Shown here: positions 1 through 64,000 of the stretch, piece after piece
Position numbering within the stretch: the stretch's first letter is position 1
Layout: each line of letters begins with the position of its first letter
DNA from: a bacterium
GTDB taxonomy: Bacteria; UBA8248
Assembly (NCBI GenBank): GCA_965261085.1
Contig: OZ253442.1
Location: forward strand, 3,424,001-3,488,000
DNA: 64,000 nucleotides
Direction: 5' to 3'
Translations under genes and position numbers: made by a program
The notes under the pieces: generated by a model
Seen by the model: only the letters and a program-made list of their open reading frames with translations
The model's database searches: none
What the model was told of the DNA's origin: nothing

Positions 1-235
1 GGCGCGTTCCCCCCGCGAGCGAGCGCATGCTCGAGCGCTGAATTGTGGGGCCGTCCGCCAGCGGATCGCTGAAGGGAACCCCTATCTCGAAGCCGTCCGC
101 TCCCGCCTCGACCATGAGGGGCAGCAGTTCCCGGGTGAACGCCAAATTCGGATCGCCCGCAGTGACGAACGGGAACAGACCGGCCCGCCCTTCTGTGCGC
201 AAACGGGAGAAACACGTCTCCAGCCTATCACCCAT
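1..235 (-). CDS. trpA: Tryptophan synthase alpha chain, 5' part (runs off the window start)
   Basis: Manual translation from ATG at 235: [29 protein letters not shown]...FEIGVPFSDPLADGPTIQRSS, the TrpA signature. Start overlaps the trpB stop (TAATG). Not in the ORF track. Confidence 0.95.
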   Translation of the reverse strand, partial: MGDRLETCFSRLRTEGRAGLFPFVTAGDPNLAFTRELLPLMVEAGADGFEIGVPFSDPLADGPTIQRSSMRSLAGGTR

Positions 236-1452
236 TATCGCACGTCCTCGTCATCGAGCATTTCCGTCAAAAGCCCCTCCGCCTGATGCACATCCTTATC
301 CCCCCGGCCTGAGAGGCATAGCACCACTGTCTTCATCTCGCCCGCTTCCCTCGTCTCCTCGGCCAGACGGTCCAGATAGGAAATCGCGTGGGCGCTCTCG
401 AAGGCGGGAATGATGCCCTCCAGCACCGAGAGTTTCTGAAATGACTTGAGCGCATCGTGGTCTTCCACCGTCACATAGCGCGCGCGCCCGGAATCCTTGA
501 AATATGAATGCTCAGGCCCCACACCCGGATAATCGAGCCCTGCCGACACCGAATGCGCCGGGATGATCTGCCCATCATCGTCATAGAGCAGGAACGTCTC
601 GCAGCCATGCAAAACGCCCACGCGGCCTGCGGTCAACGACGCGCCGTGCTCCTCGGTGTCCAGACCCCGGCCCCCGGCTTCCACGCCGATGAGTTCGACG
701 TCCGCATCATCCACGAAGGGATGGAACAAGCCGATTGAATTGCTGCCGCCTCCCACGCAGGCTACGCAAGCGTCGGGAAGCCGACCCTCCGCCTCCATAA
801 TCTGCGCGCGCGCCTCGCGCCCGATGACGGACTGGAAATCGCGTATCATCTCGGGAAACGGATGCGGCCCCACCACCGAACCGATGATGTAGTGGGTCGT
901 TCGCACCGAAGCCGTCCAGTCGCGCAGCGTTTCGTTCGTGGCGTCCTTCAAGGTCTTGCTGCCCGAGGTGACCGGAATCACCCGCGCGCCCAGAAGGCGC
1001 ATGCGGAACACGTTGAGCGATTGCCTGCCGATGTCCTCCTCGCCCATGTAGACGTCACACTCCAGTCCGAAGAGCGCCGCCGCCGTGGCGGTGGCCACCC
1101 CGTGCTGGCCCGCCCCCGTCTCCGCGATAATGCGCGTTTTCCCCAGCCTCCTTGCCAGAAGTACCTGGGCGAGCGTGTTGTTTATCTTATGGGCCCCCGT
1201 GTGGCAGAGGTCTTCACGCTTGAGATAGACCCTGAGCACGCCCAAATAATCGGACAGGCGCTCCGCCAGATACAGCGGCGTGGGCCTGCCCACGAATTCT
1301 CTCAGGTAACCGGCGAGTTCTTCGTGATACGCCGGATCGTTCCGGGCCTCCTGATACGCTTGCTCGAGTTCATCGAGGGCGGGCATGAGGGTTTCCGGGA
1401 CATAGCGCCCCCCGAATCGACCGAACCTTCCCTTGGAGACCAACTCGCTCAT
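235..1452 (-). CDS. trpB: Tryptophan synthase beta chain
   Basis: [26 protein letters not shown] (PLP lysine), [22 protein letters not shown]. Confidence 0.98.
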
Positions 1453-2099
1453 CTTCTCATTTCCTCAAGCTCAGATATCGCCGCGCGCGCGTTTTGAATA
1501 AAACCGAGGACCCGCTCGGGGTCTTTGCGGGCCAAAATCGCGCCCTCCACTCCGCTGCTCGAATCCACCCCATAAGGCTGAACGCTCCTCACGGCGTCCG
1601 TTACGTTCTCCGGCTTAAGCCCCCCCGAGAGTATGATGGGCCTTGCGCCGGCCACCTGCCGGGCTAATCCCCAGTCGAAGGTCTCGCCCGTACCCCCGAG
1701 CGCGCCCTTCACGTAGGCGTCCAGCAATATGGCGCAATCGGGGAAGGCGTCTATTTGCGCTATCGTTTCGGGCCCTTTAACCCTCAAGGCCCGAATCACG
1801 CGCAAGCCCCGCTCGATGAGCCAGCGGCAATCGGCGGGCGTTTCATCTCCATGAAGCTGCGCCGCGTCCAAACCGACGCGACCGGCAATTTCCATCACGC
1901 GTTCGGGGGTCTCGTTCACGAAAACGCCCACCCGTGTTCCGAAAGGAGGCAGCGCCTCGGCTATCTCCCTCGCCTGCTCTACTTCCAGACACCGGGGGGT
2001 GCCGGGAACGAAATTGAGCCCCAGGGCGTCGGCGCCTGCTTCCAGGGCGAATTCCGCGTCCTCGACGGTCGTGACTCCACAAATCTTCACGCGGATCAT
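1449..2099 (-). CDS. trpF: Phosphoribosylanthranilate isomerase
   Basis: [31 protein letters not shown]; start placed at MIRVK; 4-nt overlap with trpB. Confidence 0.96.
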
Positions 2100-2282
2100 A
2101 GCGCGAAACCCTCCCGAGCAGAGCAGCATTTATAGCACAGAGTCGAAGCGCAAGCCTAGCGCAAAGGGTGCGATATGAGCGATACGGGCAACAAGGCGAG
2201 AAGATTGATCGAACGGAGGAAGTGGAGTTATTCATCAGGCTTTGAGGATGCAACTTACAAGGGAGAGGGAAGGGTCGGTCGG

Positions 2283-2996
2283 TTAGCCGCCACCGAGGTA
2301 CATCATCTTGACTTCCGGGTTGTTCAGGAGTTCATGGCCGCCGCCCTGATAGCGATTCCTGCCGAGTTCGAGCACATAGGCGCGGTCCGAAATCTCCAGG
2401 GCGCGAGCGGCATTCTGCTCGACGAGCATGATGGTCAGCCCCTCTTTGGCGAGGCCCACGATTTTCTCGAACACTTCGGTCACGAAGCGGGGACTCAAGC
2501 CCAGGGACGGCTCATCGAGCATGATCATCTTGGGTCTCGTCATCAGGGCGCGGCCCATGGCCAGCATCTGCTGCTCACCGCCGCTCATGGTGCCCCCCAA
2601 CTGCTTTTGCCGCTCACCGAGGCGAGGGAACAGGGTGAAAACAAAATCCATCGCATCATTGATTTTCTTCTGATCACGCTCGATATAGGCGCCCATCTCC
2701 AGGTTTTCCTTGACCGACATCTGATTGAAGACGATGCGCCCCTGGGGCACATAGCCCAGCCCCCGGCCCAGAATCTGATCCGGACGATAGCCCACGATGT
2801 TCTGATCCTCAAACTGGATCTCACCGCCCAGATAGTTGATAAAGCCCATGATAATTTTGAAAGTAGTGGATTTGCCCGCGCCGTTCGGCCCGATGACTGC
2901 CACCACCTCTTTTTCGTTCACGTGGAGCGACACGTCGTGGAGTATCTGGATTCGGCCATACGCCGCGTTGACGTCCTTGAGTTCTAGTAGCGCCAT
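2283..2996 (-). CDS. livF: Branched-chain amino acid-type ABC transporter ATPase
   Basis: Walker A GPNGAGKST, MSGGEQQMLAMGRALM, LDEPSLGL, LVEQNA. Confidence 0.9.
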   Translation of the reverse strand: MALLELKDVNAAYGRIQILHDVSLHVNEKEVVAVIGPNGAGKSTTFKIIMGFINYLGGEIQFEDQNIVGYRPDQILGRGLGYVPQGRIVFNQMSVKENLEMGAYIERDQKKINDAMDFVFTLFPRLGERQKQLGGTMSGGEQQMLAMGRALMTRPKMIMLDEPSLGLSPRFVTEVFEKIVGLAKEGLTIMLVEQNAARALEISDRAYVLELGRNRYQGGGHELLNNPEVKMMYLGGG

Positions 2997-3722
2997 TTAT
3001 TTATGTCCAAAATATGCTTCGATGACTTCTTCGTTTTTTTGAATGTCCTCGGGCAGACCTTCGGCGATTTTCACGCCGTAGTCCAACACGAACACCATGT
3101 CGCAGTGGTTCATGATCACGTTCATATCGTGCTCGACGATGAGCACCGTCTTTCCCTGATCTTCTTGAAGATGATGGATGTGGTCGAGCAAGTTGTTGAG
3201 CAAGGTTCTGTTGACGCCGGCCGCCGGTTCATCGAGCAGAATGAGGTCCGGGTCCGTCATCAAGGCGCGCGCGAATTCGAGAAGTTTTTGCTGCCCATAG
3301 GAGAGGTTTCCCCCATACTCGCCGCGAAGTTTCGTGAGCGTGACGAACTCCATCAGTTGCTCCGCCCTCACGCGCGCCTCGCGCAGGGGCATCTTCATGC
3401 TCGATGCGGAAAGCATATTCTCGAACACCGTCATTTCGCGATAGATGCGGGTAATCTGGAAGGTGCGGCTGATACCCTTGTTGAAAATTTTATGGGGCTT
3501 TAGGCCGACGATATCCTCTCCGTTGTACAACACGGAGCCGCTGTCCGCCTGGAGAACACCCGTGAGCAGATTGAACGTGGTGGTTTTGCCTGAGCCGTTC
3601 GGTCCGATCAGGCCCGATATCTTGCCCTTGGGCACCTCAAAGGTGCACCCATCCACCGCCTTGATGCCGCCAAAGTATTTTTTCAGGTCTCGAATTTCGA
3701 GAGCAATTTCCGCTTCGGCCAT
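2997..3722 (-). CDS. livG: Branched-chain amino acid-type ABC transporter ATPase
   Basis: GPNGSGKTT, RTFQ, LSYGQQKLLE, LDEPAAG, VEHDM, VIEAYFG. Confidence 0.9.
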   Translation of the reverse strand: MAEAEIALEIRDLKKYFGGIKAVDGCTFEVPKGKISGLIGPNGSGKTTTFNLLTGVLQADSGSVLYNGEDIVGLKPHKIFNKGISRTFQITRIYREMTVFENMLSASSMKMPLREARVRAEQLMEFVTLTKLRGEYGGNLSYGQQKLLEFARALMTDPDLILLDEPAAGVNRTLLNNLLDHIHHLQEDQGKTVLIVEHDMNVIMNHCDMVFVLDYGVKIAEGLPEDIQKNEEVIEAYFGHK

Positions 3723-3743
3723 TTTCTCGCGCTGCTCCGTTTC

Positions 3744-4682
3744 TTAGTGAACCATTCCCTTACGCGCCCAGCCCCTATTGATGGCGAATCCCATCAGCCC
3801 GCGCGGCATGAACCGGGCCACGAGGATGATGAAGAGCCCGAAGGCGATGAGGTGGGCCGTGGGGAACTCCACCCAGGTAATTTCCTGAACGATATACAAG
3901 ATGAATGTGCCCAGGATGGGGCCAATCACCGTTCCCTTGCCGCCGAACATGGCGAAGAGCTTCATGTAGATGGTGATGAGGATGAAGAATTCGGTTTCGG
4001 GGTCGATATAGAGAATCTTGTACGCCTGAATGCCGCCGGCCGCCGCCGGGAAGATGGCGGAGAGGGCGAAGGCGGAGAGCTTGTAGAACGTGGTGTTGAT
4101 ACCCAGGCTCTCCGCTGCGATTTCGTCCTCGCGTATGGCGTTCAGACGGATCCCGAACCTCGAGTGCCCTACCCAGTAGGACACTCCAATGGTGACCAGC
4201 ATGACCACCAGCATGGCGAAATAGGTTTCAAACGAGTTCTCTATGTTGGGCAGCCCGATTCCCAGACCGCCGTGGGTGAGGCTCTCCCACACCGTGGCCA
4301 CCACGCGCGTACCCTCCGCGGCGCCGAGCATGGCGATAGCAAAATATGGGCCTTTGAGGCGCAAAACCGGAAAACCGATACCCAGGGAGACCACGAAGGA
4401 AACGAACATGCCCATGAAAAGGGTCGGTATCCAGTGCCAGCCGTAGTCCACCACCAGAATACCCGTGGCGTATGCGCCGATGCCGTAGAACATCACATGG
4501 CCGAACGACACGTAGCCCGTATAGCCGCTGATGATGTTCCAACTCAAGGCGAGGACGACGTACATCATCGTGAACATGATAACGGAGCGCTGATACAGAT
4601 TGATCTGCGAGGGCAACGCACACAGGATGATTATGAATATGGCCAGCATTCCAAAGTTGCGCAGGTGCTCTTTTTGGGCCAT
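3744..4682 (-). CDS. livM: Liv-type ABC transporter permease
   Basis: GYTGYVSFGH, LRLKGPYFAI, AIREDEIAAESLGIN; hydrophobic; operon context. Confidence 0.88.
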   Translation of the reverse strand: MAQKEHLRNFGMLAIFIIILCALPSQINLYQRSVIMFTMMYVVLALSWNIISGYTGYVSFGHVMFYGIGAYATGILVVDYGWHWIPTLFMGMFVSFVVSLGIGFPVLRLKGPYFAIAMLGAAEGTRVVATVWESLTHGGLGIGLPNIENSFETYFAMLVVMLVTIGVSYWVGHSRFGIRLNAIREDEIAAESLGINTTFYKLSAFALSAIFPAAAGGIQAYKILYIDPETEFFILITIYMKLFAMFGGKGTVIGPILGTFILYIVQEITWVEFPTAHLIAFGLFIILVARFMPRGLMGFAINRGWARKGMVH

Positions 4683-4693
4683 TCAGATCTCTC

Positions 4694-5683
4694 CTAGGTT
4701 TCTTTCGGCCCCATCAGGCCGCGAGGCCTGATAAGCAGCACGAATACCATCAATCCGTAGGACGCAATTTCCACCATGGCGGTGCCGTTGGGAATCATGA
4801 AGGAAATGAGGCTCTCGATCACCGCGAGCATGATCCCTCCAATGAGCGCACCGATGTAGTGGCCCCTGCCTCCAAGCACGATAATGGCGAAGGCTTGCAG
4901 CGTATACAAAACACCCGTTTCCGGGTTGAAGCCGAATTGAATCGACACCAGGGCGCCGCCCGCCACCGCAAGCGCCGCGGCGAGACCCGAGGTGATCATA
5001 TAGATATTATAAATGTTGATGCCGCAGACCATCGCGACGTCGGCGTTTTGCGCCGTAGCGCGTATGGCCTTGCCGATGCGGTGCATTTTCAGGAAAAAGA
5101 ACACGCTGAAGGATATGAAAGCGGCCATCACGAAACTGATGATCTTACTCCTGCCCACTGCGATGGACTCGGTGATTTGCAACGCGTCGGGGGCGTAGGG
5201 GATGGTCCGGTAATCCGTGGTGAAGACGGCTTCCACGATATGAATGATCGTGAGGCCCAGGCCGAATGTTATCAGCAAGGGCGTCAGTTCCGGCCCGCCC
5301 ACCACGGCGTTCAAGAGCAGCTTTTGAATCAGGACGCCGATGACGAAAGCGATGGGGAGCGTGAGGAACAAGGCGAGGAGCGGGTCGATTCCCACGTAGA
5401 AGAAGAACATCCAGGTCAGGTAAGCGCCCAGCATCACCAGCTCGCCGTGCGCCACGTTGATGATGCGCATGACGCCGAAGATGAGTGTGAGCCCCACGGC
5501 GAACATGGCGTATACGCCGCCCTGCATGAAGCCGTTCAGGATGACGGTGGTCAGATCCGCCAGCCACTGAAGGTCAAAGATGACGTTATCCGTATAAATT
5601 CCGATACCGAATGGAACGGTGTACGCCCCAACCAAAAACACCGCCAACCTGTATTTGCTACGGATTTCAGCTTTTTCCTGCAT
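4694..5683 (-). CDS. livH: Liv-type ABC transporter permease
   Basis: GLTLIFGVMRIINVAHGE, GKAIRATAQN; hydrophobic; operon context. Confidence 0.88.
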   Translation of the reverse strand: MQEKAEIRSKYRLAVFLVGAYTVPFGIGIYTDNVIFDLQWLADLTTVILNGFMQGGVYAMFAVGLTLIFGVMRIINVAHGELVMLGAYLTWMFFFYVGIDPLLALFLTLPIAFVIGVLIQKLLLNAVVGGPELTPLLITFGLGLTIIHIVEAVFTTDYRTIPYAPDALQITESIAVGRSKIISFVMAAFISFSVFFFLKMHRIGKAIRATAQNADVAMVCGINIYNIYMITSGLAAALAVAGGALVSIQFGFNPETGVLYTLQAFAIIVLGGRGHYIGALIGGIMLAVIESLISFMIPNGTAMVEIASYGLMVFVLLIRPRGLMGPKET

Positions 5684-5733
5684 GAGAAATCATGTCCTCG
5701 GAATACGACACAAAAAAACCGGATACTTTCGCC

Positions 5734-5770
5734 TTCGCGCCGGAGCCGCTTTTAACAACCCCGGCGCGAA
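5734..5770 (-). terminator. Intergenic stem-loop between the binding-protein gene and livH (partial terminator or mRNA stabiliser)
   Basis: Perfect 10-bp inverted repeat ttcgcgccgg (5734-5743) / ccggcgcgaa (5761-5770); a T run follows shortly after on the minus strand. Confidence 0.4.
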
Positions 5771-5810
5771 AGTTCAAGTGTTTATTGCATTTTCGCGTTT
5801 AATAAAACCC

Positions 5811-7007
5811 TTAGTTCTTGCCTCTTTCTTTCCAACTCGGCATCGGCAGCTTGTAGGGGACTTCCGATATCTTCTTGGGCCACACGATCTTGCGCTCGCC
5901 GTTCAAGATCTGGAAGGTCAAGCCCTCGTGATTGTTCATGTTGGTGTCATCCACTTTCCAGGGGCCGATGACGGTCATGGTCTTCATGGTGCGCAACGTC
6001 TTCCACACCTTGTCCCGGTCCGCGGAGCCGGCTCGTTTCACCGCCTCGCCGAAAACCTGCATGGACGCATAGGACTGACCCGCGTGATAGTTCGGCTTCA
6101 CGCCGTAGCGCTTCTCATACGCCGCGATGAACTCCGTCATGCCGGGCCTCTTGAGAATGGCCGGCTTCGGTTCCCACTGGCTGAAGCCCAGAACGTATTC
6201 CGCCGTGTTGCCAAGCTGCTTGGCGAATTTCGGCAGACCCGGGCCGACGGTTCCGGCGAAAATCTTGAGGTTGATGTTGAGTTCGCGAAGCTGGCGAATC
6301 TGAGCCGCAGCGTCCGCGAAGTAGCTGTTCGAGATGAGCGCTTCCGCGCGACGCGCCTTGATCTTTTGCAGCAGCCCGGTGAAGTCGGTCTGCTTGCGCG
6401 GATAGTTCTCGTTCAACACCACTTTCAGCCCAAGCTTCTTCGCCCACGCCACGGCGCCCTCTGCAGACTGGCGCGGGAAGAGGCTGTCCTCGCCGACGAT
6501 GGCGATACGCTTCACGCCGATGTCCTTGGCGATGTGAAGCGCGCCCTTCTGGTAGTCCTGGGCGACGGCGATGATGTCGAAGAGATACTTACGGCCTTTC
6601 TTCCAGATGATGCCCGAGGCGGCGCCCGGCGCCATCGTGGGGTACTTGTACCTTTCGAGCACGTTGGCCACGGCGTCGGTGATGCCGCTGGAATAGGGGC
6701 CCATGGTCAGGTCCACCTTGTCCTGCGTGATGAGCTTCTCATAGAGCTTGATGCTCGTCTGCTTGTCCGATTTGTCGTCCATCATGATTAAATCGATTTT
6801 CTTGCCGTTCCACCCACCCTTGGCGTTCATCTGATCCACGTACAGATTGTAGGAGTTCACCATACGTCCGGCGGGCTCGGCGTAGCGGCCCGTCCGCGAA
6901 ATGGCGATTCCCAGAGTGATCTTGTCCGCCGCGACGCTTTTCTCCACGAAGGGAGCAGCCGTCAGGGCGATAACAAAGCCGAAAAACAAAACCAGGCTTT
7001 TCTTCAT
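5811..7007 (-). CDS. Amino acid ABC transporter substrate-binding protein (Liv family), copy 1
   Basis: Signal peptide, SRTGRYA, DDKSD, GPYSSG; adjacent to livHMGF. Confidence 0.9.
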   Translation of the reverse strand: MKKSLVLFFGFVIALTAAPFVEKSVAADKITLGIAISRTGRYAEPAGRMVNSYNLYVDQMNAKGGWNGKKIDLIMMDDKSDKQTSIKLYEKLITQDKVDLTMGPYSSGITDAVANVLERYKYPTMAPGAASGIIWKKGRKYLFDIIAVAQDYQKGALHIAKDIGVKRIAIVGEDSLFPRQSAEGAVAWAKKLGLKVVLNENYPRKQTDFTGLLQKIKARRAEALISNSYFADAAAQIRQLRELNINLKIFAGTVGPGLPKFAKQLGNTAEYVLGFSQWEPKPAILKRPGMTEFIAAYEKRYGVKPNYHAGQSYASMQVFGEAVKRAGSADRDKVWKTLRTMKTMTVIGPWKVDDTNMNNHEGLTFQILNGERKIVWPKKISEVPYKLPMPSWKERGKN

Positions 7008-7323
7008 GTTTTAGACTCCTCTGATAGTGAACAAAATTCTGCTGCTATGTTAAAGATTTTTTCCGCCTACACGATATCCAATCATGTTCGGGTGGCTCCG
7101 CCTTCCAAAAAAGCAGCCACGCAATGCACGCTTGGTTCCTTGATAGGTGCGTTATGATACGCATATAGATTCATATGTCAAAGGGTTTTTTTGAACAAAT
7201 CAAGGAGTATCACCTCCAAAAAGCGCATCCTCCAGGTCCAAAACCCCCGCCCCACGCAAAACAGACGCGGAGCGGGAGTCGATGCGCTTCAGTTAGAGAC
7301 CTCTGTTTATCCCCTCCGCCTGC

Positions 7324-8517
7324 CTAGTTCTTGGACCTCTCGTTCCACTTGGGCATCGGCAGCTTGTAGGGAACTTCCGCTACCTTCTTCGGCCAGACGA
7401 TCTTGCGCTGGCCATCGAGAATCTGGAAGGTCAGGCCGTCATGATCGTTGAGATTTCTGTCATCCACCTTCCATTTCCCCATAACGGTCTGGAACTGCGA
7501 GGTGCGCAGCGCCTTCCAGACCTTCTGGCGATCAAAGGAGCCCGCCTTCTTGATCGCCTGGGTCGTAATCTGCATCGCCACCCAGGCGATTCCGGCGTGG
7601 TAGTTCGGCTTGATACCGTGGCGTTTCACGTACGAGTCGATGAAATGCTTCATGCCCGGGAATTTGAGTATTTCGGGGCGCGGCTCCCACTGGCTGAAGC
7701 CCAGAACGTATTCCGCCGTGCTGCCGAGCTGCTTGGCGAATTTAGGCAGACCCGGGCCGACGGTTCCGGCGAAAATCTTGAGGTTGATGTTGAGCTCCCT
7801 AAGCTGGCGAATCTGCGCCACGGAATCCGCGAAGTAGCTGTTCGAGATGAGCGCTTCCGCGCGGCGCGCCTTGATTTTTTGCAACATCGCGGTGAAGTCG
7901 GTCTGTTTGCGCGGATAGTTCTCGTTCAACACTACTTCGATGCCGAGCTTCTTCGCCCACTCCATGGCGCCCTCGGCCGACTGCCTGGGGAAAAGGCTGT
8001 CCTCGCCGACGATGGCGATGCGCTTCACGCCGATGTCTTTCGCCATGAAAATCGCGCCCCTTTGATAGTTCTGGGCGATGGCGTTTTGGTTGAAGATGTA
8101 TTTTCTACCCTTCAGCCACACCACCTTGGAGGAGGCGCCCGGCGCCAGCGTGGGGTACTTGTACCTTTCCAGCACGTTGGCCACGGCGTCGGTGATGCCG
8201 CTCGAGTAGGGCCCGAGCGTGAGATCGACCTTGTCCTGCGTGATGAGCTTCTCATAGAGCTTGATGCTGGTCTGCTTGTCCGATTTGTCGTCCATGAGAA
8301 CGAGTTTAATCTTCTTGCCCAACAGGCCGCCCTTGGCGTTTTGCTGATCGGTGAACAACTTGTAGGCGTTCGTGAACCTGCCGGCGGGCTCCGCATAGCG
8401 GCCCGTCTGGGAGAGGGCCCCGCCGAAGACGATTTCGTTCGCCGCCAGGGCCGGGGTGGTGAAGAGCGCCGTCGTCACCAAAAACGCGATTGTGATGAAA
8501 ATGCGAGTCATTTTCAT
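7324..8517 (-). CDS. Amino acid ABC transporter substrate-binding protein (Liv family), copy 2
   Basis: Close paralogue of 5811-7007 with long identical blocks; signal peptide. Confidence 0.9.
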   Translation of the reverse strand: MKMTRIFITIAFLVTTALFTTPALAANEIVFGGALSQTGRYAEPAGRFTNAYKLFTDQQNAKGGLLGKKIKLVLMDDKSDKQTSIKLYEKLITQDKVDLTLGPYSSGITDAVANVLERYKYPTLAPGASSKVVWLKGRKYIFNQNAIAQNYQRGAIFMAKDIGVKRIAIVGEDSLFPRQSAEGAMEWAKKLGIEVVLNENYPRKQTDFTAMLQKIKARRAEALISNSYFADSVAQIRQLRELNINLKIFAGTVGPGLPKFAKQLGSTAEYVLGFSQWEPRPEILKFPGMKHFIDSYVKRHGIKPNYHAGIAWVAMQITTQAIKKAGSFDRQKVWKALRTSQFQTVMGKWKVDDRNLNDHDGLTFQILDGQRKIVWPKKVAEVPYKLPMPKWNERSKN

Positions 8518-8703
8518 TTCATATCCCCCTTAAAAGGTGTGAAAAAGCATTTGCATCTCACGGCGGAAAATCCGCCCTTTCTTCATATGTTTCCAAAGCA
8601 GGATGAAACGCAACGCCCGCGCACGTCATCATCCAAAGACGCAGCGCCTTCGGCGCAATTTATTGGAGTATAAGATTAAATTCTAACTTGAAGGGGAAAA
8701 AAG

Positions 8704-9165
8704 TCAAATGCGGAAATTCTGGGCTTTTGGAGGCTCCGCCGTATCGGCGTCCACTGCGCATCCCTCCACCCAGGCCACGCCGTCTTCGCCGAACTCCTTC
8801 TTCCATATCGGCACGATCTGCTTGATGCGGTCGATCGCATAGCGGCACGCCTTGAAGGCCGCGTCCCGGTGGGCGGAGGCCGCCGCGATGCCCACCGCAA
8901 TATCGCCAATTGCGAGCGTTCCCACCCGGTGGGCCATCGCCAGATGGGTGACGCCGAAACGCTCTTCGATCTCCTCGGCGACCTGGCGCATCTTCTTCTC
9001 CGCCATCTCGGGATAGGCATGGTACTCAAGATGCGTGACCCCCTGCCCCGCGCTGTGGTTGCGAACCTTGCCCACGAACGTGCAGAGCCCGCCCAGTTCG
9101 GGAGAATCGATGCTGTCCGTCAACTCCTCCATGTCGATGGGGGAATCCGCGATGCGGCAAATCAT
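8704..9165 (-). CDS. moaE: Molybdopterin synthase catalytic subunit
   Basis: TFVGKVRNH, LEYHAYPEMA, HRVGTL, HRDAAF, KQIVPIWKKE; ATGA overlap with the moaD stop. Confidence 0.95.
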   Translation of the reverse strand: MICRIADSPIDMEELTDSIDSPELGGLCTFVGKVRNHSAGQGVTHLEYHAYPEMAEKKMRQVAEEIEERFGVTHLAMAHRVGTLAIGDIAVGIAAASAHRDAAFKACRYAIDRIKQIVPIWKKEFGEDGVAWVEGCAVDADTAEPPKAQNFRI

Positions 9166-9413
9166 GCGCAACCTCCGCTGATGGGCGGAATCAACCCCAG
9201 TTCATCGCCCACCTCCACGGGCGTGCCCTCGCCCGCGAACTCCTGATTAACAGAGACGGCGATGGACTCCATGCGCCCCGAAAAAACCGGAAACCGCTCG
9301 GCGAGACTCTCTCTCAAATCGGCCACCGTGGCGCCTTCGGGCACTTCCAGGTCGATTTCCTCCTCACCCGTCACCTCGCGCGCCCAGGCGAAGCACTTGA
9401 CGCGAACTATCAT
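9162..9413 (-). CDS. moaD: Molybdopterin synthase sulfur carrier subunit
   Basis: MIVRVKCFAWARE...VSVNQEF...GDELGLIPPISGG followed by CA-stop. Confidence 0.92.
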   Translation of the reverse strand: MIVRVKCFAWAREVTGEEEIDLEVPEGATVADLRESLAERFPVFSGRMESIAVSVNQEFAGEGTPVEVGDELGLIPPISGGCA

Positions 9414-9577
9414 ATGACCCCTCACTCTCACTGCTACATGGACGACGACGCCCCTGCTCCTCAAAACAATTCCTACACTCTCCTCTGGATGATAGATATT
9501 CCCACCGGCGGAATCAAGGGGATGCTCCCGCCAATCCGCTCTTCTTGTCCATCTTTTGCGGGTGTATACTCCGCGCC

Positions 9578-10738
9578 ATGAAAATCGCCTCTCATCCCGA
9601 ACTATCCAAAGCCCTTGCGGATGCGCTCGAAAACGGCCCCATCCCCTTTCGCCGCTTCATGGAACTCGCCCTCTATCATCCGGGGGGCGGCTATTATTGC
9701 CGCGAATGCTCGCGGATCGGCCCCGATGGGGATTTCTACACCTCTCCCCACCAAAGCCCCTGGCTCGGGCGGATGATTGCGCCGCTTCTCGATAAAATCC
9801 GGCGGCGCATGGGCGAGGCGCCCTCGCTGAACATTTGGGAGTTTGGCCCGGGAGAGGGATGGCTCGCTTTCGATATCCTCGAATCGATTCGCTCCCCGCA
9901 GGCGGCTTTCGAAGGAGCCATCGCCTATACGTTCGCCGAGCAAAGCGCACAGGCGAGCAAGCGAATACGGGAAAAATTCAAAGATTACGATAACATCCGG
10001 TTTTCAGACCCCGCGGACTACCCGCCCCCGGGCTTCGAGGGCGTCGTGCTCGCCCATGAGTTTCTCGACGCCCTGCCCGTTCACGCCCTCATCCAGAAAA
10101 GAACGCATCTACAAGAAAGATACGTGGCATGGCGGGACGATATGCTTCTCTTCTACGAGGGCGCGCCCACCGATGAGCGCTTAAGCGGCTGGTTCTCCGA
10201 CTTGGGGGTCCGGCTCTCCACCGATCAGATGGCCGAGGCGAACCTGTGCGCCTTCGACTGGGTGAGCGAGGTGGCGCGCCGGATGGAGCGGGGCGCCATA
10301 CTGATCTTCGACTATGGGTTCTCCGCGCGCGTACTCTACGGCCCCACCCGCCCGGATGGCGCGCTGCGCGGCTACAGAAACCATACCCTCGTTAGCGACG
10401 CGCTCTCCCGTCCCGGAGAAACCGACCTCACCACCCACGTCGACTTCACCTCCATCCTGCGAGCGGCTACTTCTCAAGACATGGAACTCGCGGGCTTTAC
10501 GGATCAGACGCGCTTTCTTCTGGGGGCCGGCCTTCCCCAGGCGCTGGATAGCGCAGAGGGTGAGGATGATGAAAAAACGAGGCGCGAGCGCCAGTCTATC
10601 ATGGGCATCATGGACCCCACGGGTCTGGGCGGGGCCATCAAGGTGATGTTGTTGGCCAAAAACCTGGAGCTGAGTGATTTGAGTGAGTTTTCGATGAAGC
10701 CCGACGACAGGGAGTCTCTCGAGACCCTCTTCGGCTAG
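9578..10738 (+). CDS. SAM-dependent methyltransferase, MidA/NDUFAF7 family
   Basis: FMELALYHPGGGYY, GDFYTSP, EFGPGEG, HEFLDALP, FDYG, DLTTHVDF. Confidence 0.9.
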   Translation: MKIASHPELSKALADALENGPIPFRRFMELALYHPGGGYYCRECSRIGPDGDFYTSPHQSPWLGRMIAPLLDKIRRRMGEAPSLNIWEFGPGEGWLAFDILESIRSPQAAFEGAIAYTFAEQSAQASKRIREKFKDYDNIRFSDPADYPPPGFEGVVLAHEFLDALPVHALIQKRTHLQERYVAWRDDMLLFYEGAPTDERLSGWFSDLGVRLSTDQMAEANLCAFDWVSEVARRMERGAILIFDYGFSARVLYGPTRPDGALRGYRNHTLVSDALSRPGETDLTTHVDFTSILRAATSQDMELAGFTDQTRFLLGAGLPQALDSAEGEDDEKTRRERQSIMGIMDPTGLGGAIKVMLLAKNLELSDLSEFSMKPDDRESLETLFG

Positions 10739-12525
10739 CCGCCCGCCGGGCGGATGGCGCGAAGCTCGAGTTGCACCCTGGTGGCGCCGCGCCAGCGGTT
10801 CAGGCCGGGGGAAAACGCGACGTCCAGCTTTCCCTTCAAGCGCTCCGGCTCCTTGAGCAAGGCCCCCATGCCGAAGCCGATGGCTTCTCTCTCCTCGCGG
10901 AACTGCCGCAAGTTCAGCTTTAAGTGCTCCCCCTCGCGGCCCACCACGCCGGGGCTTCCGGCCACCTCGACCCGGGAGGCGCAAAACAGGGGCCGCGGGT
11001 TCTCCTCCCCGAAAGGCGCCATACCTTCTAGTTGCTCCAGGAGCGGCACGTCCATTTCGGAAAAATCGACGCGGGCGTCAAGTACGAGCTCACGCTCATC
11101 CGCCCCGGATTTTTTCATCCCGCGAATCACCTCCTGGAAGCGCTCCCTGAAAGCGTCTATTTTCTCTTCCGCCACCTTCAGCCCCGCGGCTCCCTTGTGT
11201 CCGCCGAACTGGATCAACAGGTCTGTGCAGCACTCGAGCGCTTCATACACGTGAAGACCCATGGCCGAGCGAACGGAGCCCTTGCCCATCCCGTCCTTGA
11301 CGTGGATGAGAACCGAGGGCTGGTGATATTCCTCCACGAGCTTCGCGGCCACGATGCCCACCACGCCGGGGTGCCATTTGTCGCTCGCAAGCACGATGGC
11401 CTCATCACGCGCCTCGGCTCCCGATGATTCCATGATGGCCACCGCCTCCTCCCAGGCTTCCTGCTGCAAGTTCTGGCGCTGCCGGTTCCACTCCTCGAGA
11501 ACCTCCGCGCGCGAGCGCGCCTGGCCCTCGTCATCGGCGGTGAGAAGCTCGACGCCGAAAGAAGCTTCTCCCACCCGTCCCGCCGCGTTGAGCCTCGGCG
11601 CGAGGGTGAAGGAAACGTGCCCGGCATTGAGCGTCTGGGCTTTGAGGTTCGCCGCCGCTTGCAAGGCGCGAATCCCCGCCTTTCGCCGATCCAGGGTCTC
11701 GAACCCGCCTTCGGCCACTTCGGGGGGCGAGAGAATATCGAGCCCGTGGCGCACGAAAATGTGGTTCTCATCCCGCAGGGGAACAACGTCGGCCACCGTG
11801 CCCAACGCCACCAGGTCCAGGTGCTGTTTGAGGTTCGGCAGCGGCGCCCCGAACCCGCCCTCATGCAGGCGCCTTCTGAGGGCGGTGATGAGCTTGAACG
11901 CGACCCCGACTCCGCTGAGTCCTCGAAAGGGATATTCACAACCCATCTGGCGGGGATTCAGGATAGCTCGGGCGGGCGGCAATTCATCCGGCGGGCGGTG
12001 ATGATCGGTGATGATGAGGCGCACTCCCATCTGCTCGGCTTCTTTTGCGGCGGCATGCGCGCTGATTCCGCAATCGACCGTCACCACCGTGTCGCAGCCC
12101 GCCTCCTTGAGCTTTTCCAGACCCTTGCGGTGCAGGCCGTATCCCTCATCCAGGCGGCTCGGAATGTAGTAGGGAACCCTGACGCCCACCTGAGTGAGAA
12201 ACCGGCACATGAGCGCCGTAGCGGAGATGCCGTCCACGTCATAATCCCCATACACGCCGATGGGGCGGCGGTTTCTTACCCGCTCCACGAGGTGAGAGAC
12301 GGCCTCCTCCATTCCTTTCATCAGAAACGGATCGTGCAATCCCGCCAGGGGGGCATCCAGGAACTTGCGCGCCTCGCCGGGGTTTTGAATTCCCCTTTGC
12401 GCGAGCAGCTTTCCTATCAGAGGGGGGACGTTCAATTCTCGAGAAAGTTTTTCGGCCGATTCCTCATCGACGGGACGCAGCGTCCATATGCGGGGAAAAG
12501 CGCGCGGGCCGGTGGAATTGCTCAT
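10735..12525 (-). CDS. recJ: Single-stranded-DNA-specific exonuclease
   Basis: YGDYDVDG, TVDCG, TDHH, LGTVADVVPL, PRLNAAGR, FGGHKGAAG; start uncertain. Confidence 0.96.
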   Translation of the reverse strand: MSNSTGPRAFPRIWTLRPVDEESAEKLSRELNVPPLIGKLLAQRGIQNPGEARKFLDAPLAGLHDPFLMKGMEEAVSHLVERVRNRRPIGVYGDYDVDGISATALMCRFLTQVGVRVPYYIPSRLDEGYGLHRKGLEKLKEAGCDTVVTVDCGISAHAAAKEAEQMGVRLIITDHHRPPDELPPARAILNPRQMGCEYPFRGLSGVGVAFKLITALRRRLHEGGFGAPLPNLKQHLDLVALGTVADVVPLRDENHIFVRHGLDILSPPEVAEGGFETLDRRKAGIRALQAAANLKAQTLNAGHVSFTLAPRLNAAGRVGEASFGVELLTADDEGQARSRAEVLEEWNRQRQNLQQEAWEEAVAIMESSGAEARDEAIVLASDKWHPGVVGIVAAKLVEEYHQPSVLIHVKDGMGKGSVRSAMGLHVYEALECCTDLLIQFGGHKGAAGLKVAEEKIDAFRERFQEVIRGMKKSGADERELVLDARVDFSEMDVPLLEQLEGMAPFGEENPRPLFCASRVEVAGSPGVVGREGEHLKLNLRQFREEREAIGFGMGALLKEPERLKGKLDVAFSPGLNRWRGATRVQLELRAIRPAGG

Positions 12526-12604
12526 CGGCCCTTCAAGCCCCCTTACTCCACCCGCAACCGCTGCGCCGGCAGAGTCGACCCGAAACATGCGCATCGCTCA
12601 TATG

Positions 12605-14404
12605 TCACTCACGACTACGCCCGCCCAGGGCGCTTTTCGAGGGCCACGCGGCGTCATCGTCCGCCGGGGCCGCTTCGGCCGAGTTCTCCGCGGACGATTC
12701 GCCCTCGGAATCATCTTCAGGGGATTCGGCCTTCGGGACGATTCCCGGGCCGAGTTCCTCGAGTTCACCCTCCCCGGCCGGTCCCTGGCGCGGAGAGGCG
12801 CGCCTGCGCCATCCGTCTCTGATGGAAGGCTTCGGCATGGAGCGCGCCATCATCTCGCGGGCCCCCTTGAAATGAGCTTTCACGGGGTTCGAAAAATTCC
12901 GGTTCAACGAAACCATTGCGCGAACCAGCGCGCCCGTGAGATTTTTGGGCCGGCAGGCATTTCCATTCATGAGAACCGAGAAAGCGAGAATTTCCCCGTT
13001 TTTTGCGGCTGCGTATCCACTAAAGGCGCGCACGCCGTTCAACACGCCCGTCTTCACCCGCACCCGGCGCGAATCGACCCCTCGGCGACGTCTTTTTTCC
13101 ACCGTGCCGTCGACGCCGAACACGGCCAGAGACGCCATGAACTCGGGCCGCAGCCTGAAATCGTTATGCGCCGCTTCAAGCAGGGTCGCCAGAGCGCGCG
13201 GCGAGGCGCGGTTCATCCTGCTCAAGCCAGAACCATCGGCGAGGACGATCTCCTTCGCCGAGACGCCGCTGGAGATCAGGAAATCCCGCACCACCCGGAG
13301 ACCTTTTTCCGCGGTGCCCGGCGCGCCGTGCGCTTCCGCGCCCATTGTCTTGAGAACCTGTTCGGCCACGAAATTGTTGCTGAACTTGTTGAGCCCCCGA
13401 ACCACCTCGCTCAAGGGCGGCGAGAGGTTTCGCGCCAGAAGCTTCGCATCGGGCGGCGTGGCGGCCCGCCGTATCCCTCCCTTCAAGACGATTCCCTGCC
13501 TCCCCAGTTCGGCGGCGACCGCACCGGCGGTGAAGGCGGTGGGGTCCGTGACGGGCACCCGGTACCTCTTCATCCTGTTTCCCGCCGGAATCGAACCACT
13601 TACAAGAACGACGTCCATTCCCTTGGAGCGAGTGCGCCCGAGCCGGATTCTCAGACGTCTGCGCGAGGTTTTCACCCTCGCCCGGAGTCGAAGCGCGCGC
13701 GATGGCGGCTCAAGATGCGCCCTGGCCGGGCCGCCGACCCTATCGCCCGGGGCCACGAGCACGTTCGCCAGACCGAAATTCAGGGATAACGCCCCGTGCG
13801 GCGCCAGATAGGGCCGGATGGAGCGGCCCACGCGCCACCCGCGACCGTGTTTTTTCTTATCGAAAAACGTATCGTCCGCCACCAGAACGCCCGTGATGCG
13901 CCTCACGCCGCGCAACTTGAGCCTACGCACCAAGTCGCGCATTTTTTCATGCACGAAAAGCGGATCGCCGTAGCCCTTCAGATAAAGGTCACCTCGGACG
14001 ACGCCGTCCCGAACCTTGCCCTTCGCGTAAAAATCGGTGGCGAAGCGGTAGTCCGGCCCCAGGCGCGCAAGCGCGGCGGCGGCCGTGAAGAGTTTGACGT
14101 TCGACGCGGGTATGCGTCTCGCGGCGGCGTTATGGGAGTAGAGCGTCTGCGCGGTGGAAACCGAACGAACGTAAAGACCCAGGCGTCCTGGGCGGGCGCA
14201 TTGCCTCTTGACGGCGCGCTTCACCCTGGCCTGGAAGACGGCCTTAGACGTGATGCCTTTTTTCGAAGCGACCCTTTTTTTCGGAGCGCGCCTTTTTCTT
14301 GCGGCGAAGGCGTCCGACGCGCACAAGGCGGTAAGGCACAAAAGAATCGCCCAAATGGAGAACCTAAAAAACCGGCCCGCTGAGTCTTGCTTCCAGAATC
14401 TCAT
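12605..14404 (-). CDS. dacB: D-alanyl-D-alanine carboxypeptidase/endopeptidase (PBP4 family)
   Basis: PASNVK (SxxK), GYGDP, SNN (SxN), DGSGLSR, KTG; signal peptide; acidic low-complexity tail. Confidence 0.92.
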   Translation of the reverse strand: MRFWKQDSAGRFFRFSIWAILLCLTALCASDAFAARKRRAPKKRVASKKGITSKAVFQARVKRAVKRQCARPGRLGLYVRSVSTAQTLYSHNAAARRIPASNVKLFTAAAALARLGPDYRFATDFYAKGKVRDGVVRGDLYLKGYGDPLFVHEKMRDLVRRLKLRGVRRITGVLVADDTFFDKKKHGRGWRVGRSIRPYLAPHGALSLNFGLANVLVAPGDRVGGPARAHLEPPSRALRLRARVKTSRRRLRIRLGRTRSKGMDVVLVSGSIPAGNRMKRYRVPVTDPTAFTAGAVAAELGRQGIVLKGGIRRAATPPDAKLLARNLSPPLSEVVRGLNKFSNNFVAEQVLKTMGAEAHGAPGTAEKGLRVVRDFLISSGVSAKEIVLADGSGLSRMNRASPRALATLLEAAHNDFRLRPEFMASLAVFGVDGTVEKRRRRGVDSRRVRVKTGVLNGVRAFSGYAAAKNGEILAFSVLMNGNACRPKNLTGALVRAMVSLNRNFSNPVKAHFKGAREMMARSMPKPSIRDGWRRRASPRQGPAGEGELEELGPGIVPKAESPEDDSEGESSAENSAEAAPADDDAAWPSKSALGGRSRE

Positions 14405-14456
14405 ATTCGGTGTCCGTCACGCGCCGGGCGGGGGGCGGGAATACCGGGTATTATTC

Positions 14457-15041
14457 TCACAAAAAAGCGAGGGCCTGCATCACCTGCTGAACCGTCGGGC
14501 GGTCGCTAGGATATTTGCCCAGATGAACGTAGCGAACCACGCCGTTCTTGTCGATGATGATGGTGGAGGGCCGGGCGATCCCCTCTCTCGGATGAAGCAC
14601 CCCGAAGCCTTTGATGATTCGCTTCTTCGCATCCGAGATCAGCAGATACCGTATGCCCAACTCCCGTGTCGTCTTGTTCATTTCAAGCGCATTGTCCGCG
14701 CTGATGGCGATGATTTCGGTCTGAAACCGATGAATTTTCTCGGAAAATCGCTGGAACTCGACGAGTTGCCGTTGGCAAATCACTCAAAAGTGACCCCGAT
14801 AGAAAATTATCACGAGATTCTTCTTGCCCTTGAGGTCGGACAGCTTGAAGCCCTGGATTTCGAACTCATGCGCCTTATCCCCCACCTTGAGGCGATTCTC
14901 GTCGAAAGGCGCGGCCGCCGCCATACCCACGCTCATGAGTACGAAGGCGAGCGCCATCGCCGCCAGGCGCAAAGTTCGCTTCAACTGACACCTGCTCCAT
15001 CTCATCGGGGAAAACCTCCGGGTCATCGAGTCAAAAATCAC
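14457..15041 (-). CDS. Exported peroxiredoxin-like (AhpC/TSA, redoxin) selenoprotein, UxxC, in-frame TGA at 14784-14786
   Basis: Two abutting in-frame ORFs join as ...IIFYRGHF-U-VICQRQL...IAISAD...LISD...PSTIIIDKNGVVRY; SECIS-like hairpin downstream of the TGA; start codon uncertain. Confidence 0.85.
14753..14770 (-). promoter_or_regulatory. Candidate bacterial SECIS hairpin
   Basis: Minus strand GG(C)AACUC-GUC-GAGUU-CC, first loop G at +22 after the UGA. Confidence 0.6.
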
Positions 15042-15133
15042 CGCCGAGGCGAATCTTAATCCGCCCGGAACGGGCTGTAAACCACGAGGACGCGCCGCAT
15101 TGACGATAAGACGCGGCGTATGCGAATCTCCAC

Positions 15134-16711
15134 ATGTCTCCCGCCCGCCGGTATATTCAGGTGAAAAACAAATCGCTCGCTCTTCTCGTCCTCATGCTTA
15201 CGTGCGCGTTTTTATCCGCCTGCGGGGAGAAGCGTTCAGCGAAAGGCGACGCCATCGTCGTCGGCATCGGAACCAACCCCACGCAACTCGACCCGAGGCT
15301 ATCACAAGACGCCGTCTCCTCTAAGGTGCAGCGCTTCATTTTTAGCCGTCTGATATCGAGAAATCACGAGGGCCGCATCGTCCTGGAACTCGCCGAGCGC
15401 TGGGAGCGGCCCACGCCTCTCGTTCACCGCTTTGAACTCAGGCGCGGGGTGCGTTTTCACAATGGCGAAGCCCTCACGTCATCCGACGTGAAGTATACCT
15501 TCGACTCCATTCGCGACCCTTCTCTCGCCTCCCCCAAGGCGGCGGGACTCAAAGAACTCGCGCGCATCGAAACACCCACGCCGCACAGGGTCGTATTTCA
15601 TCTTACAGAACCCTCCGCCTCGTTCGCGGAATCCCTGATGGTCGGCATCCTCCCCAAAAGCGCTCGCGAAGCGGGGAGGCGCTTCGCCCAAAAACCAGTC
15701 GGCACCGGCCCGTTCGAGTTCGTGGAATTCGCGCCGGACGAGCGTATCACCTTGAAGGCGTTCGCCAATCATTTCGGCGGTAAGCCCGCCTTCGAGCGCC
15801 TCATCTTCCGGATTCTGCCCGAGGAGACCATCCGCGTCTTAGAACTCGAAAGCGGCGGCGTCGACTTTCTCCAGAACTCCTTTTCGCCCGACATTTTGCC
15901 ACGCTTCATCAACAACAAGCGGCTCAAGATTCGAAAGCGCCTGGGCACGAACTTCAGCTACATCGGCTTCAACATGAGCGACCCGATTCTCTCGAAGCTC
16001 AAGGTGCGTCGCGCGCTAGCCCACGCCATCGACAGGAGGCCCATCGTGCGCTTCATCCACAAGGGTCTCGTCCAGGAGGCGGTCAGCCTGCTGCCGCCGG
16101 ATCATTGGGCGCACCAAAAAGGCCTTCCAACTTATGCACACCGCCCCGAACTGGCGAAAAAGCTCCTCGATGAGGCGGGCTTCCCCGACCCGGACGGGCC
16201 GGGACCCGCCCCGCGCTTCACGCTCGTCTACAAAACCTCGCAAAACGAGTTGGGCCGCCGTATCGCCACCGTGCTCGGCCATCAACTCGACCGCGTGGGG
16301 ATAAAGATGAAAATCCGCTCCTATGAGTGGGGTACGTTTTTCGGCGACATCAGAAACGGAAATTTCCAGCTCTACAGCCTGACGTGGGTCGGCATATCGG
16401 ACCCCGACATCTACCGCTATATCTTTCACAGCCGCTTCATGCCGCCGGCCGGCTTAAACCGGGGCCGCTACAAAAACGCGCGCGTGGACGCGCTCCTAGA
16501 AGACGCTCGCCAACCCATCGCTCCAGAGGCCCGCGCCCGCATCTACGGCGAGGTGCAGCGCATCCTGGGCGATGAGCTTCCCTATATCAATTTGTGGCAC
16601 AGCGTGAACGTGGCCGTCTTCGACAAGCGCATATCGGGGTATCGGGTGTTCCCGGACGCGGACTTCATCTCGCTGGCGAAAGCCACGCTCTCCCCGGCGG
16701 CGAGGCGATAG
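15134..16711 (+). CDS. Peptide/nickel ABC transporter substrate-binding lipoprotein (SBP family 5)
   Basis: Lipobox FLSAC, LRRGVRFHNGE, PVGTGPF, VRRALAHAIDR. Confidence 0.9.
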   Translation: MSPARRYIQVKNKSLALLVLMLTCAFLSACGEKRSAKGDAIVVGIGTNPTQLDPRLSQDAVSSKVQRFIFSRLISRNHEGRIVLELAERWERPTPLVHRFELRRGVRFHNGEALTSSDVKYTFDSIRDPSLASPKAAGLKELARIETPTPHRVVFHLTEPSASFAESLMVGILPKSAREAGRRFAQKPVGTGPFEFVEFAPDERITLKAFANHFGGKPAFERLIFRILPEETIRVLELESGGVDFLQNSFSPDILPRFINNKRLKIRKRLGTNFSYIGFNMSDPILSKLKVRRALAHAIDRRPIVRFIHKGLVQEAVSLLPPDHWAHQKGLPTYAHRPELAKKLLDEAGFPDPDGPGPAPRFTLVYKTSQNELGRRIATVLGHQLDRVGIKMKIRSYEWGTFFGDIRNGNFQLYSLTWVGISDPDIYRYIFHSRFMPPAGLNRGRYKNARVDALLEDARQPIAPEARARIYGEVQRILGDELPYINLWHSVNVAVFDKRISGYRVFPDADFISLAKATLSPAARR

Positions 16712-17632
16712 ATGAGAAAATTCCTACTGAGGCGCATTCTGCTCCTCATCCCCGTGCTGTGGGGGGTGACGACGATCGTTTTCATCGTCACCCAAGTGCT
16801 GCCGGGCGACCCGGTGGATCTGATGCTGGGCGAGACCGCCCGCCCCGCACAGCGCGAACAACTGCGCAAGACGCTGGGGCTGGACAGGCCGCTCGGCGTT
16901 CAATACGCCGAATACATGGGCGGGCTGCTGCGCGGGGATCTGGGCACCTCGCTCCACCAGAGGAGAGCGGTGTCTGCCATCATCTTCGAGCGCACCCACG
17001 CTTCGGCGGAACTCACGTTCGCCTCGATGGCCGTCGCTCTGCTCATCTCGCTCCCACTGGGAATCGCGGCGGCGCGCCGACAGGGCACGGGAATCGACCT
17101 CGCGGCCGGCTTTTTCGCCGTGGCGGGCGCGAGCATACCCGTCTTCTGGCTCGGGCCGCTGCTCATCATCGTCTTCTCCATCGGCCTCGGCTGGCTGCCC
17201 GTCTCGGGTAGGGAGGGAGTTTTGAGCCTCATTCTCCCCGCCGTGACGCTCGGCGCCGCCCTCTCTCCGATACTGATGCGCATGGCGCGCTCGAGTCTTC
17301 TGGAGGTGCTGCCGCAAGACTACATCAGCACGGCGCGCGCGAAGGGCATCTCGGAAAGGCGGGTGCTCTGGCTCCACGCGCTCAAGAACGCGTGCCTGCC
17401 GCTCATCACGATCTTGAGCCTCCAGCTAGGCGCCCTGCTCTCGGGCGCCATCATCACGGAAACCGTCTTCGCCTGGCCCGGCGTGGGCCGACTGGTGATT
17501 CAGGCCATCGCCTCGCGCGACTACCCGCTCGTTCAGGGTTGCGTGCTGTTCATCGCCGCCATCTACGTGAGCGCGAACTTTCTGGCCGACATCGCCTACG
17601 CCTGGCTCGACCCGCGCGTGAGGCTCACATGA
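16712..17632 (+). CDS. Peptide ABC transporter permease (DppB/OppB family)
   Basis: PGDPV, GDLGTSL, DYISTARAKG, LDPRVR. Confidence 0.92.
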   Translation: MRKFLLRRILLLIPVLWGVTTIVFIVTQVLPGDPVDLMLGETARPAQREQLRKTLGLDRPLGVQYAEYMGGLLRGDLGTSLHQRRAVSAIIFERTHASAELTFASMAVALLISLPLGIAAARRQGTGIDLAAGFFAVAGASIPVFWLGPLLIIVFSIGLGWLPVSGREGVLSLILPAVTLGAALSPILMRMARSSLLEVLPQDYISTARAKGISERRVLWLHALKNACLPLITILSLQLGALLSGAIITETVFAWPGVGRLVIQAIASRDYPLVQGCVLFIAAIYVSANFLADIAYAWLDPRVRLT

Positions 17633-18438
17633 AGCGCCGCCTTTCCATCTACCTGGGCGGCGGCATCATCGCCCTTTTGCTGGTCGCCACCCTGGCCGCC
17701 CCCCTTCTCTCGCCCCAAGACCCCTACGAGATGCAGCTACCCAAAGGGCTGGAGGCTCCCGAGACGGCGCACCCCTTCGGGCGGGACAAGCTCGGCCGCG
17801 ACATTTTGAGCCGGGTGCTGCACGGCGGGAGAATCTCGCTCACCGTGGGCTTCGCCACCGTCTCGGTATCCGTGTTGCTGGGCGTCATCATCGGAGGAAT
17901 CGCGGGCTATCTCGGCGGGGTGTGGGATGAGGCGATCATGCGCGTCACCGACGTGTTTCTGGCCTTCCCGGGCATTCTGCTCGCCATCGCCCTCATGTCC
18001 GTGCTCGCACCGAGCCTGTGGAACATCGTCATATCGCTCTCCGTGTTCGGGTGGGTGGGCTACGCGCGCCTCGTCCGCGCTCAGGTGCTGGCGCTGCGCG
18101 AGCGTGAATTCGTAACCGCCGCCCACGCCGCGGGCGCCACGCCCGGGCGAATCCTCACCCACCACCTGCTCACGAACATCATCTCCCCGGTCATCGTGGA
18201 AGCGAGCATCGGCATGGCGGGAGCGATTCTCGCCGAATCGGGACTCTCGTTCCTGGGATTGGGAATTCAGCCGCCCGAGCCGAGTTGGGGGGCGATGCTG
18301 GCCGAGGGGCGCGATTTTCTGCTCGTCGCCCCGCACCTGACGATTTATCCGGGAATCGCCATCGCCCTCACCGTCATGGGCCTGAACATACTGGGCGATG
18401 GGTTGAGAGACCTGCTCGACCCGACTCAGAAGAGATAG
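17629..18438 (+). CDS. Peptide ABC transporter permease (DppC/OppC family)
   Basis: HPFGRDKLGRD, LSFLGLGIQPPEPSWG, GDGLRDLLDP; start MKRR overlaps the upstream stop (ATGA). Confidence 0.92.
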   Translation: MKRRLSIYLGGGIIALLLVATLAAPLLSPQDPYEMQLPKGLEAPETAHPFGRDKLGRDILSRVLHGGRISLTVGFATVSVSVLLGVIIGGIAGYLGGVWDEAIMRVTDVFLAFPGILLAIALMSVLAPSLWNIVISLSVFGWVGYARLVRAQVLALREREFVTAAHAAGATPGRILTHHLLTNIISPVIVEASIGMAGAILAESGLSFLGLGIQPPEPSWGAMLAEGRDFLLVAPHLTIYPGIAIALTVMGLNILGDGLRDLLDPTQKR

Positions 18439-18893
18439 AGGAAATACCAGCGCCGTTTTTTCTTCTTCTCTTTTTTCACGGCGGCGGGGGGAGCCTCTTG
18501 CTTGGGCGCAGGGCCCTCCCCCTTTTCTCTTTTCAGACGAGGGACGGGCTGCGGCTTGGGGATATTGGCGATGTCCACCAAAACGCCATGCGGAAAGGTG
18601 GTGCTGCGCTGCTCTTTTTTGAAAAACGTCTCGGGCCGAACGAGGTGGCATGCAAGGCACTGGCTAGCGGCGCGCAACGGGCTTTTTTCATCATACCGAA
18701 GCTGTTGCTTCTCGACGTGCGGGGCTTCCTGGAAGCTAGCGTGCAGATGGCAGCTTTGGCAGTAGGACGTGACGACTACGTTTTCTTCCACAGGGGCAAG
18801 AGAACCGCGCACCGCCCTTTCTATGGGCTTTTGCTGACAAGCGGAAACGAGCAGCAAGCAGACCGCCAATCCCATGAACCATAAGTTCTTCAT
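18426..18893 (-). CDS. Small di-haem c-type cytochrome lipoprotein
   Basis: Lipobox LVSAC; two CxxCH motifs (CQSCH, CLACH); GGAG upstream of MKNL. Confidence 0.7.
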   Translation of the reverse strand: MKNLWFMGLAVCLLLVSACQQKPIERAVRGSLAPVEENVVVTSYCQSCHLHASFQEAPHVEKQQLRYDEKSPLRAASQCLACHLVRPETFFKKEQRSTTFPHGVLVDIANIPKPQPVPRLKREKGEGPAPKQEAPPAAVKKEKKKKRRWYFLYLF

Positions 18894-18995
18894 CCTGCCG
18901 CTCCAAGAAATGTCCATCCAGAAAAAAGCGCTTCGTTCCGCTCATGAGCGCGCAGTATACGAACTGCGCCTTCGCGCCGCAACGAAGCCGCGCCT

Positions 18996-19409
18996 TCAGG
19001 CGCTTTCCCTACGCTCGGCCACCGCTTCACGCACATAGGCGACGATGTCCTCCATCGTCGCGCCCGGGGTGAAAATCTCATCCACCCCCTTTTGCTTGAG
19101 CAAGGGAATATCCGCATCCGGCACGATGCCGCCCCCGAAGAGCAGGACGTCCTCCATGCCGTGTTTGTCGAGCAATTCACGAATCCTGGGAAACAGGTGG
19201 TTGTGGGCGCCGGAGAGAATCGAGAGGCCCACGCAGTCGACGTCCTCCTGCATGGCGATCGAGGCGATTTGCTCGGGCGTCTGGCGGATGCCCGTATAGA
19301 TCACCTCCATACCGGCGTCCCTGAGCGCGCGCGCTACCACCTTGGCCCCCCTGTCGTGGCCGTCGAGGCCGGGTTTGCCCACCAGCACCCGTATTTTTCT
19401 CTCACTCAT
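18996..19409 (-). CDS. Cobalamin-binding small subunit of the methylmalonyl/isobutyryl-CoA mutase family
   Basis: [12 protein letters not shown] (DxHxxG), [20 protein letters not shown]. Confidence 0.93.
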
Positions 19410-19546
19410 CCGCCGCCTCCGCGCTTCGATGTAATCCGAAAGGTTCCAGCCCCGATTATCCTGCAAAGAAAGCCGCGTTTCAAATGAACTCAGGAGTGTG
19501 TCGACTTTTCCCGTAAGTTTTCGTAACCTCAGAGAATCAGAAATAT

Positions 19547-21619
19547 ATGACAATGCGCCAAATCGCCCCACAGGATTCTCACATGACACCCACACGGGAA
19601 ATTTACTGGAACATCGTCTTGGGCCCGTTGGTCTACCTCTTCGCCGCGGCGGCGATCGGTGTGATGTCCTACGGTATCTACCAGCGCGTGCGCCTGTGGC
19701 GCCTGGGCGGCGGCGAGATGAGAACAGACAATCCGGTAAAACGCCTCTGGGGCGTGGTGGATGAGTTGGTGCTCCACCGCCGGATGCTGCGGGATACCTA
19801 CCCCGGCCTCATGCACCTGTTCATCTTCTATGGTTTTTTCGCCGAACTCATCGCCACTTCGATGATAGCCGTTCAGGAATGGACGGGAATCCACTATCTC
19901 AAGGGAAACCTCTACCTGGGCTACTCGCTGCTCAGCGACGGATTCGGGCTGTTGGGGATCGTCGGCATCCTGATGGCCCTCTGGCGACGCCTGGTGGTGA
20001 AGCCTGAACGCATGAACTCCGTGCTGGACGACTACCTCGCGCTGTGGCTGCTCCTGCTCGTCTTCGTTCAAGGCTTCGTCGTGGAGGGGCTGCGCATCGC
20101 GGCGACCGAACTCAGGCAGAACCCGGCCCTGGCCCCGTGGTCGCCGGGCGGCTACGCGGTCGCCCTGACCTTGCAGGGGCTGAGCGTCGAGACGCTTCAA
20201 TTCCTCCACCGCATCAACTGGTGGTTCCACGCCGTCACCGCATTCCTGCTGCTCGGCTACATGGGTTTCGGGAAATTCAACCACATCTGGTACGGCTTGT
20301 TGAACATATTCTGCAGAAATCTGGGACCCAGCGGCAAGCTGAGCTTCATCGACATCGAGGCGACGATGGAAGCGGACCCCGAGGCGCTGGAAACCCTGGG
20401 CGTGGAGAAAATCGAGGGGTACACCTGGAAGAATCTACTGGACCTGGACGCATGCACGAACTGCGGCCGCTGCCAGGACGTCTGCCCCGCCTATATAAGC
20501 GGCGTGCCGCTCAGCCCCCAAAAGCTGATTCAGGACATGAAGGCGCATTTGAGCGAGGCGGGCACGGCGGCGCTCGCGGAAAACGGAGAAGCGGGCGAGA
20601 GGCCGCCCCTGTTCGGCGAGCCCGGGGACAGGCCCGCAGTTCTCGAGGAAGAACTCTGGGGCTGCCGCACCTGCGGGGCCTGCCAGCAGGAGTGCCCCGT
20701 CTTCATCGAGCACATCCCCAAAATGGTGGACATGCGCCGCTACCTGGTGATGATGGAATCGAAGACGAGCGAGGACGCGCGTCAGTTCTTAAAGTCGATG
20801 GACGAGCGGCTCCACCCCTGGGTGGGCGCCCAGCACAACCGGGAGGAATGGTACGAGGGTCTCGACGTAAAAGTCCTCTCGAGCGGCGAGAAGGCGGAAT
20901 ATCTCTATTGGGTGGGCTGTACGGGTTCGATGATCGACCGCAACATCGAGGTGTCCAAGGCGATGGTGAAGATTCTCGCCGCCGCGGGCGTCGACTTCGC
21001 CATCCTGGGCGCGGAGGAAGTCTGCACGGGCGATCCGGCCCGGCGCGCCGGGGGGGAATTCACCTTTCAGATATGCGCGAAGCAGAACATCGAGACGCTG
21101 GGCGGCTATGGGGTGAAGAAAATCATCACCACCTGCCCCCATTGCTTCAACACCTATAAGAACGAATACCCCGACTTCGGGGGAAACTACGAGGTGGTGC
21201 ACCACACGCAGCTCATCGCGGAACTGATAAAATCAGGAAAACTCAAGCTCAAGAAATCGCTCGGCTCCCTCACCTACCACGACCCCTGCTACCTGGGCCG
21301 CCACAACGGCGTATACGACGCTCCGCGCGAGGTTCTCCACCAGATATCGGACGGCGGCTTCACCGAACTGGGGCGCAACCGCTCGCGCGCGCTCTGCTGC
21401 GGCGCGGGGGGCGGCTACGCCTGGATGGACGATGACCCGAAAAAGCGCATCAACCACGAGCGGATCGAGGACGTAAAGGCCTGCGGGGCCAAAACAGCCG
21501 CCGTCTCCTGCCCCTTCTGCATGCAGATGTTCGATGACGCCTTAAAGGCGCTCGACCCCGAGAAGAACATCCGCGCCGCCGACATCGCCGAACTCGTCGC
21601 CGAGGCGATTGAGGAGTAG
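19547..21619 (+). CDS. Membrane Fe-S oxidoreductase (FadF / HdrD-like: NarI-like TM domain, 2x[4Fe-4S], CCG domains)
   Basis: N-terminal TM helices with His, [49 protein letters not shown]. Confidence 0.9.
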
Positions 21620-21760
21620 AGCAAACCCCCCTGCGCGACCGGCGCGCTCGTGAGGCCGCCGCGCTCTCAACAATTAATTAACGAAACCGACCTTTTGACG
21701 CACCGTGCGCATTCGGCGGGGCTGGTTGCGCCCAGCCAGTGGCTCTGGAAATCCGCCCCG

Positions 21761-22456
21761 TCAGCGGGTCTTGTCCTCGGGCCCGGCAGGTGCGACGCGG
21801 ATGTCGCCGTACCAGCCCCGGGCCGAAAGCCGGCTGTTGTCGGTGTCGGTCATGACGGCGATGTGGGTGATCTCGGTGATGTCGCGGCCGAAAAAGCGCC
21901 GGAAATCCTCGCGCATGTTCCGGCGATGCGTCCGCCACTCTCCGGCGTGGCGCGCGCCTGAATCGACTGCGAACATGCGGGCCTTTTTCGTATAGGGGTT
22001 CGGCCAGGAGGAGCCTTCGGGCTGGCGGCTGGCCCAGACGTAGACCACCGAATCGGGAAAGGAGAGCATCCCGGCGCCGGGGGTGACGAAATAGACGCGG
22101 GCGGCGAAATCATCCCCTCCTTTCGACAACTCATCCGGCGGGTTGACCGGACGCTCGATTCGCCAGCGCCAGGTGAGAATCGGTGTTTTGGTGAGGTCGA
22201 TCTTGCGCTCGTACACGAGGCCGGACGCAGCCGCGTTGCTCACCGCCTCGAGGACGGTTTCGCCCCCATCGTCCATGGTCAAGCGGTATTTGGTCTCTCC
22301 TTCAAAGCTCTTGGGCTGCCAGCCGGAGAGGTCGCCCGCCGAGAAGCGGCCGAGCACAATCTCCTGCGCACGGGGGACGCCGGGAGCGAGCGCGAGAAAC
22401 GCGGTCAAAACGCAAAGAACAATCGCGGGGCATTTACGAAAACGGTACGGAAACAT
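21761..22456 (-). CDS. Exported DUF3047-family protein
   Basis: Signal peptide; ASGL, TPILTWRWRI, GDDFAARVY, YVWA, AVMTDTDN, YGDI. Confidence 0.8.
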   Translation of the reverse strand: MFPYRFRKCPAIVLCVLTAFLALAPGVPRAQEIVLGRFSAGDLSGWQPKSFEGETKYRLTMDDGGETVLEAVSNAAASGLVYERKIDLTKTPILTWRWRIERPVNPPDELSKGGDDFAARVYFVTPGAGMLSFPDSVVYVWASRQPEGSSWPNPYTKKARMFAVDSGARHAGEWRTHRRNMREDFRRFFGRDITEITHIAVMTDTDNSRLSARGWYGDIRVAPAGPEDKTR

Positions 22457-22466
22457 TCAGAAAACC

Positions 22467-23144
22467 TCAGCGGCATAAGGGCCAAATCTGATACCACGAA
22501 TCGCACCGGAACCTCGATTCGCAGCGCGCGAGCTGCGCCTTGTAGAGACGGGCGGTCTCGGCCACCCGCTGCGCGGCGCGCCTAACCTTGGGCTTCTTTT
22601 TCCACGTGCCGCGCCGGTAGCCACCCCTTCCTTCATGATAGGCGAGGTAGAGCCTGTGCGCGTCGTGTAAGGAGATGCCCAGTTCGCGCCGGGTCTTGGC
22701 GTTGTACCAGCCGACGAAGTCGAGCGCGTCCTGCATGCGCGAGCGGCTGCTCAATATGTTGCCGCGCTCCGCCTTGTAGTCCCGCCAGGTCTGGTTCAGG
22801 GGCTGCGCATAGCCCAGGGCCGTGGAGGCGCGGCCGAGCGGAATGAACAAGAACCACCTCATGGGCGGCCTGGCGTGGCTCTGAAAGCTCGATTCTTTCC
22901 TCACGAACGCCATGAGCACGTGCACCGGCGTGCCCCAGCGCTTCTCGGAGGCGCGAGCGTAGTCGTACCAGTCGGGCTGCTGATCGAAAACCGAGCAGAT
23001 GTTCCCCTGCCGCCTGGGCGTGGGCGTGACGCAGCCGCTCACGAGGAAAGCGAGGGCGATAGCGCCCAACAGATACCGGCGCCGGCGCGCACGAGGCGCC
23101 CGTTTCTCCCAAAAATCTATTGAGCGAAAACGTGAGTCCGACAT
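22467..23144 (-). CDS. Lipoprotein with lytic transglycosylase (SLT-like) domain
   Basis: Lipobox LVSGC; ESSF catalytic Glu, GYAQ, YLAYHEGRGGY. Confidence 0.8.
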   Translation of the reverse strand: MSDSRFRSIDFWEKRAPRARRRRYLLGAIALAFLVSGCVTPTPRRQGNICSVFDQQPDWYDYARASEKRWGTPVHVLMAFVRKESSFQSHARPPMRWFLFIPLGRASTALGYAQPLNQTWRDYKAERGNILSSRSRMQDALDFVGWYNAKTRRELGISLHDAHRLYLAYHEGRGGYRRGTWKKKPKVRRAAQRVAETARLYKAQLARCESRFRCDSWYQIWPLCR

Positions 23145-23214
23145 CGGCTCATCATCTCCATGTAGGGGCGGGGTGCGTTTGCCGTTCATTATCTCGTTAT
23201 CAACACGTTTAGCT

Positions 23215-23512
23215 GATCATTTTCGTCTAAAAGTGAGCGACAAGCGGCTTTGTGGTTCATACGTGAGCGTCAAAGCATCTCATTTCAATGATGGTGTTCG
23301 ACATATGGGCAAAGGCGGCTTTCGGTTAACAATAAAAATTTTCTCCATCCCCAAGTCACTCTCTCATCAATCTCACTCAAAAGTATCCGTTTGACACTTT
23401 GTCGGTCATTTTTAGCCAAAAGTGAGCGACAAATAGCTTTGTGGTTAATACGTGCACATCAAAGCAGTTTCTTTCGTGATACTCAAGATATGGGCAAGGG
23501 CGGCGTTCGTTT
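23215..23512. repeat. Two diverged ~110-bp intergenic direct repeats (23215-23327 and 23404-23512)
   Basis: Shared blocks aaaagtgagcgacaa, gctttgtggtt, atacgtg, tcaaagca, atatgggcaa, ggcggc. Confidence 0.85.
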
Positions 23513-24657
23513 TAGTTGAGCACGTGCTTGGCTATGACCTGGCGCAGGATTTCGTTCGTCCCCTCGTAGATCTGCGTCACCTTGGAAGCCCGGTAGAAGC
23601 GCTCCACTGGATATTCGCGCATGTAGCCGTTGCCCCCGTGGAGTTGAACGCCCTCTTCGGCGTTTCGCTGGGCGGCGTCGGTGGCGAATACCTTGGCGAC
23701 GGCGGCTTCGGGCGAATAGGGCTTCCCCGCCGCCTTGAGCCGCGCCGCCTTCAAGGTGAGCAGACGCGCGCCGTGGACGCGCGTGGCCATGTCGGCGAGC
23801 TTCCACGCAACGGGCTGGTGATCCTTAATCGGGACGCCAAACGTCTCTCGCTCGCGCGCATAGGCCACCGAGGCGTCGAGACACGCCCGCGCGAAGCCGA
23901 GCCCCTGCGCAGCGACGATGATGCGCCCCGAATCCAGTATCCGCATCGCCAGTTCGAAGCCCTGCCCCTCATCGCCCACGCGGTTTTCTTCGGGCAGTTC
24001 CACGGCGTCGAAGCGAAGCTCCGATATCGAGCAGCCGTGCATCCCCATCTTGTCCTCGCTGCGCACGACCTCGAAGCCCTCCACATCCGTCGGCACCAAA
24101 AAGACGCTCAGCCCCTTGTGGCGCATCGAGCGATTGGTCACCGCGAAGAGAAGGCACAGACCCGCCTGCTTGCCGCTGGTGATGAAGCGCTTCAAACCAT
24201 TGATGCGGTAGGCGTTCCCCTCGCGCACGGCGCTGGTGGTGAGCGAGGCGGCGTCAGAGCCCGCGCCGGGCTCCGTCAGGGCGAAAGCGCCGATGCACGC
24301 GCCGCTCGCCAGGCCGTGTAAGTATTTTTCTTTTTGCCCCTCGCTCCCGAAGCGATAGACCGGATCGCAGACCAGGGAGTTGTGAGCGGCGAAAATCGCG
24401 CTCGTCGAGGGACACGCGGCGGCGACTTCTTCGGTCGCCAGCGCCATCGACACGGGGTCCGCGCCCCCTCCGCCGTAGGAATCCGGCACCGTGAGGCCCA
24501 TCAGCCCAAGCTCGCCCATGCTCTTCACGACCTCCGCCGGGAAGCGGCCTTCGTCTATCTCCGCCGCCTGGGGAGCGATTTCGCGCTCACAGAAATCGCG
24601 CGTCATCCGGCGCACCATCTTCTGCTCGTCGTTCAAAAAAACGTCATCCGGCATCAA
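23512..24657 (-). CDS. Acyl-CoA dehydrogenase
   Basis: FALTEPGAGSDA, NGLKRFIT, EDKMG, QLHGGNGY, QIYEGTNEI. Confidence 0.95.
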   Translation of the reverse strand: MMPDDVFLNDEQKMVRRMTRDFCEREIAPQAAEIDEGRFPAEVVKSMGELGLMGLTVPDSYGGGGADPVSMALATEEVAAACPSTSAIFAAHNSLVCDPVYRFGSEGQKEKYLHGLASGACIGAFALTEPGAGSDAASLTTSAVREGNAYRINGLKRFITSGKQAGLCLLFAVTNRSMRHKGLSVFLVPTDVEGFEVVRSEDKMGMHGCSISELRFDAVELPEENRVGDEGQGFELAMRILDSGRIIVAAQGLGFARACLDASVAYARERETFGVPIKDHQPVAWKLADMATRVHGARLLTLKAARLKAAGKPYSPEAAVAKVFATDAAQRNAEEGVQLHGGNGYMREYPVERFYRASKVTQIYEGTNEILRQVIAKHVLN

Positions 24658-24832
24658 CCATGCCTCCGATTCACTCCATCTACCCGAACTATCAGAGCGA
24701 CAATGTAGCAGGCCCTTGCCCGAATATCACCCACGCGGCATCATGCGGATGAAATCGAAAATATGCGGTTTCATCCACCGATATGCTTCCTTGAAATTTC
24801 AGGGATTCGCTCGGGTCCCAAAGGAGAAAACC

Positions 24833-25813
24833 ATGGCGGAAACCATCAACGTGCTCACGAGAGAGGACGTCCTCGATAGTCTCAAGAACCTGCGCAAGGT
24901 GCAGGAGGTGGATTATTCAGCGCTTTATTCGAGCCACCTGGGCGGCGTGGTGACGGACCCCGCCCTGATGATCATTCCCTTCGACGATCACATGGTCCAC
25001 AGGGGCCACGGCATCTTCGACACCGCGGCCATCATCGAGGGGAAGATTTACGACCTGGAAAACCACCTGGACCGCTTCATCCGCTCGGCGGAGGCATCGA
25101 AGCTCGAACTCCCCGCCCGCGAGGAGATGCGCGAGATCGTCATCCGCACGAGCGCGCTCTCGGGCTGCCGCGAGGGTTCGATCCGCTACTGGGCTTCTTC
25201 CGGGACTGGCAACCTCGGGCTCATCCCCGCAGCGGACGCCAAGCCCGCCTTTTTCGTGATGATCTTCGGCGGCCTCGACTATCCCGAGCGCTACTACACG
25301 GAAGGCTTGAAGGTGATGACGACGACCTATCCCATCAAGCCGCCGCTATACGCCATCACCAAGAGCACGAACTACCTGCCCAACACCCTGATGCAGATGG
25401 AGGCGAAAGAATGCGGCCTCGACAACGGGATTTTCGTGGACGAGGCGGGCAACGTGGGCGAGGGCTCGAACATGAACTGCGCCTTCGTGACTGCAGAGGG
25501 CGTGCTGCGGCATCCTAAATTCGAGAACATCCTCTCGGGCTGCACCGTGAAGCGCCTGCTCGAACTCGCAAGCCGCCTGGTGGATCAAGGGGTCATCGCA
25601 GACGTGGTGGTGGACGACATTCCCGTGGCCGAGGCCAAGGCCGCCGCCGAGATGATGCTCATCGGAAGCTCGATATACGTCGCCCCCGTCGTGCAGTGGG
25701 ACGATCAGGTAATCGGAGACGGAAAACCGGGTCCCGTGACCCGCGCGATGCGCGAGTTGCTCGAAGAGGATATGCGCTCGGGCGAGGGAATGCTGATAGA
25801 AGTGCCGTATTAG
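24833..25813 (+). CDS. Class IV PLP-dependent aminotransferase (D-amino acid aminotransferase / ADC lyase-like)
   Basis: DHMVHRGHGIFDT, HLDRF, KSTNYL, EGSNMN, ILSGCT, IGDGKPGPVT; AAGGAG RBS. Confidence 0.9.
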   Translation: MAETINVLTREDVLDSLKNLRKVQEVDYSALYSSHLGGVVTDPALMIIPFDDHMVHRGHGIFDTAAIIEGKIYDLENHLDRFIRSAEASKLELPAREEMREIVIRTSALSGCREGSIRYWASSGTGNLGLIPAADAKPAFFVMIFGGLDYPERYYTEGLKVMTTTYPIKPPLYAITKSTNYLPNTLMQMEAKECGLDNGIFVDEAGNVGEGSNMNCAFVTAEGVLRHPKFENILSGCTVKRLLELASRLVDQGVIADVVVDDIPVAEAKAAAEMMLIGSSIYVAPVVQWDDQVIGDGKPGPVTRAMRELLEEDMRSGEGMLIEVPY

Positions 25814-25928
25814 TTATCTGACAAAACCTAAAGACGGCTTCTGCCGCCTCGCAGGCGGTGTGTCCGACGGGACCCTCACAAAGCGGACCGCGAACGCGTC
25901 GACCCACCAAAGCCGCGCCTTATGAATG

Positions 25929-26114
25929 TTTCTTCGGAGGGGCGTGGATCGCCTCGCCGTGCACGTCGATAGTGAATTTCGAGCGGGCTAGAAATTCCTC
26001 CATCACGATCATGGAAAAAGCGGGCAAGGAGTACTTCATCCGCCACTCCGCTTGAAAGCGAACACGCCTACGTTTTCTTCGGAGGGGCGTGGATCGCCTC
26101 GCCGTGGACGTCGA
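25929..26114. repeat. 41-bp direct duplication of the lpdA 3' end (25929-25969 and 26074-26114)
   Basis: tttcttcggaggggcgtggatcgcctcgccgtg[c/g]acgtcga, 40/41 identical. Confidence 0.95.
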
Positions 26115-27471
26115 AAGCCGCCTCCATCACGGCTTCCGAGAGCGTGGGGTGGGCGTGCATCGTCCGCGCCAAGTCCGAGGCGGTGACGTTGTGCTGCATG
26201 GCGACGGCGGCCTCGTGCACGATATCGGCGGCGTGGGCGCCTATGATGTGAACACCCAGAATGGCGTCATCCCCCGCGTCGGCGATCACTTTCACCTCCC
26301 CTTCTATCGCGCGTTCGGCCTGCGCCTTGCCCAGGGCGCGCACCGCGAACTTGCCCACGCGCACCGCATGCCCCGCCTTGGTCGCCTCGTGCTCCGCCAT
26401 GCCGACGACGCCGATTTCAGGATGCGTGAAGATGCCGGCCGGAATCGCCCGGTAATCCATCCGTATCTCGCCGCCCATGGCGTTTTCCGCCGCGGCGACC
26501 CCTTCCGCCGAGGCCACGTGCGCGAGCATGGGCTCGCCCACCACGTCCCCAGCCGCGTAGACGCCCGGGACGTTCGTCTCCATCATATCGTTCACCTGAA
26601 TCTCGCCGCGGGGCCCGAGTTTGACGCCGATTCGCTCAAGCCCCAGCCCGTCGGTGTTCATCGTCCGCCCAACGGAGACGAGCACGAGGTCGGCGCGTTC
26701 TTCTTCGTCCGAACCCTCGATTTCGGCGACCATTGCCCTGCCCTTGCGCGAGACGCTCGTTATCTTCTCACCCAGGCGCACCTTAATCTTTTGTTTTCTC
26801 AATTCGCGCGCCATGAGCTTGGAAACATCCTCATCACCTAACGGCAGGACGCGATCCAGCAATTCCACCATGGTGACCTCGGCGCCCAGCTCTCGATACA
26901 GACACGCGAATTCACACCCGATAACACCCGCGCCCACGATGAGCACTCTTTCGGGCAGTTTTTTCAAGTGCACGGCCTGTTCGGAAGAGATGATTTTTTT
27001 TCCGTCGATGGGGAAAGCGGGAATCTGGGCGGGCCTCGAACCCGTGGCGATGATGATCTTATCGGCGGATATTATCTCGTGCGTCCCGTCTTTTCCGCGC
27101 ACCGAAATTCTGCCCATATCGAGAATCTCGGCGTCGCCCGCCATGTGGTCTACTCCGTGAGCCTTGAACAGCCCGCCGATGCCGCGTACGAGGCCGGCGA
27201 CTATCTTGTCCTTGCGCTCCACCATGGCGGCCAAGTCCGCGCGCACCTCGCCCGTGACCTCGATGCCGTAGGCGTCCGCGTTCTTGATGTTCCTAAAAAC
27301 TTCCGCCGACGCGATTAAGCTCTTGCTCGGGATGCAGCCCCAGTTCAGGCAGGTGCCGCCCAACTCGTCGCGCTCGATGACCACGCAGCTTCCCCCGCTC
27401 TGGGCCACGCGCACGCCCGCCACGTAGCCCGCAGGCCCCCCGCCTATCACCGCCACGTCATACGCCGCCAT
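26068..27471 (-). CDS. lpdA: Dihydrolipoamide dehydrogenase
   Basis: GGGPAGY, GGTCLNWGCIPSK redox disulfide, IIATGS, HAHPTLSE; GGAGG RBS. Confidence 0.97.
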   Translation of the reverse strand: MAAYDVAVIGGGPAGYVAGVRVAQSGGSCVVIERDELGGTCLNWGCIPSKSLIASAEVFRNIKNADAYGIEVTGEVRADLAAMVERKDKIVAGLVRGIGGLFKAHGVDHMAGDAEILDMGRISVRGKDGTHEIISADKIIIATGSRPAQIPAFPIDGKKIISSEQAVHLKKLPERVLIVGAGVIGCEFACLYRELGAEVTMVELLDRVLPLGDEDVSKLMARELRKQKIKVRLGEKITSVSRKGRAMVAEIEGSDEEERADLVLVSVGRTMNTDGLGLERIGVKLGPRGEIQVNDMMETNVPGVYAAGDVVGEPMLAHVASAEGVAAAENAMGGEIRMDYRAIPAGIFTHPEIGVVGMAEHEATKAGHAVRVGKFAVRALGKAQAERAIEGEVKVIADAGDDAILGVHIIGAHAADIVHEAAVAMQHNVTASDLARTMHAHPTLSEAVMEAAFDVHGEAIHAPPKKT

Positions 27472-27586
27472 GTTTCCTCCTTCGGGTAATCCGCTCCACG
27501 AACCAAAAACCGCGCCCATTAGACCAAGGTTCCGCGCCGATGCCAAATGGGGGGGAGGTTCAGGCGTAAACCGCCCGGAATCGTCC

Positions 27587-27628
27587 TTGACAAGAGAAGC
27601 GCGATATTGTAGCTACAATGAGGCTACA
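27587..27628 (+). promoter_or_regulatory. Antitoxin promoter with palindromic operator
   Basis: TTGACA at 27587-27592; perfect 14-bp palindrome attgtagctacaat at 27606-27619 plus a further gctaca half-site. Confidence 0.65.
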
Positions 27629-27646
27629 CAAGAGGGGGACACCCGA

Positions 27647-27904
27647 ATGCCAACCGATACGGTCGTGCGCGCCCGAATCGACAGCGAAACCAAAGCCCGC
27701 GCCACGGAGGCGCTTAACGCGATGGGCCTTTCGGTTTCCGATGCGATTCGCCTGTTGTTGATGCGCGTGGCGGATGAGCGAAGGCTCCCCTTCGTCGTTC
27801 GCGCGCCGAACCCCGCTACCTTGAAAGCCATGAAGGAGTTGGATGAGGGCAAGGGCAAGAGATTCGAGAGCGCCGAGGCGCTGTTCGAGGATTTGGGTTT
27901 GTGA
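27647..27904 (+). CDS. dinJ: RelB/DinJ-family antitoxin (no adjacent toxin)
   Basis: VVRARIDSETK...MGLSVSDAIRLLL...RLPF...PNPATLKAMKE...LFEDLGL. Confidence 0.9.
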   Translation: MPTDTVVRARIDSETKARATEALNAMGLSVSDAIRLLLMRVADERRLPFVVRAPNPATLKAMKELDEGKGKRFESAEALFEDLGL

Positions 27905-27955
27905 TGTTTCGGCATCCGTAGTCACGTCGATAGAACTTTGGAAAGGAAAATCTAA

Positions 27956-29752
27956 ATGCAATGCGCGTACGGTCGAGACGGTGATTCCGCGTGTCAGTTC
28001 GATGATCAAGAAAATAAATCTGTGCTTGCGGACGATAAACTATGGTGTCCGTTCCATGCACCGGTTGAAGATGCGAGGGGCCTGCGAACAGTAAAAGGGA
28101 ACTGGCCAGACGATTATGTAAAGTGGTTTTATGAAAAAATATCGGAACTTCGTCATTATGCCCTTCAGGAACAAAAAACATTAGATTTGAGCGGCGTTGT
28201 TTTCCCCGTTAATGCAGATTTTGAAAGTAAGCAATTTCCTGAAGTTGACTTTTCTAATGTCCGATTCGAAGGAAGAGCCAACTTCCGAGGCAGTCGATTT
28301 TTAGGGAATGCTAATTTTCAGGATGTGGAATTCAGGGATAGGGTTCACTTCTCTCATGTCAAATTCAACGGCGGTAATGCCATATTCCAAAATGTAAAAT
28401 TCAAAGTAGGCGCGCTCTTTGAGGGCGCAGAATTTAGCAACAGCGACACTAGCTTTCAGAATGCCAAATTCAAAGGGAAGGCTACATTTCGCTTGACCAA
28501 ATTCGAAAAAAACAAAGTGGACTTCAGGGAAGCAGAATTTCTTGAAGCTGATTTTTCCGAAGCTCGATTCAATAACGAAAATATTGACTTCAAAGATACC
28601 CGATTCAATGGGCGTGCTGACTTCAGGGATACATATTTCGAAGGGAACGTTTTTTTCCAAAATGCTCGATTCATCGGTGGGGAGGCTATATTTTGGGACG
28701 CCAAATTCCAAGAGAATGCTGATTTCTCACGCACTAAATTTATAGGCGGTGATGCTTGGTTCAATAGAGCAGTATTCGATGGTCAAAATGCTGATTTTTC
28801 CCATGCGGAGTTTAGCGATGGACAAGCTGCTCAGTTTCCAGACGTCAAATTCCAAAGTTCCGTTTTTTTTGAAAATACCCGATTCAGCGACTGGGGAGCT
28901 CATTTCTTAAATACCGAGTTCAGTGGTGGATATGCTGACTTCCAGAATGCTCGATTCGAAGGAGATGCAATTTTCCTAAATGCACAATTCAGATCTGAAC
29001 GTATTCAGTTCCAAGGCTCCTGCGTCAAAGGATATGCCGACTTCACATCTCCGGGAAACAATAGTGATTTTGACGCTTTTCATGGCGAGGTTGATTTTTC
29101 AGGTGCAGAATTTTTGGATGAAGCGAACTTCAATAACCGGAAATTCAGGCAAGAAACCAGCTTTAGAAATTGCACCTTTCAGAAAGCGCCCCGTTTTCAT
29201 GACTGCCAGCTTCACCAGGAAACGGATTTCGCGGACGCCAAGTTTCTGGACACGGCCTCACACGGTTCGGCCATGGCATACCGAACGCTGAAACAGGATA
29301 TGGAGGAAAAAAGGGCGCGGCAGGAGCAGTTGAGGTTTTACGCCCTGGAGATGAAAAGCAGGCGGCAGACTGAAAAAAGTAAGTTTTTGAAGTTCATCTC
29401 CTGGCTGTATGAGGCGACATCCGATTACGGGCAGAGGATTTTTCGGCCACTGGCGTGGCTGGGGTATTTGTTCGCGCTTTTCACCTTTTTTTACGCGGCG
29501 TATTTCAAGGGACTGCTGGAACTGGATGTGGCGAAAATTCTGCCGCTGTCTCTTCAGTTCAGCATCAAGCAAATCATCCGCCCGTTCGGCGTATTCGGTT
29601 CTTCATCGGTTTCTGGGTATTTGGGGGCAATTCCATCTTCAGGCCTCTCATCCCTGCCCCTCATCATCGCAGCCACGCTTCAATCGCTCCTGAGCCTCAT
29701 TCTTCTGCTCCTGAGCGCTCTCGCCGCGCGCTGGCGCTTCAAGATCGGGTGA
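27956..29752 (+). CDS. Pentapeptide-repeat protein with C-terminal membrane domain
   Basis: Long run of (A/V)xFxxxxF repeats; N-terminal C...C...CPFH motif; C-terminal SDYG-RP and TM helices; AT-richer than flanks. Confidence 0.85.
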   Translation: MQCAYGRDGDSACQFDDQENKSVLADDKLWCPFHAPVEDARGLRTVKGNWPDDYVKWFYEKISELRHYALQEQKTLDLSGVVFPVNADFESKQFPEVDFSNVRFEGRANFRGSRFLGNANFQDVEFRDRVHFSHVKFNGGNAIFQNVKFKVGALFEGAEFSNSDTSFQNAKFKGKATFRLTKFEKNKVDFREAEFLEADFSEARFNNENIDFKDTRFNGRADFRDTYFEGNVFFQNARFIGGEAIFWDAKFQENADFSRTKFIGGDAWFNRAVFDGQNADFSHAEFSDGQAAQFPDVKFQSSVFFENTRFSDWGAHFLNTEFSGGYADFQNARFEGDAIFLNAQFRSERIQFQGSCVKGYADFTSPGNNSDFDAFHGEVDFSGAEFLDEANFNNRKFRQETSFRNCTFQKAPRFHDCQLHQETDFADAKFLDTASHGSAMAYRTLKQDMEEKRARQEQLRFYALEMKSRRQTEKSKFLKFISWLYEATSDYGQRIFRPLAWLGYLFALFTFFYAAYFKGLLELDVAKILPLSLQFSIKQIIRPFGVFGSSSVSGYLGAIPSSGLSSLPLIIAATLQSLLSLILLLLSALAARWRFKIG

Positions 29753-29846
29753 GGAATCGTGGCCGATGCGGGACGGACCACCGCGAGGACTTTTTCCTGA
29801 AACCGGGTTGGTAGTTATCACTCCCCCTGACGTGTGTTCCAAAATT

Positions 29847-30008
29847 ACTCCCCCCTTGAGGGGGAGTCGGCAAGGCTAGGACACAGTCCGTAGCCGCGCC
29901 GGTGAGGGGAGTTTCTAATTTAGCAAGCTTCCTCTCATGGCTTTCACCCCCCACCGCATCAGCCTTCGCCAAGGCTCGGCTTCCTCGACTCCCCCTCAAG
30001 GGGGGAGT
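29847..30008. repeat. REPIN-like element: two inverted 21-bp palindromic REP units around a spacer
   Basis: actccccccttgagggggagt (29847-29867) is the exact reverse complement of actccccctcaaggggggagt (29988-30008); partial units near 29818 and 30042. Confidence 0.85.
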
Positions 30009-30113
30009 GGTTCTTCTACCTCATCGGTCGGCAATTTTGTTCAAGGGGGGAGTGATTTCGAAGACTCCATTTCCGATCCTGCCCCAAACCGTTTCCCTAC
30101 TCCATCACGTTCC

Positions 30114-30617
30114 TTATTCCCTCAGTGCGGCTCTCAGATTGGACATCCTCAGCAGCAGCATGAGCGGCTCGCGATCCGAGAACCACCTAAAACCGAAACA
30201 CTCATAGAAATTTCTGGCCTCATCATCAAGCGCCTGGACGATGATGGCGCGCGCGCCGATGAGGTCGGCCGCCGCCAGGGCTCTCCGGCCTGCGTCCACG
30301 ATCAAATCGCCTCCCAGGCCCCTCCCCCGATAGTCCAAATCCACCGCGAGTTGTCCGAGGAGAATCACCGGAATCGGCTCGGGCATGCTTCTTCCAACGC
30401 GCGAGGAAACCCGCCGCCTTTCCACCGAGCCGGCCGCGAGACTATAGAACGCGACCACCCGCTCGCCCTCGCAGACGACATACGTCCGCGCGCCGCCCTT
30501 CGCCTCGTTCAAACGGCCCTTGCTTCGCAGCCAAGCGTCGAGGCTCTCTACACCGGAGTCGAACCGCGATACGTCATGATGCGCGCCGAGCGGCTCCGGC
30601 CCGGTTATCTCTCCCAC
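30114..30617 (-). CDS. GNAT acetyltransferase toxin (AtaT/TacT/KacT family)
   Basis: HDVSRFDSGVESLDAWL, PIPVILLGQLAVD, RGRGLG, ARNFYECFGF; downstream of a DUF1778 antitoxin. Confidence 0.92.
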   Translation of the reverse strand: MGEITGPEPLGAHHDVSRFDSGVESLDAWLRSKGRLNEAKGGARTYVVCEGERVVAFYSLAAGSVERRRVSSRVGRSMPEPIPVILLGQLAVDLDYRGRGLGGDLIVDAGRRALAAADLIGARAIIVQALDDEARNFYECFGFRWFSDREPLMLLLRMSNLRAALRE

Positions 30618-30862
30618 AGCGGCCTGCGCTTGAGACGCTCTCTCAAGCGCTCGTCCGATTCGGCGGGCGCATCGAGCACGGCGAGAAACGCATCGTAGGC
30701 TTCATCATCGAGCGCGATGACGGGCCGTTCGTTCAGCGCCTCTATCGCCGCCGCCTCACTCGCTCTGAGCACGAACTCGGTGCGCGTTACGCCCCGAATC
30801 TCCGCGGCCCTGTCGATCAGCTCCAGCCGCTCGTCTTTTACCCTCAGATTCATCTGGCCCAT
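30605..30862 (-). CDS. DUF1778 ribbon-helix-helix antitoxin (AtaR/TacA family)
   Basis: NLRV...LIDRAA...RTEFVL...LDDEAYDAFLAVLDAP; overlaps the toxin start; imperfect palindrome near 30909-30927 upstream. Confidence 0.92.
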   Translation of the reverse strand: MGQMNLRVKDERLELIDRAAEIRGVTRTEFVLRASEAAAIEALNERPVIALDDEAYDAFLAVLDAPAESDERLRERLKRRPLWER

Positions 30863-30934
30863 TTGCCGCCTCCATCAGTTTCGGGCATGGATTCGCCCCG
30901 TCCTGAATGTATATCATTCGTATATACGATTCGG

Positions 30935-31208
30935 CAAGGCCGACATCGCCCTTGCATTGGTGGTCAGCCCGCGAAGCTATAACGAGAAGAGCAGTCTGGC
31001 GTTGCTCTGCCCCGTCACCTCCAGGGTCAAGGACTATCCTTTCGAGGTGACGCTCCCCGCTACAGGAACCGTTACGGGCGTGGTTCTCGCCGACCAGGTG
31101 AAAAGCCTCGACTGGCGCGCGCGAAAGGCGCGTCTGGCATCGCAGGCTCCGCCGCGCGTGCTGGGCGAAGTGCTGGAAAAACTGGCCGTCCTCCAGGAGC
31201 AGGACTGA
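30935..31208 (+). pseudogene. mazF: 5'-truncated, frameshifted MazF/PemK toxin
   Basis: QGRHRP then one extra T, then ALVVSPRSYN...CPVTS...YPFEV...GVVLADQVKSLDWRAR; no start codon or mazE. Confidence 0.85.
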
Positions 31209-31228
31209 CGCGAACGCTCACGCGGCCC

Positions 31229-31450
31229 CAAGCCTCTCCTCCCCCTCCCCACGCACCACGCATTTCCCCACAAAAGAGCGTTCTTTTGGGGATGCCATTG
31301 TCCCGCTCGACGCGCGGCCTTCGCCTCGTAACCGCGCATCGCCGGGCAGAAAACCGGCTCGAGAGAAGAATCCCACATCGCGCCACCCGGGCGTTGGGAA
31401 GAGCAGAATCAACGGGGTGTAACGATAGCGGAGCGGGCGAAACCAGGCGC
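31229..31450 (+). repeat. Diverged ~200-bp direct repeat, copy 1 (copy 2 at ~40457-40672)
   Basis: Collinear shared blocks accacgcatttcccc, gcgttct, gctcgacgcgcggccttcg, aaccgcgcatc, atcgcgc, ccgggcgt. Confidence 0.8.
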
Positions 31451-31451
31451 T

Positions 31452-33488
31452 TCAAGCGGAATGCGTCGACTGCGGGCTTAACCCTTCGATGATTTCACTC
31501 ACCCTGGCCTTGAGCCAGGATTCGTCGATCGGATCCGCTCCCGAGCGACTCTCCTCCACGGCTCTCATCGCCTCGAAGCGTACGTGCTGACGTATGGCGG
31601 CGGGGATACCCTCCGTGACCCGGTTGATCGCCACCTGCAAATCATCCGGCCAAAGCCGCTCGAACGCCTCCCGGCCGGCCCCGAACGTAAACGGAGCCGC
31701 CGGCGAGCCGTCGTCAAGCTCGGCGCAAAGCTGCCGCCGGCGCTCGCCGGTCTCCTCTTCCAGGATTCGGCCGCCTCGAATGATCACGCCGTAAACCTTC
31801 TCGGCACTCTCGGAGGCGACCAGCCCGTCCTCGACGTCCCGCAGCACCAGCACGGGGTCGCGCTCCCAGGGTGGGCCGAAGCCGCCACCGCCGGCCGACT
31901 GGACGTGGACGATTCCGCCGGCCGGAACCTCGAGCACATTTATCTTCCCTATCGGCCGCGGGTCCTCACCCGGGGATTGAAGGAAAGCCCGCCCGTTGTC
32001 GCCCGGTTGGCCGGCTTCCCTTCCCCAGGGCTGAAAATGAAACCGCTCCAACCCCCGGGCCGTCACCACGCCGCCGGGCACAAGAAGCCTAAGAGAATAG
32101 TTCAGGCCGCACCCCCCGCGCATGCGGCCTGCTCCCCCGGAATCGGGGTTGAGCCCGTACTGCTCGACCAGGACGGGTATCTCCGACTCCAATACCTCGG
32201 TGGGGATGTTCCGGTAGAAACCCGTGGCGAAATCGACTCCTTCCGTGCCGTCGTCGAAGGGCCGCGCGCCCGATCCGCCCACGAGAGGCTGGACGATGCT
32301 CACCAGGTTCGTGCCGGTGGAGAAGTCCGGCGCGGACACCAGCATGATGGAACCCTGACCGCAACCCGCGGCGGGCATCCGCTCCCTCCAGGCGTGCGCC
32401 AGGGCGCCGAGAACGATATCGGCCACCCGAAAGAACGTGGCCTGCCGGGCGCCGACGGGCGCTCCGGGCTCGGGATTGAGGATGGACCCCCGTGGCGCGT
32501 TCACCTTGACGGACCGGACCAGCCCGGAGTTGTACACCATGTCCGGGTGGACGCTCCGCATGAAATTGACCACTCCCATGACCAGGAGGTAGTGACCGTC
32601 CGTGCTGTAGGAGGGGACGTTGAACGCCGCCGCCACCTGCGGGTCCGTGCCCTCGAAGTCGAGGAGCATCTCCTCCCCCCGAATCCTCAAGGTGAGGCGT
32701 ATCCGGACGTGGCGGCCCTCCGGCATCAGGTCCCCCTCGAGGTAGTCCCAGAACACGTAGTCTCCGTCGGGAACATCTCGAATCAGGGAGCGGGCCTGGG
32801 CCTCGGCGTAATCCAGAACGTCGTGGAGGGCGGTCCTCAAGACATCCCCGCCGAACTTCCCGGCGAGGCCGGTCACGCGCAATTCCGCGCGCTTCAGCGC
32901 TCCGAGCATGGCCAGTACGTCCCCCCGGTTCTTGTCCGGAATGCGGCTGTTCCTCAGGAATATCCGGAAGATGTCCTCCCTCATTTCGTCTTCGGCGACG
33001 AGCCGGGTCACCGGAATGACCACGCCCTCCTGAAGCTGGTCGACGGCGGAGGGCGCGATGGACCCGGGCGCGAGCCCCCCCACGTCCGTGCAATGGATGA
33101 AGGCGGCCGCGAAGCAGACGAGTTCGCCCTGGTGGTAGATGGGACGCCAGCAGAAGACGTCGAGCAGATGGGTGACCAGGCCCCTGCTTTGCTCCGGGTC
33201 GTTGGTCATCCAGACGTCACCGGGCCGGTAAGGCCCCCCGGCGTCGATAACGGCCTGGAAGTTCTGGCCGACCCCCAGCCAGATCCCCACATCCACGGAG
33301 CAGGCCGCCACCTCCCCTTGGGGCGTCACCAGGGCGACGATGAAATCCTGGGTTTCCTTGACGAAGACGGTATGCCCGCAGCGGGTCAGCAGCTCGCCCA
33401 TCTCCTCAACGACCCCCTGAAACTGGCACCGGAGTATTTCCAGGAGGACGGGGTCGGGCTTCGTTCGAGGCGTGAAGGGTTCGCTCAT
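31452..33488 (-). CDS. Hydantoinase B / 5-oxoprolinase family subunit
   Basis: PGDVWMTNDP, THLLD, HCTDVGG, QEG, DSGGAGRMRGG, GGGGFGPP. Confidence 0.92.
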   Translation of the reverse strand: MSEPFTPRTKPDPVLLEILRCQFQGVVEEMGELLTRCGHTVFVKETQDFIVALVTPQGEVAACSVDVGIWLGVGQNFQAVIDAGGPYRPGDVWMTNDPEQSRGLVTHLLDVFCWRPIYHQGELVCFAAAFIHCTDVGGLAPGSIAPSAVDQLQEGVVIPVTRLVAEDEMREDIFRIFLRNSRIPDKNRGDVLAMLGALKRAELRVTGLAGKFGGDVLRTALHDVLDYAEAQARSLIRDVPDGDYVFWDYLEGDLMPEGRHVRIRLTLRIRGEEMLLDFEGTDPQVAAAFNVPSYSTDGHYLLVMGVVNFMRSVHPDMVYNSGLVRSVKVNAPRGSILNPEPGAPVGARQATFFRVADIVLGALAHAWRERMPAAGCGQGSIMLVSAPDFSTGTNLVSIVQPLVGGSGARPFDDGTEGVDFATGFYRNIPTEVLESEIPVLVEQYGLNPDSGGAGRMRGGCGLNYSLRLLVPGGVVTARGLERFHFQPWGREAGQPGDNGRAFLQSPGEDPRPIGKINVLEVPAGGIVHVQSAGGGGFGPPWERDPVLVLRDVEDGLVASESAEKVYGVIIRGGRILEEETGERRRQLCAELDDGSPAAPFTFGAGREAFERLWPDDLQVAINRVTEGIPAAIRQHVRFEAMRAVEESRSGADPIDESWLKARVSEIIEGLSPQSTHSA

Positions 33489-35506
33489 CCGGCAGCCTCC
33501 GCGTGAAGGTTACCCGACGCGTCGACCCTGAAAGCGAACCCGGGCGTGACGAAAACGGTCGTGTCATACTGAAGAAGTACGGCAGGCCCCGAGAGCCGCA
33601 GACCCGTGGGGATTTGGGCTCTGCGGTAGACGGGAACCGCGAGCCGGTTTCCCTGATACGTCACCTCGCGGGTCTCCACTGGCGACAGTCGGTCCGATTC
33701 GCCAGGCCGGGAGGAGGAGGGGTTGCCGACCACCGGATTCGGCGCCCTGGCGAGCATCCGTATCTGCAGCACCTCGATCGCGGTGTCGGGGTCGCGATAT
33801 CCAAAAGTCTCTTCATATCTGCAGTGGAAGGCCTCTTGAGAGTCCCCGTTACGGTTAAGTCCCACCATGATCTCGAAGGATTGACCCTTGTAGCGCATAT
33901 CCGCGCTCCGCTCGTACTCCGCCGTCCCGGGCTCCAAACCCTGGTCGAAGAGCCACCTCCGGGCGATTTCCTCCATCTCCGAGAACATCTCTTCCATCCC
34001 CTCCTCATCCGACAAGTCGGTGCGTACGCTGCGGACAAAATCCATCTGGACGTCCGACACGGCCGCTCCCACCGCGCACATCGCCCCCGGCGCAGGGGGG
34101 ATGATGAGCCTTTGAATGCCCGCCTCGGCCGCCAGCAGGAAGGCATGAGTGGGGCCGGCGCCCCCGTAAGCCTGGAGGCTGTATTCGCGGTGGTCCACCC
34201 CGTAGCGCGCGATCATCGGCAGAAAAGAGGCGACCATATTCGCCGTTGCGACCCGCAGGACGGCTTCGGCCGCCTGGATCATCCCCATCCCAAGGGCTTC
34301 GCCCAACTCGCCGATGGCGTCTTCCGATCGAGCCCGGGAAAGCGTCATTCGACCGCCCAGCAGGTCATTCTCGCCCAATACGCCCGTGATGAGGTAGGCG
34401 TCCGTAACGGTCGGCTCCCGACCGCCGCGGTCGTAGCACGCCGGTCCGGGATCGGCCCCCGCCGAGCGAGGGCCCACCTTCAAAACCCCGTGAGCGTCGA
34501 CCCACGCGATCGATCCGCCTCCCGCGCCGATGGTCTCGATGGCGACGGCCGGAAGGAATAGCGGAAAATCCCCGATCATGCTCTCCAAGCTGACGCGGGG
34601 CCGGCCGTCGATGAGGGACATGTCGGCGCTGGTCCCTCCCATATCCAGGGTGAAGAGCCTGGCCTCGCCGGATTCCCGCGCGGACTTGGCGGCCGCCATC
34701 ACTCCCGAAGCAGGTCCTGAGAGCATCGTCCGCACAGGTATCCGCGCCGCTTCGCCGATGGAAACCGTCCCGCCGTTTGATTGGGTGATCAGAACCGGAC
34801 AGCCGATCTCCATCGCCCGCAGGCCTTCCTCCAGCCGCCGGTAGTAGGAACGCATGGTGGACCCGATGTAGGCGTTCATCACGCAAACAAGAGTCCGCTC
34901 ATATTCCCGCTGCTGGGGCCACGTCTCCCAGGACGCGCAGACGAAGAGATCGGGCCAACGCTCGGCGATGACCGATTGGGCTTCGCGCTCATGGACCGGA
35001 TTGATGTAGGAATGCAGAAAGCTGACGGCCACGGCAGAGACGCCCGCGCCAAGGAGTTCCTCGACCCCTTGCGCCACGGAATCCGGCTTGAGCGGGCGCA
35101 GGACGGTCCCGTCCGCGCCGATTCGCCCCCGCACCTCCCGGACATGGGCCCGGCGAACCAGTGGCACAGGCCTTGCGGCTTCGAAGCTGGGCGCATCGGG
35201 AAGCCGGGTTCGACGAATCTCCAGGACGTCCCGAAACCCTTCCGTGATCAAAAGCCCGGTCGGTTCTCCTGTGCGCTGAATGATCGTGTTGACCGCCAGG
35301 GTGGACCCTGCGCCGAAGTAGACGACGTCCGCAGGGTCCAGGCCTTCGCCCCGTAGTCCTTCCCGCACCCCGTCCAGCACACCGGAAACCGGCTCGTCGA
35401 CGATCGTGGGAACCTTGTAGACGCCGACCCGGCCCGTCGACTCCTCCACCAGGGCGATGTCCGTAAAGGTGCCTCCTACGTCCACGCCGACCCGCCAGCC
35501 GCTCAA
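33485..35506 (-). CDS. Hydantoinase A / 5-oxoprolinase family subunit (TTG start)
   Basis: GVDVGGTFTD, SGPASG, DMGGTSAD, IGAGGGSIA, GPRSAGADPGPACY, GGAGP. Confidence 0.93.
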   Translation of the reverse strand: MSGWRVGVDVGGTFTDIALVEESTGRVGVYKVPTIVDEPVSGVLDGVREGLRGEGLDPADVVYFGAGSTLAVNTIIQRTGEPTGLLITEGFRDVLEIRRTRLPDAPSFEAARPVPLVRRAHVREVRGRIGADGTVLRPLKPDSVAQGVEELLGAGVSAVAVSFLHSYINPVHEREAQSVIAERWPDLFVCASWETWPQQREYERTLVCVMNAYIGSTMRSYYRRLEEGLRAMEIGCPVLITQSNGGTVSIGEAARIPVRTMLSGPASGVMAAAKSARESGEARLFTLDMGGTSADMSLIDGRPRVSLESMIGDFPLFLPAVAIETIGAGGGSIAWVDAHGVLKVGPRSAGADPGPACYDRGGREPTVTDAYLITGVLGENDLLGGRMTLSRARSEDAIGELGEALGMGMIQAAEAVLRVATANMVASFLPMIARYGVDHREYSLQAYGGAGPTHAFLLAAEAGIQRLIIPPAPGAMCAVGAAVSDVQMDFVRSVRTDLSDEEGMEEMFSEMEEIARRWLFDQGLEPGTAEYERSADMRYKGQSFEIMVGLNRNGDSQEAFHCRYEETFGYRDPDTAIEVLQIRMLARAPNPVVGNPSSSRPGESDRLSPVETREVTYQGNRLAVPVYRRAQIPTGLRLSGPAVLLQYDTTVFVTPGFAFRVDASGNLHAEAAG

Positions 35507-35930
35507 TGGCGCCTCCTTCTTACGTCATGGCCGGGAATCCCCGATATCCGGTCCCCCGTTCGGCCTTCCCGGGTAATCTTGATAGCCAGTCGGATCAGTA
35601 GTCGAGTAATCCCGTCACTCCTGTCTTCAGGATTACGCGCGCGTTGATCCACAGAATTTCGCCGGATGACGCGGCAGTATATTCCATACTCGACACGGGA
35701 GAAACCAAGGCCTAAGCGCTCTCATTTCAGGAGACGAAATCAAAGGATCACTGTTACGGATGCGGCCCCCACAATGTGAAGGGGTTTCGGATCAAGAACT
35801 GTCGGGATATGGGAGGAGTCGACGGGCATGGTGGGCGCGGACTACGAATCGGGGCAGGTGTTGATCGGCGCGCCTCTTGCCGGGATGCGCAGGCGTTGTA
35901 GCGGAGCCGAAGCGTCGTTGCCGCCGCGCC

Positions 35931-37010
35931 TCAAATTAGCGTCGCGCCCGTCCCGGGGTCGAAAGCGTGGACACGCTTCGGGTCGGGGCTGAGGCGGACG
36001 CGCTCGCCCTGGCTCACCCGGACGCTGGGCTCCACCCGCACGGTGAGGGACTCGCCTCCCACGCTCAGGTCGAGGAAGATGTCCGATCCCACCGGCTCGA
36101 TGATCTCGACCGCGCCCTCGATCCCGCCCTCGCTGTCGAGGCGCATGTCTTCGGGCCGGATCCCTAATACGACTTCCCCGCCCTCGCGTCCATCGAGCCT
36201 GCTCGCGCGCTCCATAGGCAGGGGAACCCGGAAGCCGCTGCCTTCGAGGATCGCCCGCCCCTCCTCGACGCGCACCGTGGCGGAGAGGAAGTTCATCGAG
36301 GGGCTCCCGATGAAGCCCGCCACGAAGTGGTTCGCCGGGCTCTGGTAGATCTCCATCGGGGAGGCGACCTGCTGGATGGCCCCGTTGTGCATGACCACGA
36401 TTCGGTCCCCCATGGTCATGGCCTCGACCTGATCGTGGGTGACGTAGACCGAGGTGGCGGCGAGGTGCTGGTGGAGCTTGAGGATTTCCACCCGGGTCTG
36501 GACGCGCAGCTTGGCATCGAGGTTCGAGAGCGGCTCGTCGAAGAGGAAGACGCGCGGGTCGCGCACGATGGCGCGCCCGAGCGCGACCCGCTGGCGCTGG
36601 CCTCCGGAGAGCTTGCCCGGGTAGCGCCCGAGCAGGGACTCGATGTCCAGGATATCGGCGGCGCTCTTGACCCTGCGCTCGATCTCCTCCTTGGCGACCT
36701 TGCGCATCTTCAGCCCGAAGGCCATGTTCTTGTAGACGCTCATGTGGGGGTAGAGCGCGTAGTTCTGGAACACCATGGCGATGTCGCGGTCGCGCGGGTG
36801 CACATCGTTCAGCACGCGGCCGTCGAGTAGGATGCGTCCGCTCGTGATCTCCTCCAGACCGGCGATCATCCGCAGGGTGGTGGTCTTGCCGCACCCCGAG
36901 GGCCCCAGGAGCACCACGAACTCCCCGTCATGGATTGTGAGGTTCACCTCCCGGACCGCGGTCACTTCGTCGAACTTCTTGGTGAGGTCCTCGAGCAACA
37001 CCTCCCCCAT
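35931..37010 (-). CDS. CUT1 ABC transporter ATPase (MalK/UgpC family)
   Basis: GPSGCGKTT, VFQNYALYPHM, LSGGQRQR, DEPLSNLDAKLR, YVTHDQ. Confidence 0.93.
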   Translation of the reverse strand: MGEVLLEDLTKKFDEVTAVREVNLTIHDGEFVVLLGPSGCGKTTTLRMIAGLEEITSGRILLDGRVLNDVHPRDRDIAMVFQNYALYPHMSVYKNMAFGLKMRKVAKEEIERRVKSAADILDIESLLGRYPGKLSGGQRQRVALGRAIVRDPRVFLFDEPLSNLDAKLRVQTRVEILKLHQHLAATSVYVTHDQVEAMTMGDRIVVMHNGAIQQVASPMEIYQSPANHFVAGFIGSPSMNFLSATVRVEEGRAILEGSGFRVPLPMERASRLDGREGGEVVLGIRPEDMRLDSEGGIEGAVEIIEPVGSDIFLDLSVGGESLTVRVEPSVRVSQGERVRLSPDPKRVHAFDPGTGATLI

Positions 37011-37144
37011 TTCGAACTCCCCTCTTTACAAGAAGCGCGGTGGACGCCCGCGTGGAACGGCTTCCCCTCATGGGGCCGGTAGGCGGGTCTCCGCGTGCTT
37101 GACGGCTTGAGTCAATCTTAACAAAATCAGGCGCCTCATACTCC

Positions 37145-37978
37145 TCACTCCTTGAGGCCGGTGAGAGTGATACCGCGGACGAAGGCGCGCTGGAAGAACA
37201 AGAATATGAACGCCGCCGGGATCATCCCCAAGACCGCGAGCGCCATAATTTCATGATAGGCGGCCGAATCGATGCCCTCCATCTGGGCAAGGCCGAGCGG
37301 GAAGGTCTTCAAGGCGTCGCTCGTCGCCACGATGAACGGCCAGAGGAACTGGTCCCAGTTGTCACGGAAGGTGAGCAGCGCCAGCGCACCCAGCGCGGCC
37401 TTGCAGTTGGGAAGAATAATGCGCCAAAAGATGCCGAACTCGCTGCATCCGTCCAGCCGCGCCGCCTCGATGAGGGAGTCCGGAAGATCCTTGATGGACT
37501 GGCGCATGAGAAAGACGCCAAAAGCATCCACCGCCAATGGAGCAATGAGTCCGCCATAGGTATTTACGAGGCCTAACTCTCGCACCACGAGGAAAGTGGG
37601 CACCAGCACGATCTCCAGCGGAAGCATCAGAGTGCTCAGGATGAAACGGAAGCACAACTCCCGGTGAGGGAAGCGGAACTTGGCCAGACCGTAGCCCGCC
37701 AGGGTGCAGAAAACGAGATTCCCCGCCATGACCGCCAAAGCCACGATGACGCTGTTGAAGAAATAGATCCCGAAATCCCCTCGGGTAAGGGCATCGGGGT
37801 AGTTTTTCCACTGGATAACATTCGGTATCCATTGGATGGGGAGATCGAAAACCTCGGCCCCCGTCTTGAGGGAGGAGGAGACCATCCAGAAATAGGGGAG
37901 GAGCATTACCCCGACTCCCAGAACAGTGAGCAGGGAAATGAGACCACCTCCCCAGCGGAGCAGCGTCCTTCGGCTCAT
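37145..37978 (-). CDS. CUT1 ABC transporter permease (MalG-like)
   Basis: EAARLDG loop, PYFWMVSSSLK, WDQFLWP. Confidence 0.92.
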   Translation of the reverse strand: MSRRTLLRWGGGLISLLTVLGVGVMLLPYFWMVSSSLKTGAEVFDLPIQWIPNVIQWKNYPDALTRGDFGIYFFNSVIVALAVMAGNLVFCTLAGYGLAKFRFPHRELCFRFILSTLMLPLEIVLVPTFLVVRELGLVNTYGGLIAPLAVDAFGVFLMRQSIKDLPDSLIEAARLDGCSEFGIFWRIILPNCKAALGALALLTFRDNWDQFLWPFIVATSDALKTFPLGLAQMEGIDSAAYHEIMALAVLGMIPAAFIFLFFQRAFVRGITLTGLKE

Positions 37979-38916
37979 TCCACCCCTCCCCGGCGCAGAA
38001 GCCGCAGTTGAATCAGAGTCAGGCCGAAAAGAAAGACAAAGAGGACCGTCGAAGCTGCGGCGGCCTCACCCATTCGGAAGAAGGCGAATCCCGTTTCATA
38101 GATGAAGTAGGGAAGCACCCGGGTTGTTCCATTGGGGCCGCCTTCGGTCATGACCATAGGGTTCAGGAACACCTTTACGGCCGAGAGAAGAGACAAGACC
38201 ATGACGAAGAGTATCGTGGGAAGAAGGAGGGGGATCGTCACGTAAATGAAGCGCTGGAACACTCCCGCGCCATCGATTATGGCCGCCTCGTAGTATTCTT
38301 TCGGGATGGCCTGGAGGCCCGCCAGGTAAATCACGCCGAAGAGCGGGATGCCCCGCCATATGCCGATGGCGATGAGGGCGGGCAGCGCCGACTCCTCCAT
38401 CGAGAGCCAGTTGATGCGGTCGATTCCGAAGGTCTCCAGGATGGTGTTCACCAATCCGTAGGGGTGGTACATGAACTTCCACACCATGGCCACCACGATT
38501 TGCGACATCGCGATTGGGAAGAAGTACGCCAAACGGATGACCGACTGCCCCGGCATCCTTCGGTTCAGAAGGAGGGCCAAGGCCAGTGCGAAGAACCACT
38601 CCGGGACGGAGACCCCGACCATGTACTTGACCGAAACCCAGAAGGACTGATGGAAGAGCGGGTTCTCCCAGAGGAGGTTGTAGTTCTTGAGTCCGGTGAA
38701 TACGGGCGGGCTCATGAGGTCGTAACGGTAGAAGCTCAACCGGAAGGCCTGGAACATGGGATAGAACTTGAAGATTACAAGATGAATGAGCGCCGGAAGA
38801 ACAAAAAAGAACCCCGCCCAGCGGAGGCGGCTGTGGAGGGAGCGTTTCCCCCCCCCAGCCACCATCCGCCGCATTATCGAAGGTAAAGCACGACCGACTC
38901 CGATCTTTCGATCCAT
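37975..38916 (-). CDS. CUT1 ABC transporter permease (MalF-like)
   Basis: GLKNY, LAGLQAIP, YEAAIIDGA, MTEGGP. Confidence 0.92.
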   Translation of the reverse strand: MDRKIGVGRALPSIMRRMVAGGGKRSLHSRLRWAGFFFVLPALIHLVIFKFYPMFQAFRLSFYRYDLMSPPVFTGLKNYNLLWENPLFHQSFWVSVKYMVGVSVPEWFFALALALLLNRRMPGQSVIRLAYFFPIAMSQIVVAMVWKFMYHPYGLVNTILETFGIDRINWLSMEESALPALIAIGIWRGIPLFGVIYLAGLQAIPKEYYEAAIIDGAGVFQRFIYVTIPLLLPTILFVMVLSLLSAVKVFLNPMVMTEGGPNGTTRVLPYFIYETGFAFFRMGEAAAASTVLFVFLFGLTLIQLRLLRRGGVE

Positions 38917-38927
38917 CGGTTCTCCGC

Positions 38928-40211
38928 CTAACGCTTGGCCAGCGCCGCGTCGATCTCCTTACACGCCCTGTCGAGCGATTTTTTGGAGTCGGCCTTCCTC
39001 AAGACCACGCGTTCCATGGCCCGGTGAATGGCCTGGTTGATCTCGATGATCTTGGCGGAGCGCTGGACATAGCGCCCGTTCGAGATGTCATTTACGAACA
39101 CGTCCAGGTAGCGTGTCTTGCGCGCCTCTTCCATCCCGGGAAGGTTAAGGAAATTTTTGTCGGGATGGGGGTAGGCCGTGCTCTCATACCAAGTCTTGGG
39201 GTCCTTGACGACGTGCTTGATCACATCGTGCACCAGCCGCTGCTTCGCCTCGGAAATATGGGGATTCACCGCGAGGGCGAAACCGTAAATCGGCGTCACG
39301 CGCTTTTTGGGATCCACCTGCGGGAAGGGCACCACCTTCACGTATTTCATCACCTTGGGGCCAAATTGCGCCACACTGCCTGCGTGGGTGATGAACATGG
39401 AGACGCGCCCCTTGGGCAGATCGTCCGCCGGGAGGGCGTTTGTGCCCAGGCTTACGGTGGGGTCCGAAGCCTTGTAGTGGTGCGCAATCCTGGCCCGGAC
39501 ATTCATGGCCTTAACACCCGCCTCGCTGTTGGCCGTGCACTTTTTCCCGGAGGCGTCGAGGACTTCTCCCCCGTATTGCCGGATGGTCGTGTTGAAGTAC
39601 CACATCGTCCAGGTGGAGGAGTGCATGGCGAAATCGAAGCCCTCACGCACCATCCTTTTACCCTTCATTTTCACCAGCTTTTTCCCGATGCTGCCAACGT
39701 CTTCCCAGGTGCGCGGATAATCCTTGTCCGGGTCCAGGCCCACCTCCCGGAAGTGGTTCTTGTTGATGAAGAGGCTGAAGACGGAAGAGATAGGAGGGAC
39801 GGCGTAGAGCTTTCCTTCATGGATGTAGCCGTCCAGCGCCCCCGACAGGTAGGCCTTCTTCATGTCCTCGAGGTCCTTGTAGCCGAGCCACTCGGGATGA
39901 ATGGGCGAGAGGACGTTCTTCGTGGTGAAGCCGGGCAGAAGGGTGTCGATGACCGTGAACATGTCGGCCGCCGAGCGCGTGGAAAGCGCGGCCGTGAGTT
40001 TCTGGAAGTAGGGGGTCATCGCGAAAAAATCATACTGCAGGGGATTTTTGGGGTGCATCTTGTTCCATTCCGCCACCAGCTTCTTTGAGTAATTGTTGTG
40101 CGGCGGGTTGCTGTGTTCCCACCAGGTGAGCCTTTGCTGGGCGAAAGCCGGGCTCAAGAGAAGCGCCGTCAGCAAACCGACCAAAAGATGAGTCATGAGA
40201 AAGCGTCGCAT
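38928..40211 (-). CDS. CUT1 ABC transporter substrate-binding protein
   Basis: Signal peptide (AFA), GKLYAVP, LFINK..F..VGLDP, PRTWED; first gene of the cassette. Confidence 0.85.
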   Translation of the reverse strand: MRRFLMTHLLVGLLTALLLSPAFAQQRLTWWEHSNPPHNNYSKKLVAEWNKMHPKNPLQYDFFAMTPYFQKLTAALSTRSAADMFTVIDTLLPGFTTKNVLSPIHPEWLGYKDLEDMKKAYLSGALDGYIHEGKLYAVPPISSVFSLFINKNHFREVGLDPDKDYPRTWEDVGSIGKKLVKMKGKRMVREGFDFAMHSSTWTMWYFNTTIRQYGGEVLDASGKKCTANSEAGVKAMNVRARIAHHYKASDPTVSLGTNALPADDLPKGRVSMFITHAGSVAQFGPKVMKYVKVVPFPQVDPKKRVTPIYGFALAVNPHISEAKQRLVHDVIKHVVKDPKTWYESTAYPHPDKNFLNLPGMEEARKTRYLDVFVNDISNGRYVQRSAKIIEINQAIHRAMERVVLRKADSKKSLDRACKEIDAALAKR

Positions 40212-40456
40212 GGTTTTCCCTCCCGGTCCGTCTGCTTTAAGCAGCGGACCTATTGAATATCCCGGGCGCATCCTATGTCTCAGGATGCGCCGGAACCGAA
40301 TGAGCGCTGCAGAAGCACGTCACAGGACTCCACGACAACCACTATTTTCCTTTGTAGCTTGAATGAAAACACCCTAACATCAAATACCATTCGAGGTCAA
40401 AATTCTCTTGTGAATATCCGCGTATTGAAAATGGACCGTCGGCGAGCGCCCTGCCA

Positions 40457-40672
40457 GAAGCCCCTCTCCTCACGCGCAGAGAACCACGCATTTCCCCGCA
40501 GGAGCGCGTTCTGTGTGGGTGTATCGTCCCTCTGCTCGACGCGCGGCCTTCGTTCTTGAAACCGCGCATCACCGAGCCGGAAATCGGCCCGCTCGAAGAT
40601 CCCGTATCGCGCTATCCGGGCGTGAGGGAAAGGGAGTCATCGGGGCGGGTGCCGGGCGGCGAAATCGAGGCT
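40457..40672 (+). repeat. Diverged ~200-bp direct repeat, copy 2
   Basis: Collinear match to 31229-31450. Confidence 0.8.
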
Positions 40673-40680
40673 TAATCACT

Positions 40681-40744
40681 CCTGAACAATACTGAAAAAT
40701 ACGATAAATTCACGGTGTTTTTCGATAAATTAACGGTGTTTTTC
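40681..40744 (+). repeat. AT-rich motif with a 21-bp tandem unit; inverted copy at ~57545-57598
   Basis: cgataaatt(c/a)acggtgttttt twice, at 40702 and 40723. Confidence 0.8.
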
Positions 40745-40877
40745 TGAACGCATCGAGGGCGTTTTCCGAGCGTTTTTTACGCGATATCGCCGCGCCGGCC
40801 GGTGGCCCCACTCTCAAGATTCAGGCGTCCCGGCGCTCGCTCGCAGGGCGCGTCGCCGCCCCCGAAAACGAGACGGT

Positions 40878-40990
40878 GGGGGATAACCGGGCGGTTTTCA
40901 GCCCTCTTTCCCCTTCTTGCGGCGCTTATCCACAGAAATACACAACATTTGGGGATAAGGTGTGGGTAAGTGCATATATTTTGTGTATAT
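40878..40990. promoter_or_regulatory. Cluster of DnaA boxes upstream of nrdJ
   Basis: Perfect TTATCCACA 40926-40934; reverse-strand near matches at 40878-40886, 40950-40958, 40961-40969, 40982-40990. Confidence 0.7.
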
Positions 40991-41004
40991 CGATTTTTTT
41001 TGTA

Positions 41005-41073
41005 TTGACAGAGGGGAGCAAAGCATACTACATTTAGTGTTGTAGTTTGATTTCAGCATACTAAATATGTCCC
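41005..41073 (+). promoter_or_regulatory. nrdJ promoter with tandem NrdR boxes
   Basis: TTGACA 41005-41010, TACATT 41029-41034; NrdR-like boxes atactacatttagtgt 41025-41040 and atactaaatatgtccc 41058-41073; a third at 40940-40955. Confidence 0.8.
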
Positions 41074-41110
41074 CGGCATAGCGGGACGCCCTTAGCGGAG
41101 GAGACAGGAA

Positions 41111-44100
41111 GTGGAGTTTACGAGGCGTTTTACCCGGGCCGGAGAAGAGGCGTATGGCGACATCCACTTCGCGCCGCGCACCTCACGCATCATCAACCCG
41201 GACGGCTCGGTCGTCTTCGAAGCGAAGGACGTCATGGCGCCGGAGAACTGGTCCCAGGTGGCCGTCGACATTCTGGCGCAAAAATACCTCCGAAAAGCCG
41301 GCGTCCCCACCCACTCGAAAAAGATTCCCGAAGACGGCGTGCCCGAGTGGCTGCAACGCTCGGAGCCGGACACGGAGAAACTCGAATCCCTGCCCGAGGA
41401 TGAGCAATTCGGCAGCGAGCGAGACGCCCGGGACGTTTTCCACCGCATGGCGGGATGCTGGACGTATTGGGGCTGGAAACACGGTTATTTTCATGTAGAA
41501 GAGGACGCCAAGGCGTTCTATGAGGAGATTTTATTCATACTCGCGAGCCAGATGGCGGCTCCCAATTCGCCGCAGTGGTTCAATACGGGCCTCCACTGGG
41601 CTTACGGCATTACGCGCCCCGCCCAGGGCCATTTCTACTGCGACCCCGAAACCGGGGAAATGCTCCGCTCCACCAATGCCTATGAGCGTCCCCAGCCGCA
41701 TGCGTGCTTCATACAATCGGTGAAAGATGATCTCGTCAACGAGGGCGGGATCATGGATTTGTGGACGCGCGAGGCGCGCATCTTCAAATACGGCTCGGGC
41801 ACCGGCACGAATTTCTCGAGCCTCAGAGCAGAAGGGGAATCGCTCTCGGGTGGAGGAAAAAGTTCCGGACTGATGAGTTTCCTCAAGATTGGGGACCGTG
41901 CCGCGGGCGCAATCAAGTCGGGCGGTACGACGCGACGCGCGGCGAAGATGGTCACGCTCGACATCGATCATCCCGATATCGAGGAATTCATCAACTGGAA
42001 GGTGCATGAAGAACAGAAAGTGGCTGCCTTGGTATCAGGCAGCAAGATGTGCAGCCGGCATATGAACGCCATTCTCGGAGCTTGCCTGGAGGGGAAGAAC
42101 CTGGGCTTGAATGGCAACTTCCATCAGCCGGACAAGAACCCATCGCTCACCAAAGCGATACGCGCCGCAAGGCTCGCCGGTGTTCCGGATAATTACATTC
42201 ATCGAACCCTTCAACTCGCGCGACAAGGCATCACCGAGGTCGAGTTCGAGGAATTCGACACGAACTGGGAAGGCGAGGCCTATACTTCGGTGTCCGGGCA
42301 AAATTCGAACAATTCCATACGAGTTTCAGATGAATTCATGAAAGCCATCGAGAAAAACACGGACTGGAACCTGATTCGGCGCACCGATGGTGAAATTGCC
42401 GACTCCCTTAACTCGAAAGAACTCTGGGACCAGATTGGATATGCGGCGTGGTGCTGCGCAGATCCCGGCCTTCAATTCGATACGACCATCAACGACTGGC
42501 ACACGTGCGCCGCCGATGGGCGCATCAACGGTTCTAATCCCTGCTCGGAATATATGTTCCTCGATGACACCGCATGCAATCTCGCGTCGATGAATCTCAT
42601 GAAATTCCTGGATACTGAAAAGAACCATTTTCAGATAGAAGACTATCGCCACGCTATTCGACTTCTGACAGTCGTCCTGGAAATTTCAGTGCTCATGGCG
42701 CAATTCCCCAGTCCGGAAATAGCCAAACGCTCATATGAGTATCGAACCTTGGGGCTTGGATATGCCAATCTGGGCACCTTGTTGATGGTGCTTGGCATCC
42801 CTTACGATTCGCCGGAAGCGGAGGCATGGTGCAGCGCTCTTACCTCCATCATGACCGGCTGTTCGTATGCCGCCAGCGCTGAGATGGCCGGAGAACTGGG
42901 CGCTTTCGTCAGGTATCAAGGCAATCAAGAGCATATGTTGCGAGTACTGAGAAACCACCGCCGCGCAGCTTATTCAGTGCCTGAAGCCGAATACGAAATG
43001 CTCTCTAAAGCGCCAAAAGGTATCGCTACGGAAATCTGTCCCCATTATCTTCTCCAAGCGGCGCGAGAGGCGTGGGACGATGCTTTGGCCATTGGCTACC
43101 GAAACGGCTATCGGAATGCGCAAGCTACTGTCATTGCACCGACAGGCACCATTGGTCTGGTGATGGATTGTGATACAACGGGAATCGAGCCGGATTTTGC
43201 TTTAGTGAAATTCAAAAAACTGGCCGGAGGCGGTTACTTCAAGATCATCAACCAATCTGTTCCTCTTGCCTTACGGCATCTGGGCTATGACGATGAAGAT
43301 ATCCGTGAAATCGTCGCCTACTGCCGAGGTCGGGGCACCCTCACGAATGCGCCTCATATCAATCCAGAATCTCTGTACGCAAAAGGGTTTACCAGCAAGG
43401 CACTCGAAAAGGTGGAAGCCGCACTTGAAGGGGCGTTTGAAATCCAGTTCGCCTTCAACAAATACTCTCTCGGTGAAGACTTCTGTCGTGAGCAATTAGG
43501 GATCAATGAAGCACAAATAGCCGACTGGAATCTGAATCTGCTCGGAGCCATTGGTTTCACTCCAGAGCAAATTAGTGAAGCGAATGATTTCGTCTGCGGC
43601 AAAATGACGCTAGAAGGCGCGCCCCACCTGAAAGAAGAGCATTTGGCTGTTTTTGATTGCGCAAGCAAATGCGGACGCGAAGGTAAGCGCTTCATCAGCC
43701 CCATGGCCCATGTTCGGATGATGGCAGCGGCACAGCCTTTCATATCAGGCGCCATCAGTAAAACCATCAACATGCCCGCGGAATCCACGATTCAAGAAAT
43801 CTTGGACATATACCATGAATCGTGGCAACGGATGACCAAAGCCATTGCGATTTACCGCGATGGCTCGAAACTAAGCCAACCACTTTCCGCACAAAGCGAA
43901 GCGGAACTCTTCACTGACATTAGTGAAGAAGAACCAGTTTCCCATAGCGCTCCGGTGCACGTAGCCCAGCAGATTGTGCGACGGATTATTTACCAATCCA
44001 GAAGACGCAAGTTGCCTACCCGCCGTGGTGGATACACGCAAAAAGCCGTCATCGGTGGACACAAGGTGTATCTCAGAACCGGGGAATACCAGGATGGCTC

Positions 44101-44701
44101 TATCGGCGAAATTTTTATAGATATGCACAAAGAAGGCGCTGCCTTCAGAAGCCTCATGAACTGTTTCGCCATCGCGATTTCCCTAGGACTCCAACACGGC
44201 GTCCCCTTGGACGAATTTGTGGATGCCTTCGTCTTCACGCGCTTCGAGCCCGGGGGCATAGTCTCAGGCAACCCACATATCAAGATGAGTACGTCCATCA
44301 TCGATTATATCTTCCGTGAGTTGGCAGTTTCATATCTCGGACGCCATGATCTTGCACAAGTCGTGTCGGAGGACTTGAGGAGCGACACTATTGGGCGCCC
44401 CCAGGAAGAGATCCCGGAATTCGACACCGAGGAAGAAGAAGAGATTCGAACCATATTCCCGGGGCCAGATACGAGCGCTCCGCGCAGTAACCGAGTAAGT
44501 TTGAATTATGAGAAAGAATCCACTCACGCTTCAATGACGCCAATAACAGAAACGGACTACGCCTTCGATTCACGCATCGAAGAAGCTCGCGCCAAAGGGT
44601 ATGAGGGTGAAGCATGTAGCGATTGCGGTCTATTCACCTTGGTAAGAAACGGCACGTGTCTAAAATGTATGACATGCGGAGCAACGAGTGGATGTTCTTG
44701 A
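41111..44701 (+). CDS. nrdJ: Adenosylcobalamin-dependent (class II) ribonucleotide reductase
   Basis: [54 protein letters not shown]-terminal CxxC...CxxC. Confidence 0.96.
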
Positions 44702-44710
44702 AAATTATTA

Positions 44711-45005
44711 CCCGTCGTGGGGGAAACGGGCGGACTCTGCGACGGGACGAGAGTCGGGGAAAACCCTCGGAGGGTTATTCCCCGACTCTCACCAAAAATA
44801 GAATTCCCATTGAATTCTCTTGCTGCGGGGGAAACGGGCGGACTCTGCAGCAGGACCGGGAACCGGGGATAATACACCTTGTGGGTTGAATCCTCGGTTC
44901 CCATTTTAAGTTAAGCGTAATTCCCTGCTGCGGGGGAAACGGGCGGACTCTGCGGCAGGTCGAGAGCCGGTGAAGTCTCCTAGGGGGAGTTCTTCATCGG
45001 CTCTC
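44711..45005 (+). ncRNA. Tandem array of three two-hairpin RNA modules (44711-44790, 44818-44902, 44924-45005)
   Basis: Invariant gggggaaacgggcggactctgc at 44719, 44827, 44932; compensatory changes in both stems; G-U pairs indicate the + strand. Confidence 0.75.
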
Positions 45006-45013
45006 CCTTTTTT
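44962..45013 (+). terminator. Intrinsic terminator formed by the last hairpin of the array
   Basis: gagagccggtgaag...cttcatcggctctc followed by cc and T6. Confidence 0.65.
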
Positions 45014-45015
45014 AC

Positions 45016-45044
45016 TTGACACTCGAAGCTCCTTCACCTACCTT
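45016..45044 (+). promoter_or_regulatory. Sigma70-type promoter of the tRNA
   Basis: TTGACA, 17-nt spacer, TACCTT, ending 14 nt before the tRNA. Confidence 0.7.
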
Positions 45045-45058
45045 CAGGTTCCTTTTGT

Positions 45059-45134
45059 GGGGGTGTAGCTCAGATGGGAGAGCGCGTGGATCGCACCCAC
45101 GAGGTCAGGGGTTCGAATCCCCTCACCTCCACCA
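45059..45134 (+). tRNA. tRNA-Ala(CGC)
   Basis: Cloverleaf: GGGGGTG/CACCTCC with G3:U70, anticodon stem CGTGG/CCACG with loop ATCGCAC, TTCGAAT T-loop, encoded CCA. Confidence 0.97.
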
Positions 45135-45156
45135 GTACAGTTCCTTGAAATGAATA

Positions 45157-46005
45157 CTACGCATTGAGCATGACGAGAGCCGCCTCTCGTGTCCTCATAC
45201 CTTCTCGAACCCCACGCTTTTCTGCCACTTCATTCATGCATGAAATGACACCGTCTTCCCATGTGCTCATCACATCGCCAATACGCGCGCTCATGGCGCC
45301 GACTGCCGCCACTGCGATCCCCTCGCGCGCCAGATAGGGAAAAGATGCGATACCGGAATCATCTTTTCCCCTCCCTGCATCATTCGCAACAACACCCTTC
45401 AGATTGAGCTTTAAAACATGCGGAACGAGAGTAAGCCCGCAATGAGAAGCTTGGATAAAGACATCTTGGGGCCTTGCTTCTTTGATAGAGCGCAGGACGG
45501 GAATGCCCCATGAGGCGCGTATATTGCCCTCAGGTAAATGCTCTAATTCGTATATTCTATCGTGAAGACTCTCTTCGACAACCACCTTCCGGCCCACCTC
45601 GGCATTGAGCAGACAATCCGAGGCCTCAGCTATTGACTGACCAATTTCAACACCAAGGGACTGGGCTGCCCGATTCACATGGCCGACTTCGCCTTCATAC
45701 ACGGATTCACCCACCGCGAGTCTGGCGGACATGGTCTCACACGCCAACGCAGGCACATGATATTCCTGAGCCAAACACAAACCGCTGATGCCCGCATTAT
45801 CCTTTCCAACTCCCGCCGCATGAGCAACTACTGCTCTCGCCCCCAAGCGCATTGCCCAGGCAATCGTCATGCGTGCGGCGTAAGAACCTCCAATGAGAAC
45901 ATCCCTTTCCCCAACCCTCTCGTCAAAATATGTCATCGAATCCGCTGAGAGAACGCGGCCACGCACGTCTTCATGATGAATCGTCTGTTCATCTATCGCC
46001 ATCAT
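45157..46005 (-). CDS. Hypothetical protein with internal duplication (two AGxGKD...SAR...GV domains, YunC-like tail)
   Basis: AAGVGKDNAGI/DAGRGKDDSGI, MSARL/MSARI, VNRAAQSLGVEIGQ/MNEVAEKRGVREGM. Confidence 0.75.
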   Translation of the reverse strand: MMAIDEQTIHHEDVRGRVLSADSMTYFDERVGERDVLIGGSYAARMTIAWAMRLGARAVVAHAAGVGKDNAGISGLCLAQEYHVPALACETMSARLAVGESVYEGEVGHVNRAAQSLGVEIGQSIAEASDCLLNAEVGRKVVVEESLHDRIYELEHLPEGNIRASWGIPVLRSIKEARPQDVFIQASHCGLTLVPHVLKLNLKGVVANDAGRGKDDSGIASFPYLAREGIAVAAVGAMSARIGDVMSTWEDGVISCMNEVAEKRGVREGMRTREAALVMLNA

Positions 46006-46118
46006 ATTCTCTTTCATTAAGTCATGAACAAAATGTAATTTCTGGAGATATGTCAGCCCAAGAGAAACGCCCGGCTGATACCTCAACCGGGCGTCAAATT
46101 ATCATTCCCCATTGAGCG

Positions 46119-46286
46119 TTAGTATTCAGCAGGAGCATAACCCCCTTCGCCGTCACTTAAGAAGGAGAAATCATCAATTACACTCTTATCAGGCACATCA
46201 TAATTCACATCCGTTGGCAGCACGTCTCCAGACTCTGCAAAAAACTCGTGGTCCAAGACAACAACACTATCTGTTAGCTCGATCAT
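46119..46286 (-). CDS. Putative 55-aa acidic small protein
   Basis: MIELTDSVVVLDHEFFAESGDVLPTDVNYDVPDKSVIDDFSFLSDGEGGYAPAEY; GAGG upstream of the ATG; below the ORF-track cutoff. Confidence 0.45.
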   Translation of the reverse strand: MIELTDSVVVLDHEFFAESGDVLPTDVNYDVPDKSVIDDFSFLSDGEGGYAPAEY

Positions 46287-46654
46287 TTCATCCTCATTTT
46301 ATAGGCTGTTCGATACGAATCTTCTCGGACATGGTTACAGGCGACATCACAAAGGCGGGGAGTATACTCAAATCATTTAAAAAAGCAACACTTTTTTCCC
46401 ATAAACTCTTATTTTTCAAGTGCTAAAATGTATTCACTCAAAGCGATGCTTGTCATTGTCTTTGGTGACATTTGGGGGCGAAATATTTTAATAAGACCAA
46501 AATAGAAAACTGGTGAAATGCAGTTCGTATACCTCCGTCTTGTTTAACACGTAGTATGATGCTAGTGAATACGCGCACAAATAATAGTTGCCCACAAAAG
46601 TGAGAACTTACTCGATAAATGTTTTAGGCGAAAAGGCTTGCGCAACCAAAATGT

Positions 46655-47320
46655 CTAAGCCAAATCCTTTGCTTGGAATTCGATTCGTCCTCCCGGCGGT
46701 TCCACCACCAAATGAAGCGCTTCAGCCAGCCTCCCTGAGAGATGCCACATACCACAAATAAAGGTGAGTTCCACGATCTGACGATTAGAGAAATATTTCT
46801 TCATCTCACTGAATGCGAAGTCGTTGTTCTTGGCCGTGAATTTCGACACTTCATCCGCCCACCGGATAACAGCTTTTTCCTTATCATCGAACAAATCACT
46901 GTCTTTCCAATCATCGCTTTCCAGCAGATTGATTTGATCCTGGCTAAGACCCAGAGCTCGACCGAGCTCCACATTGTGCCCAATTCAGTTGTTACATTCA
47001 GTCAATATGGCCGTTTTGACGATGACGAGCTCCATGAGCCGAATGTAATCGGATTCCGTCTTCAATCGATTCGTCCGGAGCTTTTGGTCGAGCAACATCC
47101 ATCCTTCGACGGTGGGAGGCGAATTTCCCAGAAGCTGCAAAAAGCGCGGGACGGTACCCCACATCCGCTTCGACCAGTCAAAGAGTGGAGTGAGTTCGTC
47201 CTTGAGTTCGTCAGGAATATTATCAGGATCGACAAAAGGCAATCTTGGCAACGGACAGGCCATCATCTCCTCGGTCACGCCCAGACTATCCGGTAAACTC
47301 GTAGCTTCGTCCACAGACAT
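46655..47320 (-). CDS. AhpD/carboxymuconolactone-decarboxylase-family selenoprotein, CxxU, in-frame TGA at 46985-46987
   Basis: ELVIVKTAILTECNN-U-IGHNVELGRALGLS...EKAVIRWADEV...QIVELTF continues in frame; SECIS-like hairpin; GGAG RBS. Confidence 0.85.
46953..46970 (-). promoter_or_regulatory. Candidate bacterial SECIS hairpin
   Basis: Minus strand GGAGCUC-GGUC-GAGCUCU, first loop G at +22 after the UGA. Confidence 0.65.
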
Positions 47321-47346
47321 TGGATTCTCCTTGAAAAAAGTGTGGT

Positions 47347-49596
47347 TTATACACCGCTCGTGGCCAATGCCTCCCGAATATGATGCGGGCCGACGGGCAA
47401 TGAAAAGACGGGTATTCCAATAGCGTCTTGTATGGCGTTCACTATCGCCGCTGCAGTCGCCACAATGGGCGGTTCACCCACTCCCCGCATCCCATAGGGT
47501 GTGCCCTCGGCCGGATTGTCATACAACACAGCATTCAGTTCGGGCATATCCATACTGGTAGGGATCAAATATTCATGGAAGGTATCACCGTGCAAATTTC
47601 CATCCGGGCGCCTTGGTTGCTCTTCCATAAGGGCCAATCCGAGGCCTTGTATCATGGCACCTTCAATTTGCCCCACCACAGACAATGGATTTATGGCAAA
47701 TCCAACATCCTGCACACATGTGAGTCGCAAAACCCTGATTTCTCCGAGTTCGGGGTTTACAGCCACATCCGCTATCTGTCCGGTATGTATCGGACATGGG
47801 GGCGGTTTCGCGCTTTCACCTTGCCCAATTAAAAACCCCTGAATTTCAGGCGCCGCCTTGGCCACCTGCGCAAGTGTCAGGGCACGATCAGGCGCCGAAC
47901 CCACCTTGACTTGGCCATCTTCCAAAACCAGGTCGTCTGCAGCGGCTTCTAGTTTTATGCTCGCCACTTTCAAAATTTTGTCTCGCAAATCGCGCGCAGC
48001 ACTCAAGGTTGCCATCCCCACTGCTCGTGTCGCCTTACTACCCGACGCCGCGGATGATTCAGGAACCGAATCCGTATCTCCGTTCGAGTAACGCACCTCA
48101 TCCAAACTTACACCCAGTTCCTCCGCTGCCAGTTGGCATATCGAAGTACTCATCCCTGTGAGATTCACCGTTCCCGCTACCACTTGTACGGTGCCATCTT
48201 GATTCAGACGGACCGTGCAACTAGATGCCTCTCCCGGCCCCGGCCAATACCCGCAAGCAATGCCACGGCCGAGTTTCCAGCCATCTCCCTGAACCTCTCC
48301 GTTAGCCTCAATCTTCTCTCCCCACTTCCCTTCTACGGCTGTTGAGTCAAGTACACTACGCATGGATGAGTTTTGCTCCTTTCCAGCCAGTGTTTCATCT
48401 CCGGGCTGAAGCGAATTAATTCGCCTTATCTCGAGTGGATCAATCCCCATCTCGCGCGCAATGATGTCCATCTGCACTTCGGTGGCAAAGTGGTATTGAG
48501 GCCCGCTAGGAGCACGCACGGGACCGCAAACAGGGCCATTGGTATACACCGTACACGCGCGAATCCTGACGTTGGGAATGCGATAAGAAGATGAGCCCAT
48601 CAGCATCTTGCTGCTGCACTGGAAAGGCGCGCCTCGGCCATAGGCTCCATGATCCATCGTGACATCAAGCTCCCGGGCTACAAACGTACCATCATTCTTT
48701 ACCGCTGTGCGTATCTTGATGAAATGGGGGTGTCTCGGATTCACGCCAATATGATCTTCTTCGCGGGTCATCTCCATCCGCACTGCCTGGTCTGTTTTCA
48801 AGGCTAATAAAGCGCCTATGTGCTCATACGTACTCTTCAGTTTTGCGCCAAACCCGCCGCCGATTTCAGTAGGAATGACACGAACCTGCGTTGCCGGAAG
48901 CCCAAGCGCCTCAGCCACGTCCGCGCGAATGGCCCACGCATCCTGCGTGGTTGTCCAAATAGTGACTTTCCCGTCGGCGCCAGCCTCGGCAGTGCATGCG
49001 TGAGGCTCAATATAGCCGGCATGTACGAATGGCGTGGAAAAAGTATGCTCAAAAATACGATCCGCCTCTTTGTATCCGGCGTCGACATCTCCCATTTCTT
49101 TTTCAAAACGGGCGATGATATTTTTGTCCGCATTCGGGCCAAGTCCCAAATCTTGCCAATCTTCATGAACGGCAAGCCCCTTGCCAGCCCGGCTATCTAA
49201 GCCGTTTACTACCGGTTCTAAAACTTCATATTCCACGCGAATCAATTCGATGGCCGCTAGGGCGGCATCCATGTTCTCGGCGGCCACGGCAGCCACTGGC
49301 TCTCCGCCATACCGAACATAACCGTCTTGCGCAAACCAACTCTGATCTTTGATATTGGCGCCAAACCGAATGCGGGGAGCTTCATCTCGCGTCACGACCG
49401 CACGGACGCCGAGTATCTTGCGCGCCTCGGTCGCATCCACGCTTTTCACTTTCGCGTACGGGTGCGGGCTGCCCAAGACCAACCCGACAAGTGTCCGACT
49501 CGACGGGACATCAGCCGCAAATTTCGCACTTCCAGCTACTTTGTCCGGGGCATCGATTCGGGTGAAGCCCATGCCCGCCACTTTATAGTTTGTCAT
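47347..49596 (-). CDS. Xanthine dehydrogenase family molybdopterin-binding (large) subunit
   Basis: DKVAGSAKFAAD, VRYGGEPVAAV, HAGYIEP, IGGGFGAK, GQIEGAMIQGLG, GVGEPP. Confidence 0.93.
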   Translation of the reverse strand: MTNYKVAGMGFTRIDAPDKVAGSAKFAADVPSSRTLVGLVLGSPHPYAKVKSVDATEARKILGVRAVVTRDEAPRIRFGANIKDQSWFAQDGYVRYGGEPVAAVAAENMDAALAAIELIRVEYEVLEPVVNGLDSRAGKGLAVHEDWQDLGLGPNADKNIIARFEKEMGDVDAGYKEADRIFEHTFSTPFVHAGYIEPHACTAEAGADGKVTIWTTTQDAWAIRADVAEALGLPATQVRVIPTEIGGGFGAKLKSTYEHIGALLALKTDQAVRMEMTREEDHIGVNPRHPHFIKIRTAVKNDGTFVARELDVTMDHGAYGRGAPFQCSSKMLMGSSSYRIPNVRIRACTVYTNGPVCGPVRAPSGPQYHFATEVQMDIIAREMGIDPLEIRRINSLQPGDETLAGKEQNSSMRSVLDSTAVEGKWGEKIEANGEVQGDGWKLGRGIACGYWPGPGEASSCTVRLNQDGTVQVVAGTVNLTGMSTSICQLAAEELGVSLDEVRYSNGDTDSVPESSAASGSKATRAVGMATLSAARDLRDKILKVASIKLEAAADDLVLEDGQVKVGSAPDRALTLAQVAKAAPEIQGFLIGQGESAKPPPCPIHTGQIADVAVNPELGEIRVLRLTCVQDVGFAINPLSVVGQIEGAMIQGLGLALMEEQPRRPDGNLHGDTFHEYLIPTSMDMPELNAVLYDNPAEGTPYGMRGVGEPPIVATAAAIVNAIQDAIGIPVFSLPVGPHHIREALATSGV

Positions 49597-49701
49597 TTTC
49601 ACCTCGGAGAAATATATGACTTATACCGTTGAATTTCTTATACCATTCGACAATCATTCAGTGCTTTGGCCACGCAACGCATAAATTTATCTCCCCTCCA
49701 T

Positions 49702-50103
49702 CTATTCAGGAACATCCGAGGGTTTGACGCCATGCGTGGCTCGAATTTTCGTTTTGATATTTCCTCTCACATTAAAATCACCTTCAATCCATGCCCATTT
49801 CGGTTCACAAACTTCAACCAAGTCATCGAGTATGGTGCCGACTACCTGTTCATGAAAAATTTCCCGGTCCCTGTAATTATTGATGTAGAGTTTCAGGGAT
49901 TTCAACTCTACTATTTTCTCCCCGGGTACATATTTAATGTGGATTGTAGCGAAATCAGGGAAATTACTGATCGGGCAAAGACAGGTAAATTCAGGAATCG
50001 TGAAATCGACAACGTAATCTCTTTGCTTTGAGGGGTTCGGAACAGCTTCCAGCTTCGCCTCTACAATCATCCTCGCACCATACTTCATCTCGCCTTGAGA
50101 CAT
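49702..50103 (-). CDS. queF: NADPH-dependent 7-cyano-7-deazaguanine reductase
   Basis: [31 protein letters not shown]. Confidence 0.95.
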
Positions 50104-50108
50104 TTTCG

Positions 50109-51161
50109 TTATGCTCCAGGAGTCAGATTCACCAACAAAGCGCCATCTTTTCGGGCCACAAACGTATCGTGCGCTTCTTGATATTCCTTAAGGGGAAACC
50201 GATGGGTATTGTACGGGTCCACCTTCATTCTCCCGGCATCAATGAGCGATAAAACCTCATCACCGCAATTGGGATTCGCTCGAACACCAAAAACATCCAT
50301 CTCCTCAAGCACAACGCGTTTCCATGCCAAATCAGGAATGTTATCCGGTATACCCGTGATGGCGACACGCGCACCTTTGCCGCCGCAATCCACACTCCAC
50401 TTAAAGCTATCCGTAGCTCCCGCCGTCTCCAGCACCACGTTGGCTTTTCTTCCGCCAGTCATCTCGTCTATACGTTCCGGCACACCACCCTCTCGGTAAC
50501 TGACAACTTCAGCGCCCTGTTCTCCCAGAATATCGAGCCTCCTGCCACCACCCACAACAATCACGCGTCCTGCGCCCATCGCCTTGACTTATTCATATGC
50601 AAAAACACCAATGGGTCCCGAACCCAATATCACGACCGTATCGCCAGGGTTGATGCCTGCGCGCTTCGCCGTCCAGAGATCACAAGCAGCCGGGTCCACG
50701 GCCGACCCATACTCGAAAGACATACCCTCAGGCATCTTGTGCAAAACCCGTATATTGTTGGTCACATACTCCGCATATGAGCCTTGCGTAATATGCCCAT
50801 ACTGTCTGTGGCCAGTGTCTATCTTTCCATAATTATAGCAGAGGTTATAGCGACCAATGAGACACATGCGGCAAGCGCCGCACCCTGCGTGGCTCGTACC
50901 CGCGACGGCATCACCCATATCGAGCCCGAACCCTTCTGTCATCGGGCCCATCGCCACGATTCTGCCGGCCCACTCGTGCCCTAAGATGGCCGGGAGTTTA
51001 GGCGGCCAGTTGGGGAGGTGACCGCCTTTGATGATTTCGATGTCCGTACCACAAATCGTGGTGCACTCTACTTTGACAAGCACCTCTCCGATATTCGGCT
51101 CCGGAACAGGAACGGATTGAATTTCAAGCCTTTCGGGCGCAGTCATTACAACCGCTTCCAT
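50109..51161 (-). pseudogene. Zn-dependent alcohol/threonine dehydrogenase interrupted by an in-frame TAA at 50589-50591
   Basis: ICGTD, LGHEWAG, CGACRMC..GRYNLC, GSGPIG then FAYE-TAA-VKAMGAGRV in the same frame. Confidence 0.85.
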
Positions 51162-51336
51162 CTTGTCTCCTACCTCTTCGCCATAACGCACATCGAACGC
51201 TGAGGACATAAAATCCAATTCTCCTTCATTCATTTGCTCGCGGGATGATAATTTTAGAATGAATGCAACATTGCTTGGAAATCAATTGCAAACTTCCCCG
51301 CAAGCTGTTCAAACGACAAGGCCATAAAGTACTGTG

Positions 51337-54300
51337 TTAGATGCCCATCTCTCCTTTCTGTGGAGAATGCACATCTACTTCCTCTCTAGTCAACCACTTA
51401 CCCGTCCATATACGCCACCAAAAACGTCCGATATCGTTTCCGATTAAAGAAATTACCGGAACCAGAACAAGGGTTATCACCGTAGCGAAAAGTAGTCCAA
51501 AACATAAACTAATCGCCATGGGGATTAAAAATTGCGCCTGAAAGCTTTTTTCGAATAGCATCGGCCCCAATCCCGCAGCTGTTGTTAATGTGGTCAGAAT
51601 AATCGCTCGCCATCTGGCAACACCAGCCAGGTGAAGCGCATCTTCAATCGGCATCCCGTCTTTGATACTTCGGTTTGCAAAATCCAAAAGCACCAAAGAG
51701 TCATTCACCACCACTCCGGAAAGCGCCAAGATACCCATCATACTCAATATGGAGATGTCGAATCCCATTACGATATGACCCCAAATAGCGCCTACTATCC
51801 CAAACGGAATGGCGCTCATGACGATGAAGGGCTGGAAATAGCTCCTGAATAATGTGGCTAAAATCGTAAAAATGACGGCTATCGCAACTGCAAAAGCGCG
51901 GAACAGGCTGGCAAATGATTCTCTTGTCTCTTTTGCCTGGCCTTCGAACCTAAATCCTATCCCCTTATACCGGTTGAAGAGTTTTGGGAAGAAGTTGTTT
52001 CTCAGATCATTGAGAACCTCAGTGGGATTGGCGCGTTCCGAGTCAATATCGGCCGTCACATTGACAACTCTTCTTCTGGCCGAGCGTTTGATCTCATCAA
52101 GGCCTTGAATCATTTTTACTTCCGCCACTTCATAGAAAGGTATTTCCGCCCCTGAAGATGTTCTGACCCTCATATTCTTAACATCTTCGAGAGAACGTCT
52201 TTCCTCTGGCGGATAACGCAGTTTCACCTTCACATCCTCCCGTCCACGCTGCAGGCGCAGGACTTGTAAACCGAAAAAGCTTGCGCGCAATTGACGCGCC
52301 AAGTCATCCAAGCTCACTCCCAGCACTCTGGCATGTGACTTTAGGGAAGTCTGAAACTCAAACTTTCCGGGACTGAAATCATCCTGAATTTCGTATAGGC
52401 CGGGATATTTTCTCAACTCCCGCTTGAACTCCTGAGCTACTCTTTTCAAAGTATCGATATCATCACCATAGAACTGCACATCGATAGGCTTTCCACCGGG
52501 CGGACGAGCACCCCCGGCGCCAAAAGTAAGGCTTATCACATCAGCAATTTCTCCTGTCTTCTCGCGCCAGCGGTTGGTGATTTCCTCCGCGCTGAGCCCC
52601 CTGGCTTCTGAGGGCAGCAACTCGACGATCAACTGCGCCATATGGCTTCCCCCCGCGACACGTCCACGACTTTGGCCTTGTTCGACTTGCTCACCCAGCA
52701 TGGTAAATACATGTTTGACGATTGGCTCTCCCGTTTTCGAGCGAAAATCCTTATCAAGAGCCTTGGCCGCCTGTTCGATCCTTCTTGTTGCGAGTCGTGT
52801 TTGCTGAATCGGAGTTCCCTGCGGAAACAGAAGCCTGGCTTCCACCCAATCGGAATCGAATTTTGGAAAAAACAAAAATCTCACATGCCCGCCCACCGCC
52901 AAGCCCACCGTCACCATAAAAACTACCAGAGCCAGGGCAATGACCAGATACCTGGCGCTGAGACAAAATCTCAGAATCGGCGCATAAAATCGGTGAATCA
53001 GCCAGTTCACGGCCCCTTCGATGGGATTTCTTATGCGCGATGAGAATCCGCCCCTCCTCGGTGGCCGCACCCAATGTCCCAAGTGGGCCGGCAAGATGAA
53101 TAAGGACTCGATGAGAGAAGCGAGTAATGCGGCGATGATGGCCGCCGGGAGCACCGCCATGAACTTCCCGACAGTTCCTTCCATCATCAACAAAGGTATG
53201 AAAGCCACTATAGATGTCACGACAGTGGCAATAACAGGCAGGACTACTTCATAACAGCCATCAATCGCGGCCTGAACGCGGTTTTTCCCTCTTTCCATAT
53301 GAGAATAAATATTTTCAGCCACTACAATGGCGTCGTCCACCAAGATTCCCAAAACCATGATAAAGGCGAACATTGTCAGCATGTTGAGCGTACCACCGGA
53401 GAAACTCAAGAAACCTAGCGACGCCAACAGAGAAATAGGAATCCCCATCGCTACCCAAAAAGAAAGGCGAATGTTCAAAAATAGCCATAGTGAGATGAAA
53501 ACCAACAGGAGACCGACCCGCCCGTTTCTTAAAAGAAGATCCAGCCGATCTTGTATCAGGCGCGAGGTATCCGCCCAGTCGACCAAATCCAATCCTTCCG
53601 GCAATTCCCGGCGTTTTTTCTTTACATATCCAGCTACTGCTTTTGAAATCGATAGCGCATCTTCTTTCTCTGTCCGGTAGACTGTGATGAGGGCAGCCGG
53701 TTTCCCATCGAATCGACCCGTTGTGTCGCTGTCCTCAAAGGCATCGACTACACGAGCGATATCACCGAGTCTCAAAATGGTGCCGTCTTTTTGAGTGAGT
53801 ATTTCAAGCCGTTCGAACTCGAGACCCGTATAACGCTTTCCCAATGTTCTGATTCTGATTCTTCGCTCCGCAGAACGGATATCCCCACCTGAAAGTTCCA
53901 GCACATTTTTGCGAATGATATTCGCGAGCCGCTCAAACGTGAGGCCATGGCGACGAAGCGTCTCCTCAGACACTTCGATTGAAATTTCCCAATCCCTCAA
54001 CCCGCTCAGAACCACCTTGGAAATATTGGGCATTTCCAGCAAGTCATCCTTGATCTCCGTGGCTTTGCGTTTGAGAATTTCATCTGAAACGTTTCCGAAC
54101 AATGAGATATGAACAACCTGATTCGTCCGCTTCATATCCGTAACGATGGGTCTTTCTATGTCCTCAGGCAATGTGTTGATACGGTCGATCTCGCTTCTGA
54201 TATCTTCCATCAACTCCCGGGAGTCTTTTATCCAAGAATGCAACTCCACCATGACATCGCAACGACCCTCATAGGCGGTCGAATTAATCTTTTTTACTCC

Positions 54301-54528
54301 CTCCACAGCCGTAAGGCCCTCTTCGATCTTGATGCAAATGCCCTCTTCCACCTCTTCAGGACTTGCGCCCTCCCACGCCACGTTGACGCTAACTCGATCG
54401 AGAACAAATTGAGGGATCAACTCGCTACGAATCTGAAAAACAGCGACAACACCGATGATCAGCATTATCGCCATCAAAAGGTTGGCGAAAACAGTATGAC
54501 GTGCAGACCAATCCAGAATTTGCTTCAT
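51337..54528 (-). CDS. RND efflux transporter permease (AcrB/AcrD/AcrF family)
   Basis: GILVDDAIVVAENI, GVVVNDSLVL, RWRAIILTTLTT, 1063 aa. Confidence 0.95.
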   Translation of the reverse strand: MKQILDWSARHTVFANLLMAIMLIIGVVAVFQIRSELIPQFVLDRVSVNVAWEGASPEEVEEGICIKIEEGLTAVEGVKKINSTAYEGRCDVMVELHSWIKDSRELMEDIRSEIDRINTLPEDIERPIVTDMKRTNQVVHISLFGNVSDEILKRKATEIKDDLLEMPNISKVVLSGLRDWEISIEVSEETLRRHGLTFERLANIIRKNVLELSGGDIRSAERRIRIRTLGKRYTGLEFERLEILTQKDGTILRLGDIARVVDAFEDSDTTGRFDGKPAALITVYRTEKEDALSISKAVAGYVKKKRRELPEGLDLVDWADTSRLIQDRLDLLLRNGRVGLLLVFISLWLFLNIRLSFWVAMGIPISLLASLGFLSFSGGTLNMLTMFAFIMVLGILVDDAIVVAENIYSHMERGKNRVQAAIDGCYEVVLPVIATVVTSIVAFIPLLMMEGTVGKFMAVLPAAIIAALLASLIESLFILPAHLGHWVRPPRRGGFSSRIRNPIEGAVNWLIHRFYAPILRFCLSARYLVIALALVVFMVTVGLAVGGHVRFLFFPKFDSDWVEARLLFPQGTPIQQTRLATRRIEQAAKALDKDFRSKTGEPIVKHVFTMLGEQVEQGQSRGRVAGGSHMAQLIVELLPSEARGLSAEEITNRWREKTGEIADVISLTFGAGGARPPGGKPIDVQFYGDDIDTLKRVAQEFKRELRKYPGLYEIQDDFSPGKFEFQTSLKSHARVLGVSLDDLARQLRASFFGLQVLRLQRGREDVKVKLRYPPEERRSLEDVKNMRVRTSSGAEIPFYEVAEVKMIQGLDEIKRSARRRVVNVTADIDSERANPTEVLNDLRNNFFPKLFNRYKGIGFRFEGQAKETRESFASLFRAFAVAIAVIFTILATLFRSYFQPFIVMSAIPFGIVGAIWGHIVMGFDISILSMMGILALSGVVVNDSLVLLDFANRSIKDGMPIEDALHLAGVARWRAIILTTLTTAAGLGPMLFEKSFQAQFLIPMAISLCFGLLFATVITLVLVPVISLIGNDIGRFWWRIWTGKWLTREEVDVHSPQKGEMGI

Positions 54529-55850
54529 TGCGTGGAAGCCCCGGGAGTAATCCCGTTCTGCTCACTGAGTTTCATGCCGGATACAGGGGCGGGGATTGGG
54601 GAAAGGATGATACGAGAGCTTTCGTTCACTCCATTTTTGATGACGACGCCATCCTGATCTTTCCTGATGACCTGCACCTTCTGAATTCGCAGTCTCCCAT
54701 CATCCAACAAATAAACATGATCCCGCTCGCGTAATGCAGCACGCGGAATGACGTACACATCAGGCATAGTGACGCCTTCGATTTCCACCTCAACGAACAT
54801 TCCCACAAATAGGGGAGGGTGTTCACCGGGCATCCAATTCTTCATGGGTTCAGGAATTTCCACTATGAGCGTGAGCGTGCGCGTGGACTCATCCAACCCG
54901 GCATCTACAAGGGACACCCGCCCTTTCCATTCAAACTTTTTCCCGAACTGACTCCAGGATACTATGGCAGCGGGGAAAAAAGGCTTTACCTCTTCTTGAC
55001 TACGGGGGAAGGAAACTTCCCGAATACGGCGAAACGTCCACCGCACATCTTCAACCGGCAATGAAACCGGAACTTCCAACACGGAAACATCATAAATCCT
55101 ACCCACGGACTTACCGGCACTGGCGAAATCCCCGACGTCCAAACTCGTCTCTCGCACCCGCGCATCAAAAGGAGCCACGATTTTAGTACGAGACAATTGC
55201 AAAATCGCCCTTTTGAGTTCTGAGCGGTTCGCTTCCAAGGCCGCGCGTTTCTGCCTTAATTGAACGGGCAGTAGCGCCAAAACGTTTTTAATGGACTGAA
55301 CCGTCCTTTCTTGTCTCAGAAAATTTTGTTGAGACTGATCATATTGACCAGAGGAGATCACGCCTTGTGTTCTCAACTTTCTATTGCGTTTTATCTCCTG
55401 AGTAACCAATTCCATATGGCGCTCGGCGATATTCAGATCGGCCTGATGGTTCTTCTCCTCCTGTCTCAATCGAGCCATATCTGCTCTGAGTTGTGCGATT
55501 TCTGCTTCACGCCGCTCAATGGCGAGTTTGTAGTCCGCAGAGTCAATCTGAAACAACAACCCCCCTTTTCGGATAAAACCACCCGTCCTGAAGCCAGGCG
55601 AGCGCTCAACCACTTTCCCTGACACTTCGGGCACGACAGAAAGTTCCGTCTTTGGCCGCACGGTTCCGAACCCTTTGACCCAGAACGTTTTGTCTTGTTT
55701 TCTCAATAGTATCGTTCTGACGAATCTGCGTGGTGCGGGGGGAGTCACAGTCTCGAGTTCCGGTCGATTGTCAATCAGCCACTTAGTGACTCCTCCGCCA
55801 ATGGCTAGGACCAGGACGGCCAGAATGATGAAGATTTTTTGACGAGACAT
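54525..55850 (-). CDS. RND periplasmic adaptor (membrane fusion protein)
   Basis: N-terminal TM, PEVSGKV, coiled coil, IVAPFDA, GMFVEVEI; overlaps the permease start. Confidence 0.92.
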   Translation of the reverse strand: MSRQKIFIILAVLVLAIGGGVTKWLIDNRPELETVTPPAPRRFVRTILLRKQDKTFWVKGFGTVRPKTELSVVPEVSGKVVERSPGFRTGGFIRKGGLLFQIDSADYKLAIERREAEIAQLRADMARLRQEEKNHQADLNIAERHMELVTQEIKRNRKLRTQGVISSGQYDQSQQNFLRQERTVQSIKNVLALLPVQLRQKRAALEANRSELKRAILQLSRTKIVAPFDARVRETSLDVGDFASAGKSVGRIYDVSVLEVPVSLPVEDVRWTFRRIREVSFPRSQEEVKPFFPAAIVSWSQFGKKFEWKGRVSLVDAGLDESTRTLTLIVEIPEPMKNWMPGEHPPLFVGMFVEVEIEGVTMPDVYVIPRAALRERDHVYLLDDGRLRIQKVQVIRKDQDGVVIKNGVNESSRIILSPIPAPVSGMKLSEQNGITPGASTQ

Positions 55851-56060
55851 GATATTGTCAGCATCTCCTCTCCAAGCGGCGGTACCAAGATTTCCGTGAC
55901 AAGCCCGTAGGCGGCCCTTTTAAGACTCCCCGTTTATCGGAAATTTCGGGAAAGACCGTGTATTGTATGCCTTCTTATTCCTATCAGCAGTAGCCCTGTG
56001 TGTCAAAAACCCGGTATTCTCTAATCAACTGTAATTTAATACATTAAAAAGGAAACAAAA

Positions 56061-56951
56061 ATGCACGAAGACATCGCCTATTTCAGTGATGGCCTCAAAA
56101 TCGCCGCGCATTTGTACCGCCCAGACGACTGGCAGCCCGGCGATCCGCCCCGACCGGGAATCGTCTGCGTGACAGGTTACAGCGGACGAAAAAACCTGGC
56201 CACGATCGATATGCCCATCCATTTGAGCAAGGCGGGGTTTTTTGCCCTGGCGCCCGACTACCGAGGCTACGGCGTCAGCGAGGGCGCTCGTGGACGCCAC
56301 CGTCCGCTGGAGCAGGCGCAAGATACCTACGATGGAATCACCTACCTCCAAACCGTTGAAGGCGTAGACCCTGGCCGAATTGGTCTGTATGGCACCAGTT
56401 TTGGCGGCGCGCACGCCATTTGGGTGGCGGCGTTCGACGAGCGGGTGAAGGCGACCGTCTCCGCAGTGGGGGTGCACGACGGCGAACGCTGGCTGAAAAC
56501 ATTGAGAAGGCCTTACGAGTGGCTCGCCTTCAAGTCCCGAATCCAGGAAGCCGCCCGCAAGCGCGTCGCCACCAATGAGCGGGAAACGATTATCCGGCAC
56601 GATATCTATAGCGACGACCCGGACAACCCCAAACCCCCGATGACGCTTGAGGAACACGGCTCCGAAGAAGTGCTCGAACTCGACCTCGAAAGCGTGGAGG
56701 CGTGTTTTCGCTATCGACCCGAATGGGTGGTCGGGAAAATCTCGCCCCGACCCGTTTTGTTCATTTACGGCGAAGAGGACGTCATGGTTCCTCCCTCCGA
56801 GGCGCACGCCTGCTACGCGGCCTGTGGAGAGCCCAAGAATATCGTCATGCTTCCCAAGGGACGCCATAACGACGTCTACCAGGTGAACAACAAGGCCCTC
56901 TTCGATATGGCCTTAAAGGAAACGACGACCTGGTTTGGCGAGCATTTATAG
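56061..56951 (+). CDS. Alpha/beta hydrolase
   Basis: DYRGYGVSEG, GTSFGG nucleophile elbow, GEEDVMVP, H near the C-terminus. Confidence 0.9.
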   Translation: MHEDIAYFSDGLKIAAHLYRPDDWQPGDPPRPGIVCVTGYSGRKNLATIDMPIHLSKAGFFALAPDYRGYGVSEGARGRHRPLEQAQDTYDGITYLQTVEGVDPGRIGLYGTSFGGAHAIWVAAFDERVKATVSAVGVHDGERWLKTLRRPYEWLAFKSRIQEAARKRVATNERETIIRHDIYSDDPDNPKPPMTLEEHGSEEVLELDLESVEACFRYRPEWVVGKISPRPVLFIYGEEDVMVPPSEAHACYAACGEPKNIVMLPKGRHNDVYQVNNKALFDMALKETTTWFGEHL

Positions 56952-57000
56952 TTATCGTCCTGAAGCCGGGGGAAAGCGTAACCGTTTGATTTGTATCTGA

Positions 57001-57444
57001 TTACCCGCCCGGCCTCTCGATGAGTTCCAGCGTGTTGCCGTCCGGATCCTCGATATACACGACGAACCCCCCCGTGTTGGGGCCTTGCGTGACGGGCACG
57101 GGCTCGGAGACGAACCTCACCCCCCTGGGCGCCAGGGCCTCGTACATCCCTTTGAGATCATTGACGTTATAGGCGATGTGCGCGCTGCCCACGTTGTTCG
57201 TGGCCGTGTCTATCCTGACGCCGGGCGCGCCCACGTATTCGACCAGCTCGATGTGGTAGCCACCGCCTTTGATGTAGACGATGCGAAGGTCGGCTCCGGG
57301 GATGCCCGTCACCTTCTCGCTGTAGTCCTGGGGCCGGGTATCGACCGAAACGATAGTAAAATCAAGCATTTCGCAGTACCACTCAGCAATCGCCGCAGTA
57401 TCGGACACCGTGAAACTCGTATGGTTGATGCTCACAAGACCCAT
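57001..57444 (-). CDS. VOC/glyoxalase family protein
   Basis: NHTSFTVSD, IELVEY, HIAYNV, DPDGNTLELIE. Confidence 0.9.
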   Translation of the reverse strand: MGLVSINHTSFTVSDTAAIAEWYCEMLDFTIVSVDTRPQDYSEKVTGIPGADLRIVYIKGGGYHIELVEYVGAPGVRIDTATNNVGSAHIAYNVNDLKGMYEALAPRGVRFVSEPVPVTQGPNTGGFVVYIEDPDGNTLELIERPGG

Positions 57445-57544
57445 CTTGCGCCTCCTCGAAACTTGGAATCGGGGGGCGTACTCCCCCTCTTTTCCGCCGT
57501 TTTTTTCAGGCGCAATTATGGCATATCGACGTTTTTTGTTGTCA

Positions 57545-57598
57545 GAAATTTATCGAAAAACCCCGTGAATTTATCTAATTTTATCGAATTGTTTCAGG
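57545..57598 (-). repeat. Inverted copy of the 40681-40744 AT-rich motif
   Basis: Reverse complement reads cctgaaacaatt...gataaattcacggggtttttcgataaatt. Confidence 0.75.
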
Positions 57599-57851
57599 CT
57601 TTTTCGCTTATTCCTTCTCGTCGATTCCGGCGTAACGGGCGGGTCGATTCCGACCGGATGGAAGGCCAATCCCGACTGATGCCGAATCGCCGATTCCATT
57701 TTCTCCCCTCCTCTAATCGCCGGGAATACTTATCTGCTCGCGCGGGTCAATCCCGCCCGATTCAAGGGGTACTTCACCAAGCCGCCATGCATTACTCCGC
57801 ATTCGCCGTGGTGGGGTTTTCGTCGGGATGGGGCACAATCCCTTCCTCATC

Positions 57852-59373
57852 GGGGTTGTTGAAAAACCCCTGACTCTATGCTTGGATGTATGGATATTAC
57901 GCGCCCGAGAAGGGAATATCCGCGATGTTGGGACGCAAGAACCGCGCCCAGATGGATTTGTTCATCACCGGTTCGCTGGAGAGGTTGATTCCCGAGGATC
58001 ACATATTGGCCCGCGTGAACCGCGTTCTGGACCTGAGTTGGCTGCGCGAGGAAGTGGCGGATTGTTATTGCGCGGACAACGGCCGTCCTGGGATCGACCC
58101 CGAAGTGGCGGTTCGGTTGATGTTGGCGGGCCTTCTGCTGGGGTTCGTGCACGACCGTCGGTTGATGCGCGAGGCGCAGGTGAACATCGCGATCCGGTGG
58201 TTCATCGGTTACGGGCTGGAGGATCGGCTGCCGGATCATTCGAGCCTGACGCGGATACGGCAGCGCTGGGGGGAGGCCCGGTTCCGGGAGATATTCCGCC
58301 GCACGGTCCGTGCGTGCCTGGATGCGAAGGTGGCCAAGGCCGAAGTCGTGCACGTGGACGCCTCATTGATCCGCGCGGACGTGAGTTGGGAGAGTCTGGT
58401 GGAGCGTCACGTGGACGAGGTGATAGCGGAGAACCCCGTCGAGGAGGAGGCCGGGAAGAAGGGTGGAGGAGGCCGCCGTGGCGGGGGTTCCGGGAAGGTG
58501 AGCCGGACGGACCCGGACGCGCGGCTGGCGAGAACGGGCGGGGGATTCGAGCCGAGCTACAAGCAGCACGCTGTGGTGGACGACACGCGCGGGGTGGTGC
58601 TCGACGTATCGGTGACGGAGGGTACGGTGAACGAGCGTGAGGTGCTCGAATCGCAGGTGGAAGCGGTATGCGAGGTATCGGGGCGCGCGCCCGCGATGGT
58701 GACGGCGGACTCTGGCTACGCCTACTCGAAGGTCTACGCGGCCCTGGAGCGCCGGGGTGTGGCCGCGCTCATTCCGGCGAAGAGGGAACCCTCGCAGAGC
58801 CGTGTTCCGTTGCGCCTGTTCCGCTACGACGCGCGGCACGACATCGTGAAGTGTCCGCGCGGCAAGATACTGAGCCCCCGTCGGCCCGCAAAGGGGGGGC
58901 GTTATTATCGTTCGAAGACCCGTGATTGCGCGGGCTGCGCGCTTCGCGAGGATTGCCTGCCGAAGGCGTGGTCGAGCAAGGTGGTGTTGGTTCCGCATGC
59001 GTATCCGGCGCTGTTGCGCGCGCGCCGGCGCCATGCGCGATGGAGGGAGGAGGAGCGGCGGATGTACCGGCGTCATATGTGGCGCTCGGAGGGCTACCAC
59101 GGCGAGGCGAAGACCTGGCACGGGCTTGCGCGCGCGGTGCGGCGCGGTCTTGAGAACATGAAGATACAGTCCTACCTGACGGCGGCGGCGATCAACCTCA
59201 AGCGGCTCTCCGCCGCACTTGCTGCAAGGTTATTCGCCCTCTGGAGGGCCTGGTCGGCCCGGGAAGAGCCTCTGTGCGTCCATCGCGGCCTCGCAAGCTG
59301 CGCGGGCTTCCTGTCCGCCGCCGCGTGACCCTCCATACCGCCCGCTCCCGAAACCGGGTTATTCAACAACCCC
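57852..59373 (+). mobile_element. IS1182-family insertion sequence
   Basis: Terminal inverted repeats ggggttgttgaaaaaccc (57852-) and gggttattcaacaacccc (-59373), 17/18 match; exact ends uncertain by a few bases. Confidence 0.9.
57925..59328 (+). CDS. IS1182-family DDE transposase
   Basis: LIPEDH, GRPGIDP, PDHSSL, VDAS, TDPDA, ADSGY, CPxG...CxxCxLRxxC, GLARA. Confidence 0.93.
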   Translation: MLGRKNRAQMDLFITGSLERLIPEDHILARVNRVLDLSWLREEVADCYCADNGRPGIDPEVAVRLMLAGLLLGFVHDRRLMREAQVNIAIRWFIGYGLEDRLPDHSSLTRIRQRWGEARFREIFRRTVRACLDAKVAKAEVVHVDASLIRADVSWESLVERHVDEVIAENPVEEEAGKKGGGGRRGGGSGKVSRTDPDARLARTGGGFEPSYKQHAVVDDTRGVVLDVSVTEGTVNEREVLESQVEAVCEVSGRAPAMVTADSGYAYSKVYAALERRGVAALIPAKREPSQSRVPLRLFRYDARHDIVKCPRGKILSPRRPAKGGRYYRSKTRDCAGCALREDCLPKAWSSKVVLVPHAYPALLRARRRHARWREEERRMYRRHMWRSEGYHGEAKTWHGLARAVRRGLENMKIQSYLTAAAINLKRLSAALAARLFALWRAWSAREEPLCVHRGLASCAGFLSAAA

Positions 59374-59596
59374 GAGGAGCGAGCGTTTGCCGACCGATGG
59401 AGGTCAATCGCGACTGATGAAGGAGCGATTGGCGCGACCGAGAAGGGGAAGACTGCACATTGCGCGTCTCAACACTCCCTCCCCCTTGATGCCCTTCAAG
59501 ATTACAAACCCTCCCTCCTCGGGAAGCCCGACGGCAAAACAAGGGAAGAAAACCACTCCTCCCTTGTGGGTCAATCCCGATTGATGAATGAGGGAC

Positions 59597-59771
59597 TGTC
59601 GGCAAGATGAGGGCGCAAGCCCGAAGTCGCGCCGGTGGGGGGAGATTTAGTTTGAGAGTTATTTATATCGCTCCTGATCAATCCTCCCTTATAAGCCGTG
59701 ATTGCCCCCCACCGCATCAGCCTTCACCCAAAGCGCTCGGCTTCCTCAACTCCCCCTCATGGGGGGAGTGA
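59597..59771 (+). repeat. Second, partly degraded copy of the REPIN-like element
   Basis: gtcggcaag, cgcgccggtg, ccccaccgcatcagccttc, gctcggcttcctc, actccccctcatggggggagtg match 29847-30008. Confidence 0.8.
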
Positions 59772-59896
59772 GAAGAACCTGTTTGATGACAAATTGAATC
59801 GAGGATTATTACGACCAAGGCTCCTGGAAATCCGAGCGGGATGATGGGGGACGATATAGGGGTGGTTTTTGATGCGAGGTGATTAAGGGGAGGTTA

Positions 59897-60613
59897 TCAT
59901 TGTCCTACTTGCCGTAACAGTTCCTTATTTTCTAAGCACCACTTGCGCCCTTTTGGGGTGAGATAACAGCCCTCATAGCCAAAACCAATCATCTGCTGTA
60001 TTTCCAACTGATTGAAAGCATCCGTAATATCCATGGAAGAAAACCCTAACCTCGTTAATATCCCGTCTATTGCTCCTTTCCCCTTCTCCCTTTCGGAACC
60101 GTAATAAAAAATTTTGAGGGTATGCAATTCCGCTGCTCCGAATTGAGCCTCAGCTTTGTTTCCATTTTCCACAACATCACTTTTTGCCTTTTTCGCGGGT
60201 GGATTCTGAATGGCGATTTCGAGTCTTCTCGTAATTCCTCTCTCCAAATTTTCCCAATCACCTCGTGAATCAGTCTTATAGAAATACACGTTTCTTTGAT
60301 TCACATCGAACGGCAGCTCGCCCCGCTTGCCATCTTCGCATATCAACACGACCGGAATCCTGCAGCCGTCTGCAAAACCGAACTCATACCAGACGTTCGG
60401 ATTGTTTTCTGTAATTTCCGCCAAGCAGACTTCGGAATTTTCTATTTCTTCCCGGATTTTTTGTATGATGAGTGTTTTGGCGTCGTAGTGTTCATCCACG
60501 CGATAAGGAAACAGGCCAGCCTTTTGTATAGCTTGTTTGTAAGTCTCTTCACACCGTCTTATATATTCATCATCAAGCGGCTGGATGATAAAGCATTTTC
60601 TTTTTCCCAACAT
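59897..60613 (-). CDS. Hypothetical protein: nucleoside 2-deoxyribosyltransferase/TIR-like N-terminal domain plus probable winged-helix C-terminus
   Basis: CFIIQP, YRVD, LAEITENNPNVWYEFGFA, LPFDV; C-terminal YLTPKG. Confidence 0.75.
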   Translation of the reverse strand: MLGKRKCFIIQPLDDEYIRRCEETYKQAIQKAGLFPYRVDEHYDAKTLIIQKIREEIENSEVCLAEITENNPNVWYEFGFADGCRIPVVLICEDGKRGELPFDVNQRNVYFYKTDSRGDWENLERGITRRLEIAIQNPPAKKAKSDVVENGNKAEAQFGAAELHTLKIFYYGSEREKGKGAIDGILTRLGFSSMDITDAFNQLEIQQMIGFGYEGCYLTPKGRKWCLENKELLRQVGQ

Positions 60614-60752
60614 TTTATGTGTTTATCCAATCAATGGCAGACTTGATTCTTCATGTGCTCAACACTCTTATCGACTGATTAAGAACCTGAGACCCAAACC
60701 GATCCGGCTGAAAACCTTGCGGGAATCCTCGAAGCCGCTCCGCTCCTTCGCC

Positions 60753-61520
60753 TTATGCCACGAGCCTTTCAATATCCGAGAGTGCTCTATCCTGAAAATC
60801 CCCTAGTGTCGGATATTGTGTATCCGCGTTTTTGGTGAGATACAGCCTTTCCCTTCTGCCCAGTTCCTCCATGTCTTCATGGACAATGAGGCTGATAAAC
60901 GGCAATTTCGCTTTTTGAAATTCCAGCAATGAAATAGCAACATTTTTCGCCTTGTCGTTGCTCCCTATACCAAAAAGATAAAGGCTGCGTTCTTTGTGCG
61001 TGAGAGACCAATCCACACTGATGATTTCGTAGTTCTGCAACGGGCACGCATCGGGCACTGGATTGAATCGCGCCAATTCCGTCGTGGTGTAGTCCCTCAA
61101 GTCGTCATAAAATGCGCTTCGGACGACCTCCCTGCTCCAATAACGCATGTTGCAAACCTTCTGAACACAGCCCGCAAATTGTAGTATGCTTTCGTAGAGC
61201 ATTTCTGGGGTCGTATCCAGATAAAGATTTCCCTCCTCACTTTGAATCCCGTTGTTGATTAGAATGCTGTCGAAAATCTTCTGTCGAGCCGGGCTGTTTA
61301 TTTCATAACTGTAGGAAAGACGCATGACCGCCATCCCGAAGTCACAGATGCGCACACGGTTCTCACCCAGGGGGCAGTCTTGCAGATAGACCTCCACCAT
61401 ATCGCCGTCCTCATGAAGTATGGGGAAGATAAGTTGATATTTGCCTTGCCTGCGTTGATATACACCAAAACCAGTTTGGGCATTATCATTGAGTTGGCTG
61501 ATTGCCTTATTGATGTCCAT
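60753..61520 (-). CDS. DUF1828-like domain protein
   Basis: FPILHEDGDMVEVYL...VRICDFG; 14-nt overlap with the upstream gene; AT-richer. Confidence 0.7.
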   Translation of the reverse strand: MDINKAISQLNDNAQTGFGVYQRRQGKYQLIFPILHEDGDMVEVYLQDCPLGENRVRICDFGMAVMRLSYSYEINSPARQKIFDSILINNGIQSEEGNLYLDTTPEMLYESILQFAGCVQKVCNMRYWSREVVRSAFYDDLRDYTTTELARFNPVPDACPLQNYEIISVDWSLTHKERSLYLFGIGSNDKAKNVAISLLEFQKAKLPFISLIVHEDMEELGRRERLYLTKNADTQYPTLGDFQDRALSDIERLVA

Positions 61521-62025
61521 CGAAAAGCGTCCCTTGGCTCAACTCGGGAAAGTACTCCGCCCAATTCGTTACGCCCACATCCTTGAAGAAAACGACAAGA
61601 GCATTTTCAAACGTGCTGTATCTATCCGTAATTTCTCTATGCCTTACTTGTGGCTGAAGACTGCCGGATTGTAATTCTTCAGCCGTTATATGGTGTATAT
61701 GCGGTTTGTCGTAATGGCCGTCTTCGTCGCGGCTGCTCTCACCATGCGGGCCATTGTAACGAATAAGTGTTACAGACCCCAAGTCCTTGTTTTTGGTTTG
61801 ATAACACAGGCCAACGGAATAGTTCTCAATGAATTGGATGTTCTGACGGATAAAAACGGAGAAACGCTCTTTTTCCGCGCCAACGCTTTCCAAAGTCAAA
61901 GAACAGCGTCGAGAACCGTTTTCATCCTTATACCCTCTTGCAGGTGACTTGTTGGCGATCTTCTTTGGGGAAGCAGTAAGTCCCTGAATCTCAATATCTG
62001 TCAGCATTTCTGGTTTCTCACCCAA
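61507..62025 (-). CDS. Hypothetical protein (DUF6978-like)
   Basis: LIRYNGPHG, H...PHIH, ALVVFFKDVGV; coupled to the DUF1828-like gene. Confidence 0.65.
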   Translation of the reverse strand: MGEKPEMLTDIEIQGLTASPKKIANKSPARGYKDENGSRRCSLTLESVGAEKERFSVFIRQNIQFIENYSVGLCYQTKNKDLGSVTLIRYNGPHGESSRDEDGHYDKPHIHHITAEELQSGSLQPQVRHREITDRYSTFENALVVFFKDVGVTNWAEYFPELSQGTLFDGHQ

Positions 62026-62099
62026 CCCTTAAGCGGTAAGGTTTTATATAGTGTTAACGGACCCCTTGAAGCGTTACGAGAGCGTTCGCTCTCCCTCAC

Positions 62100-63080
62100 C
62101 TACACACTCACCCCCAACGCCTTTTTCGCGGCGTCGACGACGTTGCCCGTGTTGGGGAGCACGAAATCCTCGAGGCGGGGCTCGAAGGGAATGGGCGCAT
62201 CGAGGGCGGCCACGCGGCCGATGGGGGCGTCGAGGTAATCGAAGGCTTCCTCCTGAATCGCCGCGGATATTTCAGAACCCACGCCGCTTCTCAGGTGGCC
62301 TTCCTCGACGATGATGCAGCGGTTCGTCTTGCGGACGGATTCGGCGAGCGTGGCGGTATCGAGCGGGGCCAGCGTCCTGGGGTCCATCACTTCGGCGCTG
62401 ATGCCCTCTTTCGCGAGTTCATCCGCCGCCGCCAGGCAGTTGTGCACCTGATAGCCCACGCCGATGAGGGTGATGTCGCTCCCCTCGCGCTTCACGGCGG
62501 CTTGGCCGAAGGGGGTCAGGTGCTCGCCCTCGGGAACGGGGCCCTTTATCTTGTAGAGCATCTTGTGCTCCACCATGAGCACGGGGTTGTCGTCCCGGAT
62601 CGCGGTGCACATGAGGCCCTTGGCATCCGCGGGGTCGCTCGGTACGGCCACCTTGATGCCCGGTATCTGCATGAACCAGGCTTCCAGGCACTGGCTGTGC
62701 GTGGGGCCGTACTGCACGCCGCCGCCGCCGGGGGTGCGCACGACGAGCGGCACGCTCAACTGCCCGCCCAGCATGTAGCGCAGCTTGGCCGCCTGGTTGA
62801 TGAGCGGGTCCATCGCCAGCATGATGAAGTCCATGAACATGATCTCGACGATGGGCCGGTAGCCCGCCATGGCGGCGCCTACGCCCGCGCCCACGATACC
62901 GAGTTCGCTGATGGGGGTATCGCGCACGCGATCCCTGCCGAACTTATCGGCCAGCCCCTTCGTGACGCCGAAGACATAGGCCAGCTCCACGTCCTCGCCC
63001 ATGACGATGACGCGCTCATCGCGCTCCATCTCCTCGTGATGGGCTTCGGTCAACGCATCCACAAAAGTAATCTCTCGCAT
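62100..63080 (-). CDS. pdhB: Pyruvate/acetoin dehydrogenase E1 beta subunit
   Basis: MGEDV, RVRDTPISE, RPIVEIMFMDF, THSQ, AKGL, FDYLDAPI; acoB not excluded. Confidence 0.88.
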   Translation of the reverse strand: MREITFVDALTEAHHEEMERDERVIVMGEDVELAYVFGVTKGLADKFGRDRVRDTPISELGIVGAGVGAAMAGYRPIVEIMFMDFIMLAMDPLINQAAKLRYMLGGQLSVPLVVRTPGGGGVQYGPTHSQCLEAWFMQIPGIKVAVPSDPADAKGLMCTAIRDDNPVLMVEHKMLYKIKGPVPEGEHLTPFGQAAVKREGSDITLIGVGYQVHNCLAAADELAKEGISAEVMDPRTLAPLDTATLAESVRKTNRCIIVEEGHLRSGVGSEISAAIQEEAFDYLDAPIGRVAALDAPIPFEPRLEDFVLPNTGNVVDAAKKALGVSV

Positions 63081-63134
63081 GTCGCCTCTCTCCAAAGTTT
63101 TCACCGGGCGCGCAGCACCAGGGGAAGGGATTTC

Positions 63135-64000
63135 TTAAGCGTATACGTCCTCGAGTGCGGATTCGAGCGTCGCCTCCGGGCTTTGCTCCGCAAACGCGAT
63201 GGCGTCGTTCAACTCATCGTCCACGGCTTTTAAGTGCGCCTTTTTCTGCGCTTCCGTGAGTTTGAGCATTCCCGCCGCGAGCGTCAGCGGATCGCGCTTT
63301 CTCCACCCGTCCACCTCTTCTTTCGTGCGGTAGGGTCCGTACTGGGGGTCGCCGCGCGAGTGGCCGAAGAAGCGGTAGGTCTTCGCCTCGATCAAACTGG
63401 GACCGCCTCCATCGCGCGCCCTGCGGACGGCCTCGGCCGTCGCCTCGTAGACGGCCACCACGTCCATGCCGTCCACCGTCACGCCGGGCGCGTTGTAGCC
63501 CTGCGCGCGCACGCTGATGTCCTTGACGGACGTGGAGCGCTCCACGTGGTAGCTCACCGCGTAGTGGTTGTTCTCACAGAAGAATATGACCGGCAGCTTC
63601 CAGATGGCGCACAGGTTCATCGACTCATGAAAGCTGCCCTGGTTCGACGCGCCGTCCCCGAAGAAGACCACGGCCACCCGGCCCGTTCCTTCCAACTGAT
63701 AGGCGAGACCCATGCCCGTGGCCATCGGCATGTTCGCCCCCACGATGGAGTGCGCGCCGTAGTGGCCCTTGGAGATATCGGCGATGTGCATGGAGCCCCC
63801 GCGCGCCTTGCAAAGCCCGGTGGACTTGCCGAGCAGTTCCGCCATCATCTCGGGCATCCGCGTGCCCTTGGCGATGGAGTGTCCGTGGCCCCGGTGGGTG
63901 GTGAGGATGGCGTCCTCATTGTTCAAGGCCGTGCAGACGCCGACCGAGCACGCCTCCTGCCCGATGCTCACGTGAACCGCCCCCTTCACGTGGCCCGCCA
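63135..64000 (-). CDS. pdhA: Pyruvate/acetoin dehydrogenase E1 alpha subunit (5' end outside the window)
   Basis: GQEA, THRGHGH, GGSMH, GDGASNQG TPP motif, ENNHY, TYRFFGHS; acoA not excluded. Confidence 0.88.
   Translation of the reverse strand, partial: AGHVKGAVHVSIGQEACSVGVCTALNNEDAILTTHRGHGHSIAKGTRMPEMMAELLGKSTGLCKARGGSMHIADISKGHYGAHSIVGANMPMATGMGLAYQLEGTGRVAVVFFGDGASNQGSFHESMNLCAIWKLPVIFFCENNHYAVSYHVERSTSVKDISVRAQGYNAPGVTVDGMDVVAVYEATAEAVRRARDGGGPSLIEAKTYRFFGHSRGDPQYGPYRTKEEVDGWRKRDPLTLAAGMLKLTEAQKKAHLKAVDDELNDAIAFAEQSPEATLESALEDVYA

What the first reader, a model, noticed from the sequence alone, without database searches (positions are those of the whole stretch)
44711..45013. Array of three covarying two-hairpin RNA modules with an invariant G-rich core after nrdJ
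Seen: three units starting 10 nt after the nrdJ stop, with periods of 108 and 105 nt. Hairpin 1 (36-38 nt) holds an invariant GGGGGAAACGGGCGGACUCUGC, closed by stems that change but keep pairing (cccgtcgt/gcgacggg; tcttgctgc/gcagcagga; cctgctgc/gcggcagg). After a 2-nt linker, hairpin 2 (42-45 nt) differs in sequence but stays paired (gagagtcgggga/tccccgactctc; gggaaccgggga/tcctcggttccc; gagagccggtgaag/cttcatcggctctc). G-U pairs indicate the + strand, linkers are AU-rich and the last unit ends in U6. Inference: a multicopy sRNA cassette processed from the nrdJ 3' UTR, whose fixed loop pairs with a C-rich target or binds a protein (two GGA motifs could suit CsrA). I do not recognise it as a known family; it is the best candidate for a new system here.
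Basis: partly seen in the sequence, partly recalled or inferred. Interest (0 to 1): 0.8.

Follow-up and report, generated by a model that had tools for sequence, protein, structure and literature searches.

The report
Conserved RNA hairpin array after nrdJ
Behind the vitamin-B12-dependent ribonucleotide reductase gene of a family of marine nitrite-oxidising bacteria lies a conserved string of one to four small two-hairpin RNA modules, in no RNA family library, whose unchanging G-rich loop matches the exposed C-rich loop of a second small RNA found in the same family.

Summary
Three modules lie at 44711-45013 (+), each carrying the identical 22-mer (0 expected by chance), and these are the only copies in the 4.27-Mb genome. 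A covariance model finds 1-4 tandem modules at one place in 36 of 41 other genomes of the same family (Nitrospinaceae, judged from record titles) and in 0 of 9 genomes of the phylum's other families. In all 36 array loci examined the array directly follows nrdJ. Both hairpins covary strongly, and CGGGCGGAC is invariant in 65 of 65 distinct units. Rfam has no match. Metatranscriptome contigs from three RNA studies run from nrdJ into the array. No CsrA, Hfq or ProQ gene was found, so the CsrA idea fails.

New lead: a second structured RNA, single-copy and limited to the same family (39 of 41 genomes), exposes CCGCCCG in an internal loop. This is the exact complement of the array loop, with predicted net binding of -11 to -15 kcal/mol.

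Best reading (about 0.45): a multi-site base-pairing platform in the nrdJ 3' UTR that pairs with this C-rich RNA, as sponge or as target. Processing, pairing and biological role are inferred, not shown. It is a new RNA family, closest in architecture to the CcsR/cuckoo arrays.

The parts
41111..44701 (+). nrdJ, class II (B12-dependent) ribonucleotide reductase, 1196 aa. GTG start 7 nt after GGAGGAG.
   Evidence: ORF. Pfam Ribonuc_red_2_N 3.1e-41, Ribonuc_red_lgC 6.1e-125, TSCPD 2e-10. It is the only gene with the RNR barrel domain in the genome.
44711..44746 (+). Unit 1, hairpin 1: 12-bp stem (44711-44722 with 44735-44746) and 12-nt loop at 44723-44734, GAAACGGGCGGA. The invariant CGGGCGGAC lies at 44727-44735.
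   Evidence: Covariance-model hit 44709-44801, E 2.6e-17.
44749..44790 (+). Unit 1, hairpin 2: covarying long stem with the conserved tip CCUCGGAGG, followed by the tail ACCAAAAAU.
   Evidence: Tail classes counted.
44791..44818 (+). AU-rich linker 1. A possible endonuclease site (inferred).
   Evidence: Sequence. One contig of run X6 ends at 44800 followed by 15 loose A-rich letters (table 7). This is a weak hint only.
44819..44854 (+). Unit 2, hairpin 1, with the same 12-nt loop (core 44827-44848).
   Evidence: Covariance-model hit 44817-44913, E 2.5e-14.
44858..44902 (+). Unit 2, hairpin 2, with a larger apical region.
44903..44923 (+). AU-rich linker 2.
44924..44959 (+). Unit 3, hairpin 1 (core 44932-44953).
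   Evidence: Covariance-model hit 44922-45016, E 2.8e-17.
44962..45013 (+). Unit 3, hairpin 2 (44962-45005) plus CC and U6 (45008-45013). Together they look like an intrinsic terminator closing the array.
   Evidence: The terminator-like scan hit at 44982-45008 plus TTTTTT takes 44982-45008 itself as the stem-loop and so does not use the same pairing as hairpin 2; it supports the hairpin-plus-U-run reading only loosely.
45016..45044 (+). TTGACA-17-TACCTT, a promoter-like site for the tRNA. This is my own reading; the scan did not flag it because the -10 hexamer is weak.
   Evidence: Sequence. The same TTGACA block is kept in relatives of the same genus. Not among the scan hits.
45059..45134 (+). 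tRNA-Ala(CGC).
   Evidence: ARAGORN. Rfam tRNA 64.7 bits. Follows the array in 28 of 36 loci examined.

Best explanation
The region is a new family of structured non-coding RNA built into the 3' UTR of nrdJ in Nitrospinaceae. It consists of one to four tandem modules of about 95-108 nt.

Each module has two hairpins. Hairpin 1 shows a 12-nt loop whose 3' part, CGGGCGGA plus the closing C, never changes. Hairpin 2 has a conserved tip, CCUNGGRGG. Hairpin 2 of the last module, with its U-run, ends the transcript.

The array is transcribed together with nrdJ. nrdJ has NrdR-box-like palindromes upstream, so the array's output would follow the demand for dNTPs.

I propose that the modules act by RNA-RNA base pairing through the invariant G-rich loop. 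The best candidate partner is a second small structured RNA, single-copy and restricted to the same family (G000 contig 1, 2787324-2787399, + strand, outside the window). Its 8-nt asymmetric internal loop, CCGCCCGA, is the exact complement of the array loop core CGGGCGG, giving 7-9 bp.

With 1-4 sites per nrdJ transcript the array would titrate that RNA as a sponge or decoy. Conversely, the C-rich RNA could dock on the nrdJ 3' UTR and change its stability.

Shown here: the structure, its conservation, its linkage to nrdJ, its presence in RNA libraries, and the complementarity and predicted accessibility of both loops.

Inferred: co-transcription as a single RNA, processing in the AU-rich linkers, actual pairing, the direction of regulation, and the physiological output.
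For: The array is real and under selection.
- CGGGCGGAC is invariant in 65 of 65 distinct units from 27 genomes.
- 17 of 24 predicted pairs carry compensatory changes.
- The covariance model finds it in 36 of 41 other family genomes, always 1-4 adjacent units at one place, and in 0 of 9 genomes of the phylum's other families.
- nrdJ lies directly upstream in 36 of 36 array loci examined, while the nrdJ C-terminus falls to 67-75% identity.

RNA evidence.
- Contigs of RNA-labelled runs from three studies, plus one run whose RNA label is a guess, bridge the nrdJ 3' end and the array: X1 44459-45057, X3 44133-44863, X8 44611-44937, X6 44567-44800.
- None of the four runs covers the opposite-strand gene at 45144-45600.

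Partner RNA.
- In the four AT-rich genomes of genus g5, TCCGCCCG occurs only 6-11 times per genome on both strands, including the antisense of the unit itself.
- Of the 32 other sites, exactly one is orthologous in all four genomes, and it lies in an intergenic hairpin.
- A covariance model of that hairpin gives one strong hit (E 1e-10 to 1e-25) in 39 of 41 other family genomes and in the window's own genome. Outside the family there is only one weak hit (E 0.002) in 9 genomes.
- On 30 homologues, 97.3-99.7% of cells pair, 8-9 pairs change on both sides, and slid controls pair at 40-48%.
- U.G at pair 11-65 in 14 of 30 and G.U at pair 33-51 in 24 of 30 fix the strand that carries CCGCCCG.
- CGCCCG is invariant in 30 of 30, while the apical loop varies.
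- Pair 16-60 switches from U-A (17) to C-G (4), which supports a 10-bp outer stem that leaves CCGCCCGA unpaired.

Accessibility and energy.
- The energy to open the 7-mer has a median of 0.1 kcal/mol in both RNAs. It is 2 kcal/mol or less in 26 of 30 partners and in 56 of 65 units.
- Duplex energy plus opening energy is -11.0 kcal/mol in G000 and -15.3 kcal/mol in G026.

Other.
- A promoter-like TTGATA-18-GAGAAT with TG lies 60 nt upstream of the partner hairpin on the same strand.
- An RNase E/G gene is present.
Against: - No experiment or read-level data show discrete small RNAs, the partner's expression, or any pairing. Only contigs could be laid, and DNA carry-over in RNA libraries cannot be excluded.
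- I found the partner by searching for the complement, so part of the match is by construction.
- Both RNAs are traits of the whole family, so their shared distribution is not independent evidence.
- The array loop never varies, so no covariation between the two RNAs can be tested.
- The partner bases next to the core vary without any compensating change in the array: GUCCGCCCG 13, GUUCGCCCG 6, CUCCGCCCG 4, GCCCGCCCG 4, AACCGCCCG 3 (with the four rows read). Only 7 bp are therefore always available, and in 6 homologues one of these is a G.U pair.
- Short matches like this do arise by chance. ACGGGCGG is also complementary to the universal 16S rRNA sequence CCGCCCGU.
- In G000 itself part of the partner's C-rich segment is predicted to be paired (opening cost 4.8 kcal/mol).
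- On the opposite strand, a terminator-like hairpin beyond the partner suggests that the neighbouring gene's transcript reads through the partner in antisense.
- One array-bearing genome (G025, 350 contigs) has no partner hit.
- Hairpin 2's conserved tip is not explained by this model.
Confidence: 0.45

Rival explanations
1. Protein-binding array. The invariant loop, together with the sequence-conserved top of the stem (GGGG/CUCU with fixed G.U pairs), and the conserved hairpin-2 tip are recognition sites for an RNA-binding protein. The 1-4 repeats would sequester it as a decoy, or recruit it to the nrdJ mRNA.
For: - The upper four pairs of hairpin 1 hardly covary. G-C is fixed in 65 of 65 at two pairs, and G.U is kept in 54 and 63 of 65 at the other two. 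The lower eight pairs covary freely. Fixed wobble pairs are typical of shape-specific recognition.
- Hairpin 2's tip, CCUNGGRGG, is at least 90% conserved and has no proposed RNA partner.
- Multi-hairpin decoys are a known design. CsrB/RsmZ are the examples I recall.
Against: - No CsrA, Hfq, ProQ or Ro/TROVE gene was found in the genome.
- No candidate protein was identified, and no conserved RNA-binding gene lies next to the array.
- This model does not explain why a second family-specific RNA keeps the exact complement of the loop unpaired.
Confidence: 0.25
2. Classical trans-acting small RNAs derived from a 3' UTR. The modules are cut out and repress or activate mRNAs by pairing the G-rich loop with C-rich sites. 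The C-rich structured RNA would be unrelated.
For: - The architecture (a seed hairpin plus a terminator-like hairpin, AU-rich linkers, co-transcription with an upstream ORF) matches sRNA arrays derived from 3' UTRs such as CcsR1-4 (PMC8034643, passages seen).
- An RNase E/G gene is present.
Against: - TCCGCCCG is not enriched in the -70 to +30 regions of 3817 crude ORFs in G000: 16 sites against 9-25 for seven control 8-mers.
- No site complementary to the 15-mer with 0-1 mismatch was seen in the shown part of a truncated output.
- nrdJ mRNA has no strong site. The best duplex is -14.6 kcal/mol.
- In the four g5 genomes no mRNA-associated perfect 8-mer site is shared by all four.
- Sites with G.U pairs or shorter seeds were not examined.
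Confidence: 0.15
3. A purely cis-acting 3' UTR. The stable hairpins protect nrdJ mRNA from 3' exonucleases, terminate transcription, and insulate nrdJ from the tRNA-Ala gene.
For: - The last hairpin 2 plus U6 looks like an intrinsic terminator.
- The hairpins are very stable.
- The array always lies between nrdJ and the next gene.
Against: Protection or termination needs no invariant 9-nt loop sequence. Yet that sequence is kept in 65 of 65 units across genera whose stems have changed on both sides, including AT-rich genomes where it stands out as a GC island. Internal units also lack U-runs.
Confidence: 0.08
4. Ribosome-directed RNA. The loop ACGGGCGG pairs with the universally conserved 16S rRNA sequence CCGCCCGU (positions 1399-1406 in E. 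coli numbering, as I recall it) in the decoding centre or in a late assembly intermediate.
For: The genome's single 16S gene contains ACACACCGCCCGTCA. That site gives the best duplex with the loop in the whole rRNA operon, -17.5 kcal/mol.
Against: - The match was noticed after the fact.
- An 8-mer finds a complement somewhere in about 4.5 kb of rRNA by chance in several per cent of cases.
- A tRNA gives a comparable duplex of -17.9 kcal/mol.
- The site is base-paired and buried in mature 30S subunits (established knowledge).
- Nothing explains why only one bacterial family would have such an RNA.
Confidence: 0.03

Closest known systems
CcsR1-4 / 'cuckoo' RNAs of Rhodobacter sphaeroides and other Alphaproteobacteria
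   Same: Several homologous small RNA units lie in tandem and are co-transcribed with an upstream ORF. In R. sphaeroides they derive from its 3' UTR by RNase E-dependent processing. Each unit has two hairpins with a conserved loop motif (PMC8034643, passages seen).
   Different: - The loop motif there is the C-rich anti-Shine-Dalgarno CCUCCUCCC, present in both loops. Here it is the G-rich CGGGCGGA in hairpin 1, with a different motif in hairpin 2.
- The upstream gene there encodes a small DUF1127 protein. Here it is nrdJ.
- The phyla differ.
- No Rfam family, including those holding cuckoo RNAs, matches.
RNA sponges and decoys for small RNAs (for example the 3'ETS of leuZ, SroC, the chb decoy for ChiX).
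   Same: A by-product or untranslated part of another transcript carries sites complementary to a regulatory RNA and titrates it. Output therefore follows transcription of the host gene.
   Different: Known examples carry one site, depend on Hfq, and occur in enterobacteria. Here there are 1-4 structured sites presented in hairpin loops, no Hfq gene, and the pairing is only predicted.
Loop-loop (kissing) antisense pairs such as RNAI/RNAII of ColE1 or CopA/CopT of R1. Recalled.
   Same: A short (6-7 bp) G/C-rich contact between two pre-formed, exposed loops.
   Different: Those pairs are encoded in cis on opposite strands of one plasmid locus and go on to form long duplexes. Here the two genes lie about 680 kb apart on the chromosome and complementarity stops at 7-9 bp.
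CsrB/RsmZ-type protein sponges
   Same: Repeated hairpins with purine-rich loops containing GGA.
   Different: No CsrA gene is present. The loop is 12 nt with an invariant CGGGCGGA rather than A(N)GGA. The hairpin-2 loops are often GGG.
Autoregulatory small RNAs derived from a 3' UTR (OppZ, CarZ; PMC7398697, search listing and start of abstract only)
   Same: A small RNA made from the 3' end of an mRNA ties regulation to that mRNA's synthesis.
   Different: Those pair with their own operon's mRNA. No convincing site for the array loop exists in nrdJ mRNA.

Membership tests
Any Rfam 15 family | Score at or above the family's gathering threshold | tested here: not met
   Whole window at gathering thresholds: only the tRNA. 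Region 44600-45150 at E up to 10: 19 weak matches. The best one inside the array is mir-7558, 32.6 bits against a threshold of 80, on the - strand of hairpin 2.
CcsR / cuckoo RNAs | Two hairpins per unit, with units in tandem | tested here: met
CcsR / cuckoo RNAs | CCUCCUCCC anti-Shine-Dalgarno motif in the loops | tested here: not met
   The loops are GAAACGGGCGGA and NGG / CCUNGGRGG.
CcsR / cuckoo RNAs | Adjacency to a DUF1127 gene (the CIN1 context) | tested here: not met
   The upstream gene is nrdJ in 36 of 36 loci.
sRNA derived from a 3' UTR | Transcribed with the upstream mRNA | tested here: inconclusive
   RNA-library contigs bridge nrdJ and the array in 4 runs, but contigs do not prove a single transcript or exclude DNA. 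A weak internal promoter-like site at 44639-44666 is not conserved.
sRNA derived from a 3' UTR | Discrete processed species with defined 5' and 3' ends | not testable with these tools
   Only contigs were available.
CsrA/RsmA sponge | A CsrA protein encoded by the organism | tested here: not met
   PF02599: 0 matches in G000. The control genomes gave matches.
Hfq- or ProQ-dependent sRNA | The chaperone gene is present | tested here: not met
   PF17209: 0 matches. PF04352: 0 matches.
REP / dispersed repeat | Many copies scattered over the genome | tested here: not met
   3 copies at one locus. One locus per genome in 37 genomes.
Intrinsic terminator | G+C-rich hairpin followed by a U-run | tested here: met
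   Met only by the last unit: hairpin 2 plus U6 at 45008-45013. Internal units are followed by ACCAAAA or AUUUUAAG.
RNA sponge / sRNA-sRNA pair | Complementary segments that are accessible and conserved in both RNAs | tested here: met
   CGGGCGG is invariant in 65 of 65 units and CGCCCG in 30 of 30 partners. Opening energies have a median of 0.1 kcal/mol. Net binding is -11 to -15 kcal/mol.
RNA sponge / sRNA-sRNA pair | Physical pairing and a regulatory effect in the cell | not testable with these tools
   Needs experiments.
Y RNA / Ro system (considered for the partner RNA) | A Ro60/TROVE protein is encoded | tested here: not met
   PF05731: 0 matches. No Rfam hit for the partner.

The most novel reading that the evidence does not exclude
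The G-rich loops are directed at the ribosome. ACGGGCGG pairs with the universally conserved 16S rRNA decoding-centre strand CCGCCCGU (about positions 1399-1406) in immature or free 30S subunits. The family-specific C-rich RNA, whose exposed loop CCGCCCGA copies that rRNA strand, would act as a molecular mimic that buffers the array. Together they would form a circuit linking dNTP synthesis (nrdJ transcription) to ribosome maturation or translation capacity in an organism without Hfq, ProQ or CsrA.
Probability: 0.04. Interest if true: 0.92.

Novelty: new variant of a known kind. Interest (0 to 1): 0.64.

Why it matters
Nitrospinaceae are major marine nitrite oxidisers (general knowledge, from no call here). 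My full-text searches found nothing on their riboregulation.

Here a well-supported new RNA family is joined to the organism's only class I/II ribonucleotide reductase, which depends on B12. The genome has none of the usual RNA chaperone genes.

If the predicted pairing with the second RNA is real, it would be a chromosomal two-RNA circuit in which an essential mRNA's 3' UTR carries several structured loop sites for another small RNA. I know of no described case of that design.

It would also give a direct handle for testing how DNA-precursor supply is coupled to other functions in these hard-to-grow bacteria. Both covariance models can be used at once to annotate metagenomes.

Tried and rejected
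- CsrA sponge: no CsrA gene.
- Hfq- or ProQ-dependent sRNA: neither gene was found.
- Y-RNA-like partner: no TROVE gene.
- Known Rfam family, for the array or the partner: none.
- REP or dispersed element: rejected.
- Phage-borne element: 20 viral contigs contain the 15-mer ACGGGCGGACTCTGC, but 0 of 20 match the unit model at E up to 0.01. I take these as chance matches.
- The single pattern hits outside the family (L004, L005) and the one inside it (L032) have no hairpins around them. I dropped them before building the alignment. The model search found nothing in those genomes (G037 and G024; G049 was not in that search).
- Autoregulation by pairing with nrdJ mRNA: no good site.
- mRNA targets: the motif is not enriched near starts. 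A duplex ranking of 3817 crude ORF upstream regions gave many similar scores and no outlier. A search for 15-mer complements gave only sites with 2-3 mismatches in what I could see; the output was cut.
- Pairing with tRNAs: the best is tRNA-Pro at -17.9 kcal/mol, which is unremarkable.
- Specifier-like pairing with the anticodon of tRNA-Ala(CGC): only 4 bp by eye, so I dropped it.
- Internal promoter at 44639-44666: it lies in coding sequence and is not conserved in relatives.
- Whole-length duplex folding of a unit against the partner gave unrealistic long duplexes. Shuffles were as good or better in 20 of 300 (G000) and 80 of 300 (G026). I replaced it with the local calculation.
- A short homologue search of the partner in G000 by blastn-short gave nothing useful. 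The pattern search found the copy.
Only 25 hold arrays.
- Parts of the laid stretch without cover in the RNA runs (43686-44090 and 45144-45600) are not evidence of absence.
- Some holder runs are labelled sponge metagenome. I draw no conclusion about habitat.
- Supplementary files of papers were not consulted.
Full report
OBSERVATION

The nrdJ stop codon is at 44699-44701. Three modules follow, starting at 44711.

The 22-mer GGGGGAAACGGGCGGACTCTGC occurs at 44719, 44827 and 44932 on the + strand. With up to 3 mismatches there is nothing else in the window, and 100 shuffles gave none. The whole 4,267,820-base single-contig genome has no other copy.

The + strand of 44702-45020 folds to -164 kcal/mol (z -8.35). 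The - strand folds to -131.5 kcal/mol (z -6.47).

One correction. The ends of the 22-mer, GGGG and CUCU, pair with each other. Hairpin 1 is therefore a 12-bp stem with the 12-nt loop GAAACGGGCGGA.

Hairpin 2 of the third module is followed by CC and U6 (45008-45013) and looks like an intrinsic terminator. A terminator scan reports a hairpin plus U-run at 44982-45008, though it uses a different stem from hairpin 2. A TTGACA-17-TACCTT block (my own reading) and tRNA-Ala(CGC) at 45059-45134 follow.

WHAT THE UPSTREAM GENE IS

The 1196-aa ORF at 41111-44701 is a class II, B12-dependent ribonucleotide reductase (Pfam). It is the only gene in the genome with the RNR barrel domain.

An NrdR gene is present. 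The nrdJ upstream region contains palindromes that resemble the NrdR-box consensus as I recall it. I did not test this further.

CONSERVATION

- A pattern search with up to 3 mismatches found the core in 32 of 36 other genomes of the same family.
- I extracted 73 units from 27 genomes. Of these, 66 were distinct. I left out one degenerate unit (L030 unit 2) and aligned 65.
- CGGGCGGAC is invariant in all 65.
- RNAalifold predicts 24 pairs, and 17 of them have changes on both sides.
- For that structure, 97.7% of cells pair, against 89.8% in shuffles (0 of 500 reach it). 18 pairs have double changes, against 9.4 in shuffles. Sliding the partner column drops pairing to 46.5-62.1%.
- G.U pairs at columns 12-31 and 14-29 (54 and 63 of 65) fix the + strand.
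- The lower eight pairs of hairpin 1 and the long stem of hairpin 2 covary freely. The upper four pairs of hairpin 1, the 3' two-thirds of its loop, and the tip of hairpin 2 (CCUNGGRGG) are conserved in sequence.

A covariance model (R1) finds only the three units in the window's own genome. Across the 51 genomes held for the phylum it finds 1-4 adjacent units at one place in 36 of 41 other genomes of the family. It finds none in the 9 genomes of the other three families. The five family genomes without a hit are fragmented (280-560 contigs).

25 of these carry true arrays. Their records are titled Nitrospinota, Nitrospinaceae or Nitrospinae (8), Candidatus Tectomicrobia (2), or only 'bacterium' (15). 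That is the basis for naming the taxon.

In 36 of 36 array loci examined (36 of the 37 array-bearing genomes), the C-terminus of nrdJ lies directly upstream. tRNA-Ala(CGC) follows in 28 of 36; two of the remaining eight loci are cut by contig ends.

The small AT-rich genomes of genus g5 have a single unit. Its loop core and hairpin-2 tip are still kept.

KNOWN FAMILIES

Rfam 15 gives nothing but the tRNA at gathering thresholds and nothing meaningful down to E = 10.

Full-text searches found no description of such an RNA. The searches were: Nitrospina with 'small RNA'; Nitrospinaceae with 'noncoding RNA'; and nrdJ with 'UTR-derived' and 'small RNA'.

The 15-mer occurs in 20 viral contigs, but none matches the unit model.

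EXPRESSION

13 RNA-labelled public runs hold part of the stretch. I laid four runs from four studies. All are assembled contigs.

| Run | Contig length | Window positions covered |
|---|---|---|
| X1 | 599 nt | 44459-45057 |
| X3 | 732 nt | 44133-44863 |
| X8 | 327 nt | 44611-44937 |
| X6 (RNA label is a guess) | 249 nt | 44567-44800 |

All four contigs bridge the nrdJ 3' end and the array. None of the runs covers the opposite-strand gene beyond the tRNA.

This shows that the array is present in RNA libraries and is joined to nrdJ sequence there. It shows no ends or levels, and it does not exclude DNA carry-over.

Two weak hints:
- The X1 contig stops two bases before the tRNA 5' end.
- One X6 contig ends at 44800 followed by loose A-rich letters.

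HOW IT MAY WORK

The CsrA idea fails. No CsrA, Hfq or ProQ gene was found.

Simple mRNA targeting found no support:
- The complement of the loop is not enriched near ORF starts in G000: 16 sites against 9-25 for controls.
- nrdJ mRNA has no good site.
- No long complementary site was seen.

The AT-rich g5 genomes gave a cleaner test. There TCCGCCCG occurs only 6-11 times per genome on both strands, one of which is the antisense of the unit itself. That is no more often than the reversed control pattern.

I fetched all 32 other sites. Exactly one is orthologous in all four genomes; one other is shared by two. The shared site is an intergenic hairpin in which the motif sits in an asymmetric internal loop.

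A pattern built from that hairpin occurs in 34 of 42 family genomes. A covariance model from 12 sequences (A2, R2) gives one strong hit in 39 of 41 other family genomes and in the window's own genome (G000 contig 1, 2787324-2787399, +). Outside the family there is only one weak hit (E 0.002) in 9 genomes.

On 30 homologues the structure is well supported:
- 99.7% or 97.3% of cells pair, depending on which of two alternative outer-stem registers is used.
- 8-9 pairs have changes on both sides.
- Slid controls pair at 40-48%.
- U.G and G.U pairs (14 and 24 of 30) show that the functional strand is the one carrying CCGCCCG.
- A U-A to C-G switch at pair 16-60 (17 and 4 sequences) supports a 10-bp outer stem that leaves CCGCCCGA unpaired.
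- CGCCCG is invariant in 30 of 30, while the apical loop varies.

Other features of this partner RNA:
- It lies between two genes on the opposite strand in 24 of 27 loci, and it has different neighbours in g5. This fits an independent gene.
- A promoter-like site lies 60 nt upstream on its strand in G000. A similar block is present in G001.
- It has no Rfam match.

The array loop core CGGGCGG and the partner loop CCGCCCG are perfectly complementary. The duplex extends to 9 bp in 13 of 30 partners and to 8 bp in the four g5 genomes.

Both 7-mers are predicted to be open. The median opening energy is 0.1 kcal/mol. It is 2 kcal/mol or less in 26 of 30 partners and in 56 of 65 units. Duplex energy plus opening energy is -11.0 kcal/mol in G000 and -15.3 kcal/mol in G026.

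CAUTIONS

- I found the partner by looking for the complement.
- Both RNAs are traits of the whole family, so their shared distribution is not independent evidence.
- The array loop never varies, so covariation between the two RNAs cannot be tested.
- The partner bases flanking the core vary without compensation in the array.
- The loop is also complementary over 8 bases to the universal 16S rRNA sequence CCGCCCGU. This shows that such short matches can arise by chance.
- A terminator-like hairpin on the other strand suggests that the neighbouring gene's transcript may read through the partner in antisense.
- The conserved tip of hairpin 2 and the ACCA tail after hairpin 2 in about 25 of 65 units remain unexplained.

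VERDICT

The array is certainly a real, conserved, structured RNA element of the nrdJ 3' UTR, and it is a new RNA family.

The most likely mechanism, at about 0.45, is RNA-RNA pairing through the invariant loop with the C-rich family-specific RNA, as a multi-site sponge or as the target of that RNA. Protein binding (0.25), conventional mRNA targeting (0.15), a purely cis-acting role (0.08) and 16S rRNA pairing (0.03) remain open.

The closest known design is the CcsR/cuckoo array (PMC8034643, passages seen). The present element shares the tandem two-hairpin, 3'-UTR-derived layout, but not the loop motif, the host gene or the phylum.

Noticed in passing
G000 contig 1, 2787324-2787399 (+), outside the window; loci L260 and L252-L281: A second unannotated structured RNA of about 65-76 nt. 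It is single-copy, restricted to the same family (39 of 41 genomes), covaries, and has an invariant C-rich internal loop. It has no Rfam match and lies between two genes on the opposite strand.
   Followed up: yes
window 40702-40744: Two exact-to-95% tandem copies of a 21-nt unit (CGATAAATTAACGGTGTTTTT) lie about 370 nt upstream of nrdJ. They could be a binding site for a regulator.
   Followed up: no
window about 40950-41072: AT-rich palindromes (for example around 41024-41042 and 41057-41072) between a TTGACA at 41005-41010 and the nrdJ start. They resemble NrdR boxes as I recall the consensus. An NrdR gene is present elsewhere in the genome.
   Followed up: partly
window 44791-44794, and the same position in relatives: Hairpin 2 of the first units is followed by ACCA(AAA) in about 25 of 65 units. 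A 12-13-bp stem followed by ACCA recalls the acceptor end of a tRNA minihelix, so RNase P or a CCA-recognising enzyme might cut here. This is speculation.
   Followed up: partly
window 45057-45059: The 599-nt metatranscriptome contig of run X1 covers the whole array, runs past the terminator, and ends two bases before the 5' end of tRNA-Ala. This would fit read-through followed by RNase P cleavage, but contig ends are unreliable.
   Followed up: no
L222, L223, L224 (genus g9), position about 1500: Three g9 genomes share CCCTCCCTCCGCCCGAGGGAYGCGCCATG. Here the complement of the array loop lies directly in front of a Shine-Dalgarno-like GAGGGA and an ATG. The motif occurs 2-4 times per g9 genome, so it may belong to a repeated element rather than to one target gene.
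   Followed up: no
window 45157-46086 (-): A 309-aa ORF convergent with the tRNA has only sub-threshold Pfam matches on their own stretches (DUF1805, IMS). Its function is unknown.
   Followed up: no
L011, L018, L019 (three genomes of the same genus): In these arrays the spacing between two cores is 162 nt. Hairpin 1 of the middle unit has been lost while its hairpin 2 remains. Units can therefore decay piecemeal.
   Followed up: no
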